Assembly: GCF_048403405.1 (NCBI RefSeq)
Contig: NZ_CP183129.1
Length of the DNA stretch: 64,000 nucleotides
Source of the DNA: Escherichia coli
GTDB taxonomy: Bacteria; Pseudomonadota; Gammaproteobacteria; Enterobacterales; Enterobacteriaceae
Reading direction: 5' to 3' (one strand)
This document shows positions 1-64,000 of this stretch, piece after piece. Positions within the stretch are counted from its first letter, which is position 1. Each line of letters opens with the position of its first letter. The notes under the pieces were generated by a model, which worked only from the letters and a program-made list of their open reading frames with translations, had not been told where the DNA came from and ran no database searches. The position numbers and the translations under genes are program-made.

Positions 1-314
1 ACGCCGAATTGTTCGCACACCTGGTGGTCCTCATCAGACAGGAGCGTAAAGTTAAGCAGCTCTTTTTCCGCAAAACGGGAGAGTTTTTCAGGTTTATCGG
101 TGCTGATACCCAGCACATCAACGCCCGCTTTTTTCAACTCATCCATGTTATCGCGTAAGCCGCAGGCCTGTACGGTACAGCCGGGGGTCATGGCTTTCGG
201 GTAGAAATAAACCAGAACACGCTGTCCCTGGAAGTCGGTCAAATTAACTTGTTCTCCGTCTTGATCCGGCAAGCTAAATTTCGGTGCGATATCACCGGCT
301 TTCAGTGGATTCAT
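1..314 (-). CDS. bcp: thiol peroxidase Bcp (peroxiredoxin), 5' part only; gene runs off the left window edge
   Basis: Minus-strand translation from ATG (complement of 312-314) reads MNPLKAGDIAPKFSLPDQDGEQVNLTDFQGQRVLVYFYPKAMTPGCTVQACGLRD... with peroxiredoxin TPGC motif; no stop before position 1. Start overlaps gcvR stop (TAATG). Confidence 0.85.
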   Translation of the reverse strand, partial: MNPLKAGDIAPKFSLPDQDGEQVNLTDFQGQRVLVYFYPKAMTPGCTVQACGLRDNMDELKKAGVDVLGISTDKPEKLSRFAEKELLNFTLLSDEDHQVCEQFG

Positions 315-886
315 TACTTAACTCCATCCTGTTCATCATGTTGGGAATAATTGACGACGTTAATACTGCCTTGTGCATTGAGTTCTGTACATAGGGCTTT
401 GAACGCTTGCTCAATATTTGCTGCGTCCGCAGATGCGGGGCTGTGGGCGGTTATCTGAATATGCAACTGCGCAGCCCGTTCATTTTCAGCAGGTTGCGTG
501 CGCGACACCAGCTCCGCAATGTTCATATGATGCGCGTCGAAAAGTGCTGTGAAGCGTTCAATTAAATGCGGGGAGTCTGCCACATCGACCTGAACCCAGA
601 CAGATGCTGGCATTGGCGGACGCGGACGCGCCGTCGTGCGCTTCATCACGATTAAAAGATCCAGTTCTGCACCTTTCAACGGTAACGTTGATTCAATCAG
701 AGTAATGGCATTCCATGAACCGGAAAGCAGCATGATAAACGTGAACTCTTCTCCCAGCATCGCCAGGCGACTGTCTTCAATATTACAGCCGCAACTACTG
801 ACATGACGGGTGATGGTGTTCACAATTCCAGGGCGATCGGCACCCAACGCAGTGATCACCAGATAATGTTGCGATGACAGTGTCAA
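314..886 (-). CDS. gcvR: glycine cleavage system transcriptional regulator GcvR (tandem ACT domains)
   Basis: Track ORF 314..952 (-); sequence ...TLSSQHYLVITALGADRPGIVNTITRHV... matches GcvR. I place the start at in-frame TTG (complement of 884-886) giving 190 aa; the track's upstream extension to 952 is probably not translated. Confidence 0.85.
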   Translation of the reverse strand: MTLSSQHYLVITALGADRPGIVNTITRHVSSCGCNIEDSRLAMLGEEFTFIMLLSGSWNAITLIESTLPLKGAELDLLIVMKRTTARPRPPMPASVWVQVDVADSPHLIERFTALFDAHHMNIAELVSRTQPAENERAAQLHIQITAHSPASADAANIEQAFKALCTELNAQGSINVVNYSQHDEQDGVK

Positions 887-1031
887 ACTGGTTATTCCTT
901 TAAGGGGTGAGTTGTTCTTAAGGAAAGCATAAAAAAAACATGCATACAACAATCAGAACGGTTCTGTCTGCTTGCTTTTAATGCCATACCAAACGTACCA
1001 TTGAGACACTTGTTTGCACAGAGGATGGCCC

Positions 1032-1910
1032 ATGTTCACGGGAAGTATTGTCGCGATTGTTACTCCGATGGATGAAAAAGGTAATGTCTGTCGGGCTAGC
1101 TTGAAAAAACTGATTGATTATCATGTCGCCAGCGGTACTTCGGCGATCGTTTCTGTTGGCACCACTGGCGAGTCCGCTACCTTAAATCATGACGAACATG
1201 CTGATGTGGTGATGATGACGCTGGAGCTGGCTGACGGGCGCATTCCGGTGATTGCCGGAACCGGCGCTAACGCTACTGCGGAAGCCATTAGCCTGACGCA
1301 GCGCTTCAATGACAGTGGTATCGTCGGCTGCCTGACGGTAACCCCTTACTACAATCGTCCGTCGCAAGAAGGTTTGTATCAGCATTTCAAAGCCATCGCT
1401 GAGCATACTGACCTGCCGCAAATTCTGTATAATGTGCCGTCCCGTACTGGCTGCGATCTGCTCCCGGAAACGGTGGGCCGTCTGGCGAAAGTAAAAAATA
1501 TTATCGGAATCAAAGAGGCAACAGGGAACTTAACGCGTGTAAACCAGATCAAAGAGCTGGTTTCAGATGATTTTGTTCTGCTGAGCGGCGATGATGCGAG
1601 CGCGCTGGACTTCATGCAATTAGGCGGTCATGGGGTTATTTCCGTTACGGCTAACGTCGCAGCGCGTGATATGGCCCAGATGTGCAAACTGGCAGCAGAA
1701 GGGCATTTTGCCGAGGCACGCGTTATTAATCAGCGTCTGATGCCATTACACAACAAACTATTTGTCGAACCCAATCCAATCCCGGTGAAATGGGCATGTA
1801 AGGAACTGGGTCTTGTGGCGACCGATACGCTGCGCCTGCCAATGACACCAATCACCGACAGTGGTCGTGAGACGGTCAGAGCGGCGCTTAAGCATGCCGG
1901 TTTGCTGTAA
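1032..1910 (+). CDS. dapA: 4-hydroxy-tetrahydrodipicolinate synthase
   Basis: Track ORF 1014..1910 starts at TTG; ATG at 1032 gives [19 protein letters not shown]... (292 aa), class I aldolase DapA. Stop TAA 1908-1910. Confidence 0.95.
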
Positions 1911-1926
1911 AGTTTAGGGAGATTTG

Positions 1927-2961
1927 ATGGCTTACTCTGTTCAAAAGTCGCGCCTGGCAAAGGTTGCGGGTGTTTCGCTTGTTTTATTACTCGCTGCCTG
2001 TAGTTCTGACTCACGCTATAAGCGTCAGGTCAGTGGTGATGAAGCCTACCTGGAAGCGGCACCGCTTGCGGAGCTTCATGCCCCGGCTGGAATGATTTTG
2101 CCGGTGACCTCCGGTGATTATGCAATCCCGGTGACCAACGGTAGTGGTGCTGTCGGTAAGGCGCTGGACATTCGTCCACCAGCCCAGCCGCTGGCACTGG
2201 TTTCTGGCGCGCGTACCCAGTTCACGGGCGATACCGCTTCATTGCTGGTGGAAAATGGTCGTGGCAATACTCTGTGGCCGCAGGTGGTTAGCGTGCTGCA
2301 GGCGAAAAACTACACCATCACCCAACGTGATGATGCTGGTCAGACACTGACCACCGATTGGGTACAATGGAACCGTCTGGACGAAGACGAGCAGTATCGT
2401 GGTCGTTATCAAATCTCTGTTAAGCCGCAGGGTTATCAGCAGGCGGTTACGGTTAAACTGCTGAACCTGGAACAGGCGGGCAAACTGGTTGCAGACGCGG
2501 CTTCCATGCAGCGTTACAGCACGGAGATGATGAACGTTATTTCCGCCGGTCTGGATAAATCTGCCACTGACGCCGCGAACGCTGCGCAAAATCGAGCCTC
2601 CACCACTATGGACGTACAAAGTGCAGCTGATGACACCGGTTTACCAATGCTGGTCGTACGCGGGCCGTTCAATGTGGTTTGGCAACGTCTGCCAGCGGCG
2701 CTGGAAAAAGTGGGCATGAAAGTGACCGACAGCACCCGTTCGCAGGGCAACATGGCCGTAACTTACAAGCCGCTGTCTGACAGCGACTGGCAGGAACTGG
2801 GCGCGAGCGATCCAGGCCTGGCATCCGGTGACTATAAACTGCAGGTTGGCGATTTAGATAACCGCAGCAGCCTACAGTTCATCGATCCGAAAGGTCATAC
2901 TCTGACTCAGAGTCAGAACGACGCGCTGGTAGCTGTCTTCCAGGCTGCGTTTAGCAAGTAA
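1927..2961 (+). CDS. bamC: outer-membrane lipoprotein BamC (NlpB), BAM complex component
   Basis: ATG 1927 preceded by AGGGAGA; [28 protein letters not shown] has a lipobox (LAAC); 344 aa; 16 bp after dapA, consistent with a dapA-bamC operon. Confidence 0.92.
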
Positions 2962-2967
2962 AAATAC

Positions 2968-2995
2968 AGGGCTGGAGTCATCCGGCCCTTTTTTC
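2968..2995 (+). terminator. intrinsic terminator after bamC
   Basis: GGGCTGGA-gtca-TCCGGCCC stem (one G-U pair) followed by TTTTTT, 7 bp after the bamC stop. Confidence 0.7.
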
Positions 2996-3004
2996 TGATA
3001 TGAT

Positions 3005-3020
3005 ACGCAAACGTGTGCGT
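3005..3020. promoter_or_regulatory. PurR operator-like box upstream of purC
   Basis: ACGCAAACGTGTGCGT, a near-perfect palindrome matching the pur-box consensus (ACGCAAAC/GTTTGCGT), about 155 bp upstream of the purC ATG. Confidence 0.6.
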
Positions 3021-3065
3021 CGGCAGAAAAATGCGATTTTAGCGGTAATTCGCACAAAATTTGTT

Positions 3066-3110
3066 TGTCGGACGTAGGTCGGATAAGGCGTTCTTGCCGC
3101 ATCTGACAAA
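3066..3110. repeat. REP-type palindromic unit
   Basis: GACGTAGGTCGGATAAGGCGTT...GCCGCATCTGAC matches the REP family motif (GCCGGATGCGGCG / CTTATCCGGCCTAC type) in the bamC-purC intergenic region. Confidence 0.6.
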
Positions 3111-3173
3111 ACATCCGGCACACCAGACAGCAAAAGATTTTAAAACGTTAATTCACACCCAGGAGTGATAAAG

Positions 3174-3887
3174 ATGCAAAAGCAAGCTGAGTTGTATCGT
3201 GGTAAAGCGAAAACCGTATACAGCACGGAAAACCCGGACCTGTTGGTGCTCGAATTCCGCAATGATACGTCAGCAGGGGATGGCGCGCGCATTGAGCAGT
3301 TTGATCGCAAAGGTATGGTGAACAACAAGTTCAACTACTTCATTATGAGCAAACTGGCTGAAGCGGGTATCCCGACTCAAATGGAGCGTCTGCTCTCCGA
3401 TACCGAATGTCTGGTCAAAAAGCTGGATATGGTGCCGGTTGAGTGTGTCGTGCGTAACCGTGCTGCTGGCTCTCTGGTGAAACGTCTTGGAATCGAAGAA
3501 GGTATTGAGCTGAACCCGCCGCTGTTCGATCTGTTCCTGAAAAACGACGCCATGCACGATCCGATGGTCAACGAATCTTACTGCGAAACCTTTGGCTGGG
3601 TGAGCAAAGAGAACCTGGCGCGTATGAAAGAGCTGACCTACAAAGCGAACGACGTGCTGAAAAAACTGTTCGATGATGCTGGTCTGATTTTGGTCGACTT
3701 TAAACTGGAGTTTGGCCTGTACAAAGGTGAAGTGGTACTGGGCGATGAGTTCTCCCCGGACGGCAGCCGCCTGTGGGACAAAGAAACGCTGGAGAAAATG
3801 GACAAAGACCGTTTCCGCCAGAGCCTCGGTGGCCTGATCGAGGCCTATGAAGCCGTCGCCCGCCGCCTGGGTGTACAGCTGGACTGA
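3174..3887 (+). CDS. purC: phosphoribosylaminoimidazole-succinocarboxamide synthase
   Basis: ATG 3174 after AGGAG; [39 protein letters not shown]... (237 aa) is SAICAR synthetase. The track start at 3165 is an upstream GTG. Confidence 0.95.
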
Positions 3888-4054
3888 TTTTTCTGCTCAT
3901 CATCTTGCCGTGCAGCTGGCACGGCAAGACAACCGCTCTCGGAAGATGTGCATTGAACGCTCATTCCTCCGCCATTTCATCCCGCTTTCCTGTGGTAATC
4001 TTCCTCTGAACCACCTACGATCATTTCTATAATGAATATATTGTTGAGGTATCT

Positions 4055-4918
4055 ATGCGTTGGCAAGGGCGACGTGAAAGTGACAATGTTGAAGACAGGC
4101 GCAACAGCTCTGGTGGTCCGTCAATGGGCGGTCCAGGTTTTCGCCTGCCAAGCGGTAAAGGCGGGCTGATTTTACTGATAGTCGTGCTGGTTGCAGGTTA
4201 CTATGGCGTTGATTTAACCGGGTTGATGACCGGACAGCCGGTTTCCCAACAGCAATCAACACGGTCAATTAGTCCTAATGAAGACGAAGCCGCAAAATTC
4301 ACTTCGGTGATTCTGGCAACCACGGAAGACACCTGGGGACAGCAATTCGAGAAGATGGGTAAAACCTATCAGCAACCGAAGCTGGTCATGTACCGTGGAA
4401 TGACGCGCACCGGCTGCGGGGCGGGCCAGTCCATTATGGGACCGTTCTATTGCCCGGCGGATGGCACGGTTTATATCGATCTCTCCTTCTATGATGACAT
4501 GAAAGACAAACTTGGCGCGGATGGCGATTTTGCCCAGGGGTACGTTATCGCCCATGAAGTCGGTCATCATGTGCAGAAACTGTTAGGCATCGAGCCGAAA
4601 GTTCGTCAACTGCAACAAAACGCGACGCAGGCGGAAGTGAACCGCTTATCTGTGCGTATGGAACTCCAGGCCGACTGTTTTGCTGGTGTCTGGGGGCATA
4701 GTATGCAGCAGCAAGGCGTTCTGGAAACCGGCGATCTGGAAGAGGCGCTGAACGCGGCGCAGGCCATCGGCGATGACCGTTTACAACAGCAAAGTCAGGG
4801 GCGAGTAGTACCAGACAGTTTCACTCATGGCACTTCTCAGCAACGCTACAGCTGGTTTAAACGTGGTTTCGACAGCGGCGATCCGGCACAATGCAATACT
4901 TTTGGTAAAAGCATTTAA
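4055..4918 (+). CDS. ypfJ: putative zinc metallopeptidase-like membrane-anchored protein YpfJ
   Basis: Track ORF 287 aa; N-terminal TM segment ([15 protein letters not shown]) and HEXXH-type motif HEVGHH. Confidence 0.8.
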
Positions 4919-4932
4919 CTTCCGGGGCAGGG

Positions 4933-6948
4933 ATGGCTGAACTAACTGCGCTTCACACATTAACAGCGCAAATGAAACGTGAAGGGATCCGCCGCTTGCT
5001 GGTGTTGAGCGGGGAAGAGGGTTGGTGTTTTGATCATGCGCTTAAGTTGCGTGATGCCTTACCTGGCGACTGGCTGTGGATTTCGCCGCAGCCAGATGCT
5101 GAAAACCACTGTTCACCCTCGGCGCTACAAACTTTACTTGGGCGCGAGTTCCGGCATGCGGTATTCGACGCCCGCCACGGCTTTGATGCCGCTGCCTTTG
5201 CGGCACTTAGCGGAACGTTGAAAGCGGGAAGTTGGCTGGTTTTGTTACTCCCTGTATGGGAAGAGTGGGAAAACCAACCTGATGCCGACTCGCTGCGCTG
5301 GAGTGATTGCCCTGACCCTATTGCGACGCCGCATTTTGTCCAGCATCTCAAACGCGTACTTACGGCGGATAACGACGCTATTCTCTGGCGGCAAAACCAG
5401 CCGTTCTCGTTGGCGCATTTTACTCCCCGTACTGACTGGCACCCCGCGACCGGCGCACCACAACCAGAACAACAGCAACTCTTACAGCAGCTACTGACCA
5501 TGCCGCCGGGCGTGGCAGCGGTAACTGCTGCGCGTGGGCGCGGTAAATCGGCGTTGGCAGGGCAACTCATTTCTCGTATTGCGGGCAGTGCGATTGTCAC
5601 CGCGCCCGCAAAAGCGGCAACGGATGTACTGGCACAATTTGCGGGCGAGAAGTTTCGCTTTATTGCGCCGGATGCCTTGTTAGCCAGCGATGAGCAAGCC
5701 GACTGGCTGGTGGTCGATGAAGCCGCAGCTATACCTGCGCCGTTGTTGCATCAACTGGTATCGCGTTTTCCTCGAACGTTGTTAACCACTACGGTGCAGG
5801 GCTACGAAGGCACCGGACGTGGTTTTTTGCTGAAATTTTGCGCTCGCTTTCCGCATTTACACCGTTTTGAACTACAACAGCCGATCCGCTGGGCGCAGGG
5901 ATGCCCGCTGGAAAAAATGGTTAGTGAGGCACTGGTGTTTGACGATGAAAACTTCACCCATACACCACAAGGCAATATCGTCATTGCCGCATTTGAACAG
6001 ACGTTATGGCGAAGTGAGCCAGAAACGCCGTTAAAGGTTTATCAGCTATTGTCTGGTGCGCACTACCGGACCTCGCCGCTGGATTTACGCCGCATGATGG
6101 ATGCACCAGGGCAACATTTTTTACAGGCGGCTGGCGACAACGAGATTGCCGGGGCGCTGTGGCTGGTGGATGAGGGGGGATTATCTCAACAACTCAGTCA
6201 GGCGGTATGGGCGGGTTTTCGTCGCCCGCGGGGTAATCTGGTGGCTCAGTCGCTGGCGGCGCACGGCAGCAATCCTCTGGCGGCGACATTGCGCGGACGG
6301 CGGGTCAGCCGGATAGCAGTTCATCCGGCTCGTCAGCGGGAAGGCACAGGGCGGCAACTTATTGCTGGTGCTTTGCAATATACGCGTGACCTCGACTATC
6401 TTTCGGTGAGTTTTGGTTACACCGGGGAGTTATGGCGTTTCTGGCAACGCTGCGGTTTTGTGCTGGTGCGAATGGGTAATCATCGTGAAGCCAGCAGCGG
6501 TTGCTATACGGCGATGGCGTTGTTACCGATGAGTGATGCGGGTAAACAGCTGGCTGAACGTGAGCATTACCGTTTACGTCGCGATGCGCAAGCTCTCGCG
6601 CAGTGGAATGGCGAAACGCTCCCTGTTGATCCACTAAACGATGCCGTCCTTTCTGACGACGACTGGCTTGAACTGGCCGGTTTTGCTTTCGCTCATCGTC
6701 CGCTATTAACGTCGTTAGGTTGCTTAATGCGTCTGTTACAAACCAGCGAACTGGCATTACCGGCGCTGCGTGGGCGTTTACAGAAAAACGCCAGTGACGC
6801 GCAGTTATGTACCACACTTAAACTTTCAGGCCGTAAGCTGTTACTGGTCCGTCAACGCGAAGAAGCCGCGCAGGCGCTGTTCGCACTTAATTATGTTCGC
6901 ACTGAGCGTCTGCGCGATCGCATAACGCAATGGCAATTTTTTCACTGA
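4933..6948 (+). CDS. tmcA: tRNA(Met) cytidine acetyltransferase TmcA (YpfI)
   Basis: 671 aa; P-loop ARGRGKSA, helicase-like core and C-terminal GNAT-like region; starts 14 bp after ypfJ. Confidence 0.88.
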   Translation: MAELTALHTLTAQMKREGIRRLLVLSGEEGWCFDHALKLRDALPGDWLWISPQPDAENHCSPSALQTLLGREFRHAVFDARHGFDAAAFAALSGTLKAGSWLVLLLPVWEEWENQPDADSLRWSDCPDPIATPHFVQHLKRVLTADNDAILWRQNQPFSLAHFTPRTDWHPATGAPQPEQQQLLQQLLTMPPGVAAVTAARGRGKSALAGQLISRIAGSAIVTAPAKAATDVLAQFAGEKFRFIAPDALLASDEQADWLVVDEAAAIPAPLLHQLVSRFPRTLLTTTVQGYEGTGRGFLLKFCARFPHLHRFELQQPIRWAQGCPLEKMVSEALVFDDENFTHTPQGNIVIAAFEQTLWRSEPETPLKVYQLLSGAHYRTSPLDLRRMMDAPGQHFLQAAGDNEIAGALWLVDEGGLSQQLSQAVWAGFRRPRGNLVAQSLAAHGSNPLAATLRGRRVSRIAVHPARQREGTGRQLIAGALQYTRDLDYLSVSFGYTGELWRFWQRCGFVLVRMGNHREASSGCYTAMALLPMSDAGKQLAEREHYRLRRDAQALAQWNGETLPVDPLNDAVLSDDDWLELAGFAFAHRPLLTSLGCLMRLLQTSELALPALRGRLQKNASDAQLCTTLKLSGRKLLLVRQREEAAQALFALNYVRTERLRDRITQWQFFH

Positions 6949-7021
6949 CTCCTTCAATTTTCTCCCATGGTCATTGTGAGTCAGCGGCGTAAAATTAATG
7001 ACATCAGTTAAGGAGTTCGCC

Positions 7022-7720
7022 ATGAAACATGACCATTTTGTTGTTCAAAGCCCGGATAAACCTGCGCAACAGTTGTTACTGCTTTTCCACGGTGTCGGGG
7101 ATAACCCGGTGGCAATGGGGGAAATAGGTAGCTGGTTTGCACCGCTGTTTCCTGATGCGCTGGTGGTGAGTGTCGGTGGCGTGGAGCCGAGCGGTAATCC
7201 GGCGGGGCGTCAGTGGTTTTCGGTGCAGGGTATTACGGAAGATAATCGCCAGGCACGTGTGGATGCCATCATGCCGACGTTTATTGAAACGGTGCGCTAC
7301 TGGCAGAAACAGAGCGGAGTAGGGGCTAACGCCACGGCGCTAATCGGTTTCTCACAAGGCGCGATTATGGCGCTGGAGAGCATTAAAGCCGAACCGGGCC
7401 TTGCTTCGCGCGTCATTGCCTTCAACGGACGCTACGCGAGCCTGCCGGAAACCGCGTCTACAGCCACGACAATTCACCTGATTCATGGCGGTGAAGATCC
7501 TGTTATCGATCTGGCGCATGCGGTTGCGGCGCAGGAAGCGTTAATCAGTGCCGGTGGTGATGTGACGCTGGATATCGTGGAGGATTTAGGCCATGCGATC
7601 GACAATCGCAGTATGCAATTTGCCCTGGATCACTTGCGTTATACCATTCCGAAACATTATTTCGACGAAGCGCTAAGTGGCGGTAAGCCTGGCGATGATG
7701 ATGTGATTGAAATGATGTAA
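7022..7720 (+). CDS. ypfH: esterase/carboxylesterase YpfH (alpha/beta hydrolase)
   Basis: ATG 7022 gives MKHDHFVVQSPDKPAQQLLLLFHGVGDN...; nucleophile elbow GFSQG; the track start at 6998 is upstream in-frame. Confidence 0.85.
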   Translation: MKHDHFVVQSPDKPAQQLLLLFHGVGDNPVAMGEIGSWFAPLFPDALVVSVGGVEPSGNPAGRQWFSVQGITEDNRQARVDAIMPTFIETVRYWQKQSGVGANATALIGFSQGAIMALESIKAEPGLASRVIAFNGRYASLPETASTATTIHLIHGGEDPVIDLAHAVAAQEALISAGGDVTLDIVEDLGHAIDNRSMQFALDHLRYTIPKHYFDEALSGGKPGDDDVIEMM

Positions 7721-7724
7721 TAAT

Positions 7725-7795
7725 AGCCGGGTAGGCCTGATAAGACCGTATCAGGCATCATGGCCGGATGCGGCGTTAACGCCTTATCCGGCCAC
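7725..7795. repeat. two adjacent REP units (BIME-like) between convergent ypfH and ypfN
   Basis: GCCTGATAAGACCGTATCAGGC followed by GGCCGGATGCGGCGTTAACGCCTTATCCGGCC; both are imperfect palindromes of the REP family. Confidence 0.75.
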
Positions 7796-7800
7796 TCAGC

Positions 7801-8001
7801 TTACTTCTTCGGTTGATCCTTTTTCGGCCAGTCGTCGTCATCGTCCCACTTATCGTTGAAATCACGATGCGGGGGAAGCTCCGGCTTGTTGGCGAGAAAT
7901 TTCTTATGGTCGACGCGCTTGAGATCTTTAATCACGTTCAGCAGGACGCCTACCAAAAAGACAATCACCAGAATCCACCAATATTTAGCCAGCCAGTCCA
8001 T
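7801..8001 (-). CDS. ypfN: small inner-membrane protein YpfN (UPF0370)
   Basis: [34 protein letters not shown]...[14 protein letters not shown] (66 aa): single TM helix plus acidic tail. The track ORF extends 8 codons upstream to 8025. Confidence 0.8.
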
Positions 8002-8028
8002 GCTTATTTCCTCTTGCAGAACCACTCA

Positions 8029-9156
8029 TCAGGCGACGAGCTGTTCCATGATACGTTGATACATACGGGCAAGTAGCTGCAGGTCGGCAGCGTTCACACA
8101 TTCATTAATTTTATGAATAGTGGCATTGACCGGCCCGAGTTCCACCACCTGCGCCCCCATGCGGGCAATAAAGCGCCCGTCGGACGTTCCGCCTGTGGTC
8201 AGTAGCTGCGGTTTAATTTCATTATAGTGCTCAACCGCGTTAACGACCGCATCCACCAGTTTACCGCGCGCGGTCAAAAATGGCTGCCCGGAAAGCCACC
8301 ATTCCACCGTATAACGCAGTTGATGTTTTTCAAGCAGGGCAAGTACCTGCGCTTTGATCATCTCATCAGTCAGTTCGGTGCTGAAGCGGAAGTTAAACTG
8401 CACAAACAGTTCACCCGGAATAACGTTGTTACTGCCCGTTCCCGCCTGAATATTGGCAATCTGCATACTGGTCGCCGGGAAGAATTCATTGCCCTGATCC
8501 CACTCAATAGCCACTAATTCATTAAGGAAAGGTGCTGCGCGATGTACCGGATTGTCAGCCAGATGTGGGTAGGCAACATGCCCCTGCACGCCATGAATGG
8601 TGAGGTTGCAGGTTAACGATCCGCGACGACCATTTTTCACCACATCACCTACCACTTCGATACTCGACGGTTCGCCAACCAGGCAGTAATCGAGACGCTC
8701 ATTACGTGCCATCAACGCTTCGACGACTTTTACCGTACCGTTATGGGCACTGGCTTCTTCATCAGAAGTGATCAGAAATGCCAGTCGACCTGCATGGTTG
8801 GGATGTTGTGCGACAAAGCGTTCTGCCGCTACCACCATCGCTGCCAGCGAGCCTTTCATATCTGCCGCACCGCGCCCGAATAACATGCCATCACGAATGG
8901 TGGGTTCAAACGGCGGATTGATCCAACGATCGGCGTCGCCAGGCGGCACCACGTCGGTATGCCCGGCAAAGGCCAACGTTTCACCTTGCCCACGCCATGC
9001 CCAAAAATTCTGCGTATCGGCAAAATCCATGCGTTCAACGGTAAAACCGATCGCCTGCAAACGTTCAATCAACAAAGCCTGACATCCTGCGTCATCAGGA
9101 CTCAGGGAAGGGCGGCGAATAAGCTGTTGTGTCAGCTCAATAACCGGGCACGACAT
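8029..9156 (-). CDS. dapE: succinyl-diaminopimelate desuccinylase
   Basis: 375 aa, [26 protein letters not shown]...; M20 peptidase metal-binding motifs (HTDVVP, GAADMKG). Confidence 0.95.
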
Positions 9157-9159
9157 AGA

Positions 9160-9534
<375 letters not shown>

Positions 9535-9897
9535 TTATGAGAATAAATACTCATTTAAGGGTGAAAACATTTTGCCTGCAAATGATTATCAGGAAATATA
9601 ACATTATCGAAGTATTCAAATTAACAACTATTAAATAATATTAAACATTTTTAACGTAAACATTAAGAATATTCATCTTGTTATCTGTCTGTATTTTAAC
9701 CAGAATTAAATCAGTATTAGATGCCGTATGAATATCTCGAAATGTTGCTGTGTATCACATACAAATCATCACCGCAGGACCATAGTATTTACATAAGATT
9801 TGTCCCCCCGGAGGTAGTCATCGCAGCAATCGAGTAAATTAGCTTCACCACGGTATATTGTTTCCGTAGAATACCCATAATTATAAGAGAGGTTGTT

Positions 9898-9957
9898 ATG
9901 ATTGAACGTGAACTGGGGAACTGGAAAGACTTTATCGAAGTTATGCTTCGTAAGTAA
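9898..9957 (+). CDS. ypfM: 19-aa small protein YpfM
   Basis: ATG 9898 preceded by AGAGAGG (spacing about 6 nt); translation MIERELGNWKDFIEVMLRK, stop TAA 9955-9957. Not in the ORF track (below size cutoff). I recognise the peptide from memory as the K-12 small protein YpfM. Confidence 0.75.
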   Translation: MIERELGNWKDFIEVMLRK

Positions 9958-10015
9958 TTCCTGAGACAAAGTACAAAAAGCAAGAACCTGCTGAGCAAGT
10001 TCTTAATCGGAAAGT

Positions 10016-10050
10016 TGAAAAAGGCGACACATTGGCATGTCGCCTTTTTT
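10016..10050. terminator. bidirectional intrinsic terminator between ypfM (+) and acrD (-)
   Basis: A-run, GGCGACA-cattggca-TGTCGCC stem, then TTTTTT; lies 6 bp from the acrD stop. Confidence 0.75.
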
Positions 10051-10055
10051 ATTGC

Positions 10056-13000
10056 TTATTCCGGGCGCGGCTTCAGCGGGAAGCGGCGGCGCACCAGCAC
10101 AAAGAACAGCGGCACGAAGTAAATAGCCAGAATAGTGGCCGAAATCATCCCGCCCATTACGCCAGTACCCACCGCATGCTGACCACCGGAACCGGCACCC
10201 GTGCTGGTTGCCATTGGCAATACGCCGAAGATAAATGCCAGCGAGGTCATCAGAATCGGGCGTAAACGCTGACGGCAGGCGTGGAGCGTCGCTTCAAACA
10301 GGTCGTGGCCTTTTTGGTTCATCTCGTTAGCAAACTCGACGATCAGGATGGCGTTTTTCGCCGATAAACCAATGACCGTTAACAGGCCCACCTGGAAGTA
10401 AACGTCGTTTTCCAGCCCGCGCATCCAGGTTGCCAGCAGCGCGCCGATAACCCCCAGCGGCACGACCAGCATTACCGAGAACGGCACCGACCAGCTTTCA
10501 TACAGCGCCGCCAGACACAGGAATACCACCAGCAAGGAAATGGCGTACAGCGCCGGAGCCTGCGCGCCGGAAAGCCGCTCCTGATACGACATCTCCGTCC
10601 ACTCCAGACCAAAGCCGTTTGGCAGCTGCTTCACTAACGATTCCATAATATCCATCGCCGTACCAGTACTGACCCCCGGTGCGGCTTCCCCGACAATCTC
10701 TACCGCAGAATAACCGTTATAGCGTTCCAGACGCGGCGAGCCTGTTTCCCAGCGTGAGGTCGCGAAAGCAGAGAAGGGCACCATGCCGCCATCTTTATTT
10801 CGGACATACCAGAGATTAATGTCATCTGGCAGCATGCGATACGGCGCAGCTGCCTGCACATAGACTTTCTTCACGCGACCGCGATCCATAAAGTCATTCA
10901 CATAGCTCGAACCCCAGGCGGTTTGCAGTGTGTCGTTAATATCGTCGATAGCAACGCCCAGCGCCTGAGCTTTACGCTGGTCGATATCAATCTGCAACTG
11001 CGGACTGTCGTCGAGGCCGTTATGGCGCACACGGGTTAGCTCCGGGTTTTCCGCCGCCAGCGCCAGCAACTGGTTACGTGCTGCCATCAGCGCATCGTGA
11101 CCTGCTCCAGCGTGGTCCTGCAACTCCATATCAAAACCCGCAGAACTGCCAAGACCGCTAATTGCTGGCGGGCTGCTGGCGATAACGCGAGCTTCTTTAA
11201 TCTTGTTAAACGCCTTCGTTGCACGCTCGATAATGGCAAACGAGGTGCCGGTCTTACTGTCGCGTTCGCTCCAGTCTTTCAGGCGGATAAACATTCGCGC
11301 CACGTTTTGCCCGTTACCCCCAGGGCCAGAACCAACAGTGGCAAACACCGACATGATGTTGTCTTTTTCATGGGTGAAGTAATATTTCTCGATTTGCTCA
11401 ACGACTTTCAGGGTCTGTTGTTGGGTTGAACCGCTGGGCAATTGTACCGAGGTAGTAAACATGCCACGGTCTTCCAGCGGTAAGAACGACGTCGGCAAAC
11501 GCAGGAACAGGAACACCATGCCGCCAAGCAGCAGGACATAAATCACAATCCAGCGCAGGCTGCGGTGGAGAATTTTCGCCACCCCTTTTTCGTAGCGTTC
11601 GGCGTTGCGGTTAAACATCTGGTTAAACCAGGCAAAAAAGCCTTTTTGCCCGTGATGCTCACCCTTTTTCAGTGGCTTAAGTAGCGTGGCACACAGAGCC
11701 GGAGTGAGGATCATCGCTACCAGTACTGACAGCACCATCGCCGCAACAATGGTAATAGAGAACTGGCGATAGATGGCACCGGTGGTGCCGCCGAAGAAGG
11801 CCATTGGTACAAATACCGCCGAAAGCACCATCGCAATCCCGACCAGTGCCCCCTGGATCTGCCCCATCGATTTACGTGTGGCTTCGCGAGGAGTGAGTCC
11901 TTCCTCACTCATAATACGTTCGACGTTTTCCACCACCACGATGGCGTCATCCACCAGCAGACCGATCGCCAGTACCATTGCGAACATGGTTAAGGTGTTG
12001 ACGCTGTAACCGAAGGCGTAAAGTACGGAGAAGGTTCCCATCAACACCACCGGCACGGCGATAGTGGGTATCAGCGTGGCGCGGAAGTTTTGCAGGAACA
12101 GATACATAACGAGGAAAACCAGAGCGATAGCTTCCAGCAGCGTTTTCACCACGTCTTCAATGGAGGCTTTAACAAACGAGGTGGTTTCATACGCCACCTT
12201 GTATTCCAGTCCGTGCGGGAAATACTGCGCCAGCTCGTCGAGACGATTGAGCACCAGCTCCGCTGTCGCCATTTCGTTCGCGCCGGAGGCCAGTTTTACC
12301 CCCAACCCGGAGGCTGGCTTACCATTGAAGCGGCTAAGATAATCGTATTTCTCCGCCCCCATTTCGACGGTGGCGACATCGCCCAGCCTTACCTCTGAGC
12401 CGTCCTGATTCACCCGCAAGGTGATATCGCGGAACTGTTCTGGTGTTTGCAGCAGTGACTGGGCGTTAATGGTGGCGTTGAGCGCCTGCTTATCGACGGA
12501 AGGCGTACCACCAAGTTGCCCAACCGCAATCTGCGCGTTCTGTGACTCAATGGCATCAGTGACATCTTTAGCCGTCATCTGGAAACTGTTGAGTTTCGCC
12601 GGGTCCAGCCAGATACGCATGGAATATTGCGAACCATAGGCATCGATATCCCCAACGCCATTCACGCGGCTTAACGGATCCTGAATATTACTGGCAACGT
12701 AATCGGCAATATCCTGTTTATCCATCGAACCATCGGTAGAGACGAAGGCAATGGTCAGAATGTTGGTATCGCCGGTTTTACGCACCGTCACGCCCTGATT
12801 TTGCACTGCCTGCGGTAACTTTCGCATGGCAGATTGCAGCTGGTTTTGTACTTGCTGCACGGCTTCGTCCGGATCGGTGCCTGCTTTAAAACTTAAAGTG
12901 ACAGATGCCTGACCGGTGCCGCTGCTCTGAGATGACATATACATCAGATTATCGAGACCGGTCATATTTTGCTCGATAACCTGGGTCACGGTGTTTTCCA

Positions 13001-13169
13001 GCGTCTGGGCCGATGCGCCGGGATAGTTAGCGGTCACTCGCACATTCGGTGGCGCGAGATCGGGGTATTGTTCAACGGGCAATGAAAAAATCGCCAGGGT
13101 CCCTGTCAGACACAACAGGATTGCCAGCACCCAGGCAAAAATGGGGCGATCAATAAAGAAATTCGCCAT
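10056..13169 (-). CDS. acrD: RND aminoglycoside efflux pump AcrD
   Basis: 1037 aa, [41 protein letters not shown]..., HAE1-family RND transporter (AcrB paralogue). Confidence 0.93.
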
Positions 13170-13239
13170 TAAAAGAGGACCTCGTGTTTCTGCGTATCGT
13201 TGTAGGCTTGACTTGCTTCACTGTAGCGGCAAGGTACGA

Positions 13240-13257
13240 GCCAATCGTGGAGAAAAA
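13240..13257 (-). promoter_or_regulatory. BaeR box-like site upstream of acrD
   Basis: Minus-strand reading TTTTTCTCCACGATTGGC, matching the BaeR consensus TTTTTCTCCATDATTGGC at 17/18 positions, about 70-90 bp upstream of the acrD start. Confidence 0.6.
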
Positions 13258-13332
13258 AAGGAGTTAATGTAAATTATCATGCCCTTTTATACTGAACCTT
13301 AAGTGCCAGTATTCTTTGGTCAGTCGGAGGCA

Positions 13333-15033
13333 TTACATCAGCTGGCTTTCCTCACCCTCCGCGGAGCGAAAGCTAATACTCACTAACGTGCCGCCGCCGG
13401 AAGGTTGCGAAAAAGTCAGCGTCCCACTCAATCTTTCCGCGCGTTCACGCATGATATTCAGACCATAATGGCCTTCGGGTTCTTTCGGTTCACCGATGCC
13501 AATCCCGTTGTCGCGAATATAGACTGTGTGATTGCCATCCGGCGCGGTGACGCAGCTAACGGCGATTTCGCTGGCGTTGGCGTGCTTCATCGCATTCAGC
13601 ACCGCTTCGCGAATAATTTGCAACAAATGCACCTGCATTTGCGCATCCAGCGCCAGGGTTGGCAGACGGCAGTCGAGGGTCAGTTTGGCGCTGGTTTGAT
13701 TTTGTAACGTATCCAGCATTTCCCTCAACGCGGAGGGGAGATCCGCCTGCTGCAGCGTCAGGCGGAAAGTAGTTAACAGCTCGCGTAACTGCCGATAAGC
13801 ATCATTCAACGCCTGGGAAAAATCGGCCATGATACTTTGTGCGGTGGCATTATCTTCCGGTATCGAACGCTTCAGTAACGTCAACTGGATACGTAAGTAA
13901 GAAAGTACCTGAGCCAGCGAGTCGTGCAATTCGCGGGCGATGGTCGCACGTTCTTCCATCAACAATAACTGCTGAAAATGCTTCTGCGCCTGATTAAAGT
14001 ACAAACCGCGTCCCAGCATCGACGAAACGCTATTAAGCAGCGGTTCTGATGATGAAACGTGACTATTTTGCCAGTGCAGTTCGCCGTAAACCGTCTCTTG
14101 CATTGTCACCGGTAAAATCTGCATCGGCAATTCCGGGTTTGGTTGCCCTTCGCTAATCCGCCAGTTTTCACCGACATTTAACTCCAGATATTCAGCCGCT
14201 TCATTGTCGCGAACAATCTGCAAAATATGGCGGAAACAATGCACATCAATCTGGCTGGTGTTCAGCGCCTGCGAACACTGATACAACACCTCCAGACGAC
14301 GCTTGGCCTCGTGGAGATCGCGGGTCTTTTCTTCTACTGACGCCTCCAGCGAACGGTACAATTTATGTAGCTCGCTCGACATCTGGTTAAAGGTTTTTGC
14401 AAGCAGGCCAAGCTCATTCGGCAGGCTGGTATCCAGCGGCGGCGAGTCGAACTGCCCGTGTTCAATACGCTGACTGGCGGTAACCAGCTGATTCAGCGGG
14501 GCAACCACCTGATGGCGTATGCGGCGCAAAGTAAAAAAGACCAGCGTGAAAATACCGATGCCGCCAGCCAGGGAAATTGCCACCACCAGCAGCATTTTGC
14601 GTTCAGCGTAGTGCTGTAAAGCCAGCACGAACAGGTCTATCTGATTAACATAATTATTAATATTGGCCTGATACCACGGCAAGTCGCCCTTGCTGAGCCG
14701 ATTATTCATCTCCAGCCAGTTGGCATTCAGATGCGCATAGCGGGTTTTTACTGCTTCTGGCACATACCAGACGTTGAGATTGGTTAATACCGGTGAATGC
14801 AGTGCCTGCTGAAATAACTGGCGATGTGCATTGAGTTGTGGACTGCCACTTTGCAAGTCGTAGCCCAGGCGGTAACTCTGCATACGCAGCGATCCGGCAA
14901 TATTGATAGCCTCAGCGTCGCGCAAACTGCTCGCCAGAGTTAGCAGAGCGATACCCGTGGAAAGAATCGACAGCAGCACAATGTAAAAAAAGGCCCGGGC
15001 CAGACTGGCCGAGACGGGTCGTTTAACAATCAC
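13333..15033 (-). CDS. narQ: nitrate/nitrite sensor histidine kinase NarQ
   Basis: Track ORF 13333..15048; I place the start at GTG (complement of 15031-15033) giving MIVKRPVSASLARAFFYIVLL... (566 aa); HAMP and HisKA_3 (ELHDSLAQ) / HATPase domains. Confidence 0.9.
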   Translation of the reverse strand: MIVKRPVSASLARAFFYIVLLSILSTGIALLTLASSLRDAEAINIAGSLRMQSYRLGYDLQSGSPQLNAHRQLFQQALHSPVLTNLNVWYVPEAVKTRYAHLNANWLEMNNRLSKGDLPWYQANINNYVNQIDLFVLALQHYAERKMLLVVAISLAGGIGIFTLVFFTLRRIRHQVVAPLNQLVTASQRIEHGQFDSPPLDTSLPNELGLLAKTFNQMSSELHKLYRSLEASVEEKTRDLHEAKRRLEVLYQCSQALNTSQIDVHCFRHILQIVRDNEAAEYLELNVGENWRISEGQPNPELPMQILPVTMQETVYGELHWQNSHVSSSEPLLNSVSSMLGRGLYFNQAQKHFQQLLLMEERATIARELHDSLAQVLSYLRIQLTLLKRSIPEDNATAQSIMADFSQALNDAYRQLRELLTTFRLTLQQADLPSALREMLDTLQNQTSAKLTLDCRLPTLALDAQMQVHLLQIIREAVLNAMKHANASEIAVSCVTAPDGNHTVYIRDNGIGIGEPKEPEGHYGLNIMRERAERLSGTLTFSQPSGGGTLVSISFRSAEGEESQLM

Positions 15034-15238
15034 ACGCGTCTTCTCCACAAAAAATCATTAATGTTCCAGTTCGCTGAAACACAATTTAGTCAGTGATGGG
15101 ATTATTTGATCTGCCACAGTTTATAGCGAAATAGTTACTTATTCTGGGCACATGAACATTGCCGATTCCCCTGTAAGTCGGGTAATAACAACACTCATAT
15201 AAAGAATAAGGTTTTTACAACCAAAAAAGAAGGTCGTT

Positions 15239-17218
15239 ATGAATCGTTTTATTATGGCCAACAGTCAGCAATGTCTGGGGTGTCATGCTTGTGAAATCGC
15301 CTGTGTCATGGCTCACAATGATGAACAACATGTCTTGAGCCAACACCATTTTCATCCCCGAATTACGGTTATCAAACATCAGCAGCAACGTAGTGCAGTG
15401 ACCTGTCACCATTGCGAAGATGCGCCCTGCGCCCGTAGCTGCCCTAATGGCGCAATCAGCCACGTTGATGACAGCATTCAGGTCAATCAGCAAAAGTGTA
15501 TTGGCTGTAAATCCTGCGTGGTGGCCTGTCCATTTGGTACGATGCAAATCGTCCTTACCCCCGTCGCGGCAGGAAAAGTAAAAGCCACGGCGCATAAATG
15601 CGACCTTTGTGCAGGGCGCGAAAACGGTCCTGCCTGTGTCGAGAATTGCCCGGCAGACGCGCTGCAACTGGTCACTGATGCCGCACTCTCCGGCATGGCG
15701 AAATCCCGCCGCTTGCGTACCGCACGTCAGGAACATCAACCGTGGCATGCCAGTACCGCGGCTCAAGAAATGCCGGTAATGAGTAAAGTCGAGCAAATGC
15801 AGGCAACGCCCGCGCGTGGCGAGCCGGACAAACTGGCGATTGAAGCGCGTAAAACCGGTTTTGATGAAATTTATCTGCCATTCCGTGCCGATCAGGCACA
15901 ACGGGAAGCCTCGCGCTGCCTTAAGTGCGGCGAGCACAGCGTTTGTGAATGGACCTGCCCGCTGCATAACCATATTCCGCAGTGGATTGAACTGGTGAAA
16001 GCCGGAAACATCGACGCCGCCGTCGAGCTTTCTCACCAGACCAACACTCTGCCGGAAATTACCGGACGCGTTTGTCCGCAAGACCGTTTGTGTGAAGGAG
16101 CCTGTACTATTCGCGATGAGCACGGTGCAGTAACTATCGGCAACATTGAACGCTACATTTCAGATCAGGCGTTGGCGAAAGGTTGGCGTCCTGACTTAAG
16201 CCATGTCACCAAAGTGGACAAGCGGGTGGCGATTATCGGTGCGGGTCCGGCAGGGCTGGCCTGTGCGGATGTTCTGACCCGCAATGGCGTGGCGGTGACG
16301 GTGTACGATCGCCATCCAGAAATTGGTGGCTTGCTCACTTTCGGCATTCCTTCTTTCAAACTGGATAAATCCCTGCTGGCACGCCGTCGGGAAATCTTCA
16401 GCGCGATGGGGATTCACTTCGAACTCAATTGTGAAGTGGGTAAAGATGTCTCTTTGGATTCGCTTTTGGAACAATACGACGCGGTCTTCGTTGGCGTAGG
16501 CACTTACCGTTCCATGAAAGCGGGTTTACCCAATGAAGATGCGCCAGGCGTTTATGACGCGCTGCCGTTCCTCATCGCCAACACTAAACAGGTGATGGGA
16601 CTCGAAGAGCTACCGGAAGAGCCGTTTATCAATACCGCCGGACTCAACGTCGTGGTACTGGGCGGCGGCGACACCGCGATGGACTGTGTGCGTACCGCGC
16701 TGCGCCACGGCGCGAGTAACGTCACCTGCGCTTATCGTCGTGATGAAGCTAACATGCCAGGCTCGAAGAAAGAGGTGAAGAACGCCCGCGAAGAGGGGGC
16801 CAACTTTGAATTTAACGTCCAGCCGGTGGCGCTTGAGCTGAATGAGCAAGGTCACGTTTGCGGAATTCGTTTCCTGCGCACGCGTCTTGGCGAGCCGGAT
16901 GCCCAGGGGCGTCGGCGTCCAGTGCCGGTGGAAGGCAGTGAATTTGTCATGCCAGCCGACGCGGTGATTATGGCGTTTGGCTTCAATCCACACGGGATGC
17001 CGTGGCTGGAATCGCACGGTGTAACGGTAGACAAATGGGGCCGCATCATCGCGGATGTGGAAAGCCAGTACCGTTATCAGACCACGAATCCGAAAATCTT
17101 CGCCGGTGGTGACGCCGTGCGTGGTGCGGATCTGGTGGTTACCGCAATGGCAGAAGGACGTCATGCGGCACAGGGGATTATTGACTGGCTGGGGGTAAAA
17201 TCAGTCAAATCTCACTGA
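15239..17218 (+). CDS. aegA: putative Fe-S oxidoreductase AegA (ferredoxin-like N-terminus + GltD-like FAD/NAD(P) domain)
   Basis: 659 aa; several CxxCxxCxxxCP 4Fe-4S motifs (CLGCHACEIAC, CIGCKSCVVACP) and dinucleotide-binding VAIIGAGPAGLA; divergent from narQ. Confidence 0.88.
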   Translation: MNRFIMANSQQCLGCHACEIACVMAHNDEQHVLSQHHFHPRITVIKHQQQRSAVTCHHCEDAPCARSCPNGAISHVDDSIQVNQQKCIGCKSCVVACPFGTMQIVLTPVAAGKVKATAHKCDLCAGRENGPACVENCPADALQLVTDAALSGMAKSRRLRTARQEHQPWHASTAAQEMPVMSKVEQMQATPARGEPDKLAIEARKTGFDEIYLPFRADQAQREASRCLKCGEHSVCEWTCPLHNHIPQWIELVKAGNIDAAVELSHQTNTLPEITGRVCPQDRLCEGACTIRDEHGAVTIGNIERYISDQALAKGWRPDLSHVTKVDKRVAIIGAGPAGLACADVLTRNGVAVTVYDRHPEIGGLLTFGIPSFKLDKSLLARRREIFSAMGIHFELNCEVGKDVSLDSLLEQYDAVFVGVGTYRSMKAGLPNEDAPGVYDALPFLIANTKQVMGLEELPEEPFINTAGLNVVVLGGGDTAMDCVRTALRHGASNVTCAYRRDEANMPGSKKEVKNAREEGANFEFNVQPVALELNEQGHVCGIRFLRTRLGEPDAQGRRRPVPVEGSEFVMPADAVIMAFGFNPHGMPWLESHGVTVDKWGRIIADVESQYRYQTTNPKIFAGGDAVRGADLVVTAMAEGRHAAQGIIDWLGVKSVKSH

Positions 17219-17285
17219 TAGCCTGCGCAGACAAACCCGGCTTCACAGCGTAAGATAATTGTTCATTTCGCGCTGTGGAGTCGGT

Positions 17286-17861
17286 ATGACGCAACAAATC
17301 ACCCTCATTAAAGACAAAATTCTCTCCGATAACTATTTCACCCTGCACAACATTACTTACGATCTCACGCGCAAAGATGGCGAAGTTATCCGTCATAAAC
17401 GTGAAGTTTACGATCGCGGTAATGGTGCGACGATCCTCCTGTACAACGCGAAGAAAAAGACCGTGGTTCTGATTCGTCAGTTCCGCGTCGCTACCTGGGT
17501 TAATGGCAATGAAAGCGGGCAGCTGATTGAAACCTGCGCCGGGCTGCTGGATAACGACGAACCGGAAGTGTGTATACGTAAAGAAGCAATTGAAGAGACG
17601 GGTTATGAAGTTGGCGAAGTGCGCAAATTATTTGAACTGTATATGTCGCCAGGCGGTGTGACTGAGCTAATCCACTTCTTTATCGCCGAATACAGTGACA
17701 GCCAGCGCGCTAACGCGGGCGGTGGTGTCGAAGATGAAGATATTGAAGTGCTCGAGCTGCCGTTCAGCCAGGCGCTGGAGATGATCAAAACCGGCGAGAT
17801 ACGTGACGGTAAGACGGTGTTATTGCTTAACTATTTGCAAATGTCACATTTAATGGACTGA
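17286..17861 (+). CDS. nudK: GDP-mannose pyrophosphatase NudK (Nudix hydrolase)
   Basis: ATG 17286 gives [26 protein letters not shown]... (191 aa); Nudix box [22 protein letters not shown]. Confidence 0.88.
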
Positions 17862-17986
17862 AAAATAACAATAATATTTCGTTGTTTATTATTGGCTCAA
17901 TCCGACAAATCCGATTGAGCCGCGCTACCTGCGCAACGAAGATACGACTTGTGCTGTTTGTTTGAACTTCTGGGGTCGTACCGTCC

Positions 17987-19030
17987 ATGCGCTATCGCAT
18001 TTTCCTTCTCTTTTTTTTCGCTTTGTTGCCGACGTCTTTGGTGTGGGCGGCACCAGCGCAACGGGCGTTTTCCGACTGGCAGGTCACCTGTAATAACCAA
18101 AACTTCTGCGTGGCGCGTAATACGGGCGATCATAACGGACTGGTGATGACCCTGAGCCGCAGCGCCGGGGCGCATACCGATGCCGTTTTACGTATTGAGC
18201 GCGGCGGGTTGAAGTCGCCGGATGCGTCTGAAGGGGAGATAGCGCCACGGCTGCTGTTAGATGGTGAGCCGTTGGCGTTAAGTGGTGACAAGTGGCGGAT
18301 TTCACCATGGTTATTAGTAACCGATGATACGGCAACCATCACCGCGTTTTTGCAGCTGATTCAGGAAGGGAAGGCAATCACCTTACGCGATGGCAATCAG
18401 ACCATTTCTCTGAATGGCTTAAAAGCGGCGTTGTTGTTTATTGATGCTCAGCAAAAGCGCGTTGGCAGTGAAACCGCGTGGATAAAGAAAGGGGACGAAC
18501 CGCCGCTCAGCGTACCGCCCGCGCCTGCGCTGAAAGAGGTCGCGGTGGTTAACCCAACGCCGACGCCACTCTCACTCGAAGAACGCAACGATTTGCTGGA
18601 TTATGGAAACTGGCGGATGAATGGTCTGCGCTGCTCGCTTGATCCATTGCGTCGAGAGGTAAATGTCACTGCGCTGACCGATGATAAAGCGCTGATGATG
18701 ATTAGCTGTGAGGCAGGGGCCTATAACACCATTGATTTGGCCTGGATTGTGTCGCGTAAAAAGCCACTGGCCTCGCGCCCGGTTCGGTTACGTTTGCCGT
18801 TCAACAACGGTCAGGAGACGAATGAACTGGAACTGATGAACGCAACATTTGATGAGAAATCGCGTGAACTGGTGACCTTAGCGAAAGGGCGCGGATTAAG
18901 CGATTGTGGCATTCAGGCGCGCTGGCGCTTTGACGGTCAGCGTTTTCGCCTGGTGCGTTACGCCGCAGAACCCACCTGCGATAACTGGCATGGGCCAGAC
19001 GCCTGGCCCACGTTGTGGATCACCCGTTAA
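17987..19030 (+). CDS. ypfG: DUF1176-family secreted protein YpfG
   Basis: 347 aa with Sec signal peptide (MRYRIFLLFFFALLPTSLVWAAPA). Confidence 0.8.
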   Translation: MRYRIFLLFFFALLPTSLVWAAPAQRAFSDWQVTCNNQNFCVARNTGDHNGLVMTLSRSAGAHTDAVLRIERGGLKSPDASEGEIAPRLLLDGEPLALSGDKWRISPWLLVTDDTATITAFLQLIQEGKAITLRDGNQTISLNGLKAALLFIDAQQKRVGSETAWIKKGDEPPLSVPPAPALKEVAVVNPTPTPLSLEERNDLLDYGNWRMNGLRCSLDPLRREVNVTALTDDKALMMISCEAGAYNTIDLAWIVSRKKPLASRPVRLRLPFNNGQETNELELMNATFDEKSRELVTLAKGRGLSDCGIQARWRFDGQRFRLVRYAAEPTCDNWHGPDAWPTLWITR

Positions 19031-19061
19031 ACAAAATCCCAGATGCGCCCCTATAAAGCGC

Positions 19062-19110
19062 ACGGACCGTCCCCTCGCCCCTCTGGGGAGAGGGTTAGGG
19101 TGAGGGGAAC
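19062..19110 (+). repeat. GC-rich palindromic dispersed repeat, copy 1 (possibly Box C-type; family unconfirmed)
   Basis: CGGACCGTCCCCTCGCCCCTCTGGGGAGAGGGTTAGGGTGAGGGGAACA; internal inverted repeat CCCTCGCCCC/GGGGAGAGGG; about 46 of 49 nt identical to 32455-32512, same orientation. Confidence 0.6.
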
Positions 19111-19132
19111 ATACAGCATCCGGCGATCACCA

Positions 19133-21136
19133 TCAGGCACCTTTCACTCCCAGCACGTTATGCGCTTTTGCCACAATATTCTCGGCGGTAAAGCCAAAGA
19201 ACGGGAACAGCTTATCCGCCGGAGCAGATTCCCCATAGCCGGTCATCCCGACAATTGCCCCTTTCAGACCAACATATTTGTACCAGTAATCGGCGATGCC
19301 TGCTTCCACCGCCACGCGAGCCGCAACGTTAGAAGGCAACACCGACTCCCGATATTCCTCATCCTGGGCGTCGAAAATATCGGTCGAGGGCAGGGAAACT
19401 ACGCGTACATTGCGACCTTCTCCCGCTAATTTCTCTGCCGCTTGCAGGGTGATTTCCATCTCTGAACCGGTGGCAATCAAAATAATATCTGGCTTACCAC
19501 CGCTGTCTTTCAGTACATAACCGCCACGAGCAATCTCTTTAACCTGATCCGGCGTACGTTCCACCTGGGCCAGATTCTGCCTTGAGAGGATCAGTGCCGT
19601 CGGTCCGTTGTGGCGCTCAACGGCCAGCTTCCAGCCCACCGCTGCTTCCACCTGATCGCACGGTCGCCAGGTGCTGAAATTTGGCGTTAAGCGCAGACTG
19701 GCCAGTTGCTCAACAGCCTGGTGCGTAGGACCATCTTCGCCCAGACCAATTGAGTCGTGGGTATAAACCATAATCTGCCGCGCTTTCATTAGTGCCGCCA
19801 TCCGCGCGGCGTTACGGGCGTATTCAACAAACATCAGGAACGTCGCGGTATACGGCACAAAGCCGCCGTGGTGCGCAATGCCGTTGGCGATAGCGGTCAT
19901 GCCAAATTCACGCACCCCGTAGTGAATGTAGTTGCCCGCCGGATCTTCCTTCAGCGACACAGAACCTTTCCAGATGGTCAGGTTGCTGGGAGCCAGATCC
20001 GCCGAACCGCCGAGCAGCTCCGGTAGCAAGGGGCCATAAGCGTTAAGCGTATTTTGCGAAGCCTTACGGGTGGCGATTTTCGCCGGATTCGCCTGTAATT
20101 CATTGATATATTTCTGAGTCGTTTTCTCCCAGTCCTTCGGTAAACCACCGCTCATCCGACGGGTAAACTCTTCTGCCAGTTGCGGATGAGCCTTTTTATA
20201 GGCGGCAAACTTCTCATTCCAGCTCTGCTGCGCTTTTTCGCCTTTTTCGCGGGCATCCCAGGCGTGATAAATCTCTTTAGGGATCTCAAATGGCGGATGG
20301 TGCCAGCCCAGTTTTTGCCGTGCCAGCGCCACTTCTTCTTCCCCCAGTGGTGCGCCGTGCGCCTCTTCCTTACCTGCTTTATTCGGCGATCCAAAGCCAA
20401 TCACCGTACGGCAGATAATCAGCGACGGCTTATCTTTCACGCTTTGCGCTTCAAGGATCGCTTCCTTCACCGCCTGCGGATCGTGACCGTCGATCTCGTG
20501 GATCACATGCCAGTGATAGGCTTCAAAACGTTTTGCTGTATCGTCGGTAAACCAGCCTTCGGTTTCACCGTCGATGGAAATACCGTTGTGATCGTAAAAA
20601 CCAATCAGCTTGCCCAGTCCCAGCGTGCCCGCCAGCGAACAGACTTCGTGGGAAATACCTTCCATCAGGCAACCGTCGCCCATAAACACATAGGTGAAGT
20701 GATCGACAATTTCATGATCCGGCTGGTTAAACTGCGCCGCCAGTGTACGCTCTGCTATCGCCAGCCCGACGGCGTTCGCCAAACCTTGTCCAAGTGGACC
20801 GGTGGTGGTTTCAACACCTGGCGTATAACCAATCTCCGGGTGACCTGGGGTTTTTGAATGCAACTGACGGAAGTTCTTCAGTTCTTCCAGCGGCAGGTCG
20901 TAACCGGTCAGATGTAGCAAACTGTAGAGCAGCATCGACGCGTGGCCGTTGGAAAGAATAAAGCGGTCGCGATCATACCAGGTTGGGTCGGTGGGGTTAT
21001 GTTTAAGAAAATCGTTCCACAGCACTTCGGCAATATCAGCCATGCCCATCGGCGCGCCGGGATGACCAGAATTGGCTTTTTGTACCGCATCCATACTGAG
21101 TGCGCGAATCGCATTGGCAAGGTCTTTTCGGGACAT
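19133..21136 (-). CDS. tktB: transketolase 2
   Basis: Start trimmed to ATG (complement of 21134-21136): [40 protein letters not shown]... (667 aa); TPP-binding transketolase. Confidence 0.93.
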
Positions 21137-21155
21137 ATAACACTCCGTGGCTGGT

Positions 21156-22106
21156 TTATAGTTTGGCGGCAAGAAGATCTTCCAGTTTGCGTTGATCAAC
21201 GGCGAACAGACGAATGCCTTCAGACAGTTTTTCTACCGCCATTGCATCCTGATTGTGCTCCCAACGGAACTCCGCTTCGCTCATGGGAGCTGGGCGTGGG
21301 AACGTCTGAGAAGGTGGGATTAATTTACGTACCACTGGCGAAACTTTTTCCTGCAGCTCCTTCAGCAAATTCGGTGCGATAGTCAGTCGATCGCAGCCGG
21401 TTAAGGCGAGGATTTGTTCGGTGCGACGGAAGCTCGCGCCCATCACAATGGTTTCATAGTGGTGTTGCTTATAGTAGTCGTAGATATTGCGTACTGATTT
21501 AACGCCTGGATCTTCTTCCACCACATACGGGTCCATCGGCTTGCGTGCCTGATACCAGTCATAAATACGCCCGACAAACGGCGAAATCAGAAAAACGCCC
21601 GCTTCTGCACAGGCCCGCGCCTGTGCAAAAGAAAACAGCAGCGTCAGGTTGCAGTTAATACCTTCTTTTTCCAGCTCTTCTGCCGCGCGAATTCCTTCCC
21701 AGGTTGAAGCCAACTTGATCAAAATGCGTGATTTCTCAACGCCTTGTTGCTGATACAAGTCCACCAGATGGCGCGCCTTCTCAATACTCTTTTCTTTATC
21801 AAAAGAGAGGCGTGCATCAACTTCTGTTGACACGCGACCGGGTACGATTTTGAGAATTTCAGCACCGAAATTGACCGCCAGTTTGTCACACGCTGCGACC
21901 ACCTGTTGTTCCTGGGTTTTGCCATTTTTTCTACCCCAGGCGATAGCATCGTCTATTAAATGCTCATATTGTGATAATCCGGCAGCCTTGAGTAACAGCG
22001 AAGGATTGGTGGTGGCATCCTGGGGATGATAATGGCGAATGGACTCAATATCGCCGCTGTCTGCCACGACAGTGGTGAACTGTTTGATGCCGTCTAACTC
22101 GTTCAT
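21156..22106 (-). CDS. talA: transaldolase A
   Basis: 316 aa, [39 protein letters not shown]...; 19 bp upstream of tktB (talA-tktB operon). Confidence 0.93.
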
Positions 22107-22394
22107 AGGAAATACTCCTTGAAAAGTAAAGTGTTAGATGAGTGCGTTAATTCACACTTCTGAGAAATTTCGCTAAACGCATCAAAAAAGCATAGCAGAC
22201 AGGCATGGTATTGCTGGATTAAGCAGGTAACATCAGTGTTATAGGATTATTACCAAAACATTATATTAATGGTGAGAGTTTGGACTTGCTCAAAGTCTGT
22301 AGACTCCGGCAAGGTAATAATGTGCGCCACGTTGTGGGCAGGGGCTGTTGCCCACACACTTTATTTGTGAACGTTACGTGAAAGGAACAACCAA

Positions 22395-24674
22395 ATGGAT
22401 GACCAGTTAAAACAAAGTGCACTTGATTTCCATGAATTTCCAGTTCCAGGGAAAATCCAGGTTTCTCCAACCAAGCCTCTGGCAACGCAGCGCGATCTGG
22501 CGCTGGCCTACTCACCAGGCGTTGCCGCACCTTGTCTTGAAATCGAAAAAGACCCGTTAAAAGCCTACAAATATACCGCGCGCGGTAACCTGGTGGCGGT
22601 GATCTCTAACGGTACGGCGGTGCTGGGGTTAGGCAACATTGGCGCGCTGGCAGGCAAACCGGTGATGGAAGGCAAGGGCGTTCTGTTTAAGAAATTCGCC
22701 GGGATTGATGTATTTGACATTGAAGTTGATGAACTCGACCCGGACAAATTTATTGAAGTCGTCGCCGCGCTTGAACCGACCTTCGGCGGCATCAACCTCG
22801 AAGACATTAAAGCGCCAGAATGTTTCTATATTGAACAGAAACTGCGCGAGCGGATGAATATTCCGGTATTCCACGACGATCAGCACGGCACGGCAATCAT
22901 CAGCACTGCCGCCATCCTCAACGGTTTGCGCGTGGTGGAGAAAAACATCTCTGACGTGCGGATGGTGGTTTCCGGCGCGGGTGCCGCAGCAATCGCCTGT
23001 ATGAACCTGCTGGTAGCGCTGGGTCTGCAAAAACATAACATCGTGGTTTGCGACTCAAAAGGCGTTATCTATCAGGGCCGTGAGCCAAACATGGCGGAAA
23101 CCAAAGCCGCATATGCGGTGGTGGATGACGGCAAACGTACCCTCGATGATGTGATTGAAGGCGCGGATATTTTCCTCGGCTGTTCCGGCCCGAAAGTGCT
23201 GACCCAGGAAATGGTGAAGAAAATGGCTCGAGCGCCAATGATCCTGGCGCTGGCGAACCCGGAACCGGAAATTCTGCCGCCGCTGGCGAAAGAAGTGCGT
23301 CCGGATGCCATCATCTGCACCGGTCGTTCCGACTACCCGAACCAGGTGAACAACGTTCTTTGCTTCCCGTTCATCTTCCGTGGCGCGCTGGACGTTGGCG
23401 CAACGGCTATCAATGAAGAGATGAAACTGGCGGCAGTACGCGCGATTGCAGAACTGGCCCATGCGGAACAGAGTGAAGTGGTGGCTTCAGCTTATGGCGA
23501 TCAGGATCTGAGCTTTGGTCCGGAATACATCATTCCAAAACCGTTTGATCCGCGCTTGATCGTTAAGATCGCTCCTGCGGTCGCTAAAGCCGCGATGGAG
23601 TCGGGCGTGGCGACGCGTCCGATTGCTGATTTCGACGTCTACATCGACAAGCTGACGGAGTTCGTTTACAAAACCAACCTGTTTATGAAGCCGATTTTTT
23701 CCCAGGCTCGCAAAGCGCCGAAGCGCGTCGTTCTGCCGGAAGGGGAAGAGGCGCGCGTTCTGCATGCCACTCAGGAACTGGTAACGCTGGGGCTGGCGAA
23801 ACCGATCCTTATCGGTCGTCCGAACGTGATCGAAATGCGCATTCAGAAACTGGGCTTGCAGATCAAAGCGGGTGTTGATTTTGAGATCGTCAATAACGAA
23901 TCCGATCCGCGCTTTAAAGAGTACTGGACTGAATACTTCCAGATCATGAAGCGTCGCGGTGTCACTCAGGAACAGGCTCAGCGTGCGCTGATCAGTAATC
24001 CGACAGTGATCGGCGCAATCATGGTTCAGCGTGGCGAAGCCGATGCAATGATCTGCGGTACGGTGGGCGATTATCATGAACATTTTAGCGTGGTAAAAAA
24101 TGTCTTTGGTTATCGCGATGGCGTTCACACCGCAGGTGCCATGAACGCGCTGCTGCTGCCGAGTGGTAACACCTTTATTGCCGATACCTACGTCAATGAC
24201 GAACCAGACGCAGAAGAGCTGGCGGAGATCACCTTGATGGCGGCAGAAACTGTTCGTCGTTTTGGCATTGAGCCGCGTGTGGCTCTGTTGTCGCACTCCA
24301 ACTTTGGTTCTTCTGACTGCCCGTCGTCGAGCAAAATGCGTCAGGCGCTGGAACTGGTCAGGGAACGTGCACCAGAACTGATGATTGATGGTGAAATGCA
24401 CGGCGATGCAGCGCTGGTGGAAGCGATTCGCAGCGACCGTATGCCGGACAGCCCTTTGAAAGGTTCCGCTAATATTCTGGTGATGCCGAACATGGAAGCT
24501 GCCCGCATTAGTTACAACTTATTGCGCGTTTCCAGCTCGGAAGGTGTGACTGTCGGCCCGGTGCTGATGGGCGTGGCGAAACCGGTTCACGTGTTAACGC
24601 CGATCGCATCGGTACGTCGTATCGTCAACATGGTGGCGCTAGCCGTGGTTGAAGCACAAACCCAACCGCTGTAA
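22395..24674 (+). CDS. maeB: NADP-dependent malic enzyme (malic enzyme core + phosphotransacetylase-like C-terminal domain)
   Basis: 759 aa, [44 protein letters not shown]... Confidence 0.93.
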
Positions 24675-24692
24675 TTCATTCTTAACTCTCAC

Positions 24693-24727
24693 GCTTACCC
24701 TGAATATTCAGGGTAAGCGGTTTTCCT
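24693..24727 (+). terminator. strong intrinsic terminator after maeB
   Basis: Perfect palindrome GCTTACCCTGAATA/TATTCAGGGTAAGC followed by GGTTTTCC, 19 bp after the maeB stop. Confidence 0.8.
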
Positions 24728-24966
24728 GAAATATATTAGCAAAGCTTATTACTGAGTTTGCGAATAATAAAAAAAGCAGTATATAAAATATCTCGATATT
24801 ATTTTATTTATATTCATGCCTCGCATATGAAAGTTTATTCATAACAGTAAATATCTCTCCATTCTTAGTGATCTACCTCACCTTTTAAACGCGCTTGCCG
24901 AATTTTGTTATTTACTCTGACGAAAAATTGTCACGATACACGAAAGTTTTTCACAGGCGGCGACTC

Positions 24967-25302
24967 ATGGATAAAGAACGCATCATTCAGGAATTTGTGC
25001 CCGGCAAACAGGTCACACTGGCGCATCTCATCGCGCATCCCGGCGAGGAACTGGAGAAGAAAATCGGCGTTCCTGATGCGGGCGCAATCGGCATTATGAC
25101 GCTAACTCCCGGCGAAACGGCGATGATCGCCGGTGATTTAGCACTAAAAGCCGCCGATGTGCATATCGGTTTTCTCGACCGTTTTAGCGGCGCGTTGGTG
25201 ATTTATGGCTCGGTGGGTGCAGTAGAAGAAGCGTTATCACAAACCGTCAGCGGTTTAGGGCGTTTATTAAATTATACGCTTTGTGAAATGACCAAAAGTT
25301 AA
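24967..25302 (+). CDS. eutS: ethanolamine-utilisation microcompartment shell protein EutS (BMC domain)
   Basis: ATG 24967: [57 protein letters not shown]... (111 aa). The track start at 24895 is upstream in-frame in an AT-rich leader. Confidence 0.9.
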
Positions 25303-25314
25303 TACGAGGCATTC

Positions 25315-25794
25315 ATGAAACGAATTGCGTTTGTGGGTACCGTCGGGGCAGGAAAAACAACGTTATTTAATGCGTTGCAGGGAGATTATACCCTCGCCAG
25401 AAAAACGCAGGCCGTAGAATTTAATGATAAGGGCGATATTGATACGCCGGGTGAATATTTTAGCCATCCCCGCTGGTATCACGCCTTAATTACCACGCTA
25501 CAGGATGTGGACATGCTGATCTATGTCCATGGCGCGAATGACCCGGAAAGTCGGTTGCCTGCCGGGTTGCTGGATATTGGCGTCAGCAAACGGCAAATCG
25601 CCGTCATCAGTAAAACGGACATGCCAGATGCTGACGTCGCCGCAACGCGAAAGTTATTGCTTGAGACGGGCTTCGAAGAGCCGATTTTCGAGCTAAACAG
25701 CCACGACCCGCAAAGCGTGCAGCAACTGGTGGATTATCTGGCATCTCTCACCAAACAGGAGGAAGCAGGTGAAAAAACTCATCACAGCGAATGA
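25315..25794 (+). CDS. eutP: EutP, P-loop NTPase of the eut operon
   Basis: 159 aa; Walker A GTVGAGKTT. Confidence 0.9.
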   Translation: MKRIAFVGTVGAGKTTLFNALQGDYTLARKTQAVEFNDKGDIDTPGEYFSHPRWYHALITTLQDVDMLIYVHGANDPESRLPAGLLDIGVSKRQIAVISKTDMPDADVAATRKLLLETGFEEPIFELNSHDPQSVQQLVDYLASLTKQEEAGEKTHHSE

Positions 25795-26470
25795 TATTCG
25801 TGAAGCACACGCGCGCGGCGAACAGGCAATGTCCGTGGTTCTGCGCGCCAGCATTATTACCCCGGAAGCCCGTGAAGTGGCAGATCTACTGGGTTTTACC
25901 ATCACTGAATGTGATGAATCGACCCCGGTAACGGCGTCCGTTCCCGCCTGCGTGCCAGCCGATAAAACCGAAAGCCAGCGTATCCGCGAAACCATCATCG
26001 CCCAGCTACCGGAAGGCCAGTTTACCGAAAGCCTGGTCGCGCAGCTGATGGAAAAAGTGATGAAGGAAAAACAGTCACTGGAGCAGGGTGCAATGCAGCC
26101 GAGTTTCAAATCGGTGACCGGCAAAGGCGGCATCAAAGTTATTGATGGCAGCAGCGTCAAGTTTGGTCGTTTCGACGGCGCAGAGCCGCATTGCGTGGGC
26201 TTGACTGATCTTGTGACCGGAGACGACGGCAGCAGCATGGCCGCCGGTTTTATGCAGTGGGAGAACGCATTCTTCCCGTGGACCCTGAACTACGACGAAA
26301 TCGACATGGTGCTGGAAGGGGAGCTGCATGTTCGCCACGAAGGCGAAACCATGATCGCCAAAGCAGGCGACGTAATGTTTATCCCGAAAGGCTCCAGCAT
26401 CGAATTTGGTACGACATCCAGCGTGAAATTCCTGTATGTCGCCTGGCCGGCTAACTGGCAATCCCTATGA
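25769..26470 (+). CDS. eutQ: EutQ, cupin-fold protein (acetate kinase activity reported)
   Basis: 233 aa; overlaps eutP by 26 bp in a different frame. Confidence 0.88.
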   Translation: MKKLITANDIREAHARGEQAMSVVLRASIITPEAREVADLLGFTITECDESTPVTASVPACVPADKTESQRIRETIIAQLPEGQFTESLVAQLMEKVMKEKQSLEQGAMQPSFKSVTGKGGIKVIDGSSVKFGRFDGAEPHCVGLTDLVTGDDGSSMAAGFMQWENAFFPWTLNYDEIDMVLEGELHVRHEGETMIAKAGDVMFIPKGSSIEFGTTSSVKFLYVAWPANWQSL

Positions 26471-27270
26471 AAGATTTCATCACCGAAGCATGGCTAAGAG
26501 CGAATCATACGCTTAGCGAAGGCGCAGAGATCCATCTCCCTGCGGACAGTCGCCTGACGCCCTCTGCCCGGGAGTTGCTGGAAAGCCGCCATCTGCGCAT
26601 CAAGTTTATTGACGAGCAGGGCCGCCTGTTTGTTGACGATGAACAGCAGCAGCCGCAGCCCGTTCACGGGCTGACCAGTAGTGATGAACATCGGCAGGCG
26701 TGCTGCGAACTGTGCCGCCAGCCGGTGGCGAAAAAGCCGGACACGCTGACTCACCTGTCGGCGGAAAAAATGGTCGCCAAAAGCGATCCGCGTCTGGGTT
26801 TTCGCGCGGTTCTCGACAGCACCATTGCGCTGGCAGTGTGGCTGCAAATTGAACTGGCGGAACCGTGGCAGCCGTGGCTGGCGGACATCCGCTCGCGTCT
26901 TGGCAACATTATGCGCGCCGATGCGCTGGGGGAACCGCTGGCCTGCCAAGCGATTGTCGGGCTTTCTGACGAAGATCTGCATCGGCTTTCTCATCAGCCG
27001 CTGCGCTATCTTGGTCACGATCATCTGGTGCCGGAAGCCAGCCACGGGCGCGATGCGGCGTTACTCAATCTGCTACGCACCAAAGTGCGGGAAACCGAAA
27101 CCGTAGCGGCGCAGGTGTTTATAACCCGCAGTTTTGAAGTATTACGCCCGGACATCTTGCAGGCGCTGAACCGCCTTTCGAGCACGGTCTACGTGATGAT
27201 GATCCTGAGCGTAACGAAGCAGCCGCTAACGGTGAAGCAGATCCAACAACGACTGGGGGAAACGCAATGA
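26467..27270 (+). CDS. eutT: EutT, ATP:cob(I)alamin adenosyltransferase
   Basis: 267 aa; 4-bp overlap (ATGA) with eutQ. Confidence 0.88.
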
Positions 27271-28283
27271 TTATTGAACGTTGTCGTGAACTGGCGTTGC
27301 GAGCGCCCGCCAGAGTGGTTTTTCCGGATGCGTTAGATCAACGTGTGCTGAAAGCCGCGCAATATTTACATCAACAAGGTCTGGCAACGCCCATTCTGGT
27401 CGCCAATCCGTTTGAACTTCGTCAGTTTGCGCTCAGTCACGGCGTGGCGATGGACGGGCTACAGGTGATAGATCCGCATGGCAACCTCGCAATGCGGGAA
27501 GAATTTGCTCTCCGCTGGCTGGCCCGTGCGGGCGAAAAAACGCCGCCGGATGCGTTGGAAAAACTCACCGATCCGCTGATGTTCGCTGCCGCAATGGTCA
27601 GCGCCGGGACAGCGGATGTCTGTATCGCGGGCAATCTCTCTTCCACGGCGAATGTGCTGCGTGCCGGATTACGCATTATTGGCTTACAGCCAGGCTGTAA
27701 AACGCTCTCCTCCATTTTCCTGATGCTGCCACAGTACAGTGGCCCCGCATTGGGCTTTGCCGATTGCAGCGTAGTGCCACAGCCGACGGCGGCGCAGCTG
27801 GCGGATATCGCGCTTGCCAGCGCCGAAACCTGGCGCGCCATCACCGGAGAAGAGCCGCGCGTGGCGATGCTGTCGTTTTCCAGCAACGGTAGTGCCCGTC
27901 ACCCCTGCGTTGCCAACGTCCAGCAGGCGACAGAAATCGTCCGTGAGCGCGCACCGAAGCTGGTGGTGGATGGCGAGTTGCAGTTTGACGCCGCCTTCGT
28001 GCCGGAAGTGGCGGCGCAAAAAGCGCCTGCCAGCCCGCTACAAGGCAAGGCCAATGTGATGGTTTTTCCGTCGCTGGAAGCCGGAAATATTGGCTACAAA
28101 ATCGCACAACGACTCGGCGGATATCGTGCCGTCGGGCCATTGATACAAGGGCTTGCCGCGCCGATGCACGATCTCTCTCGTGGTTGTAGCGTGCAGGAAA
28201 TTATCGAGCTGGCGCTGGTGGCAGCTGTGCCGCGTCAGACAGAAGTGAACCGCGAAAGCAGTTTACAAACACTGGTTGAATGA
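27267..28283 (+). CDS. eutD: EutD, phosphotransacetylase
   Basis: 338 aa, Pta-like (resembles the C-terminal domain of maeB/pta); 4-bp overlap with eutT. Confidence 0.9.
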
Positions 28284-28321
28284 ACGGTCCCGTTCTGGAC
28301 CCTGATAAAGAGGAAAGCACA

Positions 28322-28615
28322 ATGGAAGCATTAGGAATGATCGAAACCCGGGGCCTGGTTGCACTGATTGAGGCTTCTGACGCGATGGTGAAAGCTGCGC
28401 GCGTCAAGCTGGTTGGTGTTAAGCAGATTGGCGGCGGCCTGTGTACTGCCATGGTTCGTGGTGATGTTGCAGCCTGTAAAGCCGCGACCGACGCAGGTGC
28501 TGCAGCGGCACAGCGTATCGGCGAGCTGGTATCTGTACACGTTATCCCGCGTCCGCACGGCGACCTGGAAGAAGTCTTCCCGATCGGCCTGAAAGGCGAT
28601 AGCAGCAACCTGTAA
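28322..28615 (+). CDS. eutM: EutM, hexameric BMC shell protein
   Basis: ATG 28322: [55 protein letters not shown]... (97 aa). The track start at 28280 is upstream in-frame. Confidence 0.92.
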
Positions 28616-28623
28616 TCACCCTG

Positions 28624-28660
28624 TGTGACGTCGATTCGGGCGTCACGCTCTCTCCTTTTT
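28624..28660 (+). other. stem-loop with U-rich tail in the eutM-eutN spacer (possible partial terminator or mRNA-stability element)
   Basis: GTGACG-tcgattcggg-CGTCAC followed by GCTCTCTCCTTTTTCAGTTTTCC, inside a 106-bp spacer in an otherwise tightly packed operon. Confidence 0.5.
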
Positions 28661-28721
28661 CAGTTTTCCTTCCGCGGAGGGTAGGGGGAGCTTTTACCTG
28701 AAATACGCCACGGAGGCGGGT

Positions 28722-29009
28722 ATGAAACTGGCAGTCGTCACTGGACAAATTGTTTGTACCGTACGCCATCACGGACTGGCGCATGACAAATTGCTGATGG
28801 TGGAAATGATTGATCCACAAGGTAATCCTGACGGGCAATGCGCCGTCGCCATCGACAATATTGGCGCGGGAACCGGGGAGTGGGTGTTGCTGGTGAGTGG
28901 CAGTTCTGCCCGCCAGGCGCATAAAAGCGAAACATCACCGGTCGATCTGTGCGTGATTGGCATCGTCGATGAGGTGGTGTCTGGCGGTCAGGTAATTTTC
29001 CACAAATAA
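28722..29009 (+). CDS. eutN: EutN, pentameric vertex shell protein
   Basis: 95 aa, MKLAVVTGQIVCTVRHHGLAHDKLLMVEMIDPQGNPDGQCAVAIDNIGAG... Confidence 0.9.
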   Translation: MKLAVVTGQIVCTVRHHGLAHDKLLMVEMIDPQGNPDGQCAVAIDNIGAGTGEWVLLVSGSSARQAHKSETSPVDLCVIGIVDEVVSGGQVIFHK

Positions 29010-29020
29010 GGCAGAACATC

Positions 29021-30424
29021 ATGAATCAACAGGATATTGAACAGGTGGTGAAAGCGGTACTGCTGAAAATGCAAAGCAGTGACACGCCGCCCGCCGCCGT
29101 TCATGAGATGGGCGTTTTCGCGTCCCTGGATGACGCCGTTGCGGCAGCCAAAATTGCCCAGCAAGGGTTAAAGAGCGTGGCAATGCGCCAGTTAGCCATT
29201 GCTGCCATTCGTGAAGCAGGCGAAAAACACGCCAGAGATTTAGCGGAACTTGCCGTCAGTGAAACCGGCATGGGCCGCGTCGAAGATAAATTTGCCAAAA
29301 ACGTCGCTCAGGCGCGCGGCACACCAGGCGTTGAGTGCCTCTCACCACAGGTGCTGACCGGTGACAACGGCCTGACCCTGATTGAAAACGCACCCTGGGG
29401 CGTGGTGGCTTCGGTGACGCCTTCCACTAACCCGGCGGCAACCGTAATTAACAACGCCATCAGCCTGATTGCCGCGGGCAACAGCGTCATTTTTGCCCCG
29501 CATCCGGCGGCGAAAAAAGTCTCCCAGCGGGCGATTACGCTGCTCAACCAGGCGATTGTTGCCGCAGGCGGGCCGGAAAACTTACTGGTTACTGTGGCCA
29601 ATCCGGATATCGAAACCGCACAACGCTTGTTCAAGTTTCCCGGCATCGGCCTGCTGGTGGTGACCGGCGGCGAAGCGGTAGTAGAAGCGGCGCGTAAACA
29701 CACCAATAAACGTCTGATTGCCGCAGGCGCTGGCAACCCGCCGGTAGTGGTGGATGAAACCGCTGACCTCGCCCGTGCTGCTCAGTCCATCGTCAAAGGC
29801 GCGTCTTTCGATAACAACATCATTTGTGCCGACGAAAAGGTACTGATTGTTGTTGATAGCGTAGCCGATGAACTGATGCGTCTGATGGAAGGCCAGCACG
29901 CGGTGAAACTGACCGCAGAGCAGGCGCAGCAGCTGCAACCGGTGTTGCTGAAAAATATCGACGAGCGCGGAAAAGGCACCGTCAGCCGTGACTGGGTTGG
30001 TCGCGATGCGGCGAAAATCGCGGCGGCAATCGGCTTTGAAGTTCCGGAACAAACGCGACTGCTGTTTGTAGAAACCACCGCAGAACATCCGTTTGCTGTG
30101 ACTGAACTGATGATGCCGGTGCTGCCCGTCGTGCGCGTCGCCAACGTGGCGGATGCCATTGCGCTGGCGGTGAAACTGGAAGGCGGTTGCCATCACACGG
30201 CGGCAATGCACTCGCGCAACATCGAGAACATGAACCAGATGGCGAACGCCATTGATACCAGCATTTTCGTTAAGAACGGACCGTGCATTGCCGGGCTGGG
30301 GCTGGGCGGGGAAGGCTGGACCACCATGACCATCACCACGCCAACCGGTGAAGGGGTAACCAGCGCGCGTACGTTTGTCCGTCTGCGTCGCTGTGTATTA
30401 GTTGATGCGTTTCGCATTGTTTAA
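29021..30424 (+). CDS. eutE: EutE, CoA-acylating acetaldehyde dehydrogenase
   Basis: 467 aa aldehyde dehydrogenase family with catalytic Cys context (NIICADEKV). Confidence 0.9.
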   Translation: MNQQDIEQVVKAVLLKMQSSDTPPAAVHEMGVFASLDDAVAAAKIAQQGLKSVAMRQLAIAAIREAGEKHARDLAELAVSETGMGRVEDKFAKNVAQARGTPGVECLSPQVLTGDNGLTLIENAPWGVVASVTPSTNPAATVINNAISLIAAGNSVIFAPHPAAKKVSQRAITLLNQAIVAAGGPENLLVTVANPDIETAQRLFKFPGIGLLVVTGGEAVVEAARKHTNKRLIAAGAGNPPVVVDETADLARAAQSIVKGASFDNNIICADEKVLIVVDSVADELMRLMEGQHAVKLTAEQAQQLQPVLLKNIDERGKGTVSRDWVGRDAAKIAAAIGFEVPEQTRLLFVETTAEHPFAVTELMMPVLPVVRVANVADAIALAVKLEGGCHHTAAMHSRNIENMNQMANAIDTSIFVKNGPCIAGLGLGGEGWTTMTITTPTGEGVTSARTFVRLRRCVLVDAFRIV

Positions 30425-30434
30425 GGAGTAACCG

Positions 30435-31271
30435 ATGGCGCACGACGAACAATGGCTCACCCCACGTCTGCAAACGGCGGCAACGCTGTGTAACCAGACG
30501 CCCGCCACGACGGAGTCTCCGCTGTGGCTGGGGGTAGATCTGGGCACCTGCGATGTGGTGTCGATGGTTGTCGACCGCGACGGTCAGCCGGTGGCGGTAT
30601 GCCTCGACTGGGCTGATGTGGTCCGCGACGGCATCGTCTGGGATTTCTTCGGTGCGGTCACCATTGTTCGTCGCCATCTCGACACTCTTGAGCAGCAATT
30701 CGGTCGCCGTTTTAGCCATGCGGCGACCTCATTTCCTCCTGGTACGGACCCGCGTATTTCCATCAACGTGCTGGAGTCTGCCGGACTGGAAGTGAGCCAT
30801 GTGCTGGATGAGCCAACCGCAGTTGCGGATCTGCTGCAACTGGACAACGCCGGTGTAGTGGATATCGGCGGTGGCACCACCGGCATTGCCATCGTGAAAA
30901 AGGGCAAGGTGACTTACTCGGCAGATGAAGCCACCGGCGGACATCATATCTCTCTGACTCTCGCCGGAAATCGCCGTATTTCGCTGGAAGAGGCGGAGCA
31001 GTACAAGCGCGGTCACGGTGACGAGATTTGGCCTGCGGTGAAACCGGTGTACGAAAAAATGGCGGACATTGTCGCCCGGCATATTGAAGGGCAGGGCATT
31101 ACTGATTTATGGCTGGCGGGCGGCTCTTGTATGCAACCGGGCGTGGCGGAACTGTTTCGCAAACAATTCCCGGCGTTACAGGTGCATCTACCGCAGCACA
31201 GTTTGTTTATGACCCCGCTGGCGATCGCCAGTAGCGGGCGAGAGAAAGCGGAGGGGATCTATGCAAAATGA
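30435..31271 (+). CDS. eutJ: EutJ, actin/Hsp70-fold chaperone-like protein
   Basis: 278 aa; sugar-kinase/Hsp70/actin-fold motifs (DLGTCDVVS, VDIGGGTTGIAIV). Confidence 0.88.
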   Translation: MAHDEQWLTPRLQTAATLCNQTPATTESPLWLGVDLGTCDVVSMVVDRDGQPVAVCLDWADVVRDGIVWDFFGAVTIVRRHLDTLEQQFGRRFSHAATSFPPGTDPRISINVLESAGLEVSHVLDEPTAVADLLQLDNAGVVDIGGGTTGIAIVKKGKVTYSADEATGGHHISLTLAGNRRISLEEAEQYKRGHGDEIWPAVKPVYEKMADIVARHIEGQGITDLWLAGGSCMQPGVAELFRKQFPALQVHLPQHSLFMTPLAIASSGREKAEGIYAK

Positions 31272-32448
31272 ATTGCAGGCCGCGCTCTTTCAGGCGTTCG
31301 ATACCCTGAATCTGCAACGGGTAAAAACATTTAGCGTTCCACCGGTGACGCTTTGCGGTCCGGGCGCGGTGAGCAGTTGTGGGCAGCAAGCGCAAACGCG
31401 TGGGCTGAAACATCTGTTCGTGATGGCAGACAGCTTTTTGCATCAGGCAGGGATGACCGCCGGGCTGACGCGTAGCCTGGCCGTTAAAGGTATCGCCATG
31501 ACGCTCTGGCCATGTCCGGTGGGCGAACCATGCATCACCGACATGTGTGCAGCCGTGGCGCAGTTGCGTGAATCAGGCTGTGACGGGGTGATTGCGTTTG
31601 GCGGCGGCTCGGTGCTGGATGCAGCAAAAGCCGTGGCGTTGCTGGTGACGAACCCGGATAGCACGCTGGCAGAGATGTCAGAAACCAGCGTTCTGCAACC
31701 GCGCCTGCCGTTGATTGCCATTCCAACTACCGCCGGAACCGGTTCTGAAACCACCAACGTAACGGTGATTATCGACGCGGTGAGCGGGCGCAAGCAGGTG
31801 TTAGCCCACGCCTCGCTGATGCCGGATGTGGCGATTCTCGACGCTGCGCTGACCGAAGGCGTGCCGTCGCATGTCACGGCGATGACCGGTATCGACGCGT
31901 TAACCCATGCTATTGAAGCGTACAGCGCGCTGAACGCTACACCGTTTACCGACAGCCTGGCGATTGGCGCAATCGCGATGATTGGTAAATCACTGCCGAA
32001 AGCGGTGGGCTACGGTCATGACCTTGCCGCGCGCGAGAGCATGTTGCTGGCTTCATGCATGGCGGGAATGGCGTTTTCCAGTGCGGGGCTTGGGTTATGC
32101 CACGCGATGGCGCATCAGCCGGGGGCGGCGCTGCATATTCCGCACGGTCTGGCGAACGCCATGTTGTTGCCAACGGTGATGGAATTTAACCGGATGGTTT
32201 GTCGTGAACGCTTTAGTCAGATTGGTCGGGCGCTGCGAACTAAAAAATCCGACGATCGTGACGCTATTAACGCGGTAAGTGAGCTGATTGCGGAAGTCGG
32301 GATTGGTAAACGACTGGGCGATATTGGTGCGACATCTGCGCATTACGGCGCATGGGCGCAGGCCGCGCTGGAAGATATTTGTCTGCGCAGCAACCCGCGT
32401 ACCGCCAGCCTGGAGCAGATTGTCGGCCTGTACGCAGCGGCGCAATAA
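31261..32448 (+). CDS. eutG: EutG, iron-containing alcohol dehydrogenase
   Basis: 395 aa Fe-ADH family (GGGSVLDAAK); 11-bp overlap with eutJ. Confidence 0.9.
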   Translation: MQNELQAALFQAFDTLNLQRVKTFSVPPVTLCGPGAVSSCGQQAQTRGLKHLFVMADSFLHQAGMTAGLTRSLAVKGIAMTLWPCPVGEPCITDMCAAVAQLRESGCDGVIAFGGGSVLDAAKAVALLVTNPDSTLAEMSETSVLQPRLPLIAIPTTAGTGSETTNVTVIIDAVSGRKQVLAHASLMPDVAILDAALTEGVPSHVTAMTGIDALTHAIEAYSALNATPFTDSLAIGAIAMIGKSLPKAVGYGHDLAARESMLLASCMAGMAFSSAGLGLCHAMAHQPGAALHIPHGLANAMLLPTVMEFNRMVCRERFSQIGRALRTKKSDDRDAINAVSELIAEVGIGKRLGDIGATSAHYGAWAQAALEDICLRSNPRTASLEQIVGLYAAAQ

Positions 32449-32452
32449 AAGT

Positions 32453-32574
32453 GTACGGACAGTCCCCTCGCCCCTTTGGGGAGAGGGTTAGGGTGAGGGG
32501 AACAGAGTCGCGCCGGTGCAAACAATTACCCTCACCCCGGCCCCTCGGCTTCCAGAGTGAGGGAAAAACCCACT
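32453..32574 (+). repeat. GC-rich multi-palindromic repeat, copy 2 (extended), between eutG and eutH
   Basis: Core 32455-32512 nearly identical to 19062-19110; further inverted arms GGGTGAGGG / CCCTCACCC / GTGAGGG within a 169-bp gap inside the eut operon. Confidence 0.6.
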
Positions 32575-32617
32575 TTCAGCATTGGCAATAAATAACAACT
32601 AACAGGGAGTAAAGGCG

Positions 32618-33844
32618 ATGGGAATTAACGAAATCATCATGTACATCATGATGTTCTTTATGCTGATAGCTGCCGTAGACAGGATCCTGTCGCAGTTCGG
32701 TGGTTCTGCTCGTTTCCTCGGTAAGTTCGGTAAAAGTATCGAAGGATCAGGCGGTCAGTTCGAAGAAGGCTTTATGGCAATGGGCGCTCTGGGCCTGGCG
32801 ATGGTCGGTATGACCGCGCTGGCACCGGTACTGGCTCACGTACTCGGGCCGGTGATTATCCCGGTTTACGAAATGCTCGGCGCAAACCCGTCAATGTTCG
32901 CCGGAACACTGCTGGCGTGCGATATGGGCGGGTTCTTCCTCGCCAAAGAGCTGGCGGGCGGCGACGTAGCAGCGTGGCTATACTCTGGGTTAATTCTCGG
33001 GTCGATGATGGGGCCAACGATTGTGTTTTCCATTCCGGTGGCGCTCGGCATTATCGAACCTTCTGACCGTCGTTATCTGGCGCTCGGCGTGCTGGCGGGC
33101 ATTGTGACCATTCCGATTGGCTGTATTGCTGGTGGTCTGGTTGCTATGTACTCCGGTGTGCAGATCAACGGTCAGCCGGTGGAATTCACCTTTGCGCTGA
33201 TCCTGATGAACATGATCCCGGTACTTATCGTTGCGGTGCTGGTGGCGCTGGGGCTGAAATTCATCCCGGAAAAAATGATCAACGGCTTCCAGATCTTCGC
33301 CAAATTCCTCGTTGCATTGATCACCCTCGGTCTTGCTGCCGCGGTAGTGAAATTCCTCCTTGGCTGGGAACTGATCCCCGGTCTGGATCCTATCTTTATG
33401 GCCCCTGGCGACAAACCCGGTGAAGTGATGCGCGCCATTGAAGTTATCGGTTCTATCTCCTGCGTTCTGTTAGGGGCGTACCCGATGGTGCTGCTGCTGA
33501 CCCGCTGGTTTGAAAAACCGCTGATGAGCGTCGGTAAAGTGCTGAATATGAACAACATCGCGGCAGCTGGCATGGTGGCAACGCTTGCTAACAACATCCC
33601 GATGTTCGGCATGATGAAGCAGATGGATACCCGCGGCAAAGTCATCAACTGCGCCTTCGCCGTTTCCGCTGCTTTCGCCCTGGGTGACCACTTAGGCTTC
33701 GCCGCTGCCAACATGAACGCCATGATTTTCCCGATGATTGTCGGCAAGTTGATCGGCGGCGTAACGGCGATTGGCGTGGCGATGATGCTGGTGCCAAAAG
33801 AAGACGCGACCGCGGCCAAAACCGAAGCGGAGGCACAATCGTGA
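32618..33844 (+). CDS. eutH: EutH, ethanolamine permease
   Basis: 408 aa polytopic membrane protein; ATG 32618 after GGGAG. Confidence 0.9.
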   Translation: MGINEIIMYIMMFFMLIAAVDRILSQFGGSARFLGKFGKSIEGSGGQFEEGFMAMGALGLAMVGMTALAPVLAHVLGPVIIPVYEMLGANPSMFAGTLLACDMGGFFLAKELAGGDVAAWLYSGLILGSMMGPTIVFSIPVALGIIEPSDRRYLALGVLAGIVTIPIGCIAGGLVAMYSGVQINGQPVEFTFALILMNMIPVLIVAVLVALGLKFIPEKMINGFQIFAKFLVALITLGLAAAVVKFLLGWELIPGLDPIFMAPGDKPGEVMRAIEVIGSISCVLLGAYPMVLLLTRWFEKPLMSVGKVLNMNNIAAAGMVATLANNIPMFGMMKQMDTRGKVINCAFAVSAAFALGDHLGFAAANMNAMIFPMIVGKLIGGVTAIGVAMMLVPKEDATAAKTEAEAQS

Positions 33845-35244
33845 ACACTCGCCAGCTACTGAGCGTCGGTATCGATATCGGCACCACCACCACCCAGGTG
33901 ATTTTCTCCCACCTGGAGCTGGTTAACCGTGCGGCGGTGTCGCAGGTGCCGCGCTACGAATTCATCAAACGCGAAATTAGCTGGCAAAGCCCGGTGTTCT
34001 TTACCCCTGTCGATAAACAGGGTGGTTTAAAAGAAGCGGAACTGAAAACCTTAATCCTGGAGCAATATCAGGCTGCGGGCATTGCGCCGGAAAGTGTTGA
34101 TTCTGGTGCCATCATCATCACCGGTGAAAGCGCGAAAACCCGCAACGCTCGCCCGGCGGTGATGACGCTCTCCCAGTCTCTGGGCGATTTTGTCGTCGCC
34201 AGCGCCGGGCCGCATCTCGAATCCGTGATCGCCGGTCACGGTGCCGGGGCGCAAACCCTTTCTGAACAACGGCTGTGTCGGGTACTGAATATCGATATCG
34301 GCGGTGGCACTGCGAACTACGCCCTGTTCGATGCCGGAAAAATCAGCGGCACCGCCTGCCTCAACGTCGGCGGTCGCCTGCTGGAAACCGACAGCCAGGG
34401 GCGCGTGGTTTACGCTCATAAACCGGGGCAGATGATTGTGGATGAGTGCTTCGGCGCAGGCACCGACGCCCGTTCGCTGACCGGCGCGCAGCTGGTGCAG
34501 GTTACCCGGCGGATGGCAGAGCTGATTGTCGAAGTGATTGACGGAACGCTTTCGCCGCTCGCGCAGGCATTAATGCAAACCGGTTTGCTGCCCGCAGGTG
34601 TTACGCCCGAAATCATTACGCTTTCTGGCGGCGTGGGCGAATGTTATCGCCACCAGCCCGCCGACCCGTTCTGTTTTGCCGATATCGGCCCGCTTCTGGC
34701 AACGGCGCTGCATGACCATCCGCGCCTGCGTGAGATGAACGTGCAGTTTCCGGCGCAAACCGTACGCGCCACGGTGATTGGCGCGGGTGCACATACCCTT
34801 TCGCTCTCTGGCAGCACAATCTGGCTGGAGGGCGTACAACTGCCGCTGCGCAATTTGCCGGTGGCGATCCCAATTGATGAAACGGATCTGGTGAGTGCCT
34901 GGCAACAGGCGCTGATTCAGCTGGATCTTGATCCCAATTCTGACGCGTACGTGCTGGCGCTTCCCGCCTCGCTGCCTGTGCGTTACGCCGCGGTACTGAC
35001 GGTCATCAACGCGCTGGTCGATTTCGTCGCGCGTTTTCCGAATCCGCATCCCCTGCTGGTGGTGGCCGGGCAGGACTTTGGTAAAGCTCTGGGCATGTTG
35101 TTGCGCCCACAGCTACAACAACTCCCGTTGGCAGTCATTGACGAAGTGATTGTCCGCGCGGGGGACTATATCGACATTGGTACGCCTCTTTTTGGCGGAT
35201 CGGTTGTGCCGGTGACGGTGAAATCACTCGCATTTCCTTCCTGA
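33841..35244 (+). CDS. eutA: EutA, ethanolamine ammonia-lyase reactivase
   Basis: 467 aa; GTG start 33841 overlapping the eutH stop; ASKHA-fold motifs (GIDIGTTTT). Confidence 0.9.
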   Translation: MNTRQLLSVGIDIGTTTTQVIFSHLELVNRAAVSQVPRYEFIKREISWQSPVFFTPVDKQGGLKEAELKTLILEQYQAAGIAPESVDSGAIIITGESAKTRNARPAVMTLSQSLGDFVVASAGPHLESVIAGHGAGAQTLSEQRLCRVLNIDIGGGTANYALFDAGKISGTACLNVGGRLLETDSQGRVVYAHKPGQMIVDECFGAGTDARSLTGAQLVQVTRRMAELIVEVIDGTLSPLAQALMQTGLLPAGVTPEIITLSGGVGECYRHQPADPFCFADIGPLLATALHDHPRLREMNVQFPAQTVRATVIGAGAHTLSLSGSTIWLEGVQLPLRNLPVAIPIDETDLVSAWQQALIQLDLDPNSDAYVLALPASLPVRYAAVLTVINALVDFVARFPNPHPLLVVAGQDFGKALGMLLRPQLQQLPLAVIDEVIVRAGDYIDIGTPLFGGSVVPVTVKSLAFPS

Positions 35245-35255
35245 GGGAACGACTT

Positions 35256-36617
35256 ATGAAACTAAAGACCACATTGTTCGGCAATGTATATCAGTTTAAG
35301 GATGTAAAAGAGGTGCTGGCTAAAGCCAACGAACTGCGTTCGGGGGATGTGCTGGCGGGCGTTGCAGCGGCAAGCTCACAAGAGCGCGTGGCGGCAAAGC
35401 AGGTGTTGTCGGAAATGACCGTAGCGGACATCCGCAATAATCCGGTGATTGCCTATGAAGATGACTGCGTGACGCGGCTGATTCAGGACGACGTTAACGA
35501 AACGGCCTACAACCAGATTAAAAACTGGAGCATCAGCGAACTGCGTGAGTATGTCCTGAGCGATGAAACCAGCGTGGACGACATTGCCTTTACCCGCAAA
35601 GGGCTGACCTCGGAAGTGGTTGCGGCGGTAGCGAAGATTTGCTCCAACGCGGACCTGATCTACGGCGCGAAGAAAATGCCGGTAATCAAAAAGGCCAATA
35701 CCACCATCGGTATTCCGGGCACCTTCAGCGCCCGTTTGCAGCCAAATGACACCCGTGACGACGTGCAAAGTATCGCTGCGCAAATCTACGAAGGGCTTTC
35801 CTTCGGGGTGGGCGATGCGGTGATCGGCGTCAACCCGGTGACGGACGACGTGGAAAACTTAAGCCGCGTGCTGGACACCATCTACGGCGTGATCGACAAA
35901 TTCAACATTCCGACCCAGGGCTGCGTGCTGGCGCACGTCACCACCCAGATTGAAGCGATCCGTCGTGGCGCACCGGGCGGGCTGATTTTCCAGAGTATCT
36001 GCGGCAGCGAAAAAGGGCTGAAAGAGTTTGGCGTGGAGCTGGCGATGCTCGATGAAGCACGCGCAGTGGGCGCGGAGTTCAACCGTATCGCCGGGGAAAA
36101 CTGCCTCTACTTCGAAACCGGACAAGGTTCGGCGCTGTCCGCTGGCGCTAACTTCGGCGCTGACCAGGTGACGATGGAAGCGCGTAACTATGGGCTGGCG
36201 CGTCATTACGATCCGTTTATCGTCAACACCGTGGTCGGTTTTATTGGGCCGGAGTATCTCTACAACGACCGCCAGATTATCCGCGCGGGCTTAGAAGATC
36301 ACTTTATGGGCAAGCTGAGCGGCATCTCTATGGGCTGTGACTGCTGCTACACCAACCACGCTGACGCTGACCAGAACCTCAACGAAAACCTGATGATCCT
36401 GCTCGCCACCGCAGGCTGTAACTACATCATGGGGATGCCGCTGGGTGATGACATCATGCTCAACTACCAGACTACGGCCTTCCACGACACCGCCACTGTG
36501 CGTCAGTTACTCAACCTGCGCCCGTCACCGGAGTTTGAACGCTGGCTGGAAAGCATGGGCATTATGGCAAACGGTCGCCTGACCAAACGGGCGGGCGATC
36601 CGTCACTGTTCTTCTGA
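35256..36617 (+). CDS. eutB: EutB, ethanolamine ammonia-lyase large subunit
   Basis: 453 aa, MKLKTTLFGNVYQFKDVKEVLAKANELRSGDVLAGVAA...; starts 11 bp after eutA. Confidence 0.93.
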   Translation: MKLKTTLFGNVYQFKDVKEVLAKANELRSGDVLAGVAAASSQERVAAKQVLSEMTVADIRNNPVIAYEDDCVTRLIQDDVNETAYNQIKNWSISELREYVLSDETSVDDIAFTRKGLTSEVVAAVAKICSNADLIYGAKKMPVIKKANTTIGIPGTFSARLQPNDTRDDVQSIAAQIYEGLSFGVGDAVIGVNPVTDDVENLSRVLDTIYGVIDKFNIPTQGCVLAHVTTQIEAIRRGAPGGLIFQSICGSEKGLKEFGVELAMLDEARAVGAEFNRIAGENCLYFETGQGSALSAGANFGADQVTMEARNYGLARHYDPFIVNTVVGFIGPEYLYNDRQIIRAGLEDHFMGKLSGISMGCDCCYTNHADADQNLNENLMILLATAGCNYIMGMPLGDDIMLNYQTTAFHDTATVRQLLNLRPSPEFERWLESMGIMANGRLTKRAGDPSLFF

Positions 36618-36637
36618 TGACGCGGAGATAACACATC

Positions 36638-37525
36638 ATGGATCAAAAACAGATTGAAGAAATTGTACGCAGCGTGATGGCGTCAATGGGACAAGCGGCC
36701 CCCGCGCCGTCAGAAGCAAAGTGCGCCACCACCACCTGTGCGGCACCGGTGACCTCGGAAAGCTGCGCGCTGGATTTAGGCTCTGCGGAAGCAAAAGCGT
36801 GGATTGGCGTTGAAAACCCGCATCGCGCAGACGTATTAACAGAACTGCGTCGCAGCACCGTGGCCCGCGTTTGTACCGGTCGTGCCGGTCCGCGTCCGCG
36901 TACCCAGGCGTTGCTGCGTTTCCTGGCCGATCACTCTCGTTCGAAAGATACCGTACTGAAAGAAGTGCCGGAAGAGTGGGTGAAAGCGCAGGGCTTGCTG
37001 GAAGTCCGCTCTGAAATTAGCGACAAAAATCTCTACCTGACTCGTCCGGATATGGGCCGCCGCCTGTGTGCAGAAGCTGTTGAAGCGCTGAAAGCGCAGT
37101 GTGTTGCCAATCCGGACGTGCAGGTCGTTATTTCTGATGGCCTGTCAACTGATGCGATCACCGTGAACTACGAAGAGATCCTGCCACCGCTGATGGCGGG
37201 CCTGAAACAGGCCGGGCTGAAAGTCGGTACGCCATTCTTTGTTCGTTATGGTCGCGTGAAGATTGAAGATCAGATCGGTGAGATCCTCGGCGCGAAAGTA
37301 GTGATCCTACTGGTGGGGGAACGCCCGGGATTAGGGCAGTCAGAAAGCCTCTCCTGCTACGCCGTTTACTCGCCGCGTATGGCGACCACCGTTGAGGCCG
37401 ATCGCACCTGCATCTCTAACATTCACCAGGGCGGCACGCCGCCGGTTGAAGCCGCAGCCGTCATTGTGGATTTGGCGAAACGTATGCTGGAGCAGAAAGC
37501 ATCCGGCATCAACATGACCCGATAA
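36638..37525 (+). CDS. eutC: EutC, ethanolamine ammonia-lyase small subunit
   Basis: 295 aa, [19 protein letters not shown]... Confidence 0.92.
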
Positions 37526-37534
37526 GGAGGCATC

Positions 37535-38194
37535 ATGCCAGCTTTAGATTTGATTCGACCGTCGGTCACCGCCATGCGGGTGATTGCCTCTGTTAACGCC
37601 GAATTTGCGCGTGAACTGAAATTGCCGCCGCATATTCGTAGCCTCGGGCTGATTTCTGCTGATTCCGATGACGTCACCTACATTGCGGCTGACGAAGCGA
37701 CCAAGCAGGCGATGGTCGAAGTGGTGTATGGCCGCTCGCTGTATGCGGGAGCTGCACACGGACCGTCACCGACTGCCGGTGAAGTGCTGATTATGCTCGG
37801 TGGGCCAAACCCGGCGGAAGTGCGTGCTGGTCTGGATGCGATGGTTGCGCATATTGAAAATGGCGCGGCTTTCCAGTGGGCTAATGATGCGCAAGATACG
37901 GCATTCCTGGCACATGTAGTTTCGCGTACCGGTTCTTATCTCTCATCAACCGCCGGGATCACGCTTGGCGATCCGATGGCGTATCTGGTGGCACCGCCGC
38001 TGGAAGCGACCTATGGCATTGATGCAGCCCTGAAATCTGCCGACGTACAGCTGGTGACCTATGTCCCGCCACCGTCTGAAACCAACTACTCGGCAGCATT
38101 TTTAACCGGTAGCCAGGCAGCGTGTAAAGCAGCCTGTAACGCCTTTACCGATGCAGTGCTGGAAATCGCGCGTAATCCAATCCAGCGTGCGTAA
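37535..38194 (+). CDS. eutL: EutL, tandem-BMC-domain (trimeric) shell protein
   Basis: 219 aa. Confidence 0.9.
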
Positions 38195-38206
38195 CGGAGG
38201 TTGCCG

Positions 38207-38707
38207 ATGATCAATGCACTGGGATTGCTGGAAGTGGACGGCATGGTCGCCGCGCTAGATGCTGCGGATGCCATGCTCAAAGCAGCTAACGTTCGTCTGC
38301 TCAGTCACGAAGTGCTTGACCCTGGTCGCCTAACGCTGGTGGTGGAAGGCGATCTGGCGGCGTGTCGTGCGGCGCTGGACGCAGGTTGTGCTGCCGCGAT
38401 GCGTACCGGGCGTGTCATCAGCCGCAAGGAGATCGGTCGGCCAGACGATGACACCCAGTGGCTGGTTACTGGCTTTAACCGCCAGCCTAAGCAACCCGTA
38501 AAGGAACCCGACGCGCCAGTTATCGTCGCGGAATCTGCTGACGAGTTGTTGGCGCTGTTAACATCAGTACGTCAGGGAATGACGGCAGGAGAAGTGGCTG
38601 CCCACTTTGGCTGGCCGCTGGAAAAAGCCAGAAATGCGCTCGAACAGCTCTTTTCTGCCGGGACGTTACGTAAACGCAGTAGTCGTTATCGTCTCAAGCC
38701 CCATTAA
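38207..38707 (+). CDS. eutK: EutK, BMC shell protein with C-terminal helix-turn-helix-like extension
   Basis: ATG 38207: MINALGLLEVDGMVAALDAADAMLKAANVRLL... (166 aa). The track start is TTG at 38201. Confidence 0.88.
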   Translation: MINALGLLEVDGMVAALDAADAMLKAANVRLLSHEVLDPGRLTLVVEGDLAACRAALDAGCAAAMRTGRVISRKEIGRPDDDTQWLVTGFNRQPKQPVKEPDAPVIVAESADELLALLTSVRQGMTAGEVAAHFGWPLEKARNALEQLFSAGTLRKRSSRYRLKPH

Positions 38708-38752
38708 CCTGTCGGAGGTGCCGGGTGTCCTACAACACCCGGCATTAACATC

Positions 38753-39805
38753 ATGAAAAAGACCCGTACAGCCAATTTGCACCATCTTTATCATGAACCC
38801 TTACCCGAAAACCTGAAGCTCACGCCGAAGGTCGAAGTGGATAATGTTCATCAACGACAGACAACGGATGTCTATGAACATGCTTTGACAATTACCGCCT
38901 GGCAGCAGATTTACGATCAGCTGCATCCGGGCAAGTTTCATGGTGAATTTACGGAAATTCTACTCGATGATATTCAGGTTTTTCGTGAATACACCGGTCT
39001 GGCGCTGCGTCAGTCGTGCCTGGTCTGGCCGAATTCGTTCTGGTTTGGCATTCCGGCGACGCGCGGTGAGCAGGGATTTATCGGTTCGCAATGTCTGGGA
39101 AGCGCAGAAATAGCGACGCGCCCTGGTGGAACCGAGTTTGAATTAAGTACGCCGGATGATTACACGATCCTTGGCGTAGTGCTTTCTGAAGATGTCATCA
39201 CCCGTCAGGCTAACTTTTTGCATAATCCGGATCGGGTATTACATATGCTGCGTAGCCAGTCGGCGCTGGAAGTGAAAGAGCAGCATAAAGCCGCGCTGTG
39301 GGGCTTTGTCCAACAGGCGCTGGCGACATTTTGCGAGAACCCGGAAAATCTTCATCAGCCTGCTGTGCGTAAAGTGCTGGGGGATAATTTGCTAATGGCG
39401 ATGGGGGCGATGCTGGAAGAAGCGCAGCCAATGGTGACGGCGGAAAGCATCAGTCATCAGAGTTACCGTCGGTTGCTTTCCCGCGCCCGTGAATATGTGC
39501 TGGAAAACATGTCTGAGCCGGTGACTGTGCTGGACTTGTGTAATCAACTGCATGTCAGCCGCCGCACGCTACAAAACGCGTTTCACGCTATTTTAGGCAT
39601 TGGCCCAAATGCGTGGCTGAAACGCATTCGCCTGAACGCCGTACGCCGCGAACTGATAAGCCCTTGGTCGCAAAGCACAACGGTAAAAGACGCCGCCATG
39701 CAGTGGGGATTCTGGCATCTGGGGCAATTTGCCACGGATTACCAGCAGCTGTTTGCCGAGAAGCCGTCGTTGACGCTGCATCAGCGGATGCGGGAATGGG
39801 GGTGA
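38753..39805 (+). CDS. eutR: EutR, AraC-family activator of the eut operon
   Basis: 350 aa; C-terminal AraC HTH (region around [33 protein letters not shown]). Confidence 0.9.
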
Positions 39806-39810
39806 GGGAG

Positions 39811-40713
<903 letters not shown>

Positions 40714-41583
40714 TTACCGCTTTCTCGAGTGTGCTTTCTGGTTGTCAAACCAGTGAAAATAACTGATCACGCCTTCGGCAATCGCTGTGGCGATTTTCTG
40801 GCGAAATGCCGCCGTGCCTAACAGCCGCTCTTCTTCCGGATTGGTGATAAACGAGGTTTCCACCAGCACCGAAGGAACCGACGGCGATTTCAACACCACA
40901 AACGCGGCTTGTTCGGTGTTGCGGCTGTGCAGTTTATGCACCGGCTTAATCTTCTTCAGAATATGCGAGCCGAGCGTCAGGCTGTTTTTAATAGTATCGG
41001 TTTGCACCAGATCAAACAGCACTTGCTGCAATAGGTGATCCTTGTCAGTCGCCTTTTTACCGGCAACTTCATCGGCGCGGTTTTCGCGTTCAGACAGGTA
41101 TTTCGCCATTGCGCTACTTGCACCGCGGTTAGAGAGGGCAAATACCGAAGCACCGGCAGCTTTCGGGTTGGTAAAGCCGTCGGCATGAATTGACATAAAC
41201 AGATCTGCGCCATGTTTATGGGCGATTTCAACGCGATCGTACAGTGGGATAAACGTATCGCCAGAACGCGTTAAACGCGCATCAATGCCATGATTACGCA
41301 AAATGGAACGGACGTTTTTAGCAATCGCCAGCACCACATGTTTTTCTTTCGAACCGTTGCGCCCGATCGCTCCGGTATCAATCCCGCCGTGGCCTGGATC
41401 GAGAACAACGACACGTTTGCCGCCAGATTTTTTGGCTTTCGGCTTGCTGTGTCCGTTGCTGGTTTTTAAAGGTTCGTCTTTGGCGATGGCTTGCGACATT
41501 CCTGACAACGTCAGCGCTGCAAGTCCGGCTTTCAGCACCTGGCGGCGCGAAGTGAGTGTTTTTAGTGGTTTAAAAGTGCTCAT
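40714..41583 (-). CDS. amiA: N-acetylmuramoyl-L-alanine amidase AmiA (Tat-secreted)
   Basis: 289 aa; twin-arginine signal (SRRQVLKAGLAAL); amidase_3 domain; amiA-hemF are adjacent on the same strand. Confidence 0.92.
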   Translation of the reverse strand: MSTFKPLKTLTSRRQVLKAGLAALTLSGMSQAIAKDEPLKTSNGHSKPKAKKSGGKRVVVLDPGHGGIDTGAIGRNGSKEKHVVLAIAKNVRSILRNHGIDARLTRSGDTFIPLYDRVEIAHKHGADLFMSIHADGFTNPKAAGASVFALSNRGASSAMAKYLSERENRADEVAGKKATDKDHLLQQVLFDLVQTDTIKNSLTLGSHILKKIKPVHKLHSRNTEQAAFVVLKSPSVPSVLVETSFITNPEEERLLGTAAFRQKIATAIAEGVISYFHWFDNQKAHSRKR

Positions 41584-41796
41584 ACGGCCTGAGTTGTAAT
41601 AATAAAGTTCCAGATGTTATATCGTATCGCGTAATCCGTTACGACCGTTTGCTGTTGAGAATTGTTTTACTTTTCATTTCAATAGTTGACAACTCCCCAT
41701 TATGCCACTTTTTCAACCGATTTTCGTCAGATATTGGCTAATTCGACCGTTCACGCCATAATCAGCCTTTTAACCCGCAAAAAGGTAACGAATACC

Positions 41797-42222
41797 ATGG
41801 AGATACGCGTATTTCGCCAGGAAGATTTCGAAGAGGTCATCACCCTTTGGGAGCGTTGCGACTTGCTGCGTCCGTGGAACGATCCGGAAATGGACATCGA
41901 GCGTAAGATGAACCATGACGTCAGTTTGTTTCTGGTCGCTGAGGTGAACGGTGAAGTGGTCGGAACGGTGATGGGCGGTTATGACGGGCATCGCGGGTCT
42001 GCTTATTATCTTGGCGTGCATCCAGAGTTTCGTGGGCGTGGGATTGCTAATGCGTTGCTTAATCGGTTGGAGAAAAAGCTGATTGCTCGCGGCTGCCCGA
42101 AAATTCAGATCAACGTGCCGGAAGATAACGACATGGTGCTCGGAATGTATGAACGCCTGGGATATGAACACGCCGACGTGCTGAGTCTGGGTAAGCGTTT
42201 GATTGAAGATGAAGAGTACTGA
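41797..42222 (+). CDS. ypeA: GNAT-family N-acetyltransferase YpeA
   Basis: ATG 41797: [29 protein letters not shown]... (141 aa); the track ORF is extended upstream. Confidence 0.85.
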
Positions 42223-42658
42223 GTTTCATCCTGTCCATTATGATGCACACGGTCGCCTGCGTTTACCCTTGCTCTTCTGGTTTGTGCTATTGCTTCAGGC
42301 GCGAACCTGGGTGCTGTTTGTCATTGCCGGTGCGTCGCGCGAGCAGGGTACTGCGCTGCTAAATCTGTTTTATCCCGATCACGATAATTTCTGGCTGGGG
42401 TTGATTCCCGGCATTCCGGCGGTGCTGGCGTTTTTGCTGAGTGGTCGGCGGGCTTCATTTCCCCGTATCTGGCATGTGCTCTATTTTCTGTTGCTGTTGG
42501 CGCAGGTGGTTTTACTTTGCTGGCAACCGTGGCTGTGGCTGAACGGTGAATCCGTTAGCGGTATCGGGCTGGCGCTGGTAGTGGCGGATATTGTGGCGTT
42601 AATCTGGCTGCTGACCAATCGACGTTTACGCGCTTGTTTTAATGAAGAAAAAGAATAA
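42209..42658 (+). CDS. yfeZ: inner-membrane protein YfeZ
   Basis: [29 protein letters not shown]...; four predicted TM segments; start overlaps the ypeA 3' end. Confidence 0.8.
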
Positions 42659-42718
42659 CGGCACTTTTTGGTGAATTTGCACTCCAAGCAACGTTATTGA
42701 ATAACCAAAGGAAGTGAC

Positions 42719-43294
42719 ATGAAATCGCTGCGTTTAATGTTATGCGCTATGCCGTTGATGCTGACCGGCTGTTCCACGATGTCGTCAGTTAACTGGTCTG
42801 CCGCTAACCCGTGGAACTGGTTTGGGTCGTCCACCAAAGTGAGCGAGCAGGGCGTTGGTGAATTAACGGCGTCCACACCACTGCAAGAACAAGCCATTGC
42901 CGATGCGCTTGATGGCGATTATCGCCTGCGCAGCGGAATGAAAACCGCGAACGGCAACGTGGTGCGCTTTTTTGAAGTGATGAAAGGCGACAACGTGGCG
43001 ATGGTGATTAACGGCGATCAGGGTACGATCAGCCGCATTGATGTGCTGGATAGCGATATTCCTGCTGACACCGGTGTTAAAATCGGTACACCGTTTAGCG
43101 ACCTTTACAGCAAAGCATTTGGCAATTGCCAAAAAGCTGATGGTGATGATAATCGTGCCGTCGAATGTAAAGCCGAAGGCAGTCAACATATTAGCTACCA
43201 GTTCAGCGGGGAATGGAGTGGTCCTGAAGGGTTAATGCCTTCAGACGATACCCTGAAAAACTGGAAAGTCAGTAAAATTATCTGGCGGCGTTAA
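42719..43294 (+). CDS. yfeY: outer-membrane lipoprotein YfeY
   Basis: 191 aa; lipobox LTGC in MKSLRLMLCAMPLMLTGCSTM. Confidence 0.82.
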   Translation: MKSLRLMLCAMPLMLTGCSTMSSVNWSAANPWNWFGSSTKVSEQGVGELTASTPLQEQAIADALDGDYRLRSGMKTANGNVVRFFEVMKGDNVAMVINGDQGTISRIDVLDSDIPADTGVKIGTPFSDLYSKAFGNCQKADGDDNRAVECKAEGSQHISYQFSGEWSGPEGLMPSDDTLKNWKVSKIIWRR

Positions 43295-43305
43295 TTTGCG
43301 TCTGA

Positions 43306-44289
<984 letters not shown>

Positions 44290-44312
44290 GCGTTTCTGAT
44301 TCATTGATTAAA

Positions 44313-44345
44313 GGCCAGCCAGTAACACAACTGACTGGCCTTTTT
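44313..44345 (+). terminator. intrinsic terminator after yfeX
   Basis: GGCCAGCCAGT-aacaca-ACTGACTGGCC (one mismatch) followed by TTTTT. Confidence 0.7.
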
Positions 44346-44374
44346 ATTACTGCTTTAACGCCGCATACACTTGA

Positions 44375-44464
44375 TCAACTACTTTCTGTCAGAACAGGGT
44401 ATTTTGCGGCGCTGACGCTACAGCTGACAGCCAGCAGAGAAAGATAGAGCATTGTCCGTTTCAT
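44375..44464 (-). pseudogene. 29-codon ORF with Sec-signal-peptide-like sequence, 4 bp downstream of murP; possible remnant of the gene occupying this position in K-12 (yfeW/pbp4B)
   Basis: Minus-strand ATG (complement of 44462-44464) gives MKRTMLYLSLLAVSCSVSAAKYPVLTESS then TGA. Assignment as a remnant is an inference; I cannot verify similarity to YfeW. Confidence 0.35.
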
Positions 44465-44468
44465 GATA

Positions 44469-45893
<1,425 letters not shown>

Positions 45894-45896
45894 GGG

Positions 45897-46793
45897 TTAT
45901 TCCTTGTCTAAAACCTGACGAATAAAGCCGCCGTGTTGATCCAGGCGTTTTTTAGCTTCTGCGGCATCGAGATTTTTCAGCACCATCACAATGGCCGTTT
46001 TACAGTTGCGCTCGCAGGCAACCAATGCCGCTTCCGCTTGCTCTGCGCTACATCCGGTAGCGTTTTTGACGATATTGACCTGGCGCACATGCAGTTTTTC
46101 GTTGGTGGCGACCACATCGACCATCAGGTTGCCGAACACTTTGCCGGATTTAATCATCAGCCCGGTGGAGAGCATATTGAGCACCAGTTTCTGCGCTGTA
46201 CCTGCTTTCATCCGCGAAGAACCGGTAACCACTTCGGCACCTACAATCGGTGTAATGGCAAACTCTGCGGTGGTTGAAACGGCGCTCCCCGGATTACAGG
46301 AAATTCCCACTGTGCGGCAACCGAGCTGGCGGGCGTATTCCAGTCCGGCAATCACATACGGCGTACGACCGCTGGCGGCAATACCGACCACCACATCCTG
46401 TGCCGTTAAATTAATATTTTTCAGATCGTTAACGCCGCCTTCCCGGCTATCTTCCGCGCCTTCCACCGCGTGCTGAATGGCATATTCGCCGCCAGCAATC
46501 AAACCAACTACCAGGCCCGGTTTCACGCCGTAGGTCGGCGGACATTCACTGGCATCAAGAATACCCAGACGACCAGAGGTCCCCGCACCGATGTAAATCA
46601 GACGGCCGCCGCCGCTCACCTGGGCGTGAATAACATCGATCGCCGCTGCAATATCCGGCAGTACGCGCTCAACGGCGAGTGGTACGGTTTTATCTTCATC
46701 GTTGATAATCCGGCACATTTCCAGCGTCGAAACGCGGTCAATTTCAGCCGAGGCGGCATTCGAGCCTTCGGTAATCATCTTTTCAAGTTGCAT
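45897..46793 (-). CDS. murQ: N-acetylmuramic acid 6-phosphate etherase
   Basis: 298 aa SIS-domain protein, [26 protein letters not shown]...; 3 bp upstream of murP. Confidence 0.92.
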
Positions 46794-46964
46794 CAGTGGT
46801 GACCTTAGTATTCACAATCAAATAATTGCATATTGATGGAATCATATATCTCAATTTGCTAGTTTTAAAGGAATCATTGAGTCTGAAATCACAGAGTGTG
46901 AAGAGCGTCAAAGGGCAAAATCCGTGTGCTATGCTGCGCGCAGGATGTGGTGAGGGAGTGGAAG

Positions 46965-47822
46965 ATGTTGTACCTGACGAAAATACGCAATGCGGAAAGT
47001 GAATTTACCGAGAACGAGCAAAAAATTGCTGACTTTCTGCGGGCCAACGTGAGTGAGCTGAAATCCGTCTCTTCGCGCAAGATGGCGAAACAGCTCGGCA
47101 TCAGCCAGTCGAGTATTGTGAAGTTTGCCCAGAAGCTCGGTGCGCAAGGATTTACTGAATTGCGTATGGCGTTAATTGGCGAATACAGTGCTAGCCGGGA
47201 GAAAACGAATGCCACGGCGCTGCACCTGCACAGTTCGATTACCAGTGATGATTCGCTGGAAGTGATTGCCCGCAAATTGAATCGCGAAAAAGAGCTGGCG
47301 CTGGAGCAAACCTGTGCGTTGTTCGACTACGCGCGGTTGCAAAAAATCATTGAGGTCATCAGTAAAGCACCGTTTATCCAGATAACGGGCCTGGGTGGGT
47401 CGGCGCTGGTGGGGCGCGATCTTTCATTCAAACTGATGAAAATTGGTTATCGTGTGGCCTGTGAAGCTGACACGCATGTACAAGCCACCGTTTCCCAGGC
47501 GCTGAAAAAAGGCGATGTACAAATCGCTATCTCTTACAGCGGCAGTAAAAAAGAGATTGTCTTGTGCGCCGAGGCAGCGCGAAAGCAGGGGGCAACGGTG
47601 ATTGCCATTACCTCATTAACCGATTCCCCGCTGCGGCGGCTGGCGCATTACACCCTCGATACCGTTTCTGGCGAAACCGAATGGCGCAGCTCGTCGATGT
47701 CCACCCGCACGGCGCAAAATTCTGTTACCGATTTACTGTTTGTTGGCCTTGTGCAACTCAATGATGTGGAGTCATTGAAAATGATTGAGCGCAGCAGTGA
47801 GCTAACGCAACGCCTGAAATGA
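46965..47822 (+). CDS. murR: RpiR-family repressor MurR
   Basis: ATG 46965: [32 protein letters not shown]... (285 aa), HTH + SIS domains; divergent from murQP. The track start is GTG at 46926. Confidence 0.9.
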
Positions 47823-47950
47823 TGCATAAAGCAGCGACTGGATTGAGATTTTCCTGAATTAGTGAGCTGATCCGCAGCAATATTTTGTTTATCCTGTATT
47901 TTCAGAGGGAATGGAGTGTAACGCTCTGTATTAACAAGGAGAGCATTAAA

Positions 47951-48742
47951 ATGGGTAAACTCACGGGCAAGACAGCACTGATTACGGGCGCATTGCAGGG
48001 AATTGGCGAAGGAATTGCCAGAACTTTTGCGCGTCATGGCGCAAACCTAATCTTGCTGGATATCTCCCCTGAGATCGAAAAGCTGGCGGACGAACTGTGT
48101 GGTCGTGGTCATCGCTGTACGGCGGTTGTCGCCGATGTGCGTGACCCGGCGTCGGTCGCCGCAGCTATCAAGCGCGCGAAGGAAAAAGAAGGGCGCATTG
48201 ATATCCTGGTGAATAACGCAGGCGTTTGTCGTCTGGGCAGTTTCCTCGATATGAGCGATGAAGATCGCGATTTCCATATTGATATCAATATTAAAGGCGT
48301 ATGGAACGTCACGAAGGCGGTGCTGCCGGAGATGATTGCCCGCAAAGATGGCCGCATTGTGATGATGTCTTCGGTCACCGGCGATATGGTGGCGGACCCA
48401 GGTGAAACGGCGTATGCCTTAACGAAAGCGGCGATTGTTGGCCTGACTAAGTCGCTGGCGGTGGAGTACGCGCAGTCTGGTATTCGCGTTAACGCCATCT
48501 GCCCGGGATACGTTCGCACGCCAATGGCGGAAAGCATTGCCCGCCAGTCGAACCCGGAAGATCCAGAATCGGTGCTGACTGAAATGGCAAAAGCAATCCC
48601 GATGCGTCGCCTCGCCGATCCGCTGGAAGTCGGCGAACTGGCAGCCTTCCTCGCATCGGATGAATCAAGTTATTTAACCGGTACACAGAATGTGATTGAT
48701 GGCGGCAGCACACTGCCGGAGACGGTTAGCGTCGGCATTTGA
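47951..48742 (+). CDS. ucpA: short-chain dehydrogenase/reductase UcpA
   Basis: ATG 47951: MGKLTGKTALITGALQGIGEGIA... (263 aa), SDR Rossmann motif. Confidence 0.9.
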   Translation: MGKLTGKTALITGALQGIGEGIARTFARHGANLILLDISPEIEKLADELCGRGHRCTAVVADVRDPASVAAAIKRAKEKEGRIDILVNNAGVCRLGSFLDMSDEDRDFHIDINIKGVWNVTKAVLPEMIARKDGRIVMMSSVTGDMVADPGETAYALTKAAIVGLTKSLAVEYAQSGIRVNAICPGYVRTPMAESIARQSNPEDPESVLTEMAKAIPMRRLADPLEVGELAAFLASDESSYLTGTQNVIDGGSTLPETVSVGI

Positions 48743-48754
48743 TTCACCTCTGTT

Positions 48755-48787
48755 TCCTCCCTGCATTTGTGGGGAGGATTTCGTCTT
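48755..48787 (+). terminator. candidate terminator after ucpA
   Basis: TCCTCCC-10 nt loop-GGGAGGA followed by TTTCGTCTT; U-tract is weak. Confidence 0.5.
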
Positions 48788-48912
48788 GAACCCGGTTCTT
48801 ATTCCCTTTTCAACTTCCAAATCACCAAACGGTATATAAAACCGTTACTCCTTTCACGTCCGTTATAAATATGATGGCTCTTAGAAAGTCATTAAATTTA
48901 TAAGGGTGCGCA

Positions 48913-49929
48913 ATGGCCGTTAACTTACTGAAAAAGAACTCACTCGCGCTGGTCGCTTCTCTGCTGCTGGCGGGCCATGTACAGGCAACGGAACTGCTGA
49001 ACAGTTCTTATGACGTCTCCCGCGAGCTGTTTGCCGCCCTGAACCCGCCGTTTGAGCAACAATGGGCCAAAGATAACGGCGGCGACAAACTGACGATAAA
49101 ACAATCTCATGCCGGGTCATCAAAACAGGCGCTGGCGATTTTGCAGGGCTTAAAAGCCGACGTTGTCACTTATAACCAGGTGACTGACGTACAAATCCTG
49201 CACGACAAAGGCAAGCTGATCCCGGCCGACTGGCAAACGCGCCTGCCGAATAACAGCTCTCCGTTCTACTCCACCATGGGTTTCCTGGTGCGTAAGGGCA
49301 ACCCGAAAAATATCCACGACTGGAACGATCTGGTGCGCTCCGACGTGAAGCTGATTTTCCCGAACCCGAAAACGTCGGGTAACGCACGTTACACCTATCT
49401 GGCGGCATGGGGTGCAGCGGATAAAGCTGACGGTGGCGACAAAGCCAAAACCGAACAGTTTATGACCCAGTTCCTGAAAAACGTTGAAGTGTTCGATACC
49501 GGTGGCCGTGGCGCGACCACCACCTTTGCCGAGCGCGGGCTGGGCGATGTGCTGATTAGCTTCGAATCGGAAGTGAACAACATCCGCAAACAGTATGAAG
49601 CGCAGGGCTTTGAAGTGGTGATTCCGAAAACCAACATTCTGGCGGAATTCCCGGTGGCGTGGGTCGATAAAAACGTGCAGGCCAACGGTACGGAAAAAGC
49701 AGCAAAAGCCTACCTGAACTGGCTCTACAGCCCGCAGGCGCAGACCATCATCACCGACTATTACTACCGCGTAAATAACCCGGAAGTCATGGACAAACTG
49801 AAAGACAAATTCCCGCAGACCGAACTGTTCCGCGTGGAAGACAAATTTGGCTCCTGGCCGGAAGTGATGAAAACCCACTTCACCAGCGGCGGCGAGTTAG
49901 ACAAGCTGTTAGCGGCGGGGCGTAATTAA
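48913..49929 (+). CDS. cysP: periplasmic thiosulfate-binding protein
   Basis: 338 aa with signal peptide ([25 protein letters not shown]). Confidence 0.93.
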
Positions 49930-50762
49930 TGTTTGCAGTTTCATCAAGACGCGTGCTGCCGGGCTTTACCTTAAGCCTCGGCACCAGTCTGCTGTTTGTG
50001 TGCCTGATTTTGCTGCTGCCGCTCTCCGCGCTGGTGATGCAGCTGGCTCAGATGAGCTGGGCGCAGTACTGGGAGGTGATCACCAACCCACAAGTGGTCG
50101 CGGCCTACAAAGTGACGCTGCTGTCAGCGTTTGTCGCGTCGATTTTTAACGGCGTTTTCGGTTTGCTGATGGCGTGGATCTTAACCCGCTATCGCTTTCC
50201 GGGCCGCACGCTGCTTGATGCGCTGATGGATTTACCCTTTGCGCTGCCAACGGCAGTCGCCGGTTTGACGCTGGCCTCGCTCTTTTCCGTGAACGGTTTT
50301 TACGGTGAATGGCTGGCGAAGTTTGATATCAAAGTCACCTATACCTGGCTGGGGATTGCGGTGGCGATGGCCTTTACCAGCATTCCGTTTGTGGTGCGTA
50401 CCGTGCAGCCGGTGCTGGAAGAGTTAGGCCCGGAATATGAAGAAGCGGCGGAAACGCTCGGCGCAACGCGCTGGCAGAGTTTCTGCAAAGTGGTGCTGCC
50501 GGAGCTATCTCCGGCGCTGGTGGCGGGCGTGGCGCTGTCGTTTACCCGTAGTCTTGGTGAATTTGGCGCGGTGATTTTTATCGCCGGGAACATCGCCTGG
50601 AAGACAGAAGTGACGTCGCTGATGATTTTTGTTCGCTTACAGGAGTTTGATTACCCGGCGGCGAGCGCGATTGCTTCGGTGATCCTCGCGGCATCCCTGC
50701 TGCTGCTGTTCTCAATTAACACTCTGCAAAGTCGCTTTGGTCGGCGTGTGGTAGGTCATTAA
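49929..50762 (+). CDS. cysU: sulfate/thiosulfate ABC transporter permease CysU (CysT)
   Basis: 277 aa permease; start overlaps the cysP stop. Confidence 0.92.
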   Translation: MFAVSSRRVLPGFTLSLGTSLLFVCLILLLPLSALVMQLAQMSWAQYWEVITNPQVVAAYKVTLLSAFVASIFNGVFGLLMAWILTRYRFPGRTLLDALMDLPFALPTAVAGLTLASLFSVNGFYGEWLAKFDIKVTYTWLGIAVAMAFTSIPFVVRTVQPVLEELGPEYEEAAETLGATRWQSFCKVVLPELSPALVAGVALSFTRSLGEFGAVIFIAGNIAWKTEVTSLMIFVRLQEFDYPAASAIASVILAASLLLLFSINTLQSRFGRRVVGH

Positions 50763-51637
50763 TGGCGGAAGTGACACAGTTGAAGCGTTATGACGCGCGC
50801 CCGATTAACTGGGGCAAATGGTTTCTGATTGGCATCGGGATGCTGGTTTCGGCGTTCATCCTGCTGGTGCCGATGATTTACATCTTTGTGCAGGCGTTCA
50901 GTAAAGGGCTGATGCCAGTTTTACAGAATCTGGCCGATCCGGACATGCTGCACGCCATCTGGCTGACGGTGATGATTGCGCTGATTGCCGTGCCGGTGAA
51001 CCTGGTGTTCGGCATTCTGCTGGCATGGCTGGTGACGCGCTTTAACTTCCCCGGACGCCAGTTGCTGCTGACGCTGCTGGACATTCCGTTTGCCGTGTCG
51101 CCGGTGGTTGCCGGTCTGGTGTATCTGCTGTTTTACGGCTCTAACGGCCCGCTCGGCGGCTGGCTGGATGAACATAATCTGCAAATTATGTTCTCCTGGC
51201 CGGGAATGGTGCTGGTCACCATCTTCGTGACGTGTCCGTTTGTGGTGCGTGAGCTGGTGCCGGTGATGTTAAGCCAGGGCAGCCAGGAAGACGAAGCGGC
51301 GATTTTGCTGGGCGCATCTGGCTGGCAGATGTTTCGCCGCGTCACGCTGCCGAACATCCGCTGGGCGCTGCTTTATGGCGTGGTGCTGACCAACGCCCGC
51401 GCGATTGGCGAGTTTGGTGCGGTGTCGGTGGTTTCCGGCTCGATTCGCGGCGAAACACTTTCGCTGCCGTTACAGATTGAATTGCTGGAGCAAGACTACA
51501 ACACCGTCGGCTCCTTTACCGCTGCCGCGTTGTTGACGCTGATGGCGATTATCACCCTGTTTTTAAAGAGTATGTTGCAGTGGCGTCTGGAGAATCAGGA
51601 AAAACGCGCGCAGCAGGAGGAACATCATGAGCATTGA
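50762..51637 (+). CDS. cysW: sulfate/thiosulfate ABC transporter permease CysW
   Basis: 291 aa permease; start overlaps the cysU stop. Confidence 0.92.
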
Positions 51638-52724
51638 GATTGCCAATATTAAGAAGTCTTTTGGTCGCACCCAGGTGCTGAACGATATCTCACTGGATAT
51701 TCCTTCTGGTCAGATGGTCGCGTTGCTGGGGCCGTCCGGTTCCGGGAAAACCACGCTGCTGCGCATTATCGCCGGGCTGGAGCATCAAACCAGCGGGCAT
51801 ATTCGCTTCCACGGCACCGACGTCAGCCGCCTGCATGCGCGCGATCGTAAAGTTGGTTTCGTGTTCCAGCACTATGCGCTGTTCCGCCATATGACGGTGT
51901 TCGACAATATCGCTTTCGGCCTGACGGTGCTGCCGCGTCGCGAGCGCCCGAATGCCGCAGCCATCAAAGCGAAAGTGACAAAATTGCTGGAGATGGTGCA
52001 GCTTGCGCATCTGGCGGATCGTTATCCGGCACAGCTTTCCGGCGGGCAGAAACAGCGCGTGGCGCTGGCGCGTGCGCTCGCTGTGGAACCGCAAATTCTG
52101 CTGCTTGATGAACCGTTTGGCGCGCTGGATGCGCAGGTGCGTAAAGAGCTGCGTCGCTGGCTGCGTCAGTTACATGAAGAGCTGAAATTCACCAGCGTGT
52201 TTGTGACCCATGACCAGGAAGAAGCGACCGAAGTAGCCGATCGTGTAGTGGTGATGAGCCAGGGCAATATCGAGCAGGCTGATGCACCGGACCAGGTATG
52301 GCGCGAACCAGCGACCCGTTTTGTACTCGAATTTATGGGCGAAGTGAACCGCCTGCAGGGAACCATTCGCGGCGGGCAGTTCCATGTTGGCGCGCATCGC
52401 TGGCCGCTGGGCTATACACCTGCGTATCAGGGGCCGGTGGATCTCTTCCTTCGTCCGTGGGAAGTGGATATCAGCCGCCGTACCAGCCTCGATTCGCCGC
52501 TGCCGGTACAGGTACTGGAAGCCAGCCCGAAAGGCCACTACACCCAATTAGTTGTGCAGCCGCTGGGGTGGTACAACGAACCGCTGACGGTTGTGATGCA
52601 TGGCGACGATGCCCCGCAGCGTGGCGAGCGTTTATTCGTTGGTCTGCAACATGCGCGGCTGTATAACGGCGACGAGCGTATTGAAACCCGCGATGAGGAA
52701 CTTGCTCTCGCACAAAGCGCCTGA
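51627..52724 (+). CDS. cysA: sulfate/thiosulfate ABC transporter ATP-binding protein
   Basis: 365 aa; Walker [13 protein letters not shown] signature LSGGQKQR. Confidence 0.93.
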
Positions 52725-52745
52725 TAGGTTGAGTGAATGTTAAAC

Positions 52746-52778
52746 GCCCGGAGGCGCTTCCCGCGATCCGGGCTTTTT
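52746..52778 (+). terminator. terminator-like hairpin between cysA and cysM
   Basis: GCCCGGA-14 nt loop-TCCGGGC followed by TTTTT, 22 bp after the cysA stop. Confidence 0.6.
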
Positions 52779-52802
52779 AATGGCAAGGTTTGTAACCTGT
52801 AG

Positions 52803-52834
52803 GCCTGATAAGACGCGCAAGCGTCGCATCAGGC
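52803..52834. repeat. REP-type palindromic unit upstream of cysM
   Basis: GCCTGATAAGACGCGCAAGCGTCGCATCAGGC, an imperfect REP-family palindrome. Confidence 0.65.
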
Positions 52835-52857
52835 AACACCACGTATGGACAGAGATC

Positions 52858-53769
52858 GTGAGTACATTAGAACAAACAATTGGCAATACGCCTCTGGTGA
52901 AGTTGCAGCGAATGGGGCCGAATAACGGCAGTGAAATCTGGTTGAAACTGGAAGGCAATAACCCGGCAGGTTCGGTGAAAGATCGTGCGGCGCTTTCGAT
53001 GATCGTCGAGGCGGAAAAGCGCGGGGAAATTAAACCGGGTGATGTGTTAATCGAAGCCACCAGTGGTAACACCGGCATTGCGCTGGCAATGATTGCCGCG
53101 CTTAAAGGCTATCGCATGAAATTGCTGATGCCCGACAACATGAGCCAGGAACGCCGTGCGGCGATGCGTGCTTATGGTGCGGAACTGATTCTTGTCACCA
53201 AAGAGCAGGGCATGGAAGGTGCGCGCGATCTGGCGCTGGAGATGGCGAATCGTGGCGAAGGAAAGCTGCTCGATCAGTTCAATAATCCCGATAACCCTTA
53301 CGCCCATTACACCACTACCGGGCCGGAAATCTGGCAGCAAACTGGCGGGCGCATTACCCATTTTGTCTCCAGCATGGGAACAACCGGCACCATCACCGGC
53401 GTGTCACGCTTTATGCGCGAACAATCCAAACCGGTGACCATTGTCGGCCTGCAACCGGAAGAGGGCAGCAGCATTCCCGGCATTCGCCGCTGGCCTGCGG
53501 AATATCTGCCGGGGATTTTCAACGCTTCGCTGGTGGATGAGGTGCTGGATATTCATCAGAGCGATGCGGAAAACACCATGCGTGAACTGGCGGTGCGGGA
53601 AGGAATATTCTGTGGCGTTAGCTCCGGCGGCGCGGTTGCCGGAGCACTGCGCGTGGCAAAAGCTAACCCCGGCGCGGTGGTTGTGGCGATCATCTGCGAT
53701 CGCGGCGATCGCTACCTCTCCACCGGCGTGTTTGGGGAAGAACACTTTAGCCAGGGGGCGGGGATTTAA
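52858..53769 (+). CDS. cysM: cysteine synthase B (O-acetylserine sulfhydrylase B)
   Basis: GTG start 52858: (M)STLEQTIGNTPLVKLQRMGP... (303 aa), PLP enzyme; the track ORF from 52780 runs through the REP/terminator and is unlikely to be translated. Confidence 0.9.
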   Translation: MSTLEQTIGNTPLVKLQRMGPNNGSEIWLKLEGNNPAGSVKDRAALSMIVEAEKRGEIKPGDVLIEATSGNTGIALAMIAALKGYRMKLLMPDNMSQERRAAMRAYGAELILVTKEQGMEGARDLALEMANRGEGKLLDQFNNPDNPYAHYTTTGPEIWQQTGGRITHFVSSMGTTGTITGVSRFMREQSKPVTIVGLQPEEGSSIPGIRRWPAEYLPGIFNASLVDEVLDIHQSDAENTMRELAVREGIFCGVSSGGAVAGALRVAKANPGAVVVAIICDRGDRYLSTGVFGEEHFSQGAGI

Positions 53770-53771
53770 GA

Positions 53772-54231
<460 letters not shown>

Positions 54232-54244
54232 GAGAAAAAATTAA

Positions 54245-55096
54245 ATGAGTAGTTTGTTGTTGTTTAACGATAAGAGCAGGGCATTGCAGGCGGATATCGT
54301 CGCCGTGCAGTCGCAGGTAGTGTACGGCAGCGTAGGCAACAGCATTGCGGTGCCTGCTATAAAACAGAACGGCTTGAATGTCTTTGCCGTGCCGACTGTA
54401 TTGCTGAGCAATACACCGCATTATGACACTTTCTACGGTGGTGCGATTCCGGACGAATGGTTTAGCGGCTATTTGCGTGCGCTTCAGGAGCGTGATGCGC
54501 TGCGCCAACTTCAAGCAGTAACCACGGGCTATATGGGAACGGCATCGCAAATCAAAATCCTTGCCGAGTGGCTGATTGCGCTACGCAAAGACCATCCTGA
54601 CTTATTGATTATGGTCGATCCGGTGATTGGCGATATTGATAGCGGAATTTATGTCAAACCTGACCTTCCCGAGGCATATCGACAATATTTACTGCCTCTG
54701 GCGCAGGGAATTACGCCAAATATCTTTGAGCTGGAAATTCTGACAGGTAAAAATTGCCGCGATCTCGACAGCGCCATTGCTGCCGCAAAAAGTCTGCTTT
54801 CAGACACATTAAAATGGGTGGTGATTACCAGCGCCTCCGGTAACGAAGAAAATCAGGAGATGCAGGTGGTGGTGGTCAGTGCCGACAGCGCGAATGTTAT
54901 TTCCCATTCTCGGGTAAAAACGGACCTTAAAGGAACAGGAGATCTGTTTTGCGCCCAGCTTATCAGTGGCTTGTTGAAAGGTAAGAAATTAACTGACGCG
55001 GTACATAGCGCGGGATTACGCGTGCTGGAGGTGATGCGCTATACCCAGCAGCATGGCAGTGATGAATTGATTTTGCCGCCCCTGACGGAAGCATAA
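54245..55096 (+). CDS. pdxK: pyridoxal/pyridoxine/pyridoxamine kinase
   Basis: 283 aa, [33 protein letters not shown]...; ribokinase-like fold. Confidence 0.92.
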
Positions 55097-55124
55097 AAAA
55101 ATGGCGCCCATCGGCGCCATTTTT
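55095..55124. terminator. bidirectional intrinsic terminator between pdxK (+) and crr (-)
   Basis: AAAAAA-ATGGCGCC-catc-GGCGCCAT-TTTT; perfect 8-bp stem. Confidence 0.8.
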
Positions 55125-55138
55125 CACTGCGGCAAGAA

Positions 55139-55648
55139 TTACTTCTTGATGCGGATAACCGGAGTTTCACCCACAGTTACGCTACCGGACAGTTTGATCA
55201 GTTCTTTGATTTCGTCCATGTTGGAGATAACAACCGGAGTCAGGGTAGACTTGGCTTTCTCTTCCAGCAGCGGCAGATCAAATTCAATGACAGTATCGCC
55301 AACTTTCACGCGCTGACCTTCTTCAGCAATACGCTTGAAGCCTTCGCCTTTCAGTTCAACGGTGTCGATACCGAAGTGGACGAACAGTTCAACGCCGCTA
55401 TCAGATTCGATAGAGAACGCGTGGTTGGTTTCAAAGATTTTACCAATGGTGCCGTCTACAGGCGCGACCATTTTGTTACCCGTTGGTTTGATAGCAATAC
55501 CATCACCAACGATTTTTTCCGCAAAAACGACATCCGGCACGTCTTCGATATTGACGATCTCGCCAGAGAGCGGAGCAATGATCTCAATAGTTCCGGTATC
55601 CTTCTTGTCGTCGGAAACCAGAGATTTCAGTTTATCGAACAAACCCAT
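55139..55648 (-). CDS. crr: PTS glucose-specific EIIA component
   Basis: 169 aa, [50 protein letters not shown]... Confidence 0.96.
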
Positions 55649-55688
55649 GATCTTCTCCTAAGCAGTAAATTGGGCCGCATCTCGTGGA

Positions 55689-57416
55689 TTAGCAGATTGT
55701 TTTTTCTTCAATGAACTTGTTAACCAGCGTCATTAACTCGTCCGTTGTCGGTTGAGCAAGAGCCTGCTCTGCTAACACCTTCGCATCTTCGAAGTTCGTG
55801 TTACGGATAATCTTCTTAATGCGCGGGATAGAAATGGCGCTCATAGAGAATTCGTCCAGACCCATCCCCAGCAACAGAAGTGTAGCACGTTCATCGCCAG
55901 CAAGCTCACCACACATGCCAGTCCATTTGCCTTCAGCATGAGAAGCATCAATAACTTGCTTGATCAAGTTCAGCACGGACGGTGACATTGGCTGGTAAAG
56001 GTGTGAAATCATATCATTACCACGGTCAACTGCCAGAGTGTACTGCGTTAAATCATTGGTGCCGATACTAAAGAAATCAACTTCTTTGGCTAAATGACGT
56101 GCAATTGTTGCGGCAGCCGGTGTTTCCACCATTACGCCGATTTCAATTGACTCGTCAAACGCTTTACCTTCGTCGCGCAGTTCCTGTTTGTAGATTTCGA
56201 TCTCTTTGCGCAGTGCACGCACTTCTTCAACAGAGATGATCATCGGGAACATAATGCGCAATTTACCGAAAGCCGAGGCACGCAGGATAGCGCGGAGCTG
56301 ATCGCGCAGGATCTCTTTACGATCCATCGCGATACGGATAGCGCGCCAGCCGAGGAACGGGTTCTCTTCTTTCGGGAAGTTCATGTATGGCAGCTCTTTG
56401 TCGCCGCCGATGTCCATGGTACGAACGATAACCGCCTGCGAGCCACACGCTTCAGCCACTGCTTTGTAAGCAGCAAACTGTTCTTCTTCAGTGGGCAGCG
56501 CGTCGCGGTCCATGAACAGAAACTCAGTACGATACAGACCAACGCCTTCAGCGCCGTTACGCTCTGCACCTTCAACGTCACGAACCGTACCAATGTTAGC
56601 GCACACTTCGACCTGGTGACCGTCCAGCGTAATAGCTGGCAGATCTTTCAGTTTAGCAAGCTCTGCTTTTTCAGAAGCCACTTGCTCCTGAACAGCGCGC
56701 ATTTTATCAATAACTTCGTTGGTTGGATTGACGTAAACCTGATTATTTACGGCATCCAGAATCAGATAGTCGTCATTTTTCACCTGAGAGGTGACGCTAC
56801 CGGTACCCACGATAGCAGGCAGTTCCAGAGAACGCGCCATGATAGAGGTGTGGGAAGTACGGCCACCCGCGTCGGTGATGAAACCCAGCACCTTCTTCAG
56901 GTTCAGCTGTGCAGTTTCGGACGGCGTCAGGTCAGCGGCAACCAGAATGACTTCATCCTGAATGGCGCTCAGGTCGATAATCTTCAGGCCCAGGATGTTG
57001 CGCAGCAGGCGCTTACCGATATCACGTACGTCAGCCGCACGTTCTTTCAGGTATTCATCATCCAGCTCTTCCAGGGCAGAAGCCTGACCTTCGATAACTT
57101 CATGAGCAGCTGCGTCAGCTGTCATGTGCTTATCTTTAATCAGGGCTATGATTTCCTGCTCCAGCTCCTCATCTTCGAGCAGCATAATATGCCCTTCAAA
57201 GATGGCTTCTTTTTCTTCACCGAACGTTTCACCAGCTTTCGTTTTGATCGTTTCCAGCTGGGCTGATGCCTTGGCACGACCGCTCAGAAAACGTTCAACT
57301 TCCTGATCAACCTGGTCGGCAGAAATTTTTTTCCGGTCAATGACAATTTCGTCTTCTTTCAGAAGCAGAGCTTTACCGAAAGCGATACCCGGGGATGCTA
57401 AAATGCCTGAAATCAT
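55689..57416 (-). CDS. ptsI: PTS enzyme I
   Basis: 575 aa, [43 protein letters not shown]... Confidence 0.96.
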
Positions 57417-57460
57417 AACCCTACCTTACTTGTGACTGATTTTTAAAAGAACCCGGGAAA

Positions 57461-57718
57461 TTACTCGAGTTCCGCCATCAGTTTAACCAGATGTTCAACC
57501 GCTTTCTGCTCGTCTTCGCCTTCTGCGGAGATAGTCACAACGGTACCTTGAGTCAGGCCCAGAGTCTGCAGTTTAAACAGGCTTTTCGCGCTGGCGCTTT
57601 TGCCGTTGGAAGTCACAGTAATTTCAGAAGTGAAGCCCTTAGCTTCTTTTACAAACTGGGCAGCAGGGCGGGTGTGCAGACCGTTCGGAGCGGTAATGGT
57701 AACTTCTTGCTGGAACAT
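57461..57718 (-). CDS. ptsH: phosphocarrier protein HPr
   Basis: 85 aa, [29 protein letters not shown]... (His15 context). Confidence 0.96.
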
Positions 57719-57956
57719 TGTATTTCCCCAACTTATAGGTTTAGTGTTGTGGAACTAAAGTCTAGCCTGGCGGTTCGACTTTAGCCTGTATTGTTAGCGC
57801 CAGTTTTTAACAGACGCGACGCACGAAGAGCGCAATACAGTCCATTGCTGGCGGGTGTTGACCGCTGACGTTTCGTACGTCATTAAACATTATGCCGCTA
57901 AAGGAAGAATTGAACCAAATCATAAAATCGATTCAGCTTTGGCTTTTCCTGTAACG

Positions 57957-57980
57957 ATTAATTTCGCGCATCAAAATAAT
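57957..57980 (-). promoter_or_regulatory. candidate Mlc/NagC-type operator in the ptsH upstream region
   Basis: ATTAATTTCGCGCATCAAAATAAT: AT-rich arms around a central CGCG, about 240 bp upstream of ptsH. Consensus recalled from memory only. Confidence 0.3.
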
Positions 57981-58051
57981 TAGTCTGGTTAAATACCAGT
58001 TCCGACAGGCTGAATCAATGCCAGGAGGGGCGAAAGTTTGAAGCAGGCCAC

Positions 58052-58080
58052 AAAAAAGCACCTGAAAAGGTGCTTTTTTA
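58052..58080 (-). terminator. intrinsic terminator after cysK (hairpin usable in both directions)
   Basis: Minus strand: AAGCACC-ttttc-AGGTGCTT followed by TTTTGTGG, 22 bp after the cysK stop. Confidence 0.75.
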
Positions 58081-58101
58081 CGCATTTTTAACAAGCTGGC
58101 A

Positions 58102-59073
58102 TTACTGTTGCAATTCTTTCTCAGTGAAGAGATCGGCAAACAATGCGGTGCTTAAATAACGCTCACCCGATGACGGCAGAATAACCACAATATTCTTGTT
58201 GGTAAAGCTTTCATCTTCTTGTAGTTTCAACGCCGCAGCAACAGCTGCTCCAGAAGAGATACCTGCAAGAATACCTTCTTCTTCCATCAGACGACGCGCG
58301 GTAGAAATGGCTTCTTCATTGGTGATGCCAATGACTTTATCGACCAGCTTGAGATCGAGGTTAGCCGGGATAAAACCTGCGCCAATACCCTGAATTTTAT
58401 GCGGGCCAGGTTTAATCTCTTCACCAGCCAGTGCCTGGGCGATAACTGGAGAATCGGTTGGCTCAACGGCGACAGAGATAAGATCGGTCTTGCCTTTGGT
58501 GCCTTTAATGTAGCGGCTGACGCCAGTCAGCGTACCGCCAGTCCCAACGCCAGCAATAAATACATCAACCTGACCGTCGGTATCTTCCCAGATCTCCGGA
58601 CCGGTGGTTTTTTCGTGAATTTCAGGGTTTGCCGGATTGCTGAATTGTTGCAGCAGCAGGTATTTCTCTGGATTGCTGGCGACAATTTCTTCTGCTTTTT
58701 GGATTGCGCCTTTCATGCCTTTAGCACCTTCGGTCAGCACCAGGTTTGCACCTAACGCTTTCAGCAGCTTGCGGCGTTCAATACTCATGGTTTCTGGCAT
58801 GGTCAGGGTAAGTTTGTAACCGCGAGCGGCAGCGACATAGGCCAGTGCAATCCCGGTATTACCGCTGGTTGGTTCAACCAGTTCAACGCCTGGTTTCAGC
58901 ACGCCGCGCTTTTCGGCATCCCAAATCATGTTGGCACCGATACGGCACTTAACGCTGAAGCTGGGGTTACGAGATTCCACCTTCGCCAGAATGCGTCCGT
59001 TACCGATGCGATTCAGGCGAACCAGCGGCGTGTGACCGATAGTCAGCGAGTTATCTTCAAAAATCTTACTCAT
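58102..59073 (-). CDS. cysK: cysteine synthase A (O-acetylserine sulfhydrylase A)
   Basis: 323 aa, [57 protein letters not shown]... Confidence 0.96.
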
Positions 59074-59193
59074 GGCCTGTCCTTAACTGTATGAAATTGG
59101 GATACAACAGGTAGCATAACCGCTCAGAGAATATGCGGAAGTAAGGATTTAGCATATCTATATGCAGAAGGGAAATAATGACATGCAAGATGG

Positions 59194-59218
59194 AATAAGG
59201 GGCGGCATAAGCCACCCC
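59194..59218 (-). terminator. candidate terminator after cysZ
   Basis: Minus strand: GGGGTGGC-ttat-GCCGCCCC followed by TTATT, about 40 bp after the cysZ stop. Confidence 0.5.
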
Positions 59219-59257
59219 TGTTTCACACAAGCGGTTTACAAAATAACCGGTAGATTG

Positions 59258-60019
59258 TTACCGCCACATCGCGTGTTTATCGCGATAGCAATCGACCCAC
59301 ATCGCCGTCGCACCACAAACGGCAACGGGCATGATGAACAGATTAAGCAGAGGGATCATCGTAAACAGGCTGGTTAAAGCACCAAACTGCATATTGGTGA
59401 TTTTGCGTGTGCGCAGGGCGGTGCGCATCTCTTTAAACGGCACTTTGTGGTTATCGAAGGGGTAATCGCAATACTGGATGGCTAACATCCAGGCGCTAAA
59501 CAGGAACCATAGTACCGGCGCGACGGTTTGCCCAATACCAGGGATGAAGTAAAGAATTAGCAATACAATTGCGCGCGGCAGATACCAGGCAAATTTTTGC
59601 CATTCGCGTTTCATGATTCGCGGCACATCTTTCATGATACCGAAAATCCCGGTATCTGGCGGTGTAGCGCCAGTCAATCGTGCTTCCAGTTGTTCAGCCA
59701 ATAAACCGTTAAACGGAGCGGCAATCCAGTTAGCAATCGTTGAGAAGAAATAGCCAAACACTAACAGCACGGAGATGACTGCCAGAGGCCACAACAGATA
59801 GCTCAGCCATTGTAACCAGTCCGGAACATAACTCATGAGAGTCGGGATCCAGACATCGAGTTGCGTAAATAGCCACCAGAATGCGCCCCCCATCAACAAA
59901 ATATTGACCAGCAGCGGTAAAATAACGAAACGCCGAATCCCAGGTTGCGAGACGAGCTTCCAGCCTTGCGCAAAATAGTAAAAACCGCTGCGTGGGGCAG
60001 ATGTGAATGATGAAACCAT
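59258..60019 (-). CDS. cysZ: sulfate transporter CysZ
   Basis: 253 aa polytopic membrane protein, [31 protein letters not shown]... Confidence 0.9.
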
Positions 60020-60248
60020 AATCAGGATGAGCTCCTTTTGACCAATCCCAGGAAAATTCTGCGTATTTTACCGGGTAATTGCGCAATGGACAGTTAGGAT
60101 ATGTTCGAAAAAACAGCAAAAAGCACGATTTCATCTATCTTTGTGCTGTGAAAGTTAATAGTGCACTTGCACTTGAGGTAATCGGCAAATACTCTTAGTG
60201 AGTAAATGTTTGCCGTGGTGGCAAGGTGTTAGAACAACAGAGAATATA

Positions 60249-61247
60249 ATGATGCAGGATTTGCGTCTGATATTAATCATTGTTGGCGCGATCGCCATAA
60301 TCGCTTTACTGGTACATGGTTTCTGGACCAGCCGTAAAGAACGATCTTCTATGTTCCGCGATCGGCCATTAAAACGAATGAAGTCAAAACGTGACGACGA
60401 TTCTTATGACGAGGATGTCGAAGATGATGAGGGCGTTGGTGAGGTTCGTGTTCACCGCGTGAATCATGCCCCGGCTAACGCCCAGGAGCATGAGGCTGCT
60501 CGTCCGTCGTCGCAACACCAGTACCAACCGCCTTATGCGTCTGCGCAGCCGCGTCAACCGGTCCAGCCGCCGCCTGAAGCGCAGGTACCGCCGCAACATG
60601 CTCCGCGTCCAGCGCAGCCGGTGCAGCAACCCGTGCAGCAGCCTGCCTATCAGCCGCAGCCTGAACAGCCGTTGCAGCAGCCAGTTTCGCCACAGGTCGC
60701 GTCAGCGCCGCAGCCAGTGCATTCAGCACCGCAACCGGCACAACAGGCTTTCCAGTCTGCAGAACCCGTAGCGGCACCACAGCCTGAGCCTGTAGCGGAA
60801 CCGGCTCCAGTTATGGATAAACCGAAGCGCAAAGAAGCGGTGATTATCATGAACGTCGCGGCGCATCACGGTAGCGAGCTAAACGGTGAACTGCTTCTTA
60901 ACAGCATTCAACAAGCGGGCTTCATTTTTGGCGATATGAATATTTACCATCGTCATCTTAGCCCGGATGGCAGCGGCCCGGCGTTATTCAGCCTGGCGAA
61001 TATGGTGAAACCGGGAACCTTTGATCCTGAAATGAAGGATTTCACTACTCCGGGTGTCACTATCTTTATGCAGGTACCGTCTTACGGTGACGAGCTGCAG
61101 AACTTCAAGCTGATGCTGCAATCTGCGCAGCATATTGCCGATGAAGTGGGCGGTGTAGTGCTTGACGATCAGCGCCGTATGATGACTCCGCAGAAATTGC
61201 GCGAGTACCAGGACATCATCCGCGAAGTCAAAGACGCCAACGCCTGA
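60249..61247 (+). CDS. zipA: cell-division protein ZipA
   Basis: ATG 60249: [30 protein letters not shown]... N-terminal TM anchor, P/Q-rich linker, C-terminal FtsZ-binding domain; 332 aa from this start. The track ORF begins 17 codons upstream. Confidence 0.9.
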
Positions 61248-61277
61248 TACACTTAAGGCAAATTAACTCCTCTTCGA

Positions 61278-61300
61278 ACCCCCGCTTGTCGGGGGTTTTT
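61278..61300 (+). terminator. intrinsic terminator after zipA
   Basis: ACCCCCG-cttgt-CGGGGGT followed by TTTT, 30 bp after the zipA stop. Confidence 0.75.
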
Positions 61301-61308
61301 AGCATTGA

Positions 61309-63333
<2,025 letters not shown>

Positions 63334-63334
63334 G

Positions 63335-63553
63335 ATGGAAAAAGAGCAGCTGATTGAAATAGCCAATACGATAATGCCGTTTGGCAAATACAAAGGGCGT
63401 CGCTTAATCGACCTGCCGGAGGAGTATCTTCTGTGGTTTGCCCGCAAAGATGAGTTCCCGGCAGGGAAGCTCGGTGAGCTAATGCAAATCACGCTGCTGA
63501 TTAAAACTGAGGGGCTGACGCAACTGGTCCAGCCCCTGAAGCGTCCTCTTTAA
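63335..63553 (+). CDS. ypeB: DUF3820-family small protein YpeB
   Basis: 72 aa, MEKEQLIEIANTIMPFGKYKGRRLIDLPEEYLLWFARKDEFPAGKLG...; starts 1 bp after the ligA stop. Confidence 0.8.
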   Translation: MEKEQLIEIANTIMPFGKYKGRRLIDLPEEYLLWFARKDEFPAGKLGELMQITLLIKTEGLTQLVQPLKRPL

Positions 63554-64000
63554 GCTTTATTGGCGCGGCTTTCCTGCTGCGCCTGTAACTGTTCGGTCTG
63601 GTGTTTGTATCGACGCGCCAGCACCGCACAGACCATCAATTGGATCTGATGGAAAATCATCAGAGGCAGCATCATCATACCGATCACCGATGTGGGGAAA
63701 AGAATGTTTGCCATCGGGATGCCATTTGCCAGACTCTTTTTCGAACCACAAAAGACGATAGTAATTTCATCTGCCTTATTGAAGCCCAGTCGGCGTGCCA
63801 TAAAGACGTTAACTACAATCACGATAGCCAGAAGAACGCAGCTGACCACCACGATAAACAGCAATGATCCCCAGCCAACTTTATGCCAGATACCATTAAC
63901 AACGGCTTCGCTGAACGCTGTATAAACCACCAACAGAATGGACGTCTGGTCAGTTTTCGCAATCCATTTTTTATTGCGTGACACCCAGCCACCAATCCAC
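63550..64000 (-). CDS. yfeH: putative membrane transporter YfeH (bile acid:sodium symporter-like), 3' part only; gene runs off the right window edge
   Basis: Minus-strand frame is open to the window end; hydrophobic sequence ...LLFIVVVSCVLLAIVIVVNVFMARRLGF...; stop overlaps the ypeB 3' end by 4 bp. Confidence 0.65.
   Translation of the reverse strand, partial: WIGGWVSRNKKWIAKTDQTSILLVVYTAFSEAVVNGIWHKVGWGSLLFIVVVSCVLLAIVIVVNVFMARRLGFNKADEITIVFCGSKKSLANGIPMANILFPTSVIGMMMLPLMIFHQIQLMVCAVLARRYKHQTEQLQAQQESRANKA

Follow-up and report, generated by a model that had tools for sequence, protein, structure and literature searches.

A BoxC (PIT/TMECO) repeat between eutG and eutH in a minority of Escherichia coli, at a junction held by REP/BIME elements in other strains

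The window, a stretch of 64,000 nt of Escherichia coli DNA, carries the eut operon on its + strand in the order eutS-P-Q-T-D-M-N-E-J-G-H-A-B-C-L-K-R. The reading frame at 31261-32448 (+), which E. coli records of the same or nearly the same sequence label eutG, closes with a stop codon at 32446-32448, and eutH (32618-33844, +) begins with the ATG at 32618, which leaves a gap of 169 bp (32449-32617). This is the widest intercistronic spacer of the operon, as a first-pass annotation of the sequence had stated, the runner-up being the 106 bp between eutM and eutN. The gap is occupied by a GC-rich structured block with inverted arms, and our repeat search recovered all three sets of arms that had been described there; one of them, CCCTCGCCCC/GGGGAGAGGG, is paired at 9 of 10 positions, judged by eye. 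A near-perfect palindrome, ATCATCATGTACATCATGAT, lies just beyond the gap at 32633-32654, in the first codons of eutH (MGINEIIMYIMM); it was flagged as terminator-like on both strands, and it probably just follows from the Ile/Met-rich N-terminus. Further downstream, eutA (33841-35244) adjoins eutB (35256-36617), and the cryptic prophage CPZ-55, which lies between these two genes in K-12 (2558691-2565480), is absent here.

Judged by its sequence, the eutG-eutH repeat is a copy of BoxC, also known as PIT or TMECO, and thus belongs to an already published family, not to a new one. A full-text literature search with the string GGGTTAGGGTGAGGG led to the work of Holder et al. 2015 (PMC4666352), whose Table 1 gives 23 TMECO elements in E. 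coli K-12; the core of the window copy, CCCTCGCCCCTTTGGGGAGAGGGTTAGGGTGAGGGG, is letter-identical to nos. 7, 11 and 15 of that table (type "A mm"). The regular expression published there, CCCTCNCCC-N3-6-GGGNGAGGG-N3-GGGNGAGGG, matches at 32465-32499 and at 19072-19106, both on the + strand, and nowhere else in the 64 kb. The earlier annotation had suspected a repeat family with Box C among the candidates, and this match, together with the identity to K-12 entries, bears it out. TMECO is the same as the BoxC of the 1990s and the PIT of Hoyne et al. 2000 (Holder et al. 2015, PMC4666352); BoxC is listed among the known E. coli families with a length of 56 bp and 32 copies (Cozzuto et al. 2008, PMC2267715), and the same motif was reread as a G-quadruplex/hairpin switch by Kaplan et al. 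2016 (PMC5100583). Identical sequences form an intrastrand purine-motif triplex in vitro, as seen by CD and NMR (PMC4666352). The genomic distribution is that of a multi-copy, chromosomal and intergenic family: megablast recovered a median of 7 places per E. coli genome, only 10 of about 37,500 places were plasmid-borne, the remainder being chromosomal, and all the BoxC copies inspected were intergenic. Strain W is among the BoxC-rich strains, with 30 copies. An Rfam scan of 31000-34000 returned nothing meaningful, the best matches (E = 0.17 to 7) falling far under the gathering scores. Early accounts of BoxC are those of Bergler in 1992 and of Bachellier in the 1990s.

We aligned the eut copy with those at cca-bacA, gcvP-ygfF, yijF-gldA, trmJ-iscR, sstT-alx and fepB-entC, and with metagenome copies. 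In the full element, the conserved left flank AAAAGTGCACGGACAG precedes a type A arm; a central spacer, which contains a small palindrome, separates this arm from an inverted type B arm, and a GGGGGAAAA run follows. Only some copies continue into a tail ending ...GAGCCACTTTG...GCAATCTCAAA. Pairs of a type A and an inverted type B arm are found at cca-bacA, gcvP-ygfF, yijF-gldA, sstT-alx and fepB-entC, and such pairs are known at five K-12 loci (PMC4666352). At eut, the last bases of eutG, GCAATAA+A, form the left junction of the insert and belong to a direct repeat, GCAATAAA, whose left copy (32442-32449, +) overlaps the stop codon; the REP/BIME alleles described below use this same left junction. 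The family-conserved left flank AGTGTACGGACAGT (32450-32463, +; consensus AAAAGTGCACGGACAGT) leads into an intact type A arm at 32465-32499 (+), composed of a C-rich domain (32464-32474), a second, G-rich domain (32478-32487), a TTA loop and a third, G-rich domain (32491-32500), and this arm is also a canonical G-quadruplex motif. The central spacer of the palindromic pair (32504-32525) contains the small palindrome GCGCCGGTGC at 32510-32519 (consensus GCACCGGTGC). The inverted type B arm, CCCTCACTCTGGAAGCCGAGGGGCCGGGGTGAGGGT (32528-32563, -), aligned against K-12 type B no. 10, is decayed: its first two domains are degenerate, so that it fails the TMECO expression on its own, and it retains the CCG loop characteristic of type B, making the eut element an A plus inverted B pair. 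The tail AAAAACCCACTTTCAGCATTG (32564-32584, +) is a shortened form, cut down to CCACTTTCAGCATTGGCAAT, of the tail common to the long copies at gcvP-ygfF, yijF-gldA and a third locus (L098). Next to it stands the right copy of GCAATAAA (32585-32592, +); as GCAAT is present in the family tail, this copy probably takes GCAAT from the element and AAA from the target, which leaves no clear target-site duplication. The native eutH leader follows at 32593-32617 (+), with the Shine-Dalgarno sequence GGGAG at 32605-32609, and is homologous to the entire 27-nt gap found in some Citrobacter. The element with its own flanks takes up nearly all of the 143 bp between the eutG stop and the 26-nt eutH leader, and essentially the entire insert (32450 to about 32589) is BoxC. 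Compared with the published family, the eut copy has a 36-nt core identical to K-12 members and the same build of a type A arm (TTA loop) with an inverted type B arm, and it is likewise intergenic, chromosomal, multi-copy, strain-variable and prone to palindrome-type deletions; it differs in its decayed B arm and shortened tail, in occupying a locus that is unoccupied in K-12, and in lying inside an operon, between co-transcribed genes, and not at an operon boundary.

The second BoxC of the window (19062-19110, +) has just one arm, of type A, preceded by the conserved left flank, and is set in the gap between the convergent genes ypfG and tktB. Apart from 1 mismatch, the 40-nt core of the eut copy (32464-32503) is found again at 19071-19110, for which shuffled sequences give an expectation of 0, and over the 49-nt stretch at 19062-19110 the two copies agree at 47/49 positions; the second copy first reported is thus real, with an identity of 96% in place of the claimed 94% or so. 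The 19072 copy has the same sequence as TMECO nos. 9, 16, 19 and 22 (Table 1, PMC4666352). K-12 and other strains have a REP instead of BoxC at ypfG-tktB, and since Table 1 of PMC4666352 places no K-12 TMECO near 2.56-2.58 Mb, both window copies are absent from K-12. The BoxC allele at ypfG-tktB was seen in about one sixth of a spread sample of strains, ATCC 25922 included; in a comparison of window 19031-19132 with L065-L069, the REP alleles of this locus carry a 14-nt tandem repeat, CAGCATCCGGCAAT, in 1 to about 5 copies. Canonical G-quadruplex motifs occur just three times in the 64 kb (19085, 30293 and 32478), all on the + strand, and two of them are the BoxC copies.

We then surveyed 5,426 complete E. 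coli genomes, 5,392 of which contain the eutG and eutH flanks. The window-type BoxC spacer is present in 303 of the 5,426 (~6%). The other alleles read have REP/BIME arrays between the same junctions, built of 100-bp units that number from one to several; the K-12 array has two. Their gaps span 99-578 bp (99, 116, 216, 315, 474, 516 and 578 were observed in Escherichia, at L001-L004, L016-L018 and L057; those of E. coli run from 99, 116 and 216 up to 516) and vary in steps of the 100-bp BIME unit, from 1 to about 6 units; the array is in effect a natural VNTR within an operon. The REP/BIME motif GCC(G/T)GATG...CTTATC(C/A)GGCCTAC (a unit of ~35 nt), present in K-12, O157 and other alleles, is absent from the window gap, and the eutH leader with its Shine-Dalgarno sequence is the same in BoxC and REP alleles. 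A synthetic junction query found no empty eutG-eutH site in 5,409 matching genomes; its best coverage, 82%, came from REP tails that fortuitously resemble the end of eutG. One strain, E300010 (L014), has a derivative of the BoxC allele lacking 64 bp (equivalent to window 32465-32528) between direct repeats CCCTC[G/A]CCCC. The deletion leaves one hairpin-capable remnant and agrees with the 'palindrome effect' deletions reported for paired TMECOs (PMC4666352). The 169-bp spacer is 100% identical among strains whose flanking eutG is up to 8% divergent. When window 31900-33200 is compared with strain SWHEFF_68 (L006), the spacer is 100% identical while the 3' end of eutG differs at 44/549 positions, with a hyperdivergent patch at 32284-32340, a pattern that suggests mosaic recombination around the element.

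Outside E. coli, 48 of 50 eutH loci from GTDB species representatives were scored for gap content, and BoxC was at eutG-eutH in 0 of the 48. The genomes labelled E. whittamii, E1V33, MOD1-EC7003 and SCPM-O-B-8794 all have the REP/BIME allele with junctions as in E. coli. As REP/BIME is thus found in all the other Escherichia-labelled genomes scored, it is likely, from these comparisons, that REP is ancestral in the genus and that the minority of E. coli with BoxC show a derived state. REP types of their own are found, in gaps of 60-216 bp, in Citrobacter, Klebsiella, Pseudocitrobacter and Salmonella diarizonae. The close spacing of eutG and eutH that had been expected in Salmonella was found in part among relatives: in six Citrobacter genomes the two genes are separated by only 27 nt, caataaATACACATATGACAGGGAGTGAAGGCTatg, a bare gap which has no hairpin and equals the E. 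coli sequence minus the insert, and in Salmonella diarizonae the gap measures 67 nt and contains one REP, but REP/BIME occupies the junction in most genomes of Escherichia, Klebsiella and Citrobacter. In Buttiauxella, Morganella, Yokenella and Pluralibacter (L041-L054) the gap is 32-48 nt long, in many cases with a small GC hairpin. This hairpin stands just upstream of the eutH Shine-Dalgarno sequence, as in GCCTG-N4-5-CAGGC. One intercistronic junction thus offers a natural allelic series (27-nt empty, one REP, BIME of 1-6 units, BoxC, BoxC deletion) which could be used to measure the effects of repeats on polycistronic mRNA.

No candidate signal for transcription was detected in the gap. A scan of 32449-32617 found no hairpin followed by a T-run, its sole hits falling on the palindrome inside eutH (32635-32653), and no sigma-70-like promoter site was found between eutG and eutH. 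The RNA folding that the first-pass annotation had recommended as a check gave structures of high absolute stability (-50.4 kcal/mol over the 117 nt of the element, -23.7 kcal/mol for a single arm), but with z-scores (-1.3 to -2.0 for the whole element, -2.6 for one arm) that are unexceptional for the base composition. The published record of the family is similarly negative. PIT/BoxC lacked promoter and terminator activity when tested (Hoyne & Maher 2002, summarised in PMC4666352); TMECO/PIT had no effect on RNA polymerase or reverse transcriptase, did not block replication in vivo, and gave no sign of a stable triplex in in vivo DMS footprinting (all summarised in PMC4666352). TMECOs also show no bias in flanking gene function, nearest-gene distance or operon position, and their loci are far more variable in sequence than control loci (Holder et al., PMC4666352).

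REP/BIME elements resemble BoxC in that they are extragenic GC-rich palindromes transcribed within mRNAs, and they hold this very junction in other alleles and in related genera; the two nevertheless have no sequence similarity. REPs stabilise mRNA, attenuate transcription, bind gyrase and IHF, and have an associated RAYT transposase. To our knowledge, BoxC has none of these documented roles, nor an association with RAYT. In the BoxC allele the first stem starts at a distance of 15 nt from the eutG stop, and in REP alleles the palindrome starts at 1-2 nt. Liang and Deutscher reportedly found that a REP can stall ribosomes at termination if it begins no more than about 15 nt beyond the stop codon. 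Given these distances, 15 against 1-2 nt, EutG output could therefore differ between the two alleles.

In view of the published negative tests of the family and of the 6% frequency, we consider it fairly probable that the eut BoxC is a tolerated passenger repeat that is read through and has no eut-specific function. In one minority set of E. coli lineages, BoxC fills a hot spot directly after the eutG stop, the one that is held by a REP/BIME array in other Escherichia and is empty in some Citrobacter. It would be transcribed within the eut mRNA and, as it contains no recognisable terminator, presumably read through; it leaves the translation signals of eutH intact, and its presence would be neutral. 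Any effect on expression would then be generic, arising from a stable G/C-rich stem-loop cluster in which the C-rich arm could pair with either G-rich domain; like REPs, such stem-loops could retard 3'-to-5' degradation of the mRNA upstream. In DNA, the same sequence is an unstable, structure-prone palindrome. A striking GC-rich palindrome is thus a catalogued generic repeat, and not a conserved regulator of microcompartment gene ratios.

Some observations speak against a mere passenger. A stem-loop-forming sequence, whether REP, BIME, BoxC or a small hairpin, is in the gap of nearly every species examined, and structured RNA could be favoured there; the 100% identity of the spacer beside divergent eutG sequences could reflect constraint rather than recent recombination; and emptiness may be disfavoured, given that no empty E. 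coli site was found. The plausible main rival is accordingly a generic, REP-like barrier to decay of the upstream mRNA, in which the BoxC stem-loops would block 3'-to-5' exonucleases and stabilise eutS-eutG relative to eutH-eutK. BoxC would then have replaced a REP/BIME doing the same job, at a site selected for some structured element. A REP reportedly stabilises the upstream mRNA at malE-malF, according to Newbury and colleagues in 1987, and this precedent, the absolute stability of the predicted folds and the structured repeat or hairpin in the gap of most Enterobacteriaceae examined, with no empty site in E. coli, would all fit; a protective effect of this kind on the upstream mRNA is possible. 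We nonetheless regard this reading, including the selection that it supposes, as unlikely, as the six Citrobacter with a bare 27-nt gap and no hairpin show structure to be dispensable, the folding z-scores are unremarkable, and the family as a whole showed no tie to gene function or to position in operons (PMC4666352).

Partial termination, an earlier proposal for this element, fares worse. Hairpins, or an RNA or DNA G-quadruplex or triplex of GGGGAGAGGGTTAGGGTGAGGGG, would stop some polymerases and thereby lower eutH-A-B-C-L-K. The sense strand does carry a canonical G-quadruplex motif, and Kaplan et al. 2016 (PMC5100583) showed that the motif switches between hairpin and G4 in vitro and suggested that copies inside operons act as terminators. 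Their HPG1 G-quadruplex-hairpin-duplex switch has the same GGGGAGAGGGTTAGGGTGAGGGG and a C-rich 5' flank, but it is a structural reinterpretation of BoxC that rests on in vitro CD data, and DMS footprinting in vivo spoke against a stable triplex (PMC4666352). Like intrinsic terminators and intercistronic attenuators, the eut BoxC consists of GC-rich stem-loops in a transcribed spacer; unlike them, it has no U-tract after any stem, and the reporter tests of the family were negative (PMC4666352). Strong polarity would also be costly, because eutH-eutK encode a needed lyase and shell proteins, and we hold partial termination to be highly improbable. The first-pass annotation had itself named absence from most E. 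coli eut loci without phenotype as evidence against any operon-tuning role, and as to frequency this is the case, the element being absent from about 94% of them; the tuning proposal is not supported. A further possibility is that the element acts on DNA, a triplex-, G4- and cruciform-prone palindrome destabilising the locus and driving allele turnover, with the eut context incidental. TMECO loci are indeed far more variable than controls (PMC4666352), and the gap is hypervariable: it may hold BoxC, the derivative that has lost 64 bp, or a BIME array of between 1 and about 6 units. REP alleles, which have no BoxC, account however for most of the differences in length, the BoxC allele is nearly invariant among the genomes read, and association does not show causation, all of which makes a DNA-level role quite unlikely.

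How the element came to lie between eutG and eutH is a separate matter. A MITE-like history, in which BoxC transposed into an empty GCAATAAA target with an 8-bp target-site duplication and terminal inverted repeats AAAGTG...CACTTT, would account for the GCAATAAA on both sides of the insert, for the complementarity between the AAAGTG of the left end and a CACTTT close to the right one, and for the Citrobacter empty site, which is the predicted pre-insertion sequence. We rejected it, and think it improbable, since the 8-bp repeat was found only at eut (0/4 of the other filled-versus-alternative loci, namely ypfG-tktB, cca-bacA, trmJ-iscR and yijF-gldA) and the right GCAAT belongs to the tail of the family itself. 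The candidate terminal repeats are, moreover, just 6 nt long, REP alleles carry a similar CAATAAAT duplication at the same site, association with a transposase is unreported, and plasmid copies are rare. The junctions of the eut insert are most simply read as the product of joining at microhomology.

At all five strain-variable BoxC loci that could be cleanly compared (5/5), the other allele holds a REP or BIME between exactly the same boundaries. These are eutG-eutH, ypfG-tktB, cca-bacA (L008/L070), trmJ-iscR (L011/L071) and yijF-gldA (L010/L072), and at the last three a BoxC pair in one strain stands exactly where K-12 has a BIME. Such agreement is unlikely by chance, because a REP-like motif is found in ~1 in 8 intergenic windows, a crude baseline drawn from the metagenome comparison described below and assuming about 12% non-coding sequence. 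Shared permissive hot spots, element replacement or selection for some structured element may each account for it, and we would propose, tentatively, that BoxC and REP/BIME are systematic alternative occupants of the same intergenic junctions. We know of no mobility mechanism for BoxC. One might speculate that it enters REP sites by copying, or changes places with them, through REP-directed cleavage or repair, for instance, or through microhomology-mediated template switching; alternatively, some structured element might be selected for at those mRNA positions. The swap pattern is in any case a concrete lead on BoxC mobility, and either the mechanism or the selection, if true, would be a first handle on the spread of BoxC. 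The swap was reportedly noted in part in 1997: the abstract of an article by Bachellier and colleagues (Genetics 145:551) is reported to mention boxC insertions in polymorphic BIME regions.

The gcvP-ygfF locus was tried as a sixth filled-versus-empty comparison and proved uninformative, its alternative allele being a larger region swap. We likewise rejected an enrichment of physical adjacency between the two kinds of repeat: a REP-like motif lies within 150 nt of 8/67 metagenome BoxC copies, compared with 47/2,881 background windows that are mostly coding, and 8/67 is roughly the intergenic baseline. Among the metagenome sequences, a BoxC type A arm was also seen at iclR-aceK, beside a conserved block of ~170 nt, in L110 (6148-9253) and about a dozen further loci (L076, L078, L085, L086, L103, L107, L118, L124, L128, L151 and L191 among them). 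The block has no Rfam match, and the idea that it is a group II intron or another mobile element was dropped once it was recognised as the iclR-aceK intergenic region. The outer flanks of these copies are divergent, and the iclR-aceK BoxC appears to be an orthologous locus retained across several enterobacterial taxa.

Follow-up and report, generated by a model that had tools for sequence, protein, structure and literature searches.

The DNA analyzed here, a stretch of 64,000 nucleotides referred to as the window, is part of the E. coli chromosome and extends from bcp/gcvR to yfeH. The eut operon was found between maeB and hemF, i.e., at the EUT1 position, with the gene order eutS-P-Q-T-D-M-N-E-J-G-H-A-B-C-L-K-R (24967-39805, all on the + strand). 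The genes were located by tblastn with the 17 Eut proteins of MG1655 and MaeB as queries against the window, and each query gave one full-length, gap-free match. The 17 Eut matches showed 97.5-100% identity to the MG1655 proteins, with EutB, EutM and EutN being identical:

24967-25302, + strand, eutS, 111 aa, shell protein; 99.1% identity, full length
25315-25794, + strand, eutP, 159 aa; 97.5% identity, full length
25769-26470, + strand, eutQ, 233 aa; 98.7% identity, full length
26467-27270, + strand, eutT, 267 aa, corrinoid adenosyltransferase; 98.9% identity, full length
27267-28283, + strand, eutD, 338 aa, phosphotransacetylase; 99.4% identity, full length
28322-28615, + strand, eutM, 97 aa, shell protein; 100% identity, full length
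28722-29009, + strand, eutN, 95 aa, shell vertex protein; 100% identity, full length
29021-30424, + strand, eutE, 467 aa, acetaldehyde dehydrogenase; 98.5% identity, full length
30435-31271, + strand, eutJ, 278 aa; 98.9% identity, full length
31261-32448, + strand, eutG, 395 aa, alcohol dehydrogenase; 98.5% identity, full length
32618-33844, + strand, eutH, 408 aa, ethanolamine permease; 99.3% identity, full length
33841-35244, + strand, eutA, 467 aa, ethanolamine ammonia-lyase reactivase; 98.3% identity, full length
35256-36617, + strand, eutB, 453 aa, ethanolamine ammonia-lyase large subunit; 100% identity, full length
36638-37525, + strand, eutC, 295 aa, lyase small subunit; 99.7% identity, full length
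37535-38194, + strand, eutL, 219 aa, shell protein; 98.6% identity, full length
38207-38707, + strand, eutK, 166 aa, shell protein; 98.8% identity, full length
38753-39805, + strand, eutR, 350 aa, AraC-type operon activator; 99.1% identity, full length

Neighbouring eut genes were spaced by -26 to +169 nt, and the two largest spacers, between eutM and eutN (106 nt) and between eutG and eutH (169 nt), are present in K-12 too. As in EUT1, 17 full-length genes in order were found on one strand, tightly packed and free of foreign insertions. The preliminary description, made from the sequence alone, had already taken the 17 genes to be contiguous and intact on one strand, and this was confirmed both by tblastn and by the RefSeq annotation of the closely related NZ_OX030728.1, a human isolate from Spain in which all 17 eut genes are intact. 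The uninterrupted EUT1 operons of W3110, Nissle 1917, UPEC, EHEC and Salmonella enterica LT2 share the 17 genes, their order, their common strand and the location between maeB and hemF. In comparison to K-12, the Eut alleles differ by 0-2.5% at the protein level, and the repeat element between eutG and eutH is a different one.

The junction of eutA and eutB was read base by base at 35230-35270. The end of eutA (...gca ttt cct tcc TGA) is followed by the 11-nt spacer GGGAACGACTT and the start of eutB (ATG aaa cta aag...). According to the list of open reading frames, the stop codon TGA of eutA occupies 35242-35244 and the ATG of eutB begins at 35256. The Shine-Dalgarno sequence of eutB, GAGGG, is made up of the stop-codon A of eutA and the spacer and lies 8 nt ahead of the ATG. 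Three features are distinguished at this point:

35224-35236, + strand, 3' end of eutA beside the core, resembling the element-borne attR side in MG1655 and CUVM3
35237-35244, + strand, CTTCCTGA core, present as a single copy and overlapping the eutA stop, from the comparison with the CPZ-55 ends in MG1655
35245-35255, + strand, eutA-eutB spacer, with the same sequence in MG1655 attR and in W3110

Thus, the 11 bp reported earlier between eutA and eutB follow directly from the reading frames 33841-35244 and 35256-36617. As a matter of gene order checked at each base, this result raises no question of chance. Between the two genes of the window there is neither an integrase gene nor other foreign DNA, so that the absence of a CPZ-55-type prophage from this eut operon was borne out, with no intZ and no element DNA at the junction.

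In MG1655, this position is occupied. RefSeq annotates a "cryptic prophage CPZ-55" of 6,790 bp in NC_000913.3 (2558691-2565480), placed between eutB (b2441) and eutA (b2451), in agreement with the location given in the preliminary description. Its genes, intZ and yffL to yffS, are all oriented opposite to eut. The ends of CPZ-55 carry an 8-bp duplicate, CTTCCTGA, which contains the stop codon of eutA. Reading across the ends, attL shows CATTTCCTTCCTGA followed by ATGCGG, and attR shows GATTCTTCCTGA followed by GGGAACGACTTATG. In the orientation of eut, the eutA side reads CATTTCCTTCCTGA followed by ATGCGGTATT, and the eutB side reads CCAATCATCGATTCTTCCTGA followed by GGGAACGACTTATG. In the window, CATTTCCTTCCTGA is followed directly by GGGAACGACTTATG, i.e., the two bacterial halves meet over one copy of CTTCCTGA. 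Since the left half of attL and the right half of attR are joined across a single core, the window represents the unoccupied attB, as had been proposed. The same joined halves, with the core present once at the eutA stop, were obtained whether MG1655 or CUVM3 served for comparison. The window therefore equals MG1655 minus the 6,790-bp element and one CTTCCTGA copy; eutB begins 11 nt past eutA in the window and 6.8 kb past it in MG1655, and the same difference applies to BW25113.

Alignment of the window to the MG1655 locus by BLAST broke exactly at the junction, and the position given earlier for CPZ-55 is correct. One alignment ended at 35244 and the next began at 35222. CPZ-55 itself carries a degenerate version of the 3' end of eutA, which explains this overlap of 35222-35244. 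In CUVM3, the element side of attR (TCACTC...T.CTTCCTGA) agrees with the eutA 3' end at 16 of 21 positions, and 35224-35236 may belong to the site that the integrase recognizes. Positions 35237-35244 are best read as the predicted crossover region of an attB, empty here, that IntZ-type tyrosine integrases would use.

That CPZ-55 integrates immediately behind the stop codon of eutA has been described before, with an 8-bp duplication given as TCAGGAAG and a prevalence of 8% of strains (PMC6379469). In that work the integration was worded as "transposon-like", a reading that was rejected here. IntZ has the full architecture of a phage tyrosine integrase, with arm-binding, central and catalytic domains; the likeness of attR to the eutA 3' end extends past the 8-bp core; and independent, divergent elements occur at the same site. 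The domains of IntZ and the likeness between attR and eutA make an att crossover, rather than a target duplication, the best reading of the 8 bp. The insertion point, the 8-bp duplication, the prevalence of about 8% and the phenotype are all published, and the feature as such is already known; site-specific integration by a tyrosine integrase, with attP/attB likeness beyond the core, looks like a small refinement over this literature.

The site has also been called a "prophage insertion hot spot", and a different, "novel prophage" has been reported there in UPEC U71 (PMC6652756). The elements of CUVM3 and UPEC U71 use the same attB, which is occupied in those strains, and they differ in cargo, with intZ being 80-90% identical to that of K-12. 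The CUVM3 element at the eutA-eutB site is 9.9 kb long, includes intZ, yffS and a tape-measure gene, and carries CTTCCTGA at both ends. The CPZ-55 relatives were also considered as phage satellites, and the K-12 element does have a small-terminase-like gene. The tape-measure gene of CUVM3 disfavours this assignment and favours decayed tailed prophages.

To place the window among E. coli, 5,426 complete genomes were compared. With an 80% coverage threshold, which makes all of these counts approximate, the 1.2-kb eutA-eutB junction was present in one piece in 4,964 genomes (91.5%), while intZ abutted eutB in 405 (7.5%). A K-12-type CPZ-55 covering at least 80% of the length was present in 213 genomes, in 212 of them at an identity of at least 99%, and by name these are overwhelmingly laboratory derivatives of K-12. 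Divergent elements, with intZ 80-90% identical to K-12 intZ, were found in roughly 190 genomes, and other disruptions of the eutA-eutB site in a few dozen of the 5,426. One of the latter is strain 102651, in which three copies of IS903B scramble the junction, truncating eutA and eutB. Megablast with CPZ-55 gave hits in 417 genomes, and the lineage of the window was absent among the 40 matches listed, which were sampled evenly down the ranking. W3110, itself a K-12 reference, lacks CPZ-55 and its junction is identical to that of the window; the insertion is therefore not universal even in K-12. Thus, most E. coli have the uninterrupted eut operon, and with 91.5% of complete genomes uninterrupted it is the interrupted MG1655 that is the unusual one.

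With nothing separating eutA from eutB, read-through from eutS into eutBCLK and eutR is possible. Two features upstream of eutS bear on transcription:

24692-24719, + strand, terminator-like hairpin after maeB (maeB stop at 24674), strong, with a 12-bp stem and a T-rich tail
24720-24966, + strand, upstream region of eutS, presumed main eut promoter, EutR-responsive; from the alignment to K-12, with the function assigned by likeness

The hairpin is predicted to keep transcription of maeB from running on into the promoter region of eut. The region 24720-24966 is presumably the main promoter region, which we take from the established eut promoter PI of Salmonella and E. coli, and the 114 bp directly 5' of eutS are identical to K-12 in the alignment. 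A simple sigma-70 scan 5' of eutS returned no consensus promoter, as expected for an activator-dependent promoter, though the scan thereby adds nothing in favour of one. At the eutA-eutB junction, no terminator-like site was called on the + strand, no promoter was called, and the RNA is not unusually structured. The lack of a terminator-like site and of unusual structure fits co-transcription from the eutS promoter.

Published experiments show what an insertion at this site does. In Salmonella and E. coli, an ethanolamine/B12-dependent promoter PI lies 5' of eutS and a weak promoter PII serves eutR (PMC7617246, legend). Since eutR has this weak promoter of its own, the eut genes do not strictly form one transcription unit. 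With the prophage in place, BW25113 could still induce eutS and eutR but failed to induce eutB and made no microcompartments; in Nissle 1917, which has an intact operon, the genes were induced, microcompartments were formed and growth on ethanolamine was observed (PMC7617246). When the prophage was removed scarlessly, BW25113 behaved like the eut+ strain W3110, with ethanolamine used as nitrogen source (PMC11334477). Thus, the BW25113 insertion blocks the induction of eutB as well as the use of ethanolamine (PMC7617246, PMC11334477).

Taken together, the locus is read as a standard, uninterrupted 17-gene eut operon with a single, unoccupied attB and read-through to eutBCLK and eutR, to which a probability of roughly 93% was assigned. 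RNA polymerase would start 5' of eutS, at the promoter that depends on EutR, ethanolamine and B12, and would read on into eutBCLK and eutR. The ribosome-binding site of eutB would be near enough to the eutA stop for coupled translation. Transcription as a single unit is well supported by analogy, and translational coupling of eutA and eutB as well as the use of ethanolamine by this strain are likewise expected from published experiments with other E. coli strains and from the Salmonella precedent. In contrast to MG1655 and BW25113, the strain should be eut+ and, with B12, capable of using ethanolamine from the host. The MG1655/BW25113 lineage underlies many models, and since MG1655 is exceptional at eut, inferences about ethanolamine metabolism drawn from this lineage should not be carried over to wild strains. 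For the window itself, the result matters only as correct annotation, since its operon is in the ordinary E. coli state.

A more far-reaching role of the junction was considered improbable. An imperfect palindrome, TTTCCTT-CCT-GAGGGAA, at 35233-35249 covers both the stop codon of eutA and the Shine-Dalgarno sequence of eutB, and it might act both as a hairpin for translational coupling and as a core-type recognition site for IntZ, with integration and excision switching eut. The target of the prophage would then be held invariant by selection on the expression of eutA and eutB, and ethanolamine catabolism would be under a reversible switch resembling "active lysogeny", with the strain of the window in the ON state. 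The predicted RNA fold at the junction was not unusual (z = 0.22), and exact inverted repeats of at least 6 nt were not found at the CTTCCTGA core.

The emptiness of the site could also be secondary, an IntZ-type element having once integrated in this lineage and then been precisely excised, with attB restored. Site-specific excision leaves no scar, and CPZ-55 excises in K-12 at less than 1 per 100,000 cells (PMC3105296). K-12 is polymorphic at the site, with MG1655 occupied and W3110 empty at an otherwise identical junction, and the divergent intZ elements in roughly 190 genomes other than the K-12 type point to real traffic. With 91.5% of the genomes empty, however, a site that was never occupied is the parsimonious explanation, and six complete genomes with at least 99% identity over 25 kb were 100% identical to the window across the junction. 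A vacated site and one never occupied would look alike in the sequence, and the latter is taken as the default; past occupancy was judged very unlikely.

About equally small is the probability that the genes are intact, yet internal structures attenuate or process the transcript so that expression of eutBCLK needs other signals. Directly 3' of eutM, a stem-loop was found at 28623-28648 (10-bp stem, 6 GC, pyrimidine-rich tail), and the 169-bp spacer between eutG and eutH contains a G/C-rich palindromic repeat, unlike the K-12 spacer of 216 bp with its different repeat. Against attenuation, neither structure has a proper U-run, and terminator-like sites were overall not above chance (21 in the operon versus 16.8 ± 4.2 expected). 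In addition, eutB induction and growth on ethanolamine are seen in strains whose operons are intact and whose spacers at these points contain similar or other repeats (PMC7617246, PMC11334477). Attenuation could thus shape mRNA ratios but is unlikely to abolish downstream expression. Within the preferred reading of one uninterrupted operon, the term "one unit" may hide differences in mRNA abundance, as the eutM stem-loop and the eutG-eutH repeat spacer could modulate read-through.

An assembly artefact, i.e., a collapse or mis-join concealing an insertion, is excluded, since the 25-kb segment occurs at 100.0% (rounded) identity in six independent complete genomes, one of which, NZ_OX030728.1, differs from the window at just 2 of 64,000 positions, and the same arrangement is seen in nearly 5,000 further complete genomes. 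In strain ST2747 the 1.2-kb junction is 100% identical, with the whole window matching at only about 98% identity and with three structural differences.

The reference genome of K-12 W3110 (NC_007779.1, locus L009, 11100-11190) does not contain CPZ-55, the cryptic prophage, and its eutA-eutB junction is identical to that of the window. Thus, the prophage is polymorphic within K-12, with MG1655 and BW25113 being occupied and W3110 being empty. A W3110 strain was described as eut+ (PMC11334477), which is consistent with the empty site in the W3110 reference genome.

The att site used by CPZ-55 is occupied by a 9.9-kb relative in strain CUVM3 (NZ_CP116970.1, locus L005, 10089-20021). This element carries intZ, an HTH_17 (excisionase/AlpA-like) gene, yffS and a gene for a 726-aa tape-measure protein. 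Judged by this relative, CPZ-55 is probably what remains of a tailed prophage after decay. YffO of K-12 matched a small terminase subunit family. An intZ element was also found at the eutA-eutB site of strain 102651, a human stool isolate (NZ_CP189662.1, locus L006, 19192-33618). There, the element has been scrambled by three copies of IS903B and by IS3-family elements, and its cargo shows resemblance to gadC, to a decarboxylase fragment and to murI. Both eutA and eutB are truncated in this strain, and one eutB fragment is inverted.

Within the eut operon, the eutG-eutH spacer of the window (32449-32617) comprises 169 bp, part of which is a palindromic repeat rich in G/C (CCCCTCGCCCCTTTGGGGAGAGGGTTAGGGTGAGGGG ... 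CCCTCACCCCGGCCCCTCGG). In contrast, the K-12 spacer comprises 216 bp and is filled with REP/BIME-type copies, to which the palindromic repeat of the window is unrelated; the two spacers could be aligned only over the final ~35 bp before eutH. The spacer is a variable repeat slot within the operon. A hairpin was predicted in the 106-nt eutM-eutN spacer, starting 8 nt past the eutM stop codon:

28623-28648, + strand: stem-loop after eutM, 10-bp stem with 6 G-C pairs and a pyrimidine-rich tail

This predicted hairpin could act as an mRNA-stabilizing or attenuating element, raising the levels of EutS to EutM relative to the products of the downstream genes.

Nearly all of pbp4b (yfeW), encoding penicillin-binding protein 4B, is absent from the window (44290-44468), with the deletion point near 44380. 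As compared to ST2747 and K-12, 1,185 bp of the pbp4b region are missing, and the yfeX-murP interval retains ~117 bp. In NZ_OX030728.1, the genome nearly identical to the window, RefSeq lists what is left of the gene as a partial pseudogene. The deletion is a common polymorphism in E. coli, as 1,272 of the 5,426 complete genomes of this species carry the identical allele.

Over the 25-kb stretch 20001-45000, identity of at least 99% to the window was found for only 6 of the 5,426 complete genomes, while the remaining genomes reached at most ~98.6%; the window thus belongs to a sparsely sampled E. coli lineage. Among the members of this lineage are isolate 68 (Spain), MS 69-1, TUM1226, TUM14771, 4621 and GN02461.

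Follow-up and report, generated by a model that had tools for sequence, protein, structure and literature searches.

The 45-nt gap between eutK and eutR of Escherichia coli probably holds a split (noncontiguous) ribosome-binding site (RBS) of the type known from phage T4 genes 25 and 38, judging from its own sequence and from that of its counterparts in related bacteria. A Shine-Dalgarno (SD) sequence lies farther than about 15 nt from the eutR start codon in linear distance, no SD is present at canonical spacing, and a hairpin fills the interval between the two. With the hairpin taken out, the remaining spacing is 8 to 11 nt among the relatives compared, against 5 to 11 nt in T4, and compensatory changes within the stem are found among those same relatives. 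The anatomy of the site, its conservation, the covariation of its stem, and the reciprocal distribution of SD sequences can be observed directly in the genomes. From these we infer that the distal SD is the one engaged by ribosomes, with the hairpin remaining folded as they initiate.

The gap between eutK and eutR

The window, meaning the whole 64-kb stretch of DNA that was analyzed, takes in the distal part of the eut operon of E. coli. Its list of open reading frames (ORFs) gives eutB, eutC, eutL, and eutK, followed by eutR, with hemF and amiA located beyond eutR on the opposite strand. The identical sequence in RefSeq carries the annotations eutK and eutR. The intergenic gap between them (Table 1) is wholly covered by the span that a first-pass annotation had marked out for its stem-loop. 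The eutR ATG is the earliest possible in-frame start past the eutK stop, and the N terminus of the protein, MKKTR..., aligns from residue 1 among relatives. An in-frame start farther upstream was considered and rejected: the frame contains none of ATG, GTG, and TTG in E. coli, and other species have hairpins of 24, 26, and 27 nt, lengths that disrupt it.

Table 1. Features in and around the eutK-eutR gap, in window coordinates
Feature	Position	Strand	Description	Basis
eutK ORF	38201-38707	+		ORF list
eutK stop TAA	38705..38707	+	Constant 6 nt 5' of the distal SD in every clade species	
Distal SD GGAGG	38714..38718	+	Adjoins the 5' base of the stem	Anti-SD duplex scan
Hairpin 1	38719..38744	+	5' arm 38719-38728, loop 38729-38734, 3' arm 38735-38744	
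Single-stranded tail UUAACAUC	38745..38752	+	A/U-rich, from hairpin base to AUG; effective SD-AUG spacer	
Candidate helix 2	38751..38796	+	UCAUGAAAAAGA at 38751-38762 (including the AUG) with UCUUUAUCAUGA at 38785-38796 (codons 11 to 15, HLYHE)	
eutR CDS	38753..39805	+	350 aa, AraC-type activator of the eut operon	ORF list, RefSeq

The most prominent feature of the gap is a hairpin, referred to here as hairpin 1. The first-pass annotation had described a stem-loop composed of GCCGGGTG (38720-38727), tcctacaa, and CACCCGGC (38736-38743) between the eutK stop and the eutR ATG, and the sequence is as it was written there. The 8-bp stem that it counted, ending 9 nt before the ATG, is the core of a longer one. 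Ten perfect Watson-Crick pairs join TGCCGGGTGT to ACACCCGGCA around a 6-nt loop, CCTACA, and the full stem ends 8 nt before the ATG. Hairpin 1 alone has a predicted folding energy of -18.6 kcal/mol, with pair probabilities of about 0.9 to 1.0 in the predicted ensemble. Folded within a 76-nt context, the region has a z score of -3.6, and none of 200 shuffles folds as well. The same 76-nt fold offered an outer helix between CUGUCGG (38709-38715) and codons 4 to 7 of eutR, which was discarded because it is lost when more downstream sequence is included and does not recur across species.

How unusual is such a stem? The window contains 6 loci with a perfect stem of 10 bp or more and a loop of 3 to 8 nt, compared with a mean of 0.43 expected from 30 dinucleotide-preserving shuffles of it. 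The others lie at 3903-3929, 10020-10047, 24692-24719, 55097-55124, and 58052-58079. The hairpins at 10020, 55097, and 58052 are flanked by an A-run and a T-run, like bidirectional intrinsic terminators, while those at 3903 and 24692 are without such flanks. Hairpin 1 is a single-copy element: allowing up to 3 mismatches, the window matches it once. It is found in 5,389 of 5,426 complete E. coli genomes, at a median of one place per genome, and in the E. coli genomes that carry it no annotation falls on it. A search of Rfam 15 returned no family at gathering score and only chance-level matches (E values of 2.7 to 6.6; 12 to 16 bits versus 37 to 42).

What lies on either side of the hairpin? 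SD strength was calculated as a sliding duplex against the 3' end of 16S rRNA. On the 5' side, the distal SD is the sole strong anti-SD match within 60 nt 5' of eutR, and in E. coli its match to the 16S rRNA runs on to GGAGGUG (38714-38720). The 9-nt window CGGAGGUGC, whose 3' end is 31 nt before the ATG, forms a duplex of -13.2 kcal/mol; the best site 3 to 12 nt from the E. coli AUG reaches -1.7 kcal/mol. Along the linear mRNA the SD-AUG spacing is 34 nt (G38718 to A38753), which is too far to function, and looping out the hairpin reduces it to 8 nt. On the 3' side, positions 38747-38750 of the E. coli tail are unpaired with a probability of 0.98 to 1.0 in the predicted ensemble. An effect of the stem-loop on eutR translation initiation had been favored over termination in the first-pass annotation, alongside a possible role in RNA processing or stability. 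The sequence supports the effect on initiation, but the GGAGG 5' of the stem and the lack of a proximal SD had been overlooked. Many E. coli genes initiate without an SD, so the missing proximal SD is on its own no proof that the distal one is used.

Two G-U pairs may extend the E. coli stem into the last GG of the SD, with predicted probabilities of 0.79 and 0.54. Such an extension would partly mask the SD. It is seen in E. coli and the Citrobacter freundii group and is not conserved, being missing from Salmonella and Klebsiella, for example. A mini-ORF in the gap (38725-38748; GTG UCC UAC AAC ACC CGG CAU UAA; 7 codons) was also set aside. Its GTG at 38725 sits 6 nt past the distal SD and its TAA occupies 38746-38748; it is absent from Salmonella and Citrobacter, its start lies inside the stem, and it is probably fortuitous.

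How would a ribosome initiate at such a site? In the split-RBS model, folded hairpin 1 would protrude from the 30S subunit as a side arm, outside the mRNA track. Once it is looped out, all that would lie between the start codon and the SD:anti-SD duplex is the 8-nt tail (8 to 11 nt across the clade described below), a distance at which initiation can function. The hairpin would then be a required structural spacer, with a role that is permissive or positive rather than simply inhibitory. If the stem were melted or mutated, the SD would be left 34 nt away and EutR synthesis would be expected to fall. One further aspect of the geometry concerns ribosomes that are finishing eutK. The base of the stem is at a fixed distance, 11 to 12 nt, 3' of the eutK stop. 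Given the general footprint of the ribosome, one that terminates on eutK at this distance from the stem should cover the SD and not unwind the hairpin, which suggests that, even when operon transcripts are being translated, the stem keeps its fold.

eutR is transcribed from the inducible promoter P1 and from P2, a weak constitutive promoter that precedes eutR (PMC5821096). If P2 transcripts were to start downstream of 38714, the split-RBS model would be restricted to transcripts reading through from P1. A promoter consensus scan of 38000-39200 gave no match. By eye, TATCGT at 38687-38692 is a weak -10 candidate; most relatives have TATCGC, and it is hence not conserved.

Conservation and covariation among relatives

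eutR loci were collected from 63 species genomes, and 8 more were picked for the identity of their EutR protein, without regard to what lies upstream. The layout of SD, hairpin, and AUG is present in about 40 species of Escherichia, Salmonella, Citrobacter, Klebsiella, and their relatives. It recurs in the clade in which EutR shares about 77% or more of its residues with the E. coli protein, with one exception, locus L069 (78%). Members of the clade are Escherichia, Salmonella, Citrobacter, the Klebsiella oxytoca group, a Klebsiella-like metagenomic locus, Pseudocitrobacter, Phytobacter, a Pluralibacter metagenome-assembled genome (MAG), Intestinirhabdus, and two more lineages. In all of these the order of elements is the eutK stop, a 6-nt linker, GGAGG (or GGAG), a gap of 0 to 1 nt, the hairpin, the tail, and the start codon. 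The block TAA-N6-GGAGG is conserved without indels among clade species. GGAGG is invariant in an alignment of 25 sequences, and the two most divergent lineages (L067 and L068) have GGAG.

The dimensions of the site are also conserved. Among 32 species, the SD and stem are 0 to 1 nt apart, the stem has 7 to 12 bp, and the tail has 8 to 10 nt; the raw SD-AUG spacing is 34 to 38 nt and the hairpin-excised spacing is 8 to 11 nt. The same layout, with tails of 8 to 10 nt and excised spacings of 8 to 11 nt, is found in Salmonella enterica, the Klebsiella-like metagenomic locus, Phytobacter, and two further lineages. In most Citrobacter and Klebsiella the excised spacing is 10 to 11 nt, which is the long end of the functional range. 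Throughout the clade, the tail keeps to 8 to 10 nt while hairpin length ranges from 24 to 77 nt. The 77-nt hairpin belongs to Intestinirhabdus alba (L028, 1410-1503), where it occupies the same place (1415-1491) and has a predicted energy of -50 kcal/mol. The raw spacing in I. alba is 86 nt and the excised spacing 9 nt, with the SD adjoining the stem base and a tail of 9 nt. By its appearance, this hairpin has a further palindrome inserted at the apex of the ancestral stem.

Is it the sequence of the hairpin or its pairing that is maintained? The 32 species contain 23 distinct hairpin sequences, which fall into about ten sequence types. A MAFFT alignment of the whole gap placed the upper stem out of register between lineages, and pairs were therefore counted on an arms-only alignment made of the first and last 10 nt of each hairpin, with pairs 11 and 12 and the loops omitted. 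In this alignment, 94.2% of cells are paired, compared with 34 to 46% when the 3' partner is slid by 1 to 3 columns. Four pairs have changes on both sides, and pair 7 is A-U, C-G, U-A, or G-U depending on the lineage. The covariation score is 0.421, against a shuffle mean of 0.207, and is reached by none of 500 column shuffles. Between Escherichia whittamii and E. coli, a U-A pair and a C-G pair replace one another by a double change (U-A to C-G). Compensatory changes occur even in pairs that are otherwise invariant, yielding GUCGG/CCGAC in Phytobacter and GCCGA/UCGGC at locus L068. Loop sequences vary freely and the upper stem is not conserved; only the lower CCGG/CCGG pairs are.

On this comparative evidence, selection maintains the pairing of hairpin 1 and not its sequence, and the hairpin is real and under strong selection. 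G-U pairs are frequent. These would be A-C mismatches on the complementary strand, which favors the sense mRNA, rather than DNA or an antisense RNA, as the functional form. As to origin, the hairpin could equally have been adaptive from the outset or have begun as a tolerated palindromic insertion between SD and AUG that later became indispensable.

Where is the SD in bacteria that lack the hairpin? Within the clade, the best anti-SD site is 31 to 37 nt upstream at -9.5 to -13.4 kcal/mol, except in L067 (-6.6) and L068 (-5.6), and the proximal region typically gives -1.7 and never anything stronger than -5.2 kcal/mol. Outside the clade, most genera have their best site 3 to 10 nt upstream at -5.4 to -15.2 kcal/mol and are without such a hairpin, a reciprocity that should be taken as a pattern and not as a statistic, the species not being independent samples. 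The genera with a proximal SD are Buttiauxella, Hafnia, Morganella, Brenneria, Dickeya, Pectobacterium, Lonsdalea, and Samsonia. In Pluralibacter gergoviae (L043) the proximal site is no more than modest (-6.5 kcal/mol), and at L048 none is stronger than -3.9 kcal/mol.

Three loci are evolutionary intermediates in the region about 60 nt 5' of the eutR start. Yokenella (L030; EutR identity of 71%) has a distal SD and a degenerate hairpin plus a proximal GGAGG. L070 (74%) has a distal SD, a 9-bp hairpin, and a proximal GGAGG. L069, the exception mentioned above, has kept the hairpin and lost the distal GGAGG, and its proximal site is GGUGGAG.

The start codon and rival readings of the hairpin

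The eutR AUG is itself probably held in a second, weaker helix, which is predicted to form with codons 11 to 15. The two arms of this candidate helix 2 make up an inverted repeat with complementarity at 11 of 12 positions. In folds extended farther downstream, helix 2 has a predicted energy of -9.7 kcal/mol and pair probabilities of 0.87 to 1.0. The motif ATCATGAA appears twice, 40 nt apart (38750-38757 and 38790-38797), and its core, TCATGA, is self-complementary, so that the direct repeat doubles as the inverted repeat forming helix 2. The ATG in the second copy is out of frame with eutR.

Pair counting gave no covariation signal for helix 2 in either direction, both arms being nearly invariant. 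Codons 11 to 15 have the lowest synonymous diversity of all 5-codon windows in eutR, 0.021 compared with a gene mean of 0.407 and with 0.153 for the next independent window (37 distinct clade sequences). Such conservation at synonymous sites indicates that the constraint acts at the nucleotide level. Helix 2 is weakened in L065 and L067 without clear compensation. With its AUG paired in this way, the whole site may be a poor initiator. A 30S subunit tethered at the exposed distal SD would wait for helix 2 to open, and this wait would keep EutR output low, as would fit a regulator produced from a weak constitutive promoter and from operon read-through.

Could hairpin 1 serve the stability of the mRNA rather than its translation? 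It might be a stability or processing element, in which case the GGAGG would be incidental and eutR would initiate without an SD. As a 3' stem it would block exonucleases and stabilize the eutS...eutK message, or as a 5' stem it would protect a processed eutR message; either way, it would set the ratio of structural-gene to regulator expression. The stem is GC-rich and very stable, lacks a U-tract, and occupies an intercistronic gap. It thereby resembles the intercistronic stabilizer hairpins known from malE-malF and puf. A barrier that is purely structural would likewise be expected to have a conserved stem and a loop free to vary, and eutR mRNA is subject to decay by RNase E (PMC8565329). 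This reading leaves unexplained, however, the invariant GGAGG at 0 to 1 nt from the stem, the 8- to 10-nt tail that persists despite hairpins of 24 to 77 nt, and the proximal SD of lineages without the distal SD and hairpin. We consider it unlikely that stability or processing takes the place of a split RBS. The two roles do not exclude each other, and hairpin 1 could hold a second role in mRNA stability.

Another reading makes hairpin 1 and helix 2 together a translational damper, in which the SD is held away from the AUG or the initiation region is crowded, with the result that EutR is scarce. EutR is indeed a low-abundance activator, and its level matters for its positive-feedback loop and for adenosylcobalamin competition (PMC5821096). 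In the predicted E. coli ensemble the SD is partly paired and the AUG fully paired, and the codons that pair with the AUG region are those under exceptional synonymous constraint. On the other hand, folding of hairpin 1 shortens the effective SD-AUG distance and so should help initiation, and the G-U extension that would mask the SD is not conserved. A damper also has no need of an excised spacing of 8 to 11 nt or of a strong GGAGG. Helix 2 may well damp translation, but as an element separate from hairpin 1. A joint damper strikes us as quite improbable.

A more elaborate version of the split RBS, about which we are decidedly skeptical, would make the eutR start a two-part translational control module. 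In it, a 30S subunit tethered by way of the hairpin would sit beside an AUG locked in helix 2, and either the opening of that helix or the intactness of the hairpin would be under the control of a signal. Candidates for the signal would be ribosomes terminating on eutK or the nucleic-acid-binding C-terminal domain of EutK. If true, this would place a post-transcriptional arm on the EutR positive-feedback loop, which governs how E. coli and Salmonella use ethanolamine and control virulence genes.

Might the hairpin be bound by a trans-acting factor that governs eutR translation or mRNA localization, the C-terminal domain of EutK being one example? EutK carries a PF16365 EutK_C domain at all loci examined, and the hairpin keeps its fixed 11 to 12 nt from the eutK stop. 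The lack of conservation in the loop and upper stem makes sequence-specific recognition unlikely, though, and lineages without the split layout (L069 to L071) have EutK_C too. There is very little chance that this is the explanation.

The least credible reading is that hairpin 1 acts on transcription, as a terminator, attenuator, pause site, or palindromic operator, or that it is a dispersed repeat such as REP, given that no species has the U-tract of a terminator, that the element is single-copy both in the window and in E. coli genomes and has no Rfam match, and that pairing, including G-U pairing, is conserved where a DNA operator would call for sequence. To its credit are the GC-rich dyad symmetry after a stop codon and the first bases of the hairpin, GCCGG.TG, which presumably resemble the start of REP elements. 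That the stem-loop has no U-tract and is unlikely to be a terminator had been recognized in the first-pass annotation, and the lack of a U-tract extends from E. coli to every relative: the tails are A-rich, reading UUAACAUC, UUAAAAGAUC, or AUAAAAGAUC. A terminator scan of 38000-39200 found no terminator-like site. An intrinsic terminator was rejected on these grounds, and a REP/BIME or other dispersed repeat was rejected on the grounds of copy number.

Known systems and significance

For a hairpin between SD and AUG, reviews cite only two phage T4 genes (PMC3014915, PMC7297116). In genes 38 and 25, SD and AUG are 22 and 27 nt apart, respectively, and the hairpin brings this spacing down to 5 and 11 nt; mutations that destabilize the stem lower translation, and the structure is confined to close T-even relatives (PMC3014915; PMC7297116). 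The eutR site shares much with genes 25 and 38. Its linear SD is too distant, at 34 nt, the T4 values being 27 and 22 nt. The interval is taken up by a stable hairpin, with the SD and AUG outside the stem, and the effective spacing is 8 nt (8 to 11 nt in the clade) compared with 11 and 5 nt. As at the T4 26-25 junction, the element is intercistronic and directly past the upstream stop codon, and as in T4 it is present in close relatives while distant ones have contiguous sites.

There are differences as well. Unlike the phage structural genes, eutR is a cellular chromosomal gene for a transcription activator. Hairpins of the eutR clade are longer and far more stable than those of T4 (10 to 12 bp and about -19 to -25 kcal/mol; 77 nt and -50 kcal/mol in one species). 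Its SD is a full GGAGG, and its start codon is apparently also masked by a second helix. The T4 cases are supported by mutation and probing, whereas the eutR site is a prediction from sequence analysis. A literature search found no description of the hairpin or of a split RBS in eutR, although an earlier mention in the original Salmonella papers is possible. Our preferred reading of eutR is that it adds a cellular member to the rare class of split RBSs and carries a candidate AUG-masking helix as well.

What other precedents are there for a folded hairpin in a binding site? According to Sacerdot et al. 1998, as summarized in PMC7297116 and PMC3936740, the ribosome accommodates an unmelted hairpin in the binding site of E. 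coli thrS. Like eutR, thrS is a chromosomal E. coli gene with a stable hairpin in its RBS. As those summaries describe it, the thrS hairpin is 5' of a normally spaced SD, divides that SD from a single-stranded standby region, and is an operator bound by ThrRS. The eutR hairpin, unlike that of thrS, lies between SD and AUG and has no known protein partner. Intercistronic stabilizers and REP elements are similar to the eutR element in being GC-rich stems without a U-tract between the cistrons of an operon; unlike them, it is single-copy and geometrically locked to an SD and a start codon.

[quoted passage not shown] Helix 2 resembles these systems in that it is predicted to pair with the AUG, and the exposed upstream element could hold a 30S subunit until helix 2 opens. 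The case for helix 2 is drawn from thermodynamic prediction and synonymous-site constraint. The eutR element would differ from standby systems in being a bona fide SD acting by way of a rigid hairpin and not an unstructured tail.

Why would a split RBS in eutR matter? If the reading is correct, this arrangement is one that bacteria themselves use in their chromosomes and are constrained by. The hairpins of eutR, including the natural 77-nt variant, would make a ready-made series for finding the size limits of a side arm on the 30S subunit. The expression of eutR has hitherto been discussed by way of promoters P1 and P2 and one small RNA that acts on the 3' coding region. That sRNA, MavR, targets the 3' part of the eutR coding sequence and not the eutK-eutR hairpin, and a link has been drawn between EutR and the regulation of virulence in enterohaemorrhagic E. 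coli (PMC8565329).

There are consequences for sequence annotation too. Predictors of RBS strength or start sites that ignore structured spacers would score eutR as SD-less. Some assemblies already have eutR called too long, its start wrongly extended into the hairpin by the gene caller; at L065, the start was placed at a TTG within the hairpin, 21 nt 5' of the ATG.

Some related observations were made on the proteins. The eutK stop of E. coli shares a reading frame with the eutR ATG, 48 nt away, and no other stop lies between them (38705-38755). A protein search returned E. coli entries named EutR that have an additional bacterial microcompartment (BMC) shell-protein domain (P0057 and P0078), as well as N-terminally extended EutR calls, one of 359 aa (P0001) and one of 357 aa that starts from a TTG within the hairpin (P0013). 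The BMC-domain and extended entries could be EutK-EutR read-through or fusion variants, or else gene-calling artefacts.

Follow-up and report, generated by a model that had tools for sequence, protein, structure and literature searches.

The last gene of the eut operon, eutR, and the oxygen-dependent coproporphyrinogen oxidase gene hemF point towards each other in Escherichia coli with five base pairs between their stop codons. The question raised by this locus is how the two transcripts end and whether the overlap of their 3' ends has a role. The junction was analysed within the window, the whole stretch of 64,000 nucleotides of contig NZ_CP183129.1. The original prediction for this DNA was that the spacer leaves no room for terminators on either side, that the two transcripts must overlap, and that transcriptional interference or antisense pairing between the eut regulator and the amiA-hemF operon could result. 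The parts of this proposal have different fates and are treated below with the evidence that bears on each.

Direct reading of the sequence and the RefSeq annotation agree on the convergence of eutR and hemF and on the size of the gap, as predicted (Table 1). On the + strand the junction reads ATG CGG GAA TGG GGG TGA / GGGAG / TTA CAC CCA ATC CCT GAC. The identities given to the genes are upheld by equivalog models of NCBIfam: EutR matches its model over the entire length (1-350/350, 790 bits), HemF aligns with NF003727 up to the last profile position (294/294, 473 bits) and AmiA is recognised with 580 bits. EutK is also matched by an NCBIfam equivalog model. Gene eutR closes the eut operon, which the window strain has in intact form starting with eutS. 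On the opposite strand, the short distance between amiA and hemF fits an amiA-hemF operon. A consensus scan of positions 38000-42500 finds no terminator-like site in the amiA/hemF intergenic sequence, and the two genes are probably co-transcribed.

Table 1. Features of the eutR-hemF junction in window coordinates.
Feature	Position	Strand	Description	Basis
eutR CDS	38753-39805	+	350 aa, AraC-type activator	ORF list, NCBIfam NF007522, RefSeq
eutR stop codon TGA	39803-39805	+		direct sequence reading
Spacer GGGAG	39806-39810		5 bp, between both stop codons	direct sequence reading
hemF stop codon TAA (tta on the + strand)	39811-39813	-		direct sequence reading, ORF list
hemF CDS	39811-40710	-	299 aa as annotated, oxygen-dependent coproporphyrinogen oxidase	RefSeq (length 900 nt)
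amiA CDS	40714-41583	-	3 bp upstream of the annotated hemF start (40710)	NCBIfam NF007652 (580 bits), RefSeq
Imperfect palindrome across both stop codons	39792-39824	both	loop GGGAG	folding of 39785-39832
C-rich, G-poor tract in the eutR run-on RNA, predicted Rho loading region	39813-39890	+	30 C, 12 G and 17 YC dimers in 78 nt	
C-rich, G-poor tract in the hemF run-on RNA, antisense to eutR	39369-39446	-	32 C, 11 G and 20 YC dimers in 78 nt	
Weak terminator-like site antisense to hemF	40347-40371	+	stem of 5 bp followed by GTTTTTCGGC, some 540 nt beyond the eutR stop	
Window equivalent of MG1655 position 2554640	39280-39295	-	approximate, the published position deriving from 800-nt windows	mapped via the hemF stop

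The same 5-bp gap is found in the RefSeq annotation of a K-12-like strain, of MG1655 (hemF at 2553225-2554124 on the + strand, eutR at 2554130-2555182 on the - strand) and of TUM14771, a strain identical to the window over a 1-kb query around the junction. The region is present in 5424 of 5426 complete E. coli genomes, and a 121-bp junction probe aligns across the junction in at least 4831 of them, with spans of equal length and without indels among the matches listed. An annotation artefact, in which one of the frames ends earlier and the true gap is larger, has a negligible chance of accounting for the arrangement and was rejected. Both proteins match their profiles to the last position, and the C-termini are conserved in length and sequence across genera, with the consensus MR[EQ]W[GA] for EutR and VRDWV for HemF, each directly followed by the stop codon.

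A spacing of 5 bp is unremarkable in E. coli, where tight junctions are common. Gaps between convergent coding sequences were taken from the annotation of the window region and of two arbitrary 50-kb stretches of MG1655, giving a sample of 24 pairs. The window region has gaps of -4 (ypeB/yfeH), 2 (cysM/yfeK), 5 (eutR/hemF), 42, 80, 88, 98 and 102 bp; the first two were confirmed in window coordinates and are both tighter than eutR/hemF. Gaps in MG1655 are -38, -4, -4, 31, 44, 69, 75 and 114 bp between 1.00 and 1.05 Mb, and -4, 35, 39, 39, 43, 56, 195 and 220 bp between 3.00 and 3.05 Mb. A gap of at most 5 bp or an overlap is hence found in 7 of the 24 pairs.

The predicted overlap of the eutR and hemF transcripts can hardly be avoided when both units are transcribed, because each mRNA must include its own stop codon. 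Overlap of this kind is the norm for convergent E. coli operons and does not distinguish this locus: Conway et al. 2014 (PMC4161252) counted 3' overlaps for 276 of 370 convergent operons of E. coli K-12 (75%), with a mean length of 286 nt. The complementary 3' ends are a trait shared with those operons. The difference is that the transcripts of eutR and hemF overlap because their spacer has only 5 bp, and not because of a leaky terminator.

The statement that there is no room for terminators holds for the spacer but not for the coding ends on its two sides, which form an imperfect hairpin (Table 1). The consensus scan reveals no intrinsic terminator, defined as a hairpin followed by a T-run, in the roughly 500 nt that follow each of the two stop codons. 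Terminator-like matches between positions 38000 and 42500 number 7, against 5.5 +/- 2.6 in shuffled sequences; there is no excess of matches, and the significance of the weak site antisense to hemF is doubtful. A scan with Rfam models at gathering thresholds gives no match in the whole 64-kb window.

The junction hairpin has a folding energy of -17.8 kcal/mol (z -1.3) in the RNA of the + strand and of -15.6 kcal/mol (z -1.7) in that of the - strand. These values are not significant, 15-19 of 200 shuffled sequences folding as well. The stem is interrupted by two internal mismatches and is followed by UGACCUUA in the + strand RNA and by GCAUCCGC in the - strand RNA, the U-tract being missing in both. 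The palindrome exists because of the codons for the two protein ends, REWG in EutR and RDWV in HemF, which share the pattern R-[E/D]-W-[G/V] before the stop. In Escherichia L005, whose spacer is ATAAA and still 5 bp long, the hairpin is weaker (-10.6 and -9.6 kcal/mol) and no compensatory changes are found. The idea that the hairpin is a selected structure was set aside on account of its non-significant z scores, its coding origin and its weakening in L005, and is retained as a minor rival explanation only.

According to this rival, the palindrome is either an overlapping bidirectional terminator, acting through the combination of head-on collision with a stem-loop, or a stabiliser of 3' ends, where exonucleases trim Rho-terminated RNA back to the hairpin. 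The mature overlap would then be about 30-45 nt. The hairpin can indeed form on both strands, with the spacer at its centre of symmetry, and MG1655 and other E. coli sequences share it. According to bioRxiv 10.1101/2022.10.23.513370, Ju et al. 2019 describe bidirectional terminators different from intrinsic ones for many convergent E. coli pairs, and in that account these terminators share with eutR/hemF the position between the genes and a stem-loop in both directions. However, the stem-loop is here weak, derived from coding sequence and unmatched by a listed 3' end, and the genes are lowly expressed. The same preprint reports collision-driven termination to be less efficient for lowly expressed pairs, and the eutR and hemF units are low in standard media. 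The Term-seq tables of Adams et al. 2021 (PMC7815308), which cover K-12 in three growth conditions, list no 3' end at the junction (none at MG1655 2553900-2554499) and none under hemF or amiA, whose expression is low. This absence of a discrete 3' end fits diffuse ends of the Rho type and speaks against termination at one defined site of the junction. We regard a function of the palindrome in termination or stabilisation as unlikely. The supplements of SMRT-Cappable-seq contain no entries for the eutR/hemF genes.

A second fold was inspected and discarded: a long-range stem pairing 39760-39773 with 39843-39855 (101-nt fold, z -2.27) is broken without compensation in K-12, L003 and L005, and is attributed to lineage-specific chance.

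Published data on K-12 identify the factor that ends transcription on the hemF strand. Supplementary file 2 of Adams et al. 2021 (PMC7815308) reports DirectRNA-seq of MG1655 with and without bicyclomycin and includes a Rho termination region at MG1655 2554640 on the + strand, classified as 'antisense eutR'. Reads upstream and downstream of this position are 78 and 18 without bicyclomycin and 102 and 106 with it (Rho score 4.50, p 8.9e-8); the counts of 78 and 18 are low, and K-12 is about 95% identical to the window and not the window strain. Measured from the hemF stop at 2554124, it lies 516 nt downstream, inside the antisense of eutR, which supports the overlap on the hemF strand. The equivalent place in the window is also that of a weak terminator-like hairpin (39294-39280). 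Transcription on this strand is ended by Rho in K-12, and the RNA terminated at the published site is presumably run-on RNA of amiA-hemF, although an internal antisense promoter may instead be its source. In the K-12 dataset, read-through that increases on inhibition of Rho is seen on the hemF strand alone. Entries antisense to hemF or amiA are absent from the Rho table, and the eut operon is silent in the LB used. A lacZ fusion directly after the eutR stop codon was built in E. coli 536 as a reporter of eut operon transcription (PMC10710832), indicating that this transcription does leave eutR.

The run-on RNAs of both units carry a C-rich, G-poor tract that is located downstream of the last stop codon of the transcript and antisense to another gene (Table 1). 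Rho has C-rich, G-poor untranslated RNA as its established substrate, and the RNA of both tracts is presumably untranslated. The tract that follows eutR has a C/G ratio of 2.38, which corresponds to the 99.7th percentile of all 78-nt segments of the 64-kb window and likewise of the subset of segments antisense to coding sequences. The tract antisense to eutR, 365-442 nt past the hemF stop, has a ratio of 2.75, the maximum among the segments antisense to coding sequences in the 64-kb window, whose median is 1.14. It is a probable Rho loading region and lies 75-150 nt upstream of the mapped Rho termination position. The first 78 nt past the hemF stop have a ratio of 1.78. Of the 60 coding sequences of the window, no other than hemF shows a tract of this kind in the 200 nt antisense to its 3' end. 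Both tracts are found at equal offsets in MG1655, L004 and L005. RNA with the composition and length of a Rho-dependent terminator (C-rich and G-poor over about 70-80 nt or more) is present on both strands. An excess of C over G is also a general property of antisense RNA, so that part of the signal of the tracts is generic.

We favour the explanation that eutR and hemF meet at an ordinary convergent junction, deprived of terminator and of REP, where run-on RNA is stopped by Rho inside the opposite gene; we consider this likely. Polymerases that pass the end of eutR would enter the antisense strand of hemF, and those that pass the end of amiA-hemF would enter the antisense strand of eutR. Beyond each stop codon the RNA would be untranslated and open to Rho. 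The factor would load on the tract adjacent to eutR in one direction, and on the first 78 nt past hemF together with the tract antisense to eutR in the other. It would stop transcription a few hundred nucleotides into the opposite gene and generate diffuse 3' ends. The two units would overlap at their 3' ends with no need for a dedicated regulatory role. For the run-on RNA of eut, the termination by Rho inside hemF is suggested by base composition.

The alternative put forward in the original prediction is that the overlap is a regulatory device resembling an excludon. In that case hemF would be lowered when eut is induced, or the basal level of eutR would be damped by transcription of amiA-hemF, through collision of polymerases or cleavage of RNA duplexes by RNase III. 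Overlapping transcripts are unavoidable, as discussed above, and, the eut operon being intact, polymerases that start at eutS under induction can get as far as the junction. The occurrence of antisense RNA opposite amiA-hemF is documented: RNase III duplexes captured with p19 in MG1655 (PMC7373196) include one inside hemF, which maps exactly to window positions 40390-40410, just beyond the weak terminator-like site antisense to hemF, and a cluster of double-stranded RNA in amiA classified as 'New AS' (new antisense), at about 41143-41163. However, some p19 signal comes from 87% of E. coli genes in this assay, which makes the duplexes unspecific; among the table rows covered, the entries for hemF and amiA are at least 579 nt from the junction and none is for eutR. 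Run-on RNA is moreover limited by Rho, and unrelated genes elsewhere are joined by equally tight junctions. Within the library of papers searched, both eutR and hemF are named by a strain-construction paper and a survey of microcompartment loci, neither of which reports a link between their expression. No support was found for the idea that eut and amiA-hemF affect each other by interference or antisense control, and a regulatory device at this position appears improbable. A further point against it is that the arrangement is not fixed among the Enterobacteriaceae.

A scan for EutR with one genome per species yielded 63 loci, and wherever hemF is near eutR the two genes are convergent. The distance between the stop codons varies. 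It is 5 bp in Escherichia (E. coli, L004 and L005), 8 bp in a Pluralibacter metagenome-assembled genome and 19 bp in Intestinirhabdus. In Citrobacter, Klebsiella, Salmonella and Pseudocitrobacter it is mostly 54-150 bp, with larger values in four loci. The spacers of 54-150 bp consist of one or two REP palindromes, of the GCCGGATG...CATCCGGC and AGGCCTGATAAG... types, that fold with energies of -20 to -70 kcal/mol. The spacer of the window is only GGGAG and holds no REP palindrome of about 35 nt of the GCCGGATG...CATCCGGC type. From these sequence comparisons the bare junction is mainly an Escherichia state. Insertions are found at the same place within this genus: E. whittamii has a 1.8-kb insert with genes for a TacA-type antitoxin and a GNAT protein and an ORF of 223 aa, and the enteropathogenic strain EPEC E2348/69 has a 5958-bp insert coding for four proteins, of which one has 223 aa, one is SNF2-related and one is a DUF1963 protein. 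These inserts and the REPs of the sister genera indicate that abutment of the stop codons is apparently not required.

The tract antisense to hemF differs between these groups, with C/G ratios of 2.2-3.1 in Escherichia against 1.2-1.7 in most of the REP-bearing relatives. The higher ratio of Escherichia is due to fewer C at third codon positions and to AGG replacing CGC as arginine codon, and could reflect either a strengthened Rho site or only the lower third-position G+C content of E. coli. A compensatory evolution of Rho loading sites is not claimed. A single lineage is involved and two genera go against such a pattern, Pseudocitrobacter having a REP and a ratio of 2.4, and Intestinirhabdus a 19-bp gap and a ratio of 1.3-1.4. 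A more elaborate scenario would be that Escherichia has no REP spacer, having lost it or never gained it; that the hemF and eutR coding sequences were recoded at their 3' ends, largely by synonymous changes, giving unusually strong sites for the loading of Rho on the run-on RNA of the opposite unit; and that the residual overlap lets induced eut damp the oxygen-dependent HemF. We find this very improbable. If it were true, damping of HemF by eut would tie the use of ethanolamine to the choice of enzyme for haem synthesis.

The eutR/hemF junction is a feature of an already known kind. Rho-terminated convergent and antisense transcripts (Peters et al. 2012, as reported by a citing paper; PMC7815308) have the same untranslated RNA with a C-rich, G-poor tract upstream of the zone of termination. 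The hemF strand is bicyclomycin-sensitive like the antisense RNAs terminated by Rho, with no sharp 3' end listed, and its entry 'antisense eutR' is one row among many similar ones in the table of PMC7815308. Compared to usual antisense RNA, the excess of C over G in the eutR/hemF tracts is more extreme, reaching at least the 99.7th percentile; there is otherwise no difference of substance. REP and BIME elements between convergent genes are proposed to be combined 3' terminators and stabilisers of mRNA (bioRxiv 10.64898/2026.03.23.713779). Such REPs occupy the orthologous spacer in four genera, in contrast to the 5-bp spacers of Escherichia, which have none.

The locus offers a textbook-type case of convergent genes that have no terminator, with run-on transcription and its clean-up by Rho. 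A practical consequence is that the insertion of a reporter or cassette at the eutR-hemF junction, as in E. coli 536, alters the 3' context of both units. If the C-rich tracts are selected Rho loading sites within coding sequences, they would be a modest addition to what is known of termination signals embedded in genes. For the family, the REP-filled spacers of Citrobacter, Klebsiella and Salmonella provide a natural comparison for the role of REPs at convergent 3' ends.

In the sister genera Citrobacter, Klebsiella, Salmonella and Pseudocitrobacter (eutR loci L007-L040), the spacer between eutR and hemF is 54-150 bp long and is made of REP palindromes, one or two per spacer and often forming an inverted pair. 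The number and orientation of these palindromic repeats vary among species, and therefore REP turnover at this spacer is rapid. Coordinates of this and the other features are collected in the table.

Larger inserts separate the two genes in Escherichia whittamii (1784 bp) and in EPEC E2348/69 (5958 bp). The products of the EPEC island are a 1149-aa SNF2-related protein, a DUF1963 protein and two hypothetical proteins, one of 223 aa and one small; its 223-aa ORF equals that of the E. whittamii insert in length. In the same EPEC strain, a truncated eutC adjoins a Mu-like prophage.

Features at the eutR-hemF junction and elsewhere in the window
Feature	Sequence	Coordinates	Strand	Remarks
Example REP spacer between eutR and hemF stops	L012 (sister-genus locus)	4054-4146		
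Insert	L006 (E. whittamii)	4060-5843		
TacA-type antitoxin gene	L006 insert		hemF strand	Pfam PF08681, 88.6 bits
GNAT-like gene	L006 insert		hemF strand	Adjoins antitoxin gene; weak match, under Pfam cut-off
223-aa ORF	L006 insert		hemF strand	No Pfam match
Island	L072 (EPEC E2348/69)	1483-7440 (NZ_LT827011.1 2666482-2672439)		
HemF VRDWV arginine codon	window	39820-39822		4th hemF codon from end
Out-of-frame 99-aa ORF	window	39613-39912	+	GTG start
eutG-eutH gap	window	32449-32617		169 bp, non-coding
cysM / yfeK	window	ORF end 53769 / 53772-54140	+ / -	Convergent; stop to stop 53767-53774
ypeB / yfeH	window	63335-63553 / from 63550	+ / -	Convergent; overlap 63550-63553
p19-captured duplexes in hemF	window	40390-40410		
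'New AS' cluster in amiA	window	~41143-41163		

In Escherichia and in the Pluralibacter and Pseudocitrobacter MAGs, the arginine of the HemF C-terminal VRDWV is encoded by AGG, which E. coli seldom uses for this residue; Citrobacter, Klebsiella and Salmonella have CGC or CGT. The residue before VRDWV likewise differs between the groups (K versus Q).

The 99-aa ORF crossing the eutR/hemF junction has no RefSeq annotation and is probably spurious. Two other tightly spaced convergent pairs lie in the window: cysM and yfeK, whose 2-bp gap is tighter than that of eutR/hemF, and ypeB and yfeH, which overlap by 4 bp, the sequence TTAA being common to both ends. The RefSeq annotation of a near-identical strain leaves a gap between eutG and eutH, and the genes of the remainder of the eut operon are tightly packed.

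In MG1655, RNase III duplexes captured by p19 were mapped within hemF, and amiA holds a dsRNA cluster listed as 'New AS' (PMC7373196). Together they establish that antisense RNA opposite amiA-hemF exists, 0.6-1.3 kb away from the eutR/hemF junction. Its source may be either run-on transcription from eutR or an internal antisense promoter.

Follow-up and report, generated by a model that had tools for sequence, protein, structure and literature searches.

A pseudogene remnant of pbp4b (yfeW) between murP and yfeX of Escherichia coli: a shared internal deletion, probably spread between lineages by recombination

Results

The murP-yfeX gap and its anatomy

In the 64,000-nt stretch of E. coli DNA analysed here (contig NZ_CP183129.1 of assembly GCF_048403405.1, hereafter the window), the region between murP and yfeX (44290..44468, the yfeX stop codon ending at 44289) is best explained as a pseudogene remnant of pbp4b (yfeW). 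One old, GT-flanked deletion of 1184 nt would have created a null allele, which was then spread by recombination. We give this reading a probability of about 0.96. The first-pass annotation of the window had pointed to a gap of about 180 bp (exactly 179 nt), to a minus-strand mini-ORF located 4 bp past the murP stop and to a second frame reading VDQVYAALKQ-stop, and all of these are present.

K-12 MG1655 carries, in this order, murR (divergent), murQ, murP, pbp4b and the convergent yfeX. There pbp4b is 1305 nt long and starts 4 nt past the murP stop, and the murP-yfeX gap, pbp4b included, amounts to 1548 nt. The murQ-murP-yfeW arrangement that the first-pass annotation gave for K-12 is thus the real one. 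According to PMC5061867, this murQ operon is controlled by MurR and has a terminator after yfeW. The scar occupies the very position of pbp4b, directly 3′ of murP and convergent with yfeX. The neighbouring genes are complete (Table 1), and the record of strain WP4-S18-ESBL-07, which matches the window at 100% identity, annotates the same gene as murP.

Table 1. Features of the murR-yfeX region in the window (positions of the 64,000-nt stretch).
Feature	Position	Strand	Remarks
yfeX (porphyrinogen peroxidase)	43390..44289	+	intact, convergent with murP
Hairpin, 14-bp stem, 6-nt loop	44310..44343	.	between the convergent murQP(-pbp4b) operon and yfeX; outside the deletion, intact
pbp4b 3′ remnant, 31 nt + TAA	44347..44380	-	TAA 44349..44347; VVDQVYAALKQ* in the original frame
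SNP specific to the deletion allele	44371	-	ATCAAG, versus ATCAGG in intact genes; tenth base after the junction
Mini-ORF MKRTMLYLSLLAVSCSVSAAKYPVLTESS, 29 codons + TGA	44375..44464	-	ATG at 44464; TGA 44377..44375
Deletion junction	44380..44381	-	1184 nt (nt 85-1268 of the 1302-nt allele) absent between the two bases
pbp4b 5′ remnant, 84 nt, codons 1-28 (signal-peptide region)	44381..44464	-	includes the GT microhomology 44382..44381
murP-pbp4b spacer TATC, 4 nt	44465..44468	-	spacing as in K-12; 2 nt in Nissle-like deletion alleles
murP (PTS MurNAc transporter IIBC)	44469..45893	-	intact, 474 aa; stop TGA 44471..44469; from the ORF list
murQ (MurNAc-6-P etherase)	45897..46793	-	intact; first gene of the operon
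murR (divergent operon repressor)	46965..47822	+	intact

When aligned to K-12, the region falls into three pieces: the end of murP with the first ~83 nt of pbp4b, the last ~35 nt of pbp4b with the hairpin, and the end of yfeX. Both ends of pbp4b are kept and its middle is lost, and the deletion scar of yfeW proposed in the first-pass annotation is indeed what the alignment recovers, with 1184 nt internal to the gene missing. Up to the junction, 137 of 139 nt match the murP-end/pbp4b-start of K-12, and the 3′ piece matches the end of pbp4b; these matches are far beyond chance. By reference to KGu016, an intact allele of the 1302-nt type, nt 1-84 and 1269-1302 have been retained. The 5′ remnant is the same as in the intact alleles of KGu016, SBF22 and RIVM_C019217 at 84/84 nt, and the 34-nt 3′ remnant differs from intact alleles by one SNP. 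A GT is found at both breakpoints (...GAAAGT|TCGCC... and ...TTGGGT|AGTTG...), constituting a 2-nt microhomology. Accordingly, the two halves of a 91-nt query spanning the junction align in intact genomes as 1-45 and 44-91, sharing this GT.

The missing segment is not a multiple of three (1184 mod 3 = 2, a +2 frameshift), so the two remnants are out of frame with each other and the 5′ remnant meets a TGA after one extra codon. The mini-ORF formed in this way reproduces PBP4B residues 1-29 exactly, and the downstream tail does so for residues 423-433, as anticipated in the first-pass annotation, which took them for the N-terminus of YfeW and the C-terminus of the lost gene. The match at residue 29 (S) is coincidental, being made across the junction, and only 28 codons are truly kept.

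None of the catalytic motifs of this serine β-lactamase-fold enzyme, namely S102-N-T-K (S-x-x-K), Y167-P-N (Y-x-N) and H371-T-G in K-12 PBP4B numbering, is left, as all of them lie in the deleted residues 29-422, which makes the allele a PBP4B null. The NCBIfam PBP4B equivalog model (NF002968) has a curated whole-protein cut-off of 385 bits; K-12 PBP4B reaches 890 bits on it, against 25.7 bits for the mini-ORF. The mini-ORF aligns to model positions 1-28 with E = 4.7e-6, so the likeness to a PBP4B N-terminus on which the first-pass proposal hinged is there; as a functional PBP4B, the mini-ORF has neither the score nor the active-site motifs. The locus is a pseudogene in the usual sense: both termini of the parent gene are recognisable, the frame is broken and no full-length product is possible. 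To summarize the comparison with K-12 pbp4b/yfeW (NF002968), the scar sits at the same place, flanked by murP and yfeX, and likewise begins 4 nt past the murP stop; its first 28 and last 10 codons plus stop match those of intact alleles. It is unlike K-12 pbp4b in having lost 1184 of 1302 nt, in its out-of-frame ends and in the lack of any catalytic motif, and it is not a member of the functional family.

RefSeq/PGAP labels the equivalent stretch as an unnamed pseudo CDS ('hypothetical protein'; 'incomplete; partial in the middle of a contig; missing C-terminus') in BL21, Nissle 1917, SF-166 and other strains. The feature and its junction are those of the window. The naming of the parent gene and the 1184-nt deletion in pbp4b are identified here; the RefSeq pseudo CDS gives neither, and it omits the 3′ remnant.

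Presence of pbp4b as the ancestral state

The reverse polarity would start from a short ancestral locus, with pbp4b gained by insertion between murP and yfeX in the remaining 76% of strains. It would account for the bare pattern of presence and absence, and for nothing more. However, an empty insertion site would hold neither end of the gene, and the short allele holds both (84 nt in 5′, 34 nt in 3′, in different frames). A degenerate DNA pattern over the catalytic motif retrieved pbp4b homologues in 102 species-representative genomes. By tblastn, the murP-pbp4b-yfeX synteny was found in Escherichia whittamii, Escherichia sp. E1V33, Escherichia sp. MOD1-EC7003 and Citrobacter, and the murP-pbp4b adjacency in Superficieibacter, Lelliottia, Huaxiibacter and Enterobacter chuandaensis. 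Since the full synteny extends to other Escherichia species and to Citrobacter, the presence of pbp4b is the ancestral state. Together with the location of the gene after murP in these other genera of Enterobacteriaceae, this makes the insertion scenario exceedingly improbable, and we rejected it as refuted by the anatomy of the remnant.

The deletion is a common allele of E. coli

We surveyed 5426 complete E. coli genomes, a set biased to clinical isolates. Intact pbp4b (at least 80% of the gene) is present in 4148 of them (76%), and neither K-12 nor this majority has the 180-nt spacing, the general occurrence of which would have spoken against the deletion proposed in the first-pass annotation. 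A 1001-nt query recovered the exact junction in 1274 genomes and the 91-nt query spanning it did so in 1272, i.e., in ~23% of a collection skewed to clinical isolates, a share that is not a natural allele frequency. The intact and deleted classes add up to all but ~4 of the 5426 genomes. The survey of other strains advised in the first-pass annotation thus reveals a common allele rather than a peculiarity of one strain, its carriers including BL21, Nissle 1917, ATCC 25922 and SF-166. The search for pbp4b in the surveyed genomes returned a single place per genome, and a second copy elsewhere in the genome is unlikely.

An assembly or sequencing artefact in the window was also considered and rejected. 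Nothing counts for it, and with an identical junction in 1272-1274 independently assembled complete genomes its probability is negligible.

Over 1001 nt, the window is 100% identical to WP4-S18-ESBL-07, where the stretch is a pseudo CDS with locus tag H7R53_RS26325, and over 24 kb it is 100% identical to MS 69-1, TUM1226, GN02461 and a few others. Because only 11 genomes are at least 99% identical to it, the window represents a minor, MS 69-1-like lineage, distinct from the BL21-like and Nissle-like ones. The junction pattern gave 0 matches in a collection of one genome per species. We have no evidence for the scar outside E. coli, and it appears to be an intraspecific polymorphism.

One deletion, several haplotypes

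Is the allele the product of one event or of many? We compared 11 deletion alleles, out of ~1274, and 8 intact alleles, picked from identity-ranked lists across the identity range. The junction is the same, base for base, in 11/11 deletion alleles. The tenth base past it (44371 in the window) is an A in all 11 deletion alleles and a G in 8/8 intact alleles. Moreover, intact pbp4b exists in two lengths: 1305 nt, ending in ...ALKQK* (K-12, O157, PSJ-36, 63-2 and VTB97420v), and 1302 nt, ending in ...ALKQ* with one C-terminal codon fewer (KGu016, SBF22, GF4-3 and RIVM_C019217). The difference maps to 44347-44352 in the window and to 4730-4741 in the K-12 locus (L001). All 11 deletion alleles carry the short 3′ end ...AAAGCAGTAA, and this is true of BL21 too, although its surrounding haplotype is of the 1305-nt type.

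The flanks tell another part of the history. The deletion alleles are embedded in at least four haplotypes, represented respectively by Nissle, SF-166, A26, N17, R14 and G749 (Nissle-like); by BL21 and DP051; by the window and WP4-S18; and by GF43. Nissle and ATCC 25922 we take to be of phylogroup B2, and BL21 presumably belongs to the B lineage. These flanks are often nearer to those of intact alleles than to those of other deletion alleles. Indeed, the last 300 nt of murP in the window show 0 differences with the intact VTB97420v and 14 with Nissle, and yfeX of BL21 shows 3-4 differences with the intact O157 and 63-2 and 21 with Nissle. The identity between the window and Nissle is limited to ~199 nt, 45 nt on the upstream and 154 nt on the downstream side of the junction. 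Compared with the intact SBF22, and leaving aside the deletion and the SNP at +10, the window is identical over the 84-nt 5′ remnant and 96 nt downstream.

A repeated origin of the same 1184-nt deletion, at a hotspot and in different lineages, could also yield an allele carried by four or more flank haplotypes. However, a 2-nt GT microhomology is far too short to direct repeated identical deletions. Furthermore, such a recurrence would have to place next to the junction, each time, a SNP seen in 11/11 deletion and 0/8 intact alleles, and a short 3′ end even where the haplotype is of the longer type, as in BL21. We regard it as very improbable. The simplest reading, as we infer from these alignments, is a single old deletion that would have occurred on a 1302-nt-type allele and would later have been moved between lineages by short homologous-recombination tracts.

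The mini-ORF

The 29-codon ORF could have been retained because it encodes a small secreted or membrane peptide with a function of its own, its translation being coupled to that of murP. In 11/11 deletion alleles the start codon, the 2-4-nt spacing from the murP stop and the signal-peptide-like n-h-c sequence with its V/L-S-A motif are intact, and the ORF still lies within the murQP transcription unit, upstream of the hairpin. By inspection, MKR / TMLYLSLLAVS / CSVSA-A agrees with the (-3,-1) rule. Nevertheless, after cleavage of the signal peptide only ~10 residues would be left, and at a divergence of at most 4% an 87-nt ORF is expected to remain open by chance. The substitutions in the 28 kept codons also argue against retention. 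Those specific to deletion alleles are V13I, V17L, A20T, T26A, T26I and S28G, versus one synonymous change, while those specific to intact alleles comprise two synonymous changes (L11 CTA, S28 AGC) and one amino-acid-changing one (Y22F). Two more synonymous sites, V13 (GTC/GTT) and S14 (AGC/AGT), vary in both kinds of alleles. This pattern fits relaxed constraint, with the small numbers that 11 deletion alleles provide. A retained peptide is thus improbable, and the mini-ORF is better regarded as part of the pseudogene remnant.

The murP-pbp4b spacer itself is variable. At the equivalent of window positions 44465-44468, it is 2 nt long in the Nissle/SF-166-like deletion alleles (TGATTATG), compared with 4 nt (TGATATCATG), and it reads TAAT or TATT elsewhere, making this translational-coupling site a small hotspot of indels and SNPs.

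The hairpin between the convergent units

The hairpin located between the two convergent units folds as RNA at -24.5 kcal/mol (z = -5.8), 0/200 shuffled sequences being equally stable, and is a stable, G+C-rich structure. An A-run and a T-run lie on either side of its stem. Beyond the stem, the plus strand, which is the yfeX side, reads TTTTTATT, and the minus strand, the murQP side, has only TTT, then AATCAAT. On the predicted fold, the hairpin is likely a bidirectional intrinsic terminator shared by both units. A scan for consensus promoters and terminators over 44150-44650 returned no promoter, and no terminator on either strand. The scan probably misses the hairpin because the folded stem runs through the A/T runs, the T-run being counted as stem, and a negative from such a simple terminator scan is weak evidence. 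An Rfam search of 43300-47000 at E <= 1 gave no match, hence no known RNA family in the gap.

The longer pbp4b-yfeX spacer of K-12

The spacer between pbp4b and yfeX measures 239 nt in K-12 MG1655 (L001 4742-4980) and in 63-2, and 57 nt in the window (44290-44346) and in most intact alleles. The additional ~182 nt of K-12 contain two REP-like palindromes, and a copy of the terminator hairpin stands at either end (L001 ~4746-4775 and ~4929-4960). We found the complete K-12-type spacer in 1402 genomes. Since its core occurs at at least ~40 places per genome, the insert is a dispersed repeat of the REP/BIME type, which was inserted with duplication of the hairpin. This refines the comparison between the two loci, as the 182 nt are an insertion of the K-12 lineage and not a loss in the window. 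Neither of the two REP sequences of this insert matches anywhere in the window when up to 3 mismatches are allowed. Overall, the locus is found in three common states: intact with the short spacer (~2746 genomes), intact with the BIME (~1402) and deleted (~1274). In KGu016 (L012 5518-5920), a tnpA of the IS200/IS605 family is annotated directly past yfeX, where yfeY is found in other strains.

Discussion

From the structure and the distribution of the remnant, the following scenario can be proposed. Where intact, pbp4b (yfeW) is the third gene, after murQ and murP, of an operon controlled by MurR. Illegitimate recombination between two GT dinucleotides, presumably mediated by this microhomology, would have removed 1184 nt in a single event. 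Codons 1-28 and the final 31 nt with the stop codon remain, and their out-of-frame fusion gives the 29-codon mini-ORF. No observation speaks against the deletion as such. This deletion would have occurred once, long ago, and homologous recombination would then have carried the allele into several E. coli lineages.

What would be the consequences for the cell? As murQ, murP, murR, yfeX and the hairpin are untouched, MurNAc uptake and catabolism should still work. PBP4B is expressed at a very low level, ~20-30 molecules per generation, according to PMC4916385. Moreover, its DD-carboxypeptidase activity is reported not to be essential for growth, as stated in the title of Vega and Ayala (2006) cited in PMC5061867 and PMC4916385. 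Because of this low expression and of the dispensable activity, loss of pbp4b is expected to be nearly neutral in the laboratory, and we infer that the deletion has no phenotype. The wide spread of a null allele shows that pbp4b is dispensable in nature too, in agreement with the laboratory result.

A different significance can be imagined for the loss if PBP4B is not a redundant DD-carboxypeptidase. In Bacillus subtilis, AmiE (YbbE) is a MurNAc-L-Ala amidase encoded in a murQ-murR-murP-amiE-nagZ cluster. Like PBP4B, AmiE belongs to the PF00144 β-lactamase family, is encoded with murQ and murP and is controlled by MurR (PMC10653849, in its Table 1, and PMC5061867). In contrast to AmiE, PBP4B is called a DD-carboxypeptidase, and not an amidase, in the literature, and the two proteins are likened here by family and operon context, not by their sequences. 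A sequence search of the PDB returned neither a PBP4B nor an AmiE structure, only distant relatives of the S12/β-lactamase fold.

The genomic context of the family points in the same direction. Even with short flanks, in ~48 of the 102 species-representative loci (L020-L121) the PBP4B-family gene, whose product is 40-55% identical to E. coli PBP4B, has a murQ and/or murP homologue no more than a few kb away, examples being L110 (3850-8840), L099 (3470-7811), L071, L080, L096, L043 and L033. The hosts of these linked genes include Tetragenococcus, Atopobium/Lancefieldella, Collinsella, Leptotrichia, Clostridiales and MAGs of Mycoplasmataceae, and the linkage spans Enterobacteriaceae, Firmicutes, Actinobacteria and Fusobacteria. 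Two Firmicute proteins of the family, encoded after murP, score 545 and 563 bits on NF002968, above its cut-off. They are 634-645 aa long, with extensions of ~135 aa at the N-terminus and ~75-85 aa at the C-terminus.

This linkage across phyla and the analogy with AmiE, a PF00144 protein of a MurR regulon, suggest that PBP4B may work in MurNAc-peptide salvage. Pushed further, the analogy would make PBP4B a periplasmic, AmiE-like enzyme processing MurNAc-peptides, and the deletion a natural knockout, spread by recombination and possibly selected, that alters muropeptide scavenging or shedding. We consider this unlikely. If it were true, about a quarter of sequenced E. coli, Nissle-like lineages included, would be altered in muropeptide scavenging or shedding. 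In a weaker variant of this salvage reading, the 29-codon signal-peptide ORF coupled to murP may still be expressed and may have gained a role. The comparison with AmiE concerns the role of the lost gene and leaves the identity of the scar, a remnant of pbp4b, unchanged.

In practice, ~23% of complete E. coli genomes, those of BL21, Nissle 1917 and ATCC 25922 among them, are null for pbp4b by nature. Results obtained in K-12 on PBP profiles, β-lactam binding or yfeW expression therefore cannot be carried over to these strains unless the allele has been checked. Internal-deletion pseudogenes are of a familiar kind, and over a thousand public annotations already list this one as pseudo. A literature search for yfeW or PBP4B combined with deletion, pseudogene or BL21 found, among the papers it covered, none describing the deletion. 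The finding raises no new mechanistic question and its practical value is modest. It provides a clean, small example of one deletion allele that was probably carried across lineages by short recombination tracts. BL21(DE3) has been studied by RNA-seq together with HMS174(DE3) (PMC10768439). The sequenced BL21 genomes have only a 118-nt remnant of the gene, and BL21 reads assigned to yfeW would stem from this remnant within the murQP transcript.

Follow-up and report, generated by a model that had tools for sequence, protein, structure and literature searches.

Predicted MurR boxes and a predicted CRP site in a minor allele of the murQ/murR control region of Escherichia coli

Introduction

The divergent genes murQ and murR are separated by a gap of 171 bp (46794-46964) in the 64-kb stretch of Escherichia coli DNA that was analysed here and is termed the window, and two features of this gap attract attention, namely a short perfect palindrome and an octamer present in two copies. 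The locus raises the question of which of these sequences is the functional unit in the control of the two genes. A preliminary description had regarded the interval as a divergent murQ/murR control region, and the gene identities and coordinates obtained in the present analysis agree with that view.

The murQP/murR switch itself is already known: repression by MurR, which is relieved by MurNAc-6-phosphate, and activation by CRP were described in 2008, and the structural basis followed in 2022. MurR represses murQP as well as its own gene and is released by MurNAc-6-P, and the tetrameric protein binds two neighbouring inverted repeats in the murR-murQ intergenic region, for which the published EMSA was conducted with the MG1655 intergenic fragment only as a whole (PMC9177960). 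CRP and MurR are listed as the regulators of murP, on the authority of Jaeger & Mayer 2008, J Bacteriol 190:6598 (listing in PMC3141248).

It is very probable that the interval corresponds to the known regulatory region of the MurNAc-catabolic divergon, with two MurR boxes and one CRP site, and that the window carries a minor allele of it. The correction gained from the comparison is that the functional unit would be the plain GGAATCAT repeat rather than the eye-catching palindrome. Several by-products might also be of use to specialists, including the comparative MurR-box consensus GGAAT-N5-ATTCC, the third box that Salmonella arizonae and Citrobacter carry close to the start of murR, and the finding that about a fifth of the complete E. 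coli genomes lack murR.

Genes and Sequences Compared

The first gene of the regulated operon is murQ, which is followed by murP (44469-45893). The CAT that represents the murQ start codon on the plus strand has its last base at 46793; the ATG of murR lies at 46965 (Table 1). The murR product was matched by the Pfam domains HTH_6 (1e-27) and SIS (2e-22) and by the NCBIfam MurR equivalog with 639 bits, compared with a cut-off of 408. Positions 46700-47060 of the window are 100% identical to E. coli strain 1190, in which RefSeq names murQ, murP, and murR.

Orthologous loci were retrieved by searching representative genomes with MurR, and 16 murR upstream regions from at least seven genera, including Escherichia, Citrobacter, Salmonella arizonae, Pluralibacter, Enterobacter, Lelliottia, and Huaxiibacter, were compared. 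Column invariance was read from an alignment of 13 sequences from at least six genera, with Huaxiibacter being covered by the anchored table only, and the distant Lysobacteraceae and other matches (L017-L023, 27-30% identity) were left out of the comparison. The coordinates of the boxes and transcription start sites (TSS) given below derive from conservation and not from published footprints; a full-text literature search for the site sequences returned nothing relevant, and other literature searches yielded no site coordinates.

Table 1. Features of the murQ/murR locus and of related loci; coordinates refer to the window unless a locus (L) is named.
Feature	Coordinates	Strand	Basis or remark
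murQ (MurNAc-6-phosphate etherase)	45897-46793	-	ORF list, RefSeq annotation of strain 1190, Pfam SIS/GKRP domains
Tentative murR promoter, GTGACC-16-AATAAT, TSS near 46833	46799-46826	+	Promoter scan, weak consensus match
Predicted MurR Box 1, GGAATCATATATCTC	46838-46852		GGAAT invariant, weight-matrix rank 2 in window
Putative murQ promoter P1, -35 TTAAAA (46868 to 46863), 16-nt spacer, -10 TATGAT (46846 to 46841)	46841-46868	-	Promoter scan
Predicted MurR Box 2, GGAATCATTGAGTCT	46870-46884		Conservation, weight-matrix rank 1 in window
Candidate murQ-strand promoter P2, -35 TTCACA, 18-nt spacer, -10 AATGAT in Box 2	46873-46902	-	Promoter scan
Palindrome TCACA-GAG-TGTGA, TCACAGAGTGTGA	46889-46901		Left arm, Box 2-CRP linker; right arm, CRP half-site
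Predicted CRP core TGTGA-AGAGCG-TCAAA, TGTGAAGAGCGTCAAA	46897-46912		Consensus match and conservation
-10-like element TATGCTGC, preceded by TGC	46930-46937	+	Conservation
murR, RpiR/AlsR-family repressor (HTH_6 and SIS)	46965-47822	+	Pfam, NCBIfam, RefSeq annotation
361-aa signal-peptide protein	L010 213-1298; L014 177-1262	-	Divergent from murR
Third MurR-type dyad	L010 1463-1477; L011 1463-1477; L007 and L009 near 1470-1490		Upstream of murR

Direct Repeats and Predicted MurR Boxes

The two copies of GGAATCAT, which had been placed 1-2 nt off in the preliminary description, are located exactly at 46838-46845 and 46870-46877, and they are the only copies in the 64 kb when both strands are searched. 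They extend to a 13-nt direct repeat (TTGATGGAATCAT and TTAAAGGAATCAT) with a spacing of 32 nt. A repeated octamer as such was obtained by chance in 18% of the shuffles of the region and in 29% of the 171-nt segments of the same 64 kb; it is the conservation in other genera that raises the GGAATCAT repeats, together with the right arm of the palindrome, above chance.

Three conserved blocks at fixed spacing, termed Box 1, Box 2, and the CRP-type site, were recognized in the 16 orthologous regions. The invariant columns of the 13-sequence alignment are those of GGAAT, a few positions of Box 2, TGTGA, and TCA.A, and the columns that vary freely belong to the 6-nt CRP spacer and the 11-nt linker between Box 2 and the CRP site; the block layout of Huaxiibacter in the anchored table is alike. 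In all 16 genomes, the start of the GAATCAT core in Box 1 (46839) and the start of the CRP core (46897) are separated by 58-59 nt, and the spacing from Box 1 to Box 2 is 32-33 nt. This layout is kept whether or not murQ is the gene divergent from murR, which is the case in Escherichia and two Citrobacter loci only, the corresponding gene being murP in C. sedlakii.

Elsewhere, that is, in Salmonella arizonae, the Citrobacter locus L011, Lelliottia, and related genera, the divergent gene encodes a signal-peptide protein of 361 aa. A Pfam search with this protein gave no match, and its similarity to the PhoE porin was faint (E = 2e-6, far below the cut-off). Given that the Box 1/Box 2/CRP architecture is kept in front of it, the protein may be a MurNAc-related porin under the control of MurR.

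Box 1 harbors the first GGAATCAT together with a -10-like TATGAT on the minus strand, and Box 2 harbors the second GGAATCAT, the two box centres being 32 bp apart, which is about 3 helical turns. The GGAAT of Box 1 is shared by all 13 aligned sequences from at least six genera; the pattern of this box across the orthologues reads GGAATCATATAT.. (46838-46852), and Box 1 of Salmonella arizonae is the perfect dyad AAGGAATCATATATTCCTT. Within Box 2, GAATCATTGAGTCT is invariant across Escherichia and the two Citrobacter loci that retain murQ. The box consensus deduced from the relatives, in which perfect dyads occur, is GGAAT-N5-ATTCC, of which the right half-site ATTCC is matched at just 3/5 positions in each of the boxes of the window. 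Since both boxes fit this dyad, they agree with the published finding of two inverted repeats bound by MurR; two adjacent inverted repeats are indeed present in the murR-murQ gap, and they are conserved together with murR across species and stand out within the 64 kb.

A search of the window with the raw pattern GGAAT-N5-ATTCC, allowing at most two mismatches, gave 38 matches against 26.5 expected and was too unspecific, so it was replaced by a weight matrix that had been built from the non-Escherichia boxes alone. When this matrix was scanned over the 64-kb window, Box 2 came first (18.0 bits) and Box 1 second (15.5 bits). The suggestion that the GGAATCAT copies are candidate MurR operators is supported in that they form the left half of conserved 15-bp boxes with the top two matrix scores in 64 kb, and each GGAATCAT is predicted to comprise the left half-site and three spacer bases of one MurR box. 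The third-best score belongs to a perfect consensus match, GGAATACATCATTCC, at 23522-23536 inside a 759-aa ORF (22395-24674, plus strand), which is probably a chance occurrence.

The predicted boxes resemble the operators of the RpiR/AlsR family (HexR, RpiR, AlsR), in which the regulator likewise combines HTH_6 with SIS and the sites are likewise short, AT-rich, and dyad-symmetric sequences beside the regulator gene, whereas the half-site GGAAT and the 5-nt spacer of MurR were deduced in this analysis. As a separate observation, Salmonella arizonae and Citrobacter possess a third perfect MurR-type dyad (GGAATTAATGATTCC or GGAATTTTTGATTCC) just before the murR start; Escherichia, which has an alignment gap there, is without it.

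Predicted CRP Site and Palindrome

A CRP site is constructed around the core TGTGA-N6-TCACA, in which the spacer comprises 6 nt and rarely 8 nt. The predicted core in the interval is centred at 46904.5, within a 22-bp site that extends from 46894 to 46915, and matches the consensus at 9/10 positions. It is one of 3 such sites in the 64 kb; as 1.7 sites with at most one mismatch are expected there, the count alone is not significant. The order and spacing of the half-sites are those of CRP, and the half-sites TGTGA and TCA.A are invariant in the 13 sequences from at least six genera, where the site takes the form TGTGA-N6-TCA(A/T)A, while the spacers drift and include AGAGCG, GGGCAA, GGGCTA, TGTTTG, and CATCTG. 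Such a combination of invariant half-sites with a drifting 6-nt spacer is the classic signature of a CRP site.

The palindrome TCACAGAGTGTGA had been described as a perfect 5-3-5 inverted repeat at 46889-46901, with coordinates that proved exact, and had been interpreted as a pair of inverted CRP half-sites with 3-nt spacing. For CRP this order and spacing are wrong, and the left arm varies in the orthologues. The proposed connection with CAP holds for the right arm, since TGTGA (46897-46901) pairs with TCAAA (46908-46912) at 6-nt spacing, and fails for the left arm, which lies in the linker; the GAG between the arms sits in the flank of the 22-bp CRP site.

At the left arm (46889-46893), TCACA is shared by just the window and Escherichia sp. 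E1V33 (L006); the sequence is TCGCA in K-12, L003, L005, and L008, TTGCA in L004, and unrelated in the other genera. E. whittamii and E. coli SCPM, which carry the nearest alleles, also read TCGCA, which indicates that a single substitution in this lineage, G to A at 46891, produced the perfect dyad. The linker of the window thereby yields a perfect palindrome, in contrast with that of K-12, where the same palindrome is imperfect. The K-12 allele contains a different dyad, ACACTC-GCA-GAGTGT, at the same place with its centre 3 bp away.

On this basis, the idea that TCACAGAGTGTGA is itself an operator, the dyad being bound by MurR or by another dimeric regulator, is given very little probability. 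It draws on the perfection of the dyad, which is the sole match of the exact string in the window (0.04 expected) and lies inside a control region, and on the finding that a random linker yields a dyad of at least 5 bp overlapping TGTGA in only 1.4% of cases, although such dyads, dissimilar to each other, are present in two Escherichia alleles. The left arm, however, is unconserved even among the closest alleles, the two Escherichia dyads with their centres 3 bp apart are not one element, and the sequence bears no resemblance to the GGAAT-N5-ATTCC box. Perfect 5-3-5 palindromes also number 80 in the window, from which 0.2 are expected per 171 nt (about 1.9 for spacers of 0-8), and the exact 50-mer around this one is present in just 118 of the 5426 complete E. 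coli genomes. Neither conservation of both arms nor occurrence beyond chance was thus found for TCACA-N3-TGTGA as an independent operator. As the dyads of the window and of K-12 have neither arms nor centre in common and were found in no sister allele or other genus, they were treated as coincidences. As judged by this conservation, the palindrome is not supported as a functional unit and probably arose by coincidence around a CRP half-site.

A second CRP site that uses the left arm (TGAGT-N6-TCACA, 8/10) was rejected, as sites of this quality occur at chance level in the window (19 against 26 expected) and the sequence is unconserved. This candidate, at 46878-46893, would overlap MurR Box 2. 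It is very improbable that the G-to-A change at 46891, which is carried by about 2-3% of the E. coli genomes, is non-neutral in that it makes such an overlapping CRP-type site or a new dyad for a different regulator. If it were, the interplay between catabolite control and MurR repression at murQP would be altered in this lineage, and Escherichia alleles would repeatedly have evolved a dyad partner for the CRP half-site.

A further reading, in which the palindrome forms a small RNA hairpin in the murR 5' leader or in an antisense overlap, has a negligible probability and was rejected. Transcription from the murR promoter probably runs through the region and the arms can pair, but the minimum free energy is -3.2 kcal/mol, the z-scores against shuffles are near 0 (+0.43 and +0.02, with -0.61 for K-12), no Rfam match was obtained at E up to 1, and the arms are unconserved, without covariation.

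Promoters and Proposed Regulation

The putative murQ promoter P1 would start transcription near 46834, and its -10 hexamer lies inside Box 1. The same sigma-70 promoter geometry recurs with better hexamers in other genera, as TTGAAA-16-TATGAT, TTTACA-16-TATGAT, and TTGCGA-16-TATGAT. Activating CRP sites are known at class I positions near -61.5, -71.5, etc., exemplified by lac (-61.5) and malT (-70.5), and at class II positions near -41.5. With respect to P1, the CRP site of the window would be centred at -70.5, and a promoter of the P1 type would put it at -70.5 or -71.5 in 10/14 sequences and at -69.5 in an eleventh. A 9/10 core about 70 bp upstream of the deduced start and a weak -35 hexamer would be shared with class I CRP promoters; the locus differs from these in that its murQ start was deduced here and that the probable transcription unit of murR also includes the CRP site.

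The tentative murR promoter listed in Table 1 would face the murQ promoter and is conserved within Escherichia only. Inspection by eye of the non-Escherichia loci for a common plus-strand murR promoter left of Box 1 revealed none that was convincing, so the assignment stays tentative. A second element on this strand is TATGCTGC, which takes the form TATCCTGC in Salmonella arizonae and Citrobacter. It is kept in Escherichia as well as in these two taxa, 33-34 nt past the CRP site start, and TGn usually precedes it. It looks like the extended -10 of a murR-proximal promoter, which would not fit the face-to-face arrangement mentioned next.

Jaeger & Mayer (2008) reportedly described CAP as activating the murQ promoter from an upstream class I site, with the murQ and murR promoters facing each other and CAP as a possible roadblock to the transcription of murR. 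All three features are consistent with the layout deduced here. In the proposed scheme, a MurR tetramer would occupy the two 15-bp boxes on one face of the helix, with Box 1 overlying the -10 TATGAT of the putative leftward murQP promoter and Box 2 adjoining its -35, and bound MurR would therefore exclude RNA polymerase. MurNAc-6-phosphate would free the DNA of MurR, a step that has been published, and cAMP-CRP at 46904.5, about 70 bp upstream of the predicted murQ start, may exert class I-type activation. Transcription from the tentative rightward murR promoter would have to pass the MurR boxes and the CRP site, so proteins bound there might also hinder expression of murR. The published K-12 logic matches this scheme as well, with a MurR tetramer on two inverted repeats, MurNAc-6-P as the inducer, and CRP as the co-regulator.

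The candidate promoter P2 leads to another interpretation of the conserved TGTGAA, which would mainly serve as the -35 of a promoter with its -10 AATGAT in Box 2; this -35, TTCACA when read on the murQ strand, is complementary to the CRP half-site. Each GGAATCAT would accordingly supply a (T/A)ATGAT -10 for one of two murQ promoters, and CRP, if acting at all, would overlap the -35 near -38.5. This possibility is considered unlikely, despite some evidence for it. TTCACA-18-AATGAT scores 9/12 and is found in Escherichia and, in a weaker form, in L011 and L016; its start near 46866 would lengthen the overlap with a murR transcript initiated further to the left, which fits the facing promoters mentioned above. 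Several murQ promoters have in addition been reported (PMC3141248). It leaves unexplained, however, the invariant TCA.A exactly 6 nt away across a freely varying spacer. The 18-nt spacer and the position -38.5 deviate from the optima of 17 and -41.5, the geometry of P1 is more widely conserved with better hexamers, and the 2008 abstract is said to speak of class I. P2 as a second murQ promoter is nevertheless compatible with the favoured model of two MurR boxes and a CRP site that acts on P1.

Binding of CRP to a murQP regulatory region has also been observed in Vibrio cholerae, which differs in that HapR co-binds at a position overlapping the CRP site, MurR not being mentioned (PMC10328515).

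Allelic Variation and Absence of murR

By sequence comparison, the window carries a minor natural allele of the known murQ/murR regulatory region. An identity of at least 99% over 361 nt was found in 37 of the 5426 complete E. coli genomes; with the 50-mer around the palindrome, 4080 genomes fall into the 90-95% identity band, and the examples listed match as K-12 does. The gene arrangement of K-12 (MG1655) is like that of the window. Alignment with MG1655 demonstrated that both GGAATCAT copies and their surroundings are kept: Box 2 and TGTGAAGAGCGTCA are identical, whereas Box 1 differs by 1 nt. The right CRP half is TCAAA in the window and TCATA in K-12, for which the predicted CAP site is TGTGAAGAGCGTCATA, and the linker arm differs as described above (TCACA versus TCGCA). 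The intergenic length is 171 bp in the window compared with 163 bp in K-12 (2545610-2545772), and the murR-proximal stretch of about 50 nt is largely different between the two.

This stretch (46913-46958) exists in two very different forms within E. coli, and the form of the window is common to Escherichia sp. E1V33 and E. whittamii, a sharing that hints at recombination. A perfect 10-bp palindrome, CTGCGCGCAG, at 46934-46943 is confined to the window-type allele, and K-12 has an 8-bp deletion there. The locus is unusually polymorphic within E. coli, the DNA of murR (46965-47822) being just 90-95% identical to the window in 2939 genomes.

At the other end of the operon, the window differs from K-12 in the absence of yfeW downstream of murP. 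The gene (pbp4B) is missing at 44290-44468, where only an 87-bp pseudogene fragment stands between murP and yfeX; in K-12 yfeW is the third gene of the murQ operon (PMC5061867). The layout past murP without yfeW is the same in E. coli NGF1.

Finally, murR is absent from 1048 of the 5426 complete E. coli genomes, about a fifth. In NGF1 (L024 3595-3873, equivalent to 46887-47822 of the window), ucpA directly follows murQ and approximately the last 20 nt of murR are left, so that murQP is presumably free of MurR control in this strain. A degenerate Box 1 (GGGATCATATATCC), Box 2 (GGAATCATTAAGTCC), and a CRP-like sequence (TGTGATGTCACTGAAA) are still present in NGF1 without murR.

Follow-up and report, generated by a model that had tools for sequence, protein, structure and literature searches.

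A terminator-like hairpin, an inserted REP element and a weak GTG initiation region between cysA and cysM in the cysPUWAM cluster of Escherichia coli

The window, a stretch of 64,000 nucleotides of Escherichia coli DNA (contig NZ_CP183129.1), contains the genes cysPUWAM. The transporter genes overlap one another (cysP/cysU and cysU/cysW by 1 nt each, cysW/cysA by 11 nt) and cysM alone is set apart. The last transporter gene, cysA (51627–52724, plus strand), was delimited from the list of open reading frames and from the PGAP annotation of strain CFSAN018748, which is 100% identical to the window over a 401-bp query around the junction. It is followed by a spacer of 133 nt (52725–52857, plus strand), the sole real gap in the cluster, and then by cysM (52858–53769, plus strand), which in the PGAP and K-12 annotations encodes O-acetylserine sulfhydrylase B, a protein of 303 amino acid residues with a GTG start codon at 52858–52860. 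In K-12 MG1655 the gap between cysA (b2422) and cysM (b2421) is equally long and differs from the window by two SNPs; the genes lie on the K-12 minus strand, where a position equals 2592441 minus the window coordinate. At least 80% of the length of the 401-bp query was matched in 5,420 of the 5,426 complete E. coli genomes. An identity of at least 99% over the 401 bp was reached in just 198 of 5,434 records, which marks the sequence as a minority allele. The CysM allele of the strain shares 98.0% identity with K-12 CysM over 303 amino acids, the differences including D22N and V26I.

Twenty-one nucleotides past the cysA stop codon begins a GC-rich, terminator-like stem-loop (52746–52773, plus strand; GCCCGGAGGCGCUUCCCGCGAUCCGGGC). 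It consists of a 7-bp lower stem, a 2x1 internal loop, a 3-bp upper stem and a 5-nt loop, with a folding energy of -17.7 kcal/mol (z = -2.8 vs dinucleotide shuffles). A T5 tract (52774–52778, plus strand; UUUUUAAU in the RNA) with a T-score of 3.88 follows directly 3' of the hairpin, and the 3' ends predicted for it correspond to K-12 positions 2539663–2539667 on the minus strand. Scored together with a d'Aubenton-Carafa-type function using ViennaRNA energies, in which positive values are terminator-like, hairpin and T5 tract reached +14.6. The element has the make-up of an intrinsic terminator, a GC-rich stem-loop and then a U-run, qualified by the shortness of the U-run and by the internal loop in the stem. 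A terminator scan, which requires an unbroken stem of at least 5 pairs and a loop of 3–8 nt, missed the hairpin because the 2x1 internal loop divides the stem into 7 + 3 pairs. E. coli has one copy of the hairpin, and 4,757 of 5,427 E. coli records (88%) are identical over the 53-nt hairpin region. Variants among six aligned E. coli strains are located in the loops or change the closing G-C pair to G-U; in DETEC-E480 and E. albertii the closing C of the hairpin is replaced by T, extending the T-run to 6. An Rfam scan of 52400–53100 at E ≤ 10 returned no regulatory RNA family, the matches being sub-threshold naRNA4/REP and two chance snoRNA matches alone. Entries for cysA or cysM were not found in the supplements of E. 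coli 3'-end and operon-mapping studies (eLife 2021 Term-seq, TERMITe, SMRT-Cappable-seq), possibly owing to low cys expression, and full-text literature searches on the two genes and terminators, REPs or 3'-end methods returned nothing specific to the junction.

Downstream of the T-tract lies a single REP of the Z-type (52799–52834, minus strand; GTAGGCCTGATAAGACGCGCAAGCGTCGCATCAGGC), the REP175 of K-12, in the canonical orientation GCCTGATGCGACGC...CTTATCAGGCCTAC. The sense RNA of REP175 forms a 7+5-bp hairpin of -21.9 kcal/mol (z = -6.0 vs shuffles). On the minus strand, positions 52799–52839 match the classical REP consensus (GCC[G/T]GATGCG[A/G]CG...CG[C/T]CTTATC[A/C]GGCCTAC, an imperfect palindrome of ~35 nt including the GTAG/CTAC tail) with 0 substitutions. 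The match in Rfam to naRNA4, a family built on REP325, is partial and sub-threshold. As is expected of a multi-copy extragenic element, the 401-bp query had a median of 6 hits in each genome owing to the REP. REP175 is listed in the supplement of the 2026 REP study as 'Tandem, cysA|cysM' at K-12 2539608–2539643, equivalent to window positions 52798–52833; the K-12 RefSeq feature table shows no repeat feature at cysA-cysM. E. coli and E. albertii carry a single REP at this site and hence no BIME, which comprises at least two REPs in alternating orientation.

Alignment with REP-less relatives identified the REP as part of a lineage-specific insertion of 65 nt (52784–52848, plus strand), flanked by the 4-nt direct repeat ATGG (52780–52783 and 52845–52848). 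An insertion at this site, which separates the T-run from the ribosome-binding region and measures 65 nt in E. coli, is shared by E. coli, E. albertii and Pseudocitrobacter faecalis, and is absent in the aligned sequences of Citrobacter, Lelliottia and Enterobacter sp. Bisph1. Its removal in silico leaves a hairpin-to-GTG distance of 19 nt. Within E. coli the REP is polymorphic, with sequence differences and indels among six strains. As judged by these alignments, the REP is a later add-on in the Escherichia/Pseudocitrobacter lineage that stands outside the conserved design. Pseudocitrobacter faecalis has two REPs at the same site, a Y-type and a Z-type in a BIME-like arrangement, the Z-type being inverted relative to E. 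coli. The near identity of the P. faecalis spacer, together with its inverted Z-type REP, implies a replacement or inversion of the REP or an exchange between lineages. A further observation concerns a fragment bound by Rho in vitro, with and without NusG, that abuts REP175 (K-12 2539385–2539613, plus strand; window ~52828–53056, minus strand). Its position antisense to the 5' end of cysM suggests that an antisense transcript is terminated by Rho in this region.

The GTG codon at 52858 is located exactly 80 nt past the last T of the T-tract. An ATG codon at 52780 lies in frame with it, 26 codons upstream, and would give a CysM of 329 amino acids with an N-terminal extension of 26 residues. The ORF from this ATG (52780–53769) is the longest one and begins with ATG, and its frame stays open in K-12 and E. 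albertii as well as in the window. Its extension (MARFVTCRPDKTRKRRIRQHHVWTEI; 52780–52857, plus strand) is spurious, being a translation of the REP. In three of six aligned E. coli strains a 1-nt indel between ATG and GTG puts the ATG out of frame, namely an extra T in GGTTTG (region of 52792) in two strains and an extra G in the REP loop (region of 52819) in one. The ATG lacks a Shine-Dalgarno sequence and abuts the T-tract of the putative terminator. Comparison with other species points the same way. The sample comprised 80 loci, with Salmonella, typical Klebsiella and Shigella not among them, and the comparison used 57 Enterobacterales loci in which cysA is directly upstream of cysM. Most of the 57 are without any in-frame start codon upstream of the GTG, and about a dozen have a stop that shuts the upstream frame within 1–5 codons. 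The homologous start codon is GTG in 54 and TTG in two; the remaining locus is offset in the alignment and likewise ends in GTG.

Protein data concur with this assignment. A GTG start is annotated in every E. coli record inspected, including PGAP and K-12, and the structures of CysM from E. coli (PDB: 2BHS, 2BHT and 2V03) and Salmonella (PDB: 2JC3) are 303-residue chains from the GTG start. When the 329-aa ORF was compared with 2BHS (E-value 4e-198), query residues 28–329 aligned on chain residues 2–303; distant cysteine synthases align from residues 19–32 of the ORF, mostly from 26–32. The product is identified as CysM by homology over its full length from the GTG. GTG 52858 is the true start of cysM, and a start at ATG 52780 can be dismissed with near certainty. 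The preliminary description of this DNA had recorded a hairpin with a T5 tract followed by a REP between cysA and cysM, with a cysM start at a GTG 80 bp later, and all of these were recovered exactly where it had placed them. It had also suspected that the ORF starting at 52780 reads through the REP from a false start, a suspicion borne out by the indels, the homologues and the missing Shine-Dalgarno sequence. The case matters mostly as one of annotation hygiene: calling the longest ORF (ATG 52780, 329 aa) gives the wrong start, and as a general rule ORFs that run through a REP and border on a terminator T-tract should be trimmed.

The translation signals of cysM are poor. A weak Shine-Dalgarno-like GGA (52847–52849, plus strand) is present 8 nt ahead of the GTG. 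The duplex with the anti-Shine-Dalgarno sequence, calculated for the 22 nt before the start, reaches -3.0 kcal/mol for cysM vs -6.2 to -10.3 for cysP, cysU, cysW and cysA. Across the 57 species the median for cysM is -3.8. The GTG and the poor Shine-Dalgarno sequence are as conserved as the hairpin, and both features point to a low CysM output compared with the transporter. A small hairpin that might sequester the GTG (52838–52863) was also considered and dropped, as it was no better than shuffles (z -0.18).

Conservation of the terminator-like element was assessed in the cysA-cysM spacers of 55 species, in each of which the best hairpin with a T-run was compared with dinucleotide-preserving shuffles of the same spacers. 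The hairpin and T-run score d exceeded 0 in 42 of the 55 spacers vs 1.8% of the shuffles, and exceeded 10 in 38 of them vs 0.2% of the shuffles; it was below 0 in 13 species. A terminator-like signal is hence conserved at the orthologous site. The E. coli hairpin is homologous to the hairpin in Citrobacter and Lelliottia, and its 6-bp lower stem is invariant among the closest relatives, leaving no covariation there to count for or against the structure. Across the order the conserved stems fall into at least seven unrelated sequence types, among them GCCCGG in Escherichia and Citrobacter, GCGGCC in Cedecea, Siccibacter and Shimwellia, GGGCGGG in Pantoea, GGCAACC in Serratia, TGCTCATCTC in Photorhabdus, CAGCCTGG in Tatumella and CAGGCGGCC in Acerihabitans. 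Since the stems of different genera are unrelated, the signal was kept while its sequence turned over. Dickeya, Pectobacterium and Brenneria have no cysA in front of cysM, and the linkage and the hairpin are thus not universal in the order.

Several stems of this site resemble repeats. The terminator stem of Citrobacter reads GCCCGGTGGCGC..GCTTACCGGGC, and T6 comes after it. Citrobacter, Enterobacter and relatives have as their stem a REP-like palindrome, GCCSGGTGGCGC..GCTTACCSGGC, with a T-run behind it; this Enterobacter-type palindrome is either solitary, with a T-run, or part of an inverted pair with the T-run on the second copy. In Enterobacter, Pluralibacter, Pseudescherichia and others, the palindrome has a CTAC tail of the REP type and forms an inverted pair. 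E. coli genomes contain ~5 BLAST-detectable copies of the Enterobacter-type palindrome each. The cysA-cysM hairpin of E. coli can be aligned with this palindrome, yet is now unique. These resemblances are suggestive of a REP-derived origin of the conserved terminator in the Escherichia/Citrobacter/Enterobacter clade. A more far-reaching reading, in which the site is a conditionally regulated attenuator kept across Enterobacterales and REP-family palindromes were repeatedly recruited as its stem, is speculative and in our view very unlikely. If it were true, the terminator would be an Enterobacter-type REP with a T-run in Citrobacter and Enterobacter and a diverged copy of it in E. coli, and read-through regulated by the sulfur source, anaerobiosis or an elongation/termination factor would set the ratio of CysM, which serves the thiosulfate route, to the transporter.

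How cysM is transcribed bears on the role of the hairpin. In the REP-less Citrobacter, Lelliottia and Enterobacter sp. Bisph1 the hairpin-to-GTG distance is 19–20 nt and the T-run nearly adjoins the ribosome-binding region; therefore no promoter fits there. A promoter farther upstream would still transcribe through the hairpin, so that read-through would be needed for cysM. A scan with the sigma-70 consensus detected no promoter-like site in 48500–54500, and none was recognized by eye in the spacer. The literature is divided, with cysPUWAM treated as one polycistronic unit (PMC3082872) and cysPUWA and cysM listed as separate operons (PMC4705995). We infer that cysM is most simply made by polymerases passing the hairpin, which would act as a leaky terminator or attenuator and not as the end of the operon. 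For the hairpin to be the real end of a cysPUWA operon, cysM would have to be transcribed independently, from a promoter of its own within the spacer or close to it. Besides the listing as separate operons, the species in which cysM is not beside cysA (Dickeya, Pectobacterium and Brenneria) indicate that the gene can be expressed alone. Such a promoter is hard to reconcile with the 19–20 nt available in the REP-less relatives, with the lack of a sigma-70-like site in 48500–54500 and with the description of a single polycistronic unit, and one within cysA would still read through the hairpin. An independent cysM unit is highly improbable.

Another explanation regards the hairpin mainly as an RNA-decay barrier, with transcription essentially unimpeded. 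The structure, in E. coli together with the REP, would block 3'-to-5' exonucleases after downstream cleavage, and the cysPUWA segments would outlast the cysM segments, as at malE-malF. Both structures are stable enough for such a role (-17.7 and -21.9 kcal/mol), and REPs are documented as upstream stabilisers (PMC4705995; bioRxiv 10.64898/2026.03.23.713779). The U-tract is moreover short, and termination might be negligible because it has only 5 U and the stem is interrupted. T-runs of 5–8 are a hallmark of intrinsic termination. The T-run right after the stem is conserved across genera, and an exonuclease barrier alone needs none. A barrier that leaves transcription untouched is for this reason unlikely, although the barrier and terminator roles are not mutually exclusive. 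A third proposal makes the REP, not the hairpin, the main regulator in E. coli, as a partly Rho-dependent attenuator and stabiliser. It draws on REP325 in yjdMN, reported as a dual attenuator and stabiliser, and on the upstream-biased expression of tandem gene pairs containing canonical REPs (both bioRxiv 10.64898/2026.03.23.713779). The canonical sequence and strong hairpin of REP175 accord with this proposal, and REP175 is among the REPs tabulated as overlapping with fragments that bind Rho in vitro. The listed fragments, however, are on the strand antisense to cysM, and constructs with a single REP or with 2–4 REP hairpins gave no clear Rho dependence (bioRxiv 10.64898/2026.03.23.713779). 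In addition, most genera that retain the hairpin lack the REP, which varies in sequence and by indels within E. coli. A leading role of the REP is distinctly unlikely.

The explanation that we favour, and hold to be likely, is that a conserved leaky intrinsic terminator, the GTG start and the weak Shine-Dalgarno sequence damp CysM relative to CysPUWA, the REP being a later add-on. The cysA-cysM spacer would then damp the synthesis of CysM in three layers within the cysPUWAM transcription unit, which CysB controls. In the first layer, the moderately strong hairpin and its U5 would end a fraction of the transcripts, and the hairpin at the resulting 3' end would shield the cysPUWA mRNA from 3' exonucleases. 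In the second, all cysM mRNA would come from polymerases that read through, since the distance from the hairpin to the start codon leaves no space for a separate promoter. In the third, translation would proceed from a conserved poor initiation region consisting of the GTG and the weak GGA Shine-Dalgarno sequence. REP175 would be present only on the read-through RNA, where it may add upstream stabilisation or Rho-assisted attenuation like other intra-operon REPs. Partial termination at the hairpin in vivo, the size of its effect and any effect of the REP are predictions of this scheme. The preliminary description had ascribed an uncoupling of cysM from the transporter genes to attenuation or to an mRNA-stabilising structure. 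That proposal gains from the hairpin and T-run, conserved despite complete turnover of the stem sequence, and from the 19–20 nt spacing, with the qualification that the REP is lineage-specific and not a part of the conserved design. The support for such an uncoupling is indirect but fairly strong.

Both leaky internal terminators and intercistronic REPs are textbook means of expressing the genes of one operon at different levels. Leaky internal intrinsic terminators set operon stoichiometry, for example in rpsU-dnaG-rpoD and at the attenuators of rplKAJL-rpoBC. The cysA-cysM junction shares with them a GC hairpin and U-run between cistrons, a downstream gene that relies on read-through and a downstream product that is needed less; it differs in that its termination is predicted from the sequence and no regulatory factor is known. 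The REPs of malE-malF are reportedly the classical stabiliser, said to have been described by Newbury et al. in 1987 as the basis of differential expression within malEFG. As at cysA-cysM, an intercistronic palindrome in a transporter operon is proposed there to raise the ratio of upstream to downstream expression. At malE-malF, in contrast, the REPs are the only structure and a U-tract terminator is missing, and at cysA-cysM the upstream product is an ABC ATPase and the downstream product an enzyme. The malEF genes are also mentioned in PMC4705995. REP325 in yjdMN similarly separates two genes that share an operon and an orientation, and higher upstream expression is expected in both cases. 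It is an array of ~12 hairpins whose Rho dependence was seen only with the full array (bioRxiv 10.64898/2026.03.23.713779), whereas cysA-cysM has a single REP downstream of a separate hairpin and U-tract, which are the conserved element. Lastly, the 'REP RITs' REPt42, REPt127 and REPt285 are REPs that double as Rho-independent terminators (bioRxiv 10.64898/2026.03.23.713779). The stem at cysA-cysM in Citrobacter and Enterobacter is likewise a REP-like palindrome with a T-run, of which the E. coli hairpin is the diverged homologue. Unlike the REP RITs, the E. coli hairpin is single copy and no longer recognisable as a repeat, and the canonical REP175 is without a U-tract.

The arrangement is an ordinary and largely known one that probably keeps the output of CysM below that of the sulfate transporter. 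According to PMC3528435, CysM is the minor cysteine synthase and uses thiosulfate; a lower output than that of the transporter subunits is plausible for this reason. The GTG start is already the database annotation and the REP a catalogued element. The sole increment is the order-wide retention of the hairpin and T-run, the GTG and the weak Shine-Dalgarno sequence, together with the recognition of the REP as a late insertion, both from sequence comparison. The retention of the hairpin merits a line in a survey of operon architecture and not a study of its own. The locus may serve as a clean example of a gene inside an operon that is expressed below its neighbours by stacked weak signals, that is, a leaky terminator, a GTG and a poor Shine-Dalgarno sequence.

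Some minor features of the window were recorded alongside. The convergent genes cysM and yfeK end 2 nt apart (53769–53772), and a terminator does not fit between them. K-12 carries yfeS and REP174 (K-12 2538536–2538633) at the cysM/yfeK junction, both of which are missing in this strain. Upstream, the gene eutR (~38052–39175) is a frameshifted pseudogene by the annotation of the identical strain, and an IS200C transposase gene is located between yfeY and yfeX (~42817–43275). The consensus search yielded two more REP-like elements, both of the Y-type, at 3074–3108 and 7755–7795.
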